In this document: one piece after another, positions 1 through 44,407 of the stretch
How positions within the stretch are numbered: the stretch's first letter is position 1
Layout of the letters: every line of letters starts with the position of its first letter
Source: Macrostomum lignano
Taxonomy: Eukaryota
Direction: 5' to 3'
Length of the DNA: 44,407 nt
NCBI GenBank assembly: GCA_002269645.1
Contig: NIVC01004488.1
Span: 1 to 44,407, forward strand
Made by a program: the position numbers and the translations under genes
Notes under the pieces: model-generated
What the model was told of the DNA's origin: nothing
The model's database searches: none
Seen by the model: only the letters and a program-made list of their open reading frames with translations

Positions 1-9
1 GCAAAATTT

Positions 10-160
10 TAATCTGCAACTCCCTCCAAATCTGCAACTCTTTCAAAATCTGCATATCCCTCAAAATCTGCATATCCCTCAAATCTGCATATCCCTCAAA
101 ATCTGCATATCCCTCAAAATCTGCAACTCCCTCAAAATCTGCAACCCCATCAAAATCCGC
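10..160. repeat. 18-bp minisatellite (TCAAAATCTGCATATCCC, ~8 copies) in an SLC7 intron
   Basis: Unit starts at 43, 61 and 79; the variants are visible directly. Confidence 0.85.
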
Positions 161-239
161 AACGATTAACGTCAACATTCACGTTCGTCAACACTTAAAA
201 CTGAATGAAATCAGATGCCGCAGCCCCAGTCCAACTCAC

Positions 240-3200
240 GAAGGCAGCAGGCGGCCAGCAGTCGAGATGGCCACAGCGGCACATCGCAGCTGATGTAGGC
301 CAATTTCAGCGCGTAACGGGCGAATATCAAGGACACAACCGCTTGGGCAGTAGGTCGAATAATCATAACGTTGATCTGCGAAATGTGTAAAAAATTAAAT
401 CACTAATTAATTGAATAAATGTTTATGATTTTATTTAACGAACATCTAAACTTAATCCTAATGTTTAATGTTGGATAGGCGCCTGAATGTTAAATTGGCG
501 CCGCTACCTATGGAAATGGCGCCACTTTAGGGTTCATAGACAGGACAGGTGAGAAAATGGTGCTTCAGTGTTGGATAGGAATTGGCGAAACTTTATAATT
601 TCATTGACAGGATGAATAGGAGAAATGGACCTCAATGTTGGATTGAAGCTGGCGCCTCAATGTTGGATTGAAGCTGGCGCCTCAATGTTGGATTGAAGCT
701 GGCGCCTCAATGTTGGATAGGAATTGGCGAAACTTTATAATTTCATTGACAGGATGAATAGGAGAAATGGACCTCAATGTTGGATTGAAGCTGGCGCCTC
801 AATGTTGAATTGAAGCTGGCGCCTCAATGTTGGATTGAAGCTGGCGCCTCAATGTTGGATTGAAGCTGGCGCCTCAATGTTGGATAGGAATTGGCGCCTC
901 AATGTTGAATTGGAATTGGCGCCTCAATGTTGAATTGAAGCTGGCGCCTCAATGTTGGATTGAAGCTGGTGCCTCAATGTTGGATTGAAGCTGGTTCCTC
1001 AATGTTGGATTGAAGCTGGTTCCTCAATGTTGGATTGAAGCTGGCGCCTCAATGTTGGATTGGAGCTGGCGCCTCAATGTTGTATTGGAATTGGCGCCTC
1101 AATGTTGGATAGGAATTGGCGCCTCAATGTTGGATTGGAGCTGGCGCGTCAATGTTGGATTGAAGCTGGCGCCTCAATGTTGGATTGAAGCTGGCGCCTC
1201 AATGTTGGATTGAAGCTGGCGCCTCAATGTTGGATTGAAGCTGGCGCCTCAATGTTGGATAGGAATTGGCGCCTCAATGTTGAATTGGAATTGGCGCCTC
1301 AATGTTGAATTGAAGCTGGCGCCTCAATGTTGGATTGAAGCTGGTGCCTCAATGTTGGATTGAAGCTGGTTCCTCAATGTTGGATTGAAGCTGGTTCCTC
1401 AATGTTGGATTGAAGCTGGCGCCTCAATGTTGGATTGGAGCTGGCGCCTCAATGTTGTATTGGAATTGGCGCCTCAATGTTGGATAGGAATTGGCACCTC
1501 AATGTTGAATTGGAATTGGCGCCTCAATGTTGAATTGAAGCTGGCGCGTCAATGTTGGATTGAAGCTGGCGCCTCAATGTTGGATTGAAGCTGGTTCCTC
1601 AATGTTGGATTGAAGCTGGTGCCTCAATGTTGGATTGAAGCTGGCGCCTCAATGTTGGATAGGAATTGGCGCCTCAATGTTGAATTGGAATTGGCGCCTC
1701 AATGTTGAATTGAAGCTGGCGCCTCAATGTTGGATTGAAGCTGGCGCCTCAATGTTGGATTGAAGCTGGTGCCTCAATGTTGGATTGAAGCTGGTTCCTC
1801 AATGTTGGATTGAAGCTGGCGCCTCAATGTTGGATTGGAGCTGGCGCCTCAATGTTGTATTGGAATTGGCGCCTCAATGTTGGATAGGAATTGGCGCCTC
1901 AATGTTGAATTGGAATTGGCGCCTCAATGTTGGATTGAAGCTGGTTCCTCAATGTTGGATTGAAGCTGGCGCCTCAATGTTGGATTGAAGCTGGTTCCTC
2001 AATGTTGGATTGAAGCTGGTTCCTCAATGTTGGATTGAAGCTGGCGCCTCAATGTTGGATTGGAGCTGGCGCCTCAATGTTGTATTGGAATTGGCGCCTC
2101 AATGTTGGATAGGAATTGGCGCCTCAATGTTGAATTGGAATTGGCGCCTCAATGTTGGATTGAAGCTGGTTCCTCAATGTTGGATTGAAGCTGGCGCCTC
2201 AATGTTGTATTGGAATTGGCGCCTCAATGTTGGATAGGAATTGGCGCCTCAATGTTGAATTGGAATTGGCGCCTCAATGTTGAATTGAAGCTGGCGCGTC
2301 AATGTTGGATTGAAGCTGGCGCCTCAATGTTGGATTGAAGCTGGCGCCTCAATGTTGGATTAAAGCTGGCGCCTCAATGTTGGATTGAAGCTGGTGCCTC
2401 AATGTTGGATAGGAATTGGCGCCTCAATGTTGGATAGGAATTGGCGCCTCAATGTTGAATTGGAATTGGCGCCTCAATGTTGAATTGAAGCTAGCGCCTC
2501 AATGTTGGATTGAAGCTGGCGCCTCAATGTTGGATTGGAGCTGGCGCCTCAATGTTGTATTGGAATTGGCGCCTCAATGTTGGATAGGAATTGGCGCCTC
2601 AATGTTGAATTGGAATTGGCGCCTCAATGTTGGATTGAAGCTGGCGCCTCAATGTTGGATAGGAATTGGCGCCTCAATGTTGAATTGGAATTGGCGCCTC
2701 AATGTTGAATTGAAGCTGGCGCCTCAATGTTGGATTGAAGCTGGCGCCTCAATGTTGGATTGAAGCTGGCGCCTCAATGTTGGATTGAAGCTGGCGCCTC
2801 AATGTTGGATTGGAGCTGGCGCCTCAATGTTGGATAGGAATTGGCGCCTCAATGTTGGATAGGAATTGGCGCCTCAATGTTGGATTGGAGCTGGCGCTAA
2901 ATTATAGTTTCATTGACAGGATGGGTTTGGAAATGGAAACCCCAATATTAAAGCAGCAACACTGCAACAGAAAAAAGTAAAAAATGAGCTCTTGGTTGCA
3001 TGTTAAATGAAGGATACAATTCATAAATTGACAGGAGTCATACCCATTCATTATTATCGGCAATCCGTGACCCCACACTGTCTTTAAAAACCCTCCCAGC
3101 AACCCTCTTTCTCTCTGTAAGTCCTTCATATAGATGACGAAACGCATTTGCTTGGATGGCCTTGAGCTTCTCTAGACAAGCAGAGCAAGCGGACAGAGAG

Positions 3201-4574
3201 AGAGAGGAGAGGTTAGAAAAACTTTGGGAACTGAATTGGACAGACAATTCACACAAAAGCTGTACGCGTGTCTATCTTAGCTACTATGTAGATTCTCTGA
3301 ATGAACAGCCCCGCCCCCACACACACACACTTAGTTAGGCCAACACCATGACTACGGTGAGAGCAGCCCCTGCCATAAATAGACAACCTGGCGCACTCAA
3401 CAGACAGGCCTTCGTACAGGGTTAACGTTGTCACGTGCTTCCGCCAATTCTCGAAATAATTTTCATTCAATTCTGTTTATTTGCTTATAATAAGCAGTTA
3501 AAGAAAATAAAAAATATAGAGAGACAGTTATTTACTGTTTTGATGGTAAAAGCTTTAAAATAACTTAACCTTCTCTCTAATAATAAGTGAATTTCCAATT
3601 TCGTAAGCACCTTGTTGACAGCTTAACAGTTGACACCTTGTTGCCTTATCTCACCAAGTGTGCCACTCCTTGTTGACAGCTACCTACAATCTCACAGAGT
3701 GTGTCACTCCTTGTTGACAGCTACCTCCAATCTCCCCAAGTGTCACTCCTGTTGACAGCTACCTCCAATCTCCCCAAGTGTCACTCCTGTTGACAGCTAC
3801 CTCCAATCTCCCCAAGTGTGTCACTCCTTGTTGACAGCTGCCTACAATCTCCCCAAGTGTGTCAATCCTTGTTGACAGCTGCCTACAATCTCCCCAAGTG
3901 TGTCAATCCTTGTTGACAGCTGCCTACAATCTCCCCAAGTGTGTCAATCCTTGTTGACAGCTGCCTACAATCTCCCCAAGTGTGTCAATCCTTGTTGACA
4001 GCTGCCTACAATCTCCCCAAGTGTGTCAATCCTTGTTGACAGCTACCTACAATCTACCAAAGTGTCTCTCCCGTGTTGAAAACTAAAAAGATAACATTGA
4101 CTACAATATGATCAGCAATCTTACCCAGAGCTGCAGAAACCCGGCCAAGTTGCCAAAGGCAATCTTGATGTAGGCATAGTCTCCGCCACTCTCGGTGATG
4201 GTAGTGCCCAGTTCAGCATAGCACAGGGCTCCAACCATGGACACAATGCCGCCAAGACTCCATGCAATCAGGGAGAAGCCAATCTATTCATTGGATAGAA
4301 AATGTATAGTTTAGATTTATGCACAATAAAAATATCAATAATAATGCAACTAAAAACTTACAGAGCCTTCACAATGCTTTAAAACACCAGTTGGAGTAAG
4401 GAAGATTCCAGATCCAATGATGCAGCCAATAATAATGTTGATACCACTTATAAGTCCAATTTCTCGCTTTAGCTCAATGGTTTGACTACCATTACCATCT
4501 TTATCAGATGCAGTACTACCATCAGCATTGGCCTTGGCAGCTTCAGCTTTATTGTTGCCCTTTTTTGAGGACAT
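240..4574 (-). CDS. SLC7 (LAT/HAT-type, APC superfamily) amino-acid transporter light chain, 5' part. Coding exons 4574-4362, 4283-4125 and 375-240; the gene continues past the window start
   Basis: Manual splicing across GT-AG introns (both phase 0) gives MSSKKGNN...[38 protein letters not shown]|[53 protein letters not shown]|[45 protein letters not shown]. It carries the SLC7 motifs [19 protein letters not shown] and IIRP. A GTGAGT donor follows position 240. An acceptor at 4585-4586 just upstream of the ATG implies an upstream non-coding exon. Confidence 0.93.
630..2898. repeat. 25-bp minisatellite (TGTTGGATTGAAGCTGGCGCCTCAA, ~90 copies) in an SLC7 intron
   Basis: The 25-bp period is visible directly (661, 686, ...), with variant units GGAATTGGCGCC and GGTTCC. 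It explains the repetitive + strand ORFs at 1010-2763. Confidence 0.97.
3620..4080. repeat. ~41-bp minisatellite (GTTGACAGCTGCCTACAATCTCCCCAAGTGTGTCAATCCTT, ~11 copies) in an SLC7 intron
   Basis: Period 41 (3841, 3882, ...), with shorter degenerate units at the left end. Confidence 0.92.
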
Positions 4575-7500
4575 TTAACTTTGCCTAAAAAATTAAGATT
4601 AATGGCAATAATTTAGCATATTATTTGTATTTAGTATATGAATGGTTCAAAAGATATTTCTATTTTTAACAGAAAAATCATTCAGTTGATTACTTAAATC
4701 TAAAAATTAAAACTAATTTTAGGCTTTTTATTTTAACAAGAATTTACTTAAATCATAAGTTTTAATTCTCAAGTCTAAATTAATAAGAAAGTTAAGAAAC
4801 TGAATTCTAAAAATAATTGGAAACTAAAAACAATAACAAAGATTTTTTATCCCTGCCAGATAAAATTAGATTTTTGTGTTATACAAATGAAAATGAGAAA
4901 AATAATAACTTAGTATGACTAAGAAAAATATTAATCTTTAATCAAGAACAGTTCATAATTTATTAAAAACGAGAATCATTTTTAAAGACAGTTATTATAA
5001 AATAACGCAATGCATAATAAGCATGTTTAGAATACTTACGGGATAGTAAAATGTTTTTTGACAATGCAGTTATGTAGTTATGTGAGTCTTAAAATAGTGA
5101 AGTTAAGACCTTTGACCAATCGTGAACTATAATAGATAGTGGACGGCGTGCGTGGCGATAGGGGCAAAGTCAAAACGAGGGCATCGCGAGTTTACACCAT
5201 TCAAACTTTGTAATACCAAATTGTATCTGTTTTCTAATGAGTATGGCCGGTTAAATCTTGCATTAAACTGTGAATTATAAATAATTTTACTACAATCTAA
5301 GTAAAATTAGTCTTTTTCGCTCCTCTAAAAGACAAAATATGTCTTTTTCAGCGATAATTTTTTTGGCGGAAATTCAACCACGTTGAACACGTGTGAAAAA
5401 AATTCTATATAATTTACAAATTATATAGGGCTAAAAGAAGGGCTAAAAATGTAGGAATTAATATAGATGGTGAAAGTTTTGAGTTAATTTGCATTAAATG
5501 CATGCATGAGTAATGCTTTATTTGTATAAACCTTACTGTGGTTCGAATATTCTTCGTTTTGGTAGTAAACATTGATTATGACATCCCACCTATATGCTCA
5601 TATGAGAATATGTTAAAAACTAATCTAAATTGATGTATCCAATTGGATTATTCACTTTTACATTTTAGAAAATAATTTAGCATAAAATCGATGCTTTTTA
5701 TTGAAAAAGCCTAATATATTACTTATTGTATAACATTCTATAACAATATAAAAATACTTTTTAATAGTTAGAGAGCACAAAGTGATTTTCTCCAGTAGTC
5801 TGTTACATCAAAATGAATAATTGCCAGCTTTTAGAATTGAAATATGTTATTACACACATATTAAGCTTGAAGCATTTTTTTCTTTACTAAATGGTACTCT
5901 TTGTTGGCTCTTAAATGCTATAAATGTTAGTTTTTGTCATGATTTTTTTCTCCGGAAGCCTACTGTGTGGAGCATGTACAATGAAAAGCTTAGATATTTC
6001 ATCAAGGCACTGCAAAGAACCCTATAAAGAAGCATTTTTTTGGCTTTGCAGCAGGGACAACCTAATATAATTTTATTGCCATTTAATGTATAATTTGTAA
6101 TGAATTAGGCTTTAGTTATTTTTAATGATAGTTATTATGCTTATTTCATACTGAATAAGTTGAGGTAAATTTTGTAAAAATTACTTTAAACATCTTTTTA
6201 TTGACCATCAATTAAAACTTTTTATGACTAGCAATTCTAGTCTAAGATCACCAGATTAATCAGATTTCACTTACTAACACCAAATAATCAGGTCTGATTG
6301 ACTTTAAATTTACTTTAAATTCATTGGTCTGCTTAACTGACATCAGATTTACCTAGGATCAATAATTTTGGGGCATCATGAAGGTTATAGCATTGTAACA
6401 GACTATGTAATCATGCTTAAATAACTTGGAACTCATAATTTAATATCTTGAAATCTGCATGGTGCTAGAATCCTATTGGAATAGAAAGAAGACAGCAAAA
6501 AATACAGACAAAGCGTTCACTCATTATCTCTCTAATAATAAAATGTTCATCTCCACAGATGTACCTTTCAGCTGTTCGGAAACGGAATGAAAATAAAAAT
6601 CGCTACAAATCGCTACACGCAGCAACAACTTGTGTCGACATAATTGACAACCATTGTAGAGAACCCCACCTCTTATGTTCGGCGGGTAGTCGATCAGAAT
6701 CCAGTCTGGCGCATCGCTGCAAGTTGGACTCTGTCACTCAGCTTTGTTCGACACAAGCAGATTTTGAGCACAGTCTGGCAGTATGCTGCACTTCAGTTTC
6801 AGCAGGGCCAATCTGAGCTGCTCGAGCAGAGTTTGAGAACACTGGCAGTATGTGCTGCCTTATTTTCACTTTTACGTTGCAATTTGGCCTCTTTTGTATC
6901 GACTTTTCTGCGTTCGCTCTGGCATGAGAGTACGAGCCCTCTTCAGCGTGGTAGCGTTGTAACGTTCTAGCTTTGAAAGCTAGGATGCTTTTATTTTAAC
7001 TATAGCATACTCCTTATACAATTAATAAGTGCTTTTTAAGCTCAACCAGCTATGTACCTGTGATGTGTGGCTGCCAGCAGCCACGTATTAGTTTATGGGT
7101 ATATGCTTGGCTTACAGACCCACAATTGATAGACTGCAGGAACAAGCGCGAAACGATTGACGAGCTCTTGCTTAATTTCAACAAATATACGAGTAAACGA
7201 ACCTACGATTTAAAACACGACTTCCCAAACACATTGATCTGATAATAAAAAGTTTTATTAATAAAGCAGCATCAGCTCAAATATTTTAATCTATGGCCAT
7301 GGACGTATAGAGCAGTCTGCACAGACCAGAACAGAAAATCAATATGGCTACCTCAAGAAGGGTAAAAAAGATATCTGGGTGGGGGGCATGGTTATGCTCC
7401 TATCCAAACAGTTTCAATACAAATATGAATCTCACAGAGCTCTAAATGAAGCTCTTAATGCCTCTTGATTTAGTGAAAAAGATGAACAGGCAACAGAAAT

Positions 7501-9687
7501 AGGTTTTAGAATTTTTAGGCACAAGTAATAAATTCCTGAAGCAGAAGTTTTATTAACTTAAATGCAAAACAAGATTTTTGGTATAGCCACTAGGCCCATA
7601 CAATAAAACACACTATAACACATAAGGTTCTAAAAAGGTGTGTCTTGTGGTCTGAGAGAAAATGTAGGCCACATAGCCACCAGAATCTTGGGTGCCAGAA
7701 TCCAAAAGTAGCAGCGCAGCACCTGAACCAGTTGTGGGCAGAAGTGGCCTGCTAGGTGCAGGAGTCGCCAACATTGCAACAGGTTGCTCAGACAGATCAG
7801 GTTGGTTCATGGAGAAAGCACTAGACTCACTCAACCAAATGTAAAGGTAACATACAGCAAGTCCACCAGTTTCATTGTTTAAGTAAGGCCTCAGGTTTAG
7901 AGCTCAGAATGAAAGGCATATCATAAAATGCAGCTGAGAAGATCTCCTGGCATGGCATGAATTAAAGTGAAAAACATTTAACATATTTTACTTACATTTA
8001 AGTCTAAAAAACTTCTACTAAAGCAAGTTAAGAATTTATTGGTATATTAAATATACAATAGTATAAAAGGAAACACTCCTGCTAGGCATTTAAAGCCAGT
8101 TTGTAAACAATAAAATATATAATAAAATAATGCTATATTCTAATTTTTAAAAAGCAAATATATCAGGTTTTGCATTTTTAACTTTTAACATGTTCCAAGT
8201 TCTTAAAGCTCATAATGTGAGTTATAAATGAAATAAATGTAACAAATAATGCAAATGAAAACATATTGCAATTATACATTTTAAAGAATAGTGCAAGTCA
8301 CATTTTATATAGCTTTTTACATTGCAAATTATATGAAACTAGAAAGTTAAAGTTTAAAAAAAGTTATTACCTGTTTTACTTGCTACTTGTTAATTATTTA
8401 GCAATTTAAATTATATATATACTTAAAAGTTCATAGTGATGGCTATAATAAACAGTATCATTATCAGTAATCATAAGGTAGATTATCACTTAGCTAAGGC
8501 CCAATGGCTTATGTAAAAAAGCATTTATCAGTTTCGAAGTAATTCTAAGCTGTAAAGCTGTACAAAATTTTATATTTACATTATATTTTTTATTACTACG
8601 TCATTAGCAAAAAATCAAATAGGCCTAAGACACGGACAGTTAAATATAAATAGCAATCTGAACTAGACGACAAATTATGCCTCAGAACAAAAATATAGTT
8701 AAACAAGAGCGTGGGTGGATAAAGCTATTTTATAAAAAAACTTGATAGACACATTTATTTGTCATTCTATTCAGTAAAATTATTTAAACCTCAGTCTCAT
8801 GAGTCATTTGCCTATTCATAAGCCGTGGCTTATAAAATAAAGCATATATCTAGAATCCTCGATCGATTATTGTTCATAAATTAGATAAGCAGAAAATTGA
8901 TGCTAGACGTTTGCAATGCTTGAAATACAGAAGTCAGTAATCAATATCTAAATCTCATATTTAATTCAATCCAAAAAAGTTTGCTGATATTTCACATCCG
9001 TAAGAAGAACCAGGCCAAACATCAATAATAAAGTACTTATTAACATGAAACTGATAACTAAATTAACGAGAGTATTTCAGAACACAAACAGGCGCGACGT
9101 AAACAAAGTAAGCAGTTTAACAAAATCCAGCTTAATATTTATTTAAAAAATATCTATTGCGATATTTACCTATTTTTTTCAGATAAAAACTACTTTTACG
9201 GGTTTGTATAAAACATTTATTTTTAGAATACTATATTTAGTTTCTGATTCTGCGTTCGTACAGTTCCGTAATAGTAAAGATTAACAAATGGGTAGGAAAT
9301 TTATTAAGAGGTGTATTTTGTGCTTTAAAAATGTTTTTTTGAGACCTATATTTTTATATTACTTAACGGAAATATAAAAAATTGTATAAAAAATTACCAA
9401 TTGAAACAACAAATTTTTTTCTACATTTTCTGACTCCCCAGTTTTGACTTTAACCGGATAAAGAGCGCGCTTATATAAGTTGAAATTTTGCAAACATTGT
9501 TGACTAAATGAGTAAAAAGCTAAGTAAGCTGAGCTACTTAGCTTTAAAAAAGTTAATTTAAAGTGAGATTAATTTTTCTTTACTTACATTGGCTAAATAT
9601 AATAATACTATAACTGTATTTTTGTTCTAACTAATGATTCGTTGTAAAACCGGATGACAGAAACTGAGGATTGTCTGTAAGGCAGTT

Positions 9688-9772
9688 TTTTTACGCTTTA
9701 TTTTTACTTTACTTTATTTTTTTACTTTACTTTACTTTACTTTACTTTACTTTTACTTTATTTTATTTTTAC
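9688..9772. repeat. (TTTAC)n-like simple repeat
   Basis: Seen directly. Confidence 0.7.
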
Positions 9773-10616
9773 GCTAAGCAATTTTATACGCTTTTACGTA
9801 CACATTGATTGAGCTCTATGACTGTGAATGTTTAAGTATCGGAGCCGTATTGTTGCATGTAAAAAATATCCGTGTATCATCTGTTGTATATAAACATACA
9901 AGGGCATGTGTTGATGTGGAGGGCAGTACATGTAACACAGGTTAATGTACGTAGTTTAATTTTTCTAGCAGTTGTTTTAAAATATTTTGATCCTTTTACC
10001 TGTTAATATAAAGCAAACGAAGAAACACGAAGATAATAATTTAATTAATTCCGACAACCTACACGCACATATACTCCGAGTACTACTAGGATACAGTCTG
10101 CTTAATAAAACACCGAATTTTCACTTGTTTCCTCTTTCACAGCACAATAAATGAAATGGCTTTTGTTTTCGCTTGGTAAACCTTCAAGACCTTACATGGA
10201 AAATTAATTAGGTACACGCACAAGTATCGATAACACATCTCATTATAAAATTGGCTTCATATTTCCATATCTGGTGCGATTGAAGCCTTCCAATTTGTTT
10301 ATCATTATTGTTGCGTTATATGAAGGATAAAAAGCAGATCTGAAAAAGCAGATCTTCAGGCTTGAGTGACAGGTGTAAAGTATGCAGTAGACAGCAGCAT
10401 TAAAAACGAGCCAGCCCTACTAGACCCAGTGAGCGAGATTTGGAAAATCTTGTGTCTTTTTGCAGTGGTAGTAAGCTGAAGTCAATCGCTCTGCAAATGC
10501 TCTGGGATTTCGGTTTTCAATGTTGCTGAGTATAAGTACATGTTACAGGCTTTCTGCAATATTTCAAACCATTTTCGTGCAATTGAAGTTTAACTAACAA
10601 TGCAAGATAAGGTTTG

Positions 10617-11200
10617 CAGTGGCTGATCCAGAATTTTTTCTCGGGTGTCAGCTGACCCCTGATCTTGACCCCCCCCCTGGATCCTTCAGTTGTTGTTGTT
10701 AAACGGCCGGGTGGGAAGCCGGGAGCTACCCGCGGATCAGCTCTGCCGCTGAGGTGCACAACCAGAGGCATATAGCCCGAGATACCCCGAGGTTGGACCC
10801 TGACGTCTGGGCCAGAGGAATCCGCCAACCCCAAGCCTTATGGACTAAGACACCGCCAACCCAACTTGTGGAATCAGAGACGATGCTAAGACCGAGTCCA
10901 CCCAAGCCACCACCCAGCGAACAAGTCCCGGGAGTGCGCGAAAAAAGAATTGGAAAATGTTTGGGTTACTATACTGAAAAGCGGTCCGAGAGCGGGGAGA
11001 CCCCGAAGTCTACGGAAATGGCTTAATTTTGGAGTGAGTCTGGAAGGCTTGTTTCCGAGGCCCCTGGATCCTTCAGTTAAAGCTCCGAGCTTGAGATACT
11101 TTTAACTATATAACAACGAGAGAGCAAACGAAAAGAGGGTTCATTACCCCTAATTTTATTGGAGGGTCAGTCGACCCCTTGACCCCTGGATAGACCAGTG
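10617..11200. mobile_element. Degenerate MITE-like host element interrupted by the retroposon above
   Basis: The ends CAGTGGCTGATCCAG (10617-10631) and CTGGATAGACCAGTG (11186-11200) match 11/15 as inverted repeats. A GGGT..CAG..GACCCC..TTGACCCC..TGGAT motif occurs near both ends. Confidence 0.35.
10692..11060 (-). mobile_element. 369-bp retroposon (5'-truncated LINE 3' end or SINE) with an (AAC)n tail and an 18-bp target-site duplication
   Basis: CCCCTGGATCCTTCAGTT is identical at 10674-10691 and 11061-11078. The - strand 3' end reads ...CGGCCGTTTAACAACAAC and runs into the TSD. Confidence 0.75.
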
Positions 11201-11759
11201 GAAGTTGCAATGTACTTTTCCTTACTTTTTACGCATTACAGTATCAAAAATAACGAAGTGCAGCACCCAAAGGCTGACAACACGAAGCAGAGGCACGAAG
11301 ACCTTATACAGCCGAAGAGAATCCGAACAGCATTAGAGCAACTGCAGCATCTTTCTCGTCATTGAACAATGGATTTGCGAAAAATGTATACCTGTTGAGT
11401 ATGCCAGTCAATTCTCAGTTGAGCAGCTAAATTTATTGTCGATATTTCGATTGACAAAACAATAGAGAGAAGCTTTTAGAGTGGAACGCATGCCATTTGC
11501 TGCTAACTGAAAATATGTATGCTTGCAGCTCTGTTTGTGAGTAAATTTGCTAGCATTTTATAACATTTTGTTGTCTTGCATTGCATACGAGCGTAGACCT
11601 TTTACCCAGACACAATGGCAAGCCAAAATGGTATCTCGAGCGTATTTCCATGCAGCAACACCACAGGCAGAAGTTTTCAATTGATACTTGTAAGAGCTGG
11701 TACAGTTGTCCAGTTTAGAATTTTTGTCAAAATTTTTAGACTTAGCGCTATCATCTTAT

Positions 11760-12240
11760 CTGATTGTCCACTTCAACTGTCCCTCTGCACGACAATGGCC
11801 TCTCGGCCGGTATGGCTGCTTTTTGCAAGGCATCATCACCTCCAGGGAAAATTCGCTGTCAGGAATGCCCATTCTGCCTCTCCGGTGTTGAGAATGCGGA
11901 GCACTTCATCTGTGACTGCCCCGCCTTTACTCGGGAAAGGCTCATCTACCTCGGCTCAAACCTGGACCTCTCCGACGGTTTCAGGCCCGAGATTCTCTAC
12001 CAGCTCGTCCGCTACCTAAGGGCTACCGGGCGAGCGACCATTTGCGGACACCGGCACCACCGGATCTCCCTGCGCGACACCGCAGCACCACCACCTGCGC
12101 GCAGCGCAGCACCGTCACCCGTGGTCGCCAGGAGTTAGCGGAATGGGCGGCGAAGCCTTCCCGCTGTATCCGGATGCCCGGAACCCCCTGCAGCTGAGTC
12201 AAGTCCCTCTGTACGCTTAATACTGAATCAAATGTACATC
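11760..12240 (+). mobile_element. 3' fragment of a non-LTR retrotransposon (C-terminal CCHC zinc knuckle plus 3' UTR)
   Basis: ECPFCLSGVENAEHFICDCPAFTRERLIYLG matches the CxxC...E..EH...CP.F...R knuckle found at the end of LINE ORF2 proteins. Stop at 12138. Confidence 0.7.
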
Positions 12241-12339
12241 ATACGAGCGTAGTCTCTGCCCAAGTGCATGACTAATCAGTTCACCCACGAAGTCTCTCTC
12301 TTCCAATCAAATCCTTATTTCAACAACAACAAAATACAC

Positions 12340-13198
12340 TGTCAGCCAGTCAGGCCTGAGACAACGTCACAGGGTGCGTTTCAGGGCCTGGGCGCGAACG
12401 TAGTCCGCACCGCCGGCAGTGTCCATGGCGCCGGCATCAGCCAGCAGGCAGTCGACGAAACGCCGAGTGCACGCCTGCTTGCGTGAGCAATAGCATCTCC
12501 TGCACCGGCTGTGGGCAGTACGACTCGGCTCGGATGATTTGGCCTGCCAGCTGGAGTCGCCGATGGCGCAACAGTTCGCTGGGACAGGACAGGACGGTGC
12601 GGCGATAGAGCGCCGCATTGATGGCGTGCTCGTAGCCGCAATCCTGAAGTCGGCGCGCAGCAGGGCGCATCGACCTGCTGTTCGAGCGAATCTGTTAGCG
12701 TCCAGGTCTCGGCGTAGTACAGCAGGACGGTCTCGATCACCGCCCCGAACAACGCCGCCCTCTGGCGGTCAGGCAGGGCCTCGGACTGCAGGACAGCCGT
12801 CACGGAACGGAAGGAAGCACAGACAAGTCCACGGTGACGTCGCAAGTCCTCGCGAACGTCAGGTACCAGACCGCCAAGGTAGACAAACTGCTGACAGCGC
12901 GGAAGCCTCGTAGCCTTACAGTCAGCGCCTCGGCAGAAAATAGCAGCCTCGATGTCGTCCGGCACGCAGAGCACTAAGGTCTTTTGCGGTTGACCACCAG
13001 GCCAACGCTCGCCGCAACGCTCACCAGCTGGCGCTGAGCGCCCTCGACGGTCGAGGACAGCAGGGCGAGATCTTCAGCGTAGCCAAGCACGCTGAGCCGC
13101 CTCTCTGGTTGACGTCGACTCACGCGTCGCCGCAACAGAAAGCCGTCGTCGTTGGTAGGAATAGCCGTCCGCAGCACCCAGTCAAGCACCAAATTGCT
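12340..13198 (-). mobile_element. 5'-truncated, decayed RTE-like LINE (reverse-transcriptase C-terminal half)
   Basis: LVLDWVLR...LSVLGYAEDLALLS (YADD degraded to YAED), VGLVVNRK, FVYLGG, ETVLLYYAETWTLT, RRLQLAGQIIR. There is a frameshift near 12974 and a deletion near 12480. Stop at 12367. Confidence 0.88.
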
Positions 13199-13859
13199 TC
13201 TCACCAAAAGTGACGCAAAATGCATCATCTACAGTTGAAACGAGAAACGCAGGCGTAGTACTAATTGCGGCACTCGCGGCTGATACGAGTATCTGAGAAA
13301 GGTTGACCGCTGGTTTTGGCGTGGAAACTAACTTCTTGCCTACTGTACACCTACGGATTTCGAGCATCAATGATAACCGTGCAATTTGGATATCAAGCTC
13401 GAAAATTGGCATAGCAAACTGCTGCATTCGCGACACTAAAGGAACTAAAATTGAAAAGTACTTCCAATCGATTTTCGCTTGCCTTTAATTGGATTGAGCC
13501 AATTAGTTTAATCAATTTTCTCACTCGCATCGCAGGTCGCTCCACGAAAAGAGCCATCTTAGATTTAAGCGGAGTCTTGCTAATTGAGATTGATCAGTTG
13601 CAATCGATTTCACTCAATTTTAAGTGCCTTTGATTTTTATTAGGATGGTAAACTACTAAGGGCTTCCTTATGCCCAGATACCTAAACGCCAGAGCGGTTA
13701 AGTCTTCCTTATTCAGAGTGTGCTTATCCTCACTGTGTATCTGGGCGGTGCCTCTTGGTTGATTCGCCATCTAACATCTTCATTATTTTTCTTGATTGTG
13801 CATCCTTTTTTGAGCTGAGCATCTTCGTGAAATTTTTTACCTAGATGGTGAATCATATC

Positions 13860-14432
13860 TGTGCATCTTGGTTGTGCATCTTGGTTGTGCATCTTCTTCG
13901 AGCATCTTGGTTTTACATCTTCTTTGTGGGTCTTGGTTGTACATCTTCTTTGGGCATCTTGGTTCTACATCTTCTTTGAGCATCTTGGTTGTGCATCTTG
14001 GTTGTGCATCTTGGTTGTGCATCTTGGTTGTGCATCTACTTTGAACATCTTGGTTGTGCATCTTGGCTGTGCATTTTGGTTGTGCATCTTGGTTGTGCAT
14101 TTTGGTTGCGCACCTTGGTTGTGCATCTTGGCTGTATATCTTGGTTGTGCATCATCTTTGAACATCTTGGTTGTGCATCTTGGCTGTGCATTTTGGTTGT
14201 GCATCTTGGTTGTGCATTTTGGTTGCGCACCTTGGTTGTGCATCTTGGCTGTACATCTTGGTTGTGCATCATCTTTGAACATCTTGGTTGTGCATCTTAG
14301 CTGTGCATTTTGGTTGTGCATCTTAGTTGTGCATTTTGGTTGTGCATCTTGGTTGCGCACCTTGGTTGTGCATCTTGACTGTACATCTTGGTTGTGCAAC
14401 TTCTTTGAACATCTTGGCTGTGCATCTTGGTT
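13860..14432. repeat. 13-bp minisatellite (CTTGGTTGTGCAT) with a 117-bp (9-unit) higher-order repeat
   Basis: Period 13. The marker TTGAACATC recurs at 14041, 14158, 14275 and 14405. It explains the MHNQDAQPRCTTK ORFs. Confidence 0.93.
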
Positions 14433-14989
14433 CAAAAAATCACTCAGACACCAGACGCAGAAGTAAATTCCCCCCTAATCTATTTTTCTACTCTAGATTG
14501 CGCAGAAGTCCGCTACAGATCCATAAAAATTTTATTGACTGATCCATACATAGGATGAATCCTAAGCTGTTTCTAATATAAATGCTAATTAGTCTAAACT
14601 GGCCTTCTAAGCCGCGTCTTGTGCTCAGATTCTCATCGACTAGTCTCACCACGGTAGTTATAAAATAGTGAAGCGCCAAGTCTGAAGCTAACGCGTATGC
14701 TTTTATGGTATAAGGCAGTGAGTATCTCGATGGAAGTACCAAAAGCGACCAATTCTGCTGAAGGACTGAATACGCTCTGGTTGAACGTAGCAACGCATCA
14801 AAGTTTACTAAAGTACGAGCGTAGTAGCAGTCCAACATTCGGCAAGCTTGCGTGATCCATGGGAACTCTGCGCCCAGAACTACCCCAGACCGCCGCTTGG
14901 GTCTGATTGACGTCTGTTTGAATTTATCTTTTGGAATATAAATTTAGAATGCCTGCTTGATGTAAAATAAGGAAAAATAAGAAACAATG

Positions 14990-17652
14990 TATAACATAGT
15001 ATGACACATTATGACACAGCATGACACAGTATGACACAGTATGACACAATATGACACAGTATGACACAGTATGACACAGTATGACATAGTATAACACAGT
15101 ATGACACAGTATGACACAGTATGACACAGTATGACACAGTATGACATAGTATAACACAGTATGACACAGTATGACACAGTATGACACAATATGACACAGT
15201 ATGACACAATATGACACAGTATGACACAGTATGACATAGTATAACACAGTATGACACAGTATGACACAGTATGACACAGTATGACATAGTATAACACAGT
15301 ATAACACAGTATGACACAGTATGACACAGTATGACACACTATGACACAGTATGACACAGTATGACACAGTATGACACAGTATGACACAGTATGACACAGT
15401 ATGACACTATATGACACAGTATGACACAGTATGACACAGTATGACACACTATGACACAGTATGACACAGTATGGCACACTATGACACAGTATGACACACT
15501 ATGACACAGTATGACACAGTATGACACTATATGACACAGTATGACACAGTATGACACAGTATGACACACTATGACACTATATGACACAGTATGACACAGT
15601 ATGACACAGTATGACACACTATGACACAGTATGACACAGTATGGCACACTATGACACAGTATGACACACTATGACACAGTATGACACAGTATGACACTAT
15701 ATGACACAGTATGACACAGTATGACACAGTATGTCACAGTATGACACAGTATGACACAGTATGACACAGTATGACACTATATGACACAGTATGACACAGT
15801 ATGACACAGTATGACACTATATGACACTATATGACACAATATGACACAGTATGACACAGTATGACACAGTATGACACAGTATGACACTATATGACACAGT
15901 ATGACACAGTATGACACAGTATGACACTATATGACACTATATGACACAATATGACACAGTATGACACAGTATGACACAGTATGACACAGTATGACACTAT
16001 ATGACACAGTATGACACAGTATGACACAGTATGACACTATATGACACTATATGACACAATATGACACAGTATGACACAGTATGACACAGTATGACACAGT
16101 ATGACACTATATGACACAGTATGACACAGTATGACACAGTATGACACTATATGACACTATATGACACAGTATGACACTATATGACACTATATGACACAAT
16201 ATGACACAGTATGACACAGTATGACACAGTATGACACAGTATGACACTATATGACACAGTATGACACAGTATGACACAGTATGACACTATATGACACTAT
16301 ATGACACAATATGACACAGTATGACACAGTATGACACAGTATGACACAGTATGACACTATATGACACTATATGACACAGTATGACACAGTATGACACAGT
16401 ATGACACTATATGACACTATATGACACAGTATGACACTATATGACACAATATGACACAGTATGACACAGTATGACACAGTATGACACAGTATGACACTAT
16501 ATGACACAGTATGACACAGTATGACACAGTATGACACTATATGACACTATATGACACAGTATGACACTATATGACACTATATGACACAATATGACACAGT
16601 ATGACACAGTATGACACAGTATGACACAGTATGACACTATATGACACAGTATGACACAGTATGACACAGTATGACACTATATGACACTATATGACACAAT
16701 ATGACACAGTATGACACAGTATGACACAGTATGACACAGTATGACACTATATGACACTATATGACACAGTATGACACAGTATGACACTATATGACACTAT
16801 ATGACACAATATGACACAGTATGACACAGTATGACACAGTATGACACAGTATGACACTATATGACACTATATGACACAGTATGACACTATATGACACAAT
16901 ATGACACAGTATGACACAGTATGACACAGTATGACACAATATGACACTATATGACACAGTATGACACAGTATGACACAATATGACACAGTATGACACTAT
17001 ATGACACAATATGACACAATATGACACAATATGACACAGTATGACACAGTATGTCACAGTATGACACAGTATGACACAGTATGACACAGTATGACACAGT
17101 ATGACACTATATGACACAGTATGACACAGTATGACACACTATGACACAGTATGACACAATATGACACAGTATGACACAGTATGTCACAGTATGACACAGT
17201 ATGACACAGTATGACACAGTATGACACTATATGACACAGTATGACACAGTATGACACAGTATGACACAATATGACACAATATGACACAGTATGACACAGT
17301 ATGACACAATATGACACAATATGACACAGTATGACACAGTATGACACAGTATGACACAATATGACACTATATGACACAGTATGACACAGTATGACACAAT
17401 ATGACACAGTATGACACTATATGACACAATATGACACAATATGACACAATATGACACAGTATGACACAGTATGTCACAGTATGTCACAGTATGACACAGT
17501 ATGACACAGTATGACACAGTATGACACTATATGACACAGTATGACACAGTATGACACACTATGACACAGTATGACACTATATGACACAGTATGACACAGT
17601 ATGACACACTATGACACAATATGACACAATATGACACAATATGACACAGTAT
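14990..17652. repeat. 10-bp satellite (ATGACACAGT)n, ~265 copies
   Basis: Units stay in exact 10-bp register from 15001 to 17650. Variants include ATGACACTAT, ATGACACAAT and ATGACACACT. Confidence 0.98.
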
Positions 17653-17772
17653 GGGTCCCCACCCCCAGTAAACTCTCAAGTTATTCACAGCACTACTGAT
17701 GAAGTGAATAAAACCGTGCTCGAATCCTTACGGTCTGTCAATCCCGCTCCCCATTCCCAGCCTGCAGCCCAG

Positions 17773-17811
17773 CCAATAGGAATCGCCCACCATAGCTCAT
17801 AGTCATATAAA
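17773..17811 (+). promoter_or_regulatory. Candidate CCAAT box (17773-17777) and TATA box (TATAAA, 17806-17811) of the EGF-like peptide gene
   Basis: The motifs are ~30 bp apart and ~135 bp upstream of the ATG at 17946, with no intervening ATG. This is a motif match only. Confidence 0.35.
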
Positions 17812-17945
17812 GGCTCATCATCGCAGAGTCCCAAACCGCTCTCCGCCATCCCAACTTGAAGCCAGTCACCATCGTAGAACAACACTCCATTATCAACCAG
17901 GTGCCTGATCTCCTAAGAGCAACAGTTAATTATCGAACACAAATC

Positions 17946-20832
17946 ATGGGGTAAGCGCCTATACTAAATTAATTTGTTTGATTAATCCGTATACATGTAT
18001 AAATCAACGAGATAAAACAGTGGATTAACTCCGTGGGGAGCAGTAGAGTCTCGAAGGAGGTGCAGACATGGAAATCCAATTTTTCTCTCGCTCGAACCTC
18101 ATCAATCATGGCGGACGTGTCTGACTTTGCCGATTAATTTTCGCAAACTGTCAGCCTTGTCGCATCATCTGGCCGCTCGCGGGGGTAGCAGTAGAAATAG
18201 AGTGCGTCAGCTCTGTACAGAAAGGGGCCCGAGCAGAAACAGCGCCAGCAGCGCCAGCATTCCTAGAAATCTAATTTTCCGCATCATACAAGCAAACAAT
18301 AAAACTGCGCATACCAAGCAGCTCGGAGATGCACCGGCCTGATGGCTTTCTATGCAGGGGATGGGGCGACTTATTTCATATTTTATGAGCGTCTGAGCTG
18401 AGGCCACTGCCCTCCCACACATTCGAATTACCCCCTCCCGAGTCGGGCTGGCTGAATTCTGACAGAACCAGCTGTCAGGGAATTCTGTAGCCAAGTTCAA
18501 CTGTTCAATCAGAGAGCACATGCGGAGCTATTGATGTTGAACCACAGATACTAGAATAAGATGGGCCACTCAGCACATTTGCGTGTAAGCTACTTTCAGT
18601 TCAGTAGTAAGTTAAATAGCAGGATTTTAATTTATTTTTAAAGCCAAGGCTCATTTATTGACTCTTACCCCCAGCTTAAACCCTCTAACCGGCGCCTTTC
18701 CACACTACCCCCACCCCGCTCCAATTTTTATTGCCTTTCTTGGAATTCCAGCCTAAAGCTGCCATGTACATTTCAGTGGACTGGCTAATGTACATTATTG
18801 CTGAACTAATTAGCAAGCTGTTTACGCCTGCAAGCTTGGGCTTCTAAACTTATCAAATTCATTTCAACTGCCTTTATTTTTATAAAATAGCTTATGTACT
18901 CTTCTTTGCTACTGAACTGAAAGTAGAAAGCTGTTTTACTAAGTATATGTGCCTGAGTGGCCCATCCAGTTATTTTGGTATCTGGGTGTTGAGCTAGCTA
19001 ATGATTGTAATAGCAGCAGTCGTATTCGTGATGAACCAATGTTGATTTCGAATTTCCCTCATCCCTGACCTTTGTTGTAGCAAACCGAATCTGACAACGG
19101 CGCTCATCGTTTTGGGAGCCTGGGCACTGCTTCTGACTCCGCTGCTGGTTGCTGGAGAGTCGCCGATTGAAGACGAGGTCTTGGGTGAGGCGAGCTCGCG
19201 ATTCTTAGCAGGCTGGGCTGGACTGGCTCAAGTGGGAAATTAAGACCTCAGTACTCTAACAAGAAGGGGTTCGCATCCGGAAGCTGGGAAGCCAATTTGC
19301 GCTAATGAGGAAACTCCTCCTCGACTGCAAGCAGCGCCTTCATTTGCAATGCAGATGGACCGCGTGCGTTTAAGCTTGCTCTGATAGCTCATTTGAAGAA
19401 GATCTTCCTCCTGACTGCGCACACTCGCTGATCAATACTGAGCTTGAAGATTCAGGCAATATGGGGCTGCATGCGCTCAACCTCTACACGTGTGGAGGGG
19501 ACAGGTACAGATAGGAGAAAAAGTTAATTAAGTTGGATTGAAGCCGAGAAAACAATTGTGGCAGAATGTCCATAGACTATTTCGTAACACGAGAGTCTAC
19601 AACACTGTATGACTTGAGAATCCAAGCTGTGAGGCTTCAGGGCTGATTTGTCTATGACCAAGATCTCAGAATAAGATCGTCACTTGTGCAAAAAGAAGCC
19701 GACATGGGGTTGCTTAAATTTTGACTTTACTGCAGAGACTACTGATGAAATTGACTTCAGTAGTTGATTTTCCCGCTGTCGCAATTTGCAAAATTTCTCA
19801 CATTGGGCCGTATGCAGAAAGCCTAGTCCAGACTAGCTAGTCCGGACTTGAGTAGTTCAGTCTATAGTCTATGGTCTAGCTACCCTAGTTCTGTCTGTAG
19901 TAGATCGGTCTAACTTTGTGTTTCTGCATACCAAATCCAAGTCCAGACTAGCTTTTCAAGACCGTACTACCCTAGACAGAGCTTTCTGCATACGGCCCAA
20001 TGGCTTCTAAGACCACATAAGTGGTTAATTAGTGGTCCATTTTGTGTATATATGATCCTTGAGCTCAGCTCTAAAGTATAGGTGGAAGAGATCGTGTCTA
20101 TGCCTTTCACAGGCCTCAGTAAATCCATCCTGAATCATGCCTCGACTGACTGTTGAAGAACGCCTCCAACTGATTGGAATGCAGCGCGTGAAAGTCAAGT
20201 TTGCGGCCATTTACCAACTATACGGGGCACTGTGCGAGATGGAGAAAGGCGGCTGAGTACTCCAGAAGACGTATAGGATCAGCTATTGGTGCAACTGGCT
20301 CTGCAGAATCGAAGGATATCGGCCAGAGTATTGAGGCACATGTGGCGCTCTGCGACAACAGGAAAGAATGAGTAGGAAGACTGTACTTCGAAGACTTCGG
20401 GAAACCGGTGTTCGTGCAAGGCAGCCTTGCAGAAAGATGCCAATGAAGGCGCCAATAAAGAGTGAATTGGAGAATGCAGTAAGGCTAATTCGTACTGACG
20501 GATTGTTGAAAGTCTGGCGCCAGGGCCGCCAGTAACTCGTGTCTGCCTGCATCAACGGGACGCTGCAAGGCGGAGGTGGTTCCCTACCCCTTCATGTAGG
20601 CATTCATTGGAATGGAAAGACGGCTCCTTCATTTCTACCAAGAGTCACGGAGTCAGAGAAAATATTGCCCAGGGACTTTCAGTCATAGACATTTTCTTGA
20701 CTTCACTCCGACTGTGACCACACCGAGAATTAAAATGCAAACTTAAATTTGTTCCCTGTTCCTATCTGTCTATCTATCTATCTATCTATCTATCTATCAA
20801 TCTATCTATCTATCTATCTGTCTATCTATCTG

Positions 20833-20867
<35 letters not shown>

Positions 20868-20868
20868 G

Positions 20869-20910
<42 letters not shown>

Positions 20911-20911
20911 C

Positions 20912-20988
<77 letters not shown>

Positions 20989-21200
20989 CCTACCTACCTG
21001 CCCATGAACTCAAACCCGCAGAGAAGCGCGGTTCTAAGGACGTGATCACCTACTTTCCCTGCTCCTACGGCGGCATCCCGTACCCCGTGACCTGCGGCAG
21101 CGGCACTGGGCCAAGGATCTTCAAGTCGCGCAACAGATTTCTGGTTTGCGTCTGCCTCTGCCCGCCAGGCAAGACCGGCCCGAACTGCGGAAGCTCCTGA
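17946..21200 (+). CDS. Secreted prepro-peptide (95 aa) with an atypical single EGF-like 6-Cys domain. Coding exons 17946-17950, 19081-19184 and 21022-21200
   Basis: ATG GG|gtaagc (phase 2) joins ttgtag|C AAA CCG...TTG G|gtgagg (phase 1), which joins cgcag|AG AAG CGC...TCC TGA. Product: [95 protein letters not shown]. It has a hydrophobic signal, an acidic pro-piece and a dibasic site. [12 protein letters not shown] fits the EGF_1 pattern C-x-C-x2-{V}-x2-G-{C}-x-C. AATAAA lies at 21304-21309. Exon 1 has only 5 coding nt and is the least certain part. Confidence 0.8.
19801..20002. mobile_element. ~200-bp MITE with perfect 22-bp inverted ends, in intron 2 of the EGF-like peptide gene
   Basis: CATTGGGCCGTATGCAGAAAGC (19801-19822) is the exact reverse complement of GCTTTCTGCATACGGCCCAATG (19981-20002). 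The interior is non-coding. Confidence 0.8.
20137..20650 (+). mobile_element. Decayed Tc1/mariner transposase relic
   Basis: Across frameshifts and stops it reads [65 protein letters not shown] and DGLLKVWRQ...[12 protein letters not shown]...GIHWNGKT. These match Tc1 HTH and early DDE-domain motifs. Confidence 0.75.
20762..21000. repeat. (TCTA)n microsatellite, ~60 units, ending just upstream of the exon 3 acceptor
   Basis: Seen directly. Confidence 0.97.
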
Positions 21201-21303
21201 CTGCTACTGACCAGGGAGTAACGCTGACTGCTTACAATATCAAGAAATTGTCCTCTGCGACCTCCAAGTCCCTGGCTTGAAAAGCGACCAGCAAACTGTG
21301 TTT

Positions 21304-21309
21304 AATAAA
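21304..21309 (+). terminator. Candidate polyadenylation signal of the EGF-like peptide gene
   Basis: AATAAA about 100 nt after the TGA at 21198-21200. Confidence 0.5.
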
Positions 21310-21904
21310 TATTTCGAAAGACAAAATTATATCGTTATAAAAGGTACAGCAGCTTCACTCGCTATTCAGCTGAGTTGCAGGATATTTCCATAGCAACGCA
21401 AACGTGAACTGCGTTATAACAGGTAGAGTTGATGGCTTGAATTTCTTGGGATGAAATACGAGAGAAACTCTCAATCGGAGTTGTATGGAATTTTAAGTTC
21501 ACCAAATGACCCACATACGTTCTTTGCTTAACTTAAGAGAGTCAGCTTGCAAAGCTAAAAGTGCACAGTAAGGGTATTTAATTGGTTCATTATATAAGCG
21601 CTGTTGCAGTCGACAGTACACTTCGAAAGAAAGAGAAATGCAGGGTGTCGCAACGCGACAAACGTTGACGGAACTCAACTGTCAGATTGGCTGAAGGCTC
21701 CTGTCAGGTCCGTCTTCCGTCTCATCGTCTCCCGCCGTTTTCTGATCCAATTTTAATGGTAATGCGCGAGTTTAAGCCTTAATTAATAATTAAGGGTGCC
21801 CAATCCCATGCTAAATCTTTCTATGTATCGAGTCGGATGCTACTCGCGAAAGGTTTAGTGCCAATTATTTTTGTTCAAGTATTCACTTGGTACTTCAAAG
21901 TTTA

Positions 21905-23736
21905 GAGGCACAAGAGACGCAGAAGACACAAGAGAAGAGGCACAAGAGACACAAGAGACACAAGAGACACAAGATACGCAAGCGACGCAAGAGACACAAG
22001 AGACACAAGAGACGCAAGAGACACAAGCGACACAAGAGAAGAGGCACAAGAGGCACAAGAGACACAAGAGACACAAGATACGCAAGCGACGCAAGAGACA
22101 CAAGAGACACAAGAGGCACAAAAGGCACGAGACACAAGAGACACAAGAGACACAAGAGACACAAGAGACACAAGAGACACAAGAGACACAAAAGACACAA
22201 GAGGCACAAAAAGCACGAGACGCAAGAGACACAAGCGACGCAAGAGACACAAGCGACGCAAGAGACACAAGCGACGCAAGAGACACAAGAGGTACAAGAG
22301 ACACAAAAGACAGGAGACACAAGAGACACAAGAAACAGAAGAGACGCAAGAGACACAAGGGACGCAAGAGACACAAGAGGCACAAAAGACACGAGACACA
22401 AGAGGCAAAAAAAGACACGAGATGCAAGAGACACAAGCGACGCAAGAGACACAAAAGACACAAGAGACACAAGAGACACAAGAGGCACAAAAGACAGTAG
22501 ACACAAGAGACACAAGAGACGCAAGAGACGCAAGAGACGCAAGAGACGCAAGAGACGCAAGAGACGCAAGAGACGCAAGAGACGCAAGAGACGCAAGAGA
22601 CGCAAGAGATGCAAGAGACGCAAGCGACGCAAAAGATACAAGAGGCACAAGAGGCACAAAAGACAGGAGACACAAGAGACACAAGAAACACAAGAGACGC
22701 AAGAGACACAAGCGACACAAGAGACACAAGAGAAGAGACACAAGAGACACAAGAGACGCAAGAGACACAAGAGACAAAAGAGACACAAGAGACACAAGAG
22801 ACGCAAGAGACGCAAGAGACGCAAGAGACACAAGAGACGCAAGAGATGCAAGAGACGCAAGCGACGCAAAAGATACAAGAGGCACAAGAGGCACAAAAGA
22901 CAGGAGACACAAGAAACACAAGAAACACAAGAGACGCAAGAGACACAAGCGACACAAGAGACACAAGAGAAGAGACACAAGAGACACAAGAGACACAAGC
23001 GACGCAAGAGAAGAGACACAAGAGACACAAGAGACGCAAGAGACGCAAGCGACACAAGAAACACAAGCGACGCAAGAGACACAAGAGGCACAAAAGACAC
23101 GAGACACAAGAGACGCAAGAGACGCAAGAGACGCAAGAGACGCAAGAGACGCAAGAGACCCAAGAGACGCAAGAGACGCAAGCGACGCAAGAGACGCAAG
23201 AGACACAAGAGACAAAAGAGACACAAGAGACACAAGAGACGCAAGAGACGCAAGAGACGCAAGAGACACAAGAGACGCAAGAGATGCAAGAGACGCAAGC
23301 GACGCAAGAGACACAAGAGGCACAAAAGACACGAGACACAAGAGACGCAAGAGACACAAGAGACGCAAGAGACACAAGAGACGCAAGAGACACAAGAGAC
23401 GCAAGAGACACAAGCGACGCAAGAGACACAAGAGGCACAAAAGACACGAGACACAAGAGACGCAAGAGACGCAAGAGACACAAGAGACACAAGAGACGCA
23501 AGAGACGCAAGAGACGCAAGCGACGCAAGAGACACAAGAGACACAAGAGACGCAAGAGACACAAGAGACACAAGAGACGCAAGAGACACAAGAGACACAA
23601 GAGACGCAAGAGACACAAGAGACGCAAGAGACACAAGAGACACAAGAGACGCAAGAGACACAAGAGACACAAGAGACGCAAGAGACACAAGAGACATAAG
23701 AGACATAAGAGACGCAAGAGACACAAGAGACGCAAG
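21905..23736. repeat. 9-bp tandem repeat (AAGAGACAC/AAGAGACGC, ~200 units) with recurring 7-bp variant units and block duplications
   Basis: The unit has no stop codon in any frame, which explains the overlapping 200-675 aa ORFs on both strands. Confidence 0.95.
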
Positions 23737-24990
23737 GTAGCCGCACGTACATTATGCACATATATTTCTTGTGCTTGATCTCGTGTCACTTTGTCAAAAA
23801 AAACAGAGAAAAGCCGAATCTCAACGAAAATTAACATTTTTACGGCAGTCTGGTCTGAGCTGAAAAACACGATATATGTCATTTAAAAAGTTTTTGTAGC
23901 AATTTAATAGGCCAAGAGCTACGTGACGCGATAAAAATCAGGTAAAACAGGTAGCTACTGTAGTTGCTAGCGTATAACAGCCTGAACTACAGGAGAATAC
24001 GGTTGAGAGTGGTCAACAGTGCAAATAATAAATTCATATTTTTGCTAGGAAGACCATATTCGGTGTTAGTAAGCTTTTGACTTGGCCTGTCTCCTATTAA
24101 AGTTCTTAGGCAATATTTAAACGTGCGAATAAAAGGCAAATCATCAAGGTCTCCTGAGTCATTGCGAATACTAATGTTGTAAACAGGATAAATTATCGCG
24201 GAATGCGACCAATTATATTATTATAAATATCGTCGTTGTAAATACGAGTAAATAGACAAAAAACGTAAATGTCGTAAATTAAACTGACAAGTACCTGAAC
24301 CTACTATCCATACTTGTCTACTAATAGTAGAATAAATAAGCGGGAGTAATACCAAAATGAGCAATATCAAAAGAAGTCAAATTCAACAAGAAATCAATAT
24401 CACTATCTGAAGGAATAACAGTCAGTTATTAAAATTTATGCTTGTAGAGAATAAGATAAAATTATAATTAGACAATAAACTCGAAGCAAAGTATAGGCTG
24501 CGGGGAAGGAGGCGACACATCGGCACAGGACCACAGAACTGCTTGGCCGACAGACCAGCTGATAGCGGGGAGGAGGAAGGGGCAACGTTTTTTTCCGGGT
24601 TTTGAGTAATTTAAACAGTGAATTAACACAGAAAATCAGTGCTCGGACGGCGTCCCTTTTCGACAGAAGGATGACACTTCATATGCCAAATGATTTTCTC
24701 TTTCAGTTCTTAAGAACTTACCAGAACAAAACCTTTCCCACACTCGGGTTCTCTATTCTGAGTCAGATAGTTTAGTTTGCAAGAGGCCCTGACTTTTTTA
24801 TCATTAAACGGCAGACCAATTTAGCTCTCTATTGCAAGTGTCAGTCAATCTGAACAGCCGGGATACCGTGGCAACAAGTAATTCTTACACTCAAATTTAT
24901 AGTGTGTAAAATCGAAACAATTTACTTAGACTAGACACGGTCGACACTTCGAGGAAAGGAAAGAGCGGGCGCGGTTCTTCAGCTGCTTGC

Positions 24991-44344
<19,354 letters not shown>

Positions 44345-44407
44345 CTGCAATGAAATATCGAACTCGTCTATTTTAAAGTTGTTTAGCTGTTTACCCTTTT
44401 GGCGCGA

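Follow-up and report, generated by a model that had tools for sequence, protein, structure and literature searches.

What does the short three-exon gene on the plus strand of contig NIVC01004488.1 of Macrostomum lignano encode, is it a gene in its own right or a piece of a larger one, and does its product act as a toxin, as a growth factor or as something else? We address these questions for Mlig026996, which lies in a window of 44,407 nt (the whole stretch of DNA that was analysed, to which all positions below refer). We suggest, with a probability of about one half, that Mlig026996 encodes a convertase-processed secreted signalling peptide, similar to hormones or growth factors, of an EGF-derived family not yet described. 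The definition of this family is new, whereas Mlig026996 itself was known already as an annotated hypothetical protein.

Gene model and existing annotation

After splicing, Mlig026996 has a CDS of 288 nt that is translated into a 95-aa preproprotein, the three exons being joined in phases 2 and 1 at GT–AG boundaries (Table 1). This is the model that had been proposed in the preliminary description (three plus-strand exons, canonical sites, 95 aa), and it is borne out by the database: the translation is 100 % identical to GenBank PAA47331.1 and PAA56703.1 (‘hypothetical protein BOX15_Mlig026996g1’), both exon joins, QIMG/KPNL and EVL/EKRGS, are also found in these two entries (g1) and in PAA49465.1 (g2), and the gene model matches the GenBank annotation in three genomic copies. 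The gene model is genuine, far beyond what chance could produce. The source of the M. lignano annotation is a genome-guided RNA-seq transcript assembly (PMC5730564). Since Mlig026996 is already annotated in GenBank from an RNA-seq-derived model, and appears in UniProt as A0A1I8HUJ2, ‘EGF-like domain-containing protein’ (its paralogue being named ‘Secreted protein’), the earlier claim of a hidden, undescribed gene has to be withdrawn.

Table 1. Features of Mlig026996, with positions in the window
Feature	Position	Strand	Details
Core promoter (putative function)	CCAAT 17773–17777; TATAAA 17806–17811	+	Pattern positions
Exon 1	17838–17950	+	5′UTR 17838–17945; coding ATGGG 17946–17950; donor GTAAGC
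Intron 1	17951–19080	+	1130 nt, phase 2, GT...AG; junction QIMG/KPNL in annotated protein
Exon 2	19081–19184	+	Acceptor ...TTGTTGTAG; donor GTGAGG; tblastn
Exon 2, remainder of predicted signal peptide	to 19156		
Exon 2, bulk of acidic pro-piece	19157–19184		ESPIEDEVL
Intron 2	19185–21021	+	1837 nt, phase 1
Exon 3	21022–21200	+	Acceptor ...AACCCGCAG; stop TGA
Exon 3, start	21022–21029	+	Completes Glu37, then Lys38-Arg39 dibasic convertase site (predicted)
Predicted mature peptide	21030–21197	+	56 aa, six Cys, EGF-type C-terminal loop; translation, family alignment, AlphaFold2, hhalign
Stop and 3′UTR	21198–21330	+	TGA 21198–21200; AATAAA 21304–21309; sequence pattern

The ends of the transcript are consistent with this structure. 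The annotated range of the gene is 17838–21200, and the transcript starts at 17838 (g1, from the annotated gene range) or at ~17829 (g2, as deduced from the protein), so that TATAAA at 17806 lies 23–32 nt 5′ of the annotated starts. The 5′UTR contains no ATG, and the transcript has its first AUG at position 17946; the 36 additional N-terminal residues of PAA47331.1 are 5′UTR translated in frame. A polyadenylation signal had been noted downstream of the gene, and AATAAA is indeed present 104 nt 3′ of the stop.

Exons 2 and 3 would have to be read quite differently if they were part of a far larger protein, the 857-aa UniProt entry A0A1I8HUJ2 (P0003), of which the 95-aa precursor would then be an annotation fragment. 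The C-terminal part of this entry does correspond to precursor residues 2–95, and the GenBank entries for Mlig026996 carry a ‘partial’ flag; the flag, however, is there solely because the reading frame stays open through the 5′UTR. The first 763 residues of the 857-aa protein map patchily, on both strands and at 46–100 % identity, to 11.6–13.2 kb of the window, where they overlap a LINE-like remnant, and they contain no Pfam domain. A 2.7-kb satellite (14989–17653) stands between this block and Mlig026996, and the RNA-seq-based model begins ~30 nt 3′ of the TATA box, with no ATG 5′ of 17946. Considering the patchy two-strand mapping, the intervening satellite and the TATA-proximal RNA-seq start, we reject A0A1I8HUJ2 as a chimeric model and find it hardly credible that the 95-aa precursor is a fragment. 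The practical gain is a corrected annotation, comprising the start at 17946, the predicted signal peptide, the KR site, the family definition and the rejection of the 857-aa chimera.

Intron 2 contains a MITE (TIRs 19801–19836 and 19967–20002), a Tc1/mariner remnant (~20130–20600) and a (CTAT)59 microsatellite (20762–20996) that ends 25 nt 5′ of the acceptor. An Rfam search of the whole window gave no match.

Predicted processing of the precursor

All the elements that had been read into the precursor (a predicted signal peptide, an acidic pro-piece, KR and a 56-aa six-Cys peptide of net charge +5) are present in the translation. The N-terminal h-region of 17 residues reaches Kyte–Doolittle values of up to 2.7 (window over residues 9–25), and the putative signal peptide has K3 in its n-region and ends, over positions −3 to −1, in V-A-G, small residues occupying −3 and −1. 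Next come a pro-piece of 10 residues, five of them acidic, and then KR; the predicted mature peptide contains 3K, 3R, 1D and 0E (pI 9.1). As the preliminary description implied, exon 3 has no transmembrane or multi-EGF context: the CDS stops three residues past the last Cys, and the precursor has no second hydrophobic segment.

We suggest that the signal peptide, with a predicted cleavage after Gly27, would direct the precursor into the secretory pathway, that a subtilisin-like proprotein convertase may then cleave after Lys38-Arg39 with loss of the 10-residue acidic pro-piece, and that the released product would be a 56-residue peptide of ~5.84 kDa that contains three disulfides and is folded as a beta-sheet. 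Both the signal-peptide cleavage and the KR processing are predicted from the translation. The M. lignano PC2 homologue (RNA815_2403.2) is neuronally expressed and essential for post-embryonic development (PMC4490696). Among the eight aligned family members, seven have [ED]KR (EKR or DKR) directly before the domain; the exception is the M. lignano paralogue, which has ASRG at the homologous position and RR 10–13 residues upstream of the domain, and since KR is missing there the details of processing may differ. The h-region of Mlig026996 is long (~17–21 residues), so that it may act as an uncleaved signal anchor.

The family and its relation to the EGF domain

Homologues were sought by an exhaustive phmmer search of 1.84 billion representatives and by a metagenome scan (with a 2-sequence alignment). 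Besides seven relatives with a single exon, borne on eukaryotic metagenome contigs and each with an AG acceptor immediately 5′ of that exon, these searches returned only one paralogue in M. lignano. M. lignano itself has two loci only, each in near-identical polyploid copies. A word-indexed search with the family profile and a P0009-type sequence yielded no further members. On the metagenome contigs of the relatives, the ORFs flanking the domain gave no Pfam match, the flanks showed no conservation between contigs, and the contig accessions occurred in none of the papers searched. The family alignment is invariant at F-x-C, C, G-x-GP, CxCxC and P-x-C, and identity outside Macrostomum is 37–45 %. 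On sequence grounds, Mlig026996 is a member of a small, conserved, uncharacterised peptide family.

The peptide had been called EGF-like, a designation that is borne out in part, by its C-terminal signature and a possible profile similarity, but not by its Cys spacing. The M. lignano peptide has the spacing C-x10-C-x17-C-x-C-x-C-x8-C, and the family spacing (C-x6-10-C-x17-20-C-x-C-x-C-x8-C) does not match the canonical C1-x-C2-x4-5-C3-x8-13-C4-x-C5-x8-C6. The pattern C-x-C-x5-G-x2-C (EGF_1) is nonetheless present in the M. lignano peptide, and five other tested members match, by regular expression, either EGF_1 or EGF_2 (written as C-x-C-x2-[GP]-[FYW]-x4-8-C); these patterns correspond to PROSITE PS00022 and PS01186, respectively. 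An hhalign comparison of the family (alignment A3) with 10 canonical EGF domains gave a probability of 88.5 % (pairwise E=2.7e-6, 36 columns), in a register that places family C2, C4, C5 and C6 on EGF C2, C4, C5 and C6, puts EGF C3 opposite an invariant Gly and leaves the family's extra Cys within an insertion before C4.

Sequence and profile searches of the PDB recovered the EGF C-terminal loop only, at E ~0.04 (profile), the best sequence matches being EGF repeats; PDB matches to angiogenin and to a Fab were dismissed as chance. In Pfam, the M. lignano precursor had no match at E≤10, the paralogue and the 857-aa model gave nothing significant, and a search over eight family members returned EGF models below significance (EGF_C8A_B_C6, E=0.037; EGF_2, 0.2; cEGF, 0.38; hEGF, 0.75). 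Two AlphaFold2 models were obtained (pLDDT 75.9 and 82.5), that at 82.5 confidently showing a three-stranded sheet and a C-terminal loop. Foldseek, a method that is weak at ~50 residues, found for these two models no PDB match at E<0.7 (TM≤0.34) and no EGF among the best 50 listed.

Compared with an EGF-like domain, the family shares the six Cys within ~45 residues, the C-x-N/S-G-x-G after the second Cys, a C-terminal loop of the EGF_1/EGF_2 type and a predicted beta-hairpin core with a small C-terminal loop. It differs in having an invariant Gly for the canonical C3 and an extra Cys two residues before C4, which creates CxCxC; in the distance from C2 to the next Cys (17–20 residues in the family, 4–5 in EGF); in its longer predicted strands and additional N-terminal third strand; and in falling below threshold in every Pfam EGF model and retrieving no EGF structure among the best 50 Foldseek matches listed. 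We suggest that the peptide may have diverged from the EGF fold, of which it would retain the ‘C-x-N/S-G’ stretch at C2 as well as the loop C4-x-C5-x8-C6, and that its new Cys two residues before C4 is presumably paired with C1. The family would then represent an EGF scaffold with one disulfide partner exchanged, and a useful natural experiment for EGF-fold evolution and receptor deorphanisation. Pacifastin, Kazal, ICK, cystine-knot growth factor and defensin frameworks were excluded by their Cys spacing.

The EGF_1 signature, the EGF repeats at the top of the PDB sequence matches, the 88.5 % hhalign score against a set made up mainly of ErbB ligands and the UniProt name could all be accommodated if the peptide were a canonical EGF-receptor (ErbB) ligand made as a soluble mini-precursor. 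Such a ligand has a counterpart in molluscs: L-EGF of Lymnaea stagnalis is a soluble single-EGF peptide with canonical six-Cys spacing and no transmembrane precursor, and Mlig026996 resembles it as a soluble single-domain spiralian peptide made without a transmembrane precursor, but differs from it in Cys spacing. Human EGF requires Arg41 and Leu47 for receptor binding; in the hhalign register, Arg41 is opposite Asn and Leu47 has no equivalent, the peptide ending three residues past C6, and this same early stop sets the precursor apart from the type-I transmembrane or multidomain precursors of ErbB ligands. Considering also that the canonical C3 is absent, that C2 is followed by the next Cys after 17–20 residues and not 4–5, and that neither Pfam at threshold nor Foldseek, among its best 50 matches listed, finds an EGF match, we hold a canonical ErbB ligand to be distinctly unlikely.

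Selection and candidate functions

In the best-sampled clade of relatives, amino acid identity is 83–93 % and dN is 0.04–0.13, whilst dS is 0.88 in one pair, 1.66 in a second and saturated beyond estimate in the other four; these relatives are under strong purifying selection. The M. lignano copies differ by two synonymous changes in the 288-nt CDS against 1.7 % noncoding divergence, a comparison that is underpowered (Fisher p=0.23). The net charge of the mature peptide varies from +5 in Mlig026996 and +1 in its paralogue to 0 in P0008, +6 in P0007 and +13 in both L005 and L007.

These findings bear on the toxin or antimicrobial slant of the preliminary description. On such a reading the product would be a venom, defence or antimicrobial effector, that is, a cationic disulfide-rich gland peptide of the gigantoxin I type directed against prey, predators or microbes. 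The toxin-style layout on which this slant was built is there, with a predicted signal peptide: in precursors of sea-anemone peptide toxins (and likewise in other short cnidarian toxin precursors) a signal peptide, a propart of 7–11 residues up to a basic site and one disulfide-rich mature peptide of ~50 residues, without a transmembrane anchor, are the standard arrangement, gigantoxin I is a known EGF-like toxin (PMC11552618), and the M. lignano peptide is cationic (net +5, pI 9.1). The positive charge, however, is not conserved, ranging from 0 to +13 in the family; the two M. lignano loci, with no tandem paralogue of Mlig026996 in the window, give no sign of a toxin-style expansion; selection in the related clade is purifying and strong, not diversifying; and the Pfam and PDB searches matched no toxin family and no PDB toxin, the family having no detectable sequence match to any toxin. 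Gigantoxin I has the canonical EGF Cys framework, unlike the Mlig026996 family, and to our knowledge no venom apparatus has been described in M. lignano. The data do not support a toxin or antimicrobial function, which we regard as unlikely. Strong purifying selection among the relatives agrees better with a receptor ligand than with an effector used in venom or defence.

A product of reproductive or other glands (seminal-fluid, prostate, eggshell or adhesive-gland) with a lineage-specific role was also considered. Many unannotated small secreted proteins are reported to be expressed in the prostate and tail glands of M. lignano (PMC5977470), and the Mlig026996 product is likewise small, predicted to be secreted and without a Pfam domain. 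The family is, however, conserved far beyond Macrostomum, whereas reproduction-related genes in Macrostomum are reported to evolve rapidly (PMC7336406); the gene ID is also absent from 3 Mb of supplementary tables of that reproduction-gene study, a weak argument as the tables are possibly incomplete. We judge such a role to be quite improbable.

We favour instead the signalling peptide proposed at the outset. The mature peptide would most likely be an extracellular signalling ligand, though probably not a canonical ErbB ligand, and the constraint over the whole surface in the best-sampled clade is typical of ligands. As in the PC2-processed prohormones and neuropeptide precursors of flatworms (e.g. 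the prohormones of Schmidtea mediterranea), the precursor encoded by Mlig026996 is small, is predicted to be secreted and has a conserved KR that immediately precedes a conserved peptide; it differs from them in its predicted product, a 56-residue three-disulfide domain where theirs are short linear or amidated peptides, in having one peptide copy per precursor and in lacking a C-terminal amidation signal in the M. lignano peptide. If it is a processed ligand, the peptide would be a new candidate hormone or growth factor, rich in disulfides, in a regenerating flatworm that is genetically tractable through transgenesis and RNAi. The gene ID Mlig026996 was not found in the full texts searched, nor in the supplementary tables of PMC5730564, PMC5816591, PMC7336406, PMC5946080 and PMC12732829, and the peptide motifs of the family occurred in no biological paper, the one matching string, in an engineering paper, being coincidental.

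A more far-reaching proposal would be that of a widely conserved animal family in which the EGF fold has been rewired (the C1–C3 disulfide moved to the new Cys, giving the CxCxC core), which is released by convertase as a signal, and in which one clade uses stop-codon readthrough or Sec decoding to add a second, possibly amidated, C-terminal peptide. Taken as a whole, this proposal is tentative and, in our opinion, rather doubtful.

The readthrough part of this proposal is based on the P0009-like clade. A UGA is invariant there, is followed by CUA or CUG and then by 16–21 codons with coding-type constraint, and the extension ends in Gly-stop, a pattern that may reflect programmed readthrough of the stop or Sec decoding. 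The extension after the UGA gave no SECIS and no other Rfam match at E≤1.

Gene model, copies and a rival fusion

Reading of the DNA bears out the three-exon gene of the preliminary description, with its splice sites, intron phases (2, then 1) and a CDS of 288 nt, and recomputation returned the same peptide statistics. Contrary to the earlier claim, the gene is not hidden: the 95-aa translation matches, from end to end and at 100% identity, the NCBI entry 'hypothetical protein BOX15_Mlig026996g1, partial [Macrostomum lignano]', and the annotation covers window positions 17838–21200. Mlig026996 is already present in GenBank and UniProt without an assigned function, and neither the gene ID nor the peptide motifs could be found in the searchable literature. 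The GenBank proteins contain both junction peptides, QIMG/KPNL and EVL/EKRGS, and the annotation was built on RNA-seq: a genome-guided transcriptome made with StringTie/TACO was combined with a de novo assembly, and 5'- and 3'-end data set the transcript boundaries (PMC5730564). Splicing of these exons, on which the preliminary description had made the gene depend, is thus supported by a transcript-based annotation. The 5'UTR is free of any ATG, and the 'partial' flag and the 36 additional N-terminal residues of the GenBank protein arise from translation of this open 5'UTR. We regard the gene model as almost certainly correct.

Two more copies occur in this free-living flatworm, a hidden polyploid: one on NIVC01002587.1 (L002), with 100% identical exons, and one on NIVC01003871.1 (L009, 'g2'), 1–2% divergent. 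All three have the same neighbour, a gene for an axonemal dynein heavy chain on the minus strand.

UniProt A0A1I8HUJ2, an 857-aa model that was predicted on an earlier assembly and is named 'EGF-like domain-containing protein', joins exons 2–3 to 763 upstream residues, which would make the 95-aa precursor a fragment of a larger protein. These residues map piecewise, on both strands, to window 11.6–13.2 kb, gave no domain in a Pfam search, and overlap a GC-rich block with ORFs that, on visual inspection but without Pfam support, seem to derive from a LINE; a 2.7-kb 10-mer satellite separates this block from Mlig026996. Considering the patchy both-strand mapping, the missing Pfam domain and the intervening satellite, we take the 857-aa model to be a chimera produced by ab initio prediction. 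Exon 3 belongs neither to a multi-EGF nor to a transmembrane protein, the case that would have spoken against the gene, and the fragment explanation is highly improbable.

Coordinates of features in the window and, where a contig handle is given, in metagenome contigs (/ marks an exon boundary)
Feature	Position	Strand	Basis or detail
Exon 1, coding part and donor	17946-17950	+	ATGGG/GTAAGC, read from DNA
Exon 2	19081-19184	+	TTGTTGTAG/CAAACC...CTTGG/GTGAGG, read from DNA
Exon 3	21022-21200	+	CCCGCAG/AGAAGCGC...TCCTGA, read from DNA
CCAAT	17773	+	pattern position
TATAAA	17806	+	pattern position; 23-32 nt upstream of transcript starts
AATAAA	21304	+	pattern position
P0009-like regions with TGA and extension	L005 2655-2918; L006 1971-2222; L007 5001-5249; L008 192-455		
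GC-rich block	11600-13210		~53% GC
10-bp satellite	14989-17653		GTATGACACA x 266
MITE-like insertion, intron 2	19792-20018		~228 bp; 36-nt TIRs 19801-19836 / 19967-20002, 83% complementary
Tc1/mariner transposase remnant, intron 2	20130-20620		decayed
(CTAT)n microsatellite	20762-20996		59 copies
Purine-rich 9-mer array	21904-23736		208 copies of AGAGACACA; maximum AT skew 0.84
Dynein heavy-chain gene	24991-44285	-	exons up to 986 aa
Other tandem arrays	772-2897; 3648-4065; 13860-14432		25-mer x 85; 41-mer x 10; 26/117-mer array

A peptide family and its relation to EGF domains

A Pfam search of the 95-aa protein gave no match, and a PDB sequence search aligned only the last 15 residues, to Notch-type EGF repeats (E ~0.1). 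An exhaustive phmmer search of 1.84 billion cluster representatives returned eight matches below 1e-3, including the query itself, the chimeric model, an M. lignano paralogue (named 'Secreted protein' by UniProt, with 71% identity across the Cys domain) and three short products of metagenome assemblies (P0007, P0008 and P0009); two long multi-repeat proteins were dismissed as chance. A scan of metagenome DNA added three further relatives of P0009 (L006–L008). Since one terminal exon holds the homologous region in every metagenome contig, with a polypyrimidine-AG acceptor 4–9 codons upstream of the EKR or DKR site and, in two contigs (L003 and L005), AATAAA downstream, these relatives are genes of eukaryotes and share the 'mature-peptide exon' layout. 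The eight-member alignment is invariant at F-x-C, C, G-x-G-P, C-x-C-x-C and P-x-C, and seven of its members carry [ED]KR, the paralogue having RR further upstream instead. This is a peptide family without a Pfam model; the homologue search yielded one M. lignano paralogue and metagenome relatives, but no gene expansion.

The paralogue (A0A1I8HGG9, A0A1I8HQH8, A0A1I8G223) is a second family locus in M. lignano; it differs in its signal peptide, longer pro-region and RR rather than KR site, and CSAEAAGPNC replaces the corresponding 10-residue stretch.

The EGF-like character claimed earlier holds in part. A PROSITE-type EGF C-terminal pattern matches every member tested, which accounts for the UniProt name 'EGF-like domain-containing protein', and profile–profile comparison with ten canonical EGF domains gave a probability of 88.5%. 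In that register the second family Cys with 'xNGxG' corresponds to EGF C2 'xxxGxC3', an invariant Gly lies opposite C3, the last three Cys are C4, C5 and C6, and the extra Cys belongs to an insertion of five residues that immediately precedes C4. Against this stand the non-canonical spacing (C-x6-10-C-x17-20-CxCxC-x8-C) and the Pfam EGF models, all of which scored the family below threshold. From a five-sequence alignment AlphaFold2 predicted, with fair confidence (pLDDT 75.9, rising to 82.5 when the domain was trimmed), a fold in which a small loop at the C terminus accompanies three long strands, VITYFP, GPRIFK and LVCVCLC; Foldseek found no PDB neighbour for either AlphaFold2 model. We conclude that the family looks like a scaffold derived from EGF in which one disulfide partner has moved. 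It departs from EGF domains in several defining features, and we do not class it among them. In human EGF, Arg41 and Leu47 have a role in receptor binding; since the Mlig026996 peptide has no equivalents of either and no transmembrane anchor, a classical ErbB ligand, and with it a canonical EGFR ligand, is quite unlikely.

Proposed processing, selection and possible role

We rate the peptide as secreted, EGF-like and prohormone-style, and put the probability of a secreted, processed product at roughly 0.7. A transcript from the presumed TATA promoter is spliced from three exons into the 95-aa ORF; by sequence rules, the signal peptide would be cleaved after VAG(27). Convertase cleavage after KR(39) is predicted because [ED]KR is conserved and M. 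lignano has an essential neuronal PC2 homologue (PMC4490696), and a 56-aa peptide with three disulfides would be released.

The M. lignano copies (two synonymous CDS differences, p=0.23) are too similar to inform on selection. The four P0009-like sequences share 83–93% amino-acid identity at a nucleotide identity of only 71–84%; Nei–Gojobori dN is 0.04–0.13, whereas dS, at 0.88 in one pair and 1.66 in another, is saturated beyond estimation in the remaining four, so the domain is under strong purifying selection. Predicted mature peptides range in net charge from 0 to +13 (+1 in the M. lignano paralogue), hence a positive charge does not characterise the family. An effector of the toxin or antimicrobial kind, as suggested earlier, would fit the precursor architecture shared with sea-anemone toxins (PMC11552618), but purifying selection, variable charge and the lack of gene expansion make it unlikely. 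The same selection pattern, low copy number and non-conserved charge suggest that the peptide may act as an extracellular ligand, and we consider the chances of a signalling role about even. A product of the reproductive glands is very unlikely. Mlig026996 is real and tidy, with no sign yet of unusual function.

In the P0009-like clade an invariant TGA ends the peptide after ...NKP[VA]R and is followed by 16–21 in-frame codons with coding-type conservation (conserved protein, synonymous variation; dN 0.10 and saturated dS for L005 against L007). The extensions, LSGRGGWLPMRRRKFYFRG, LSGRGWIPMRRRKFYG, LPGTGGWIPMRRRKFHFRG and LKTSNWKSVNRQKFKSRNRFG, each end Gly-stop, as in WIPMRRRKF[YH]FRG-stop and WLPMRRRKFYFRG-stop, and the stop context is UGA-CUA or UGA-CUG. 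SECIS and Rfam searches gave no match, and M. lignano has no comparable post-stop extension. The pattern suggests programmed UGA readthrough, or Sec, which may add a second, possibly amidated peptide.

Repeats and neighbouring sequence

The 10-bp satellite stops ~185 bp short of the transcript start and limits the unique promoter region to 17654–17837. Upstream of it, the GC-rich block has ORFs on both strands and a Cys/His-rich stretch, CQECPFC...HFICDCP, with no Pfam match. Within intron 2, the MITE-like insertion is missing from the L002 copy (otherwise 98–99% identical) and present in L009; the transposase remnant, translated with its frames stitched together, matches HTH_Tnp_Tc3_2 (E=5.7e-6) but does not reach the Pfam cut-off; and the (CTAT)n tract, whose end is a mere 25 nt from the exon-3 acceptor, varies in length among gene copies (alignment break against L002 and L009). 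The 9-mer array lies between the peptide and dynein genes and yields long spurious ORFs on both strands. The dynein gene has very large exons and the domains MT, AAA_9, Dynein_heavy and Dynein_C. In the two copies with flanking genes called (window and L009) it lies next downstream, and L002 matches the window's dynein region at 98.5% DNA identity. Beyond its two genes, contig NIVC01004488.1 is repeat-dense, with more tandem arrays.
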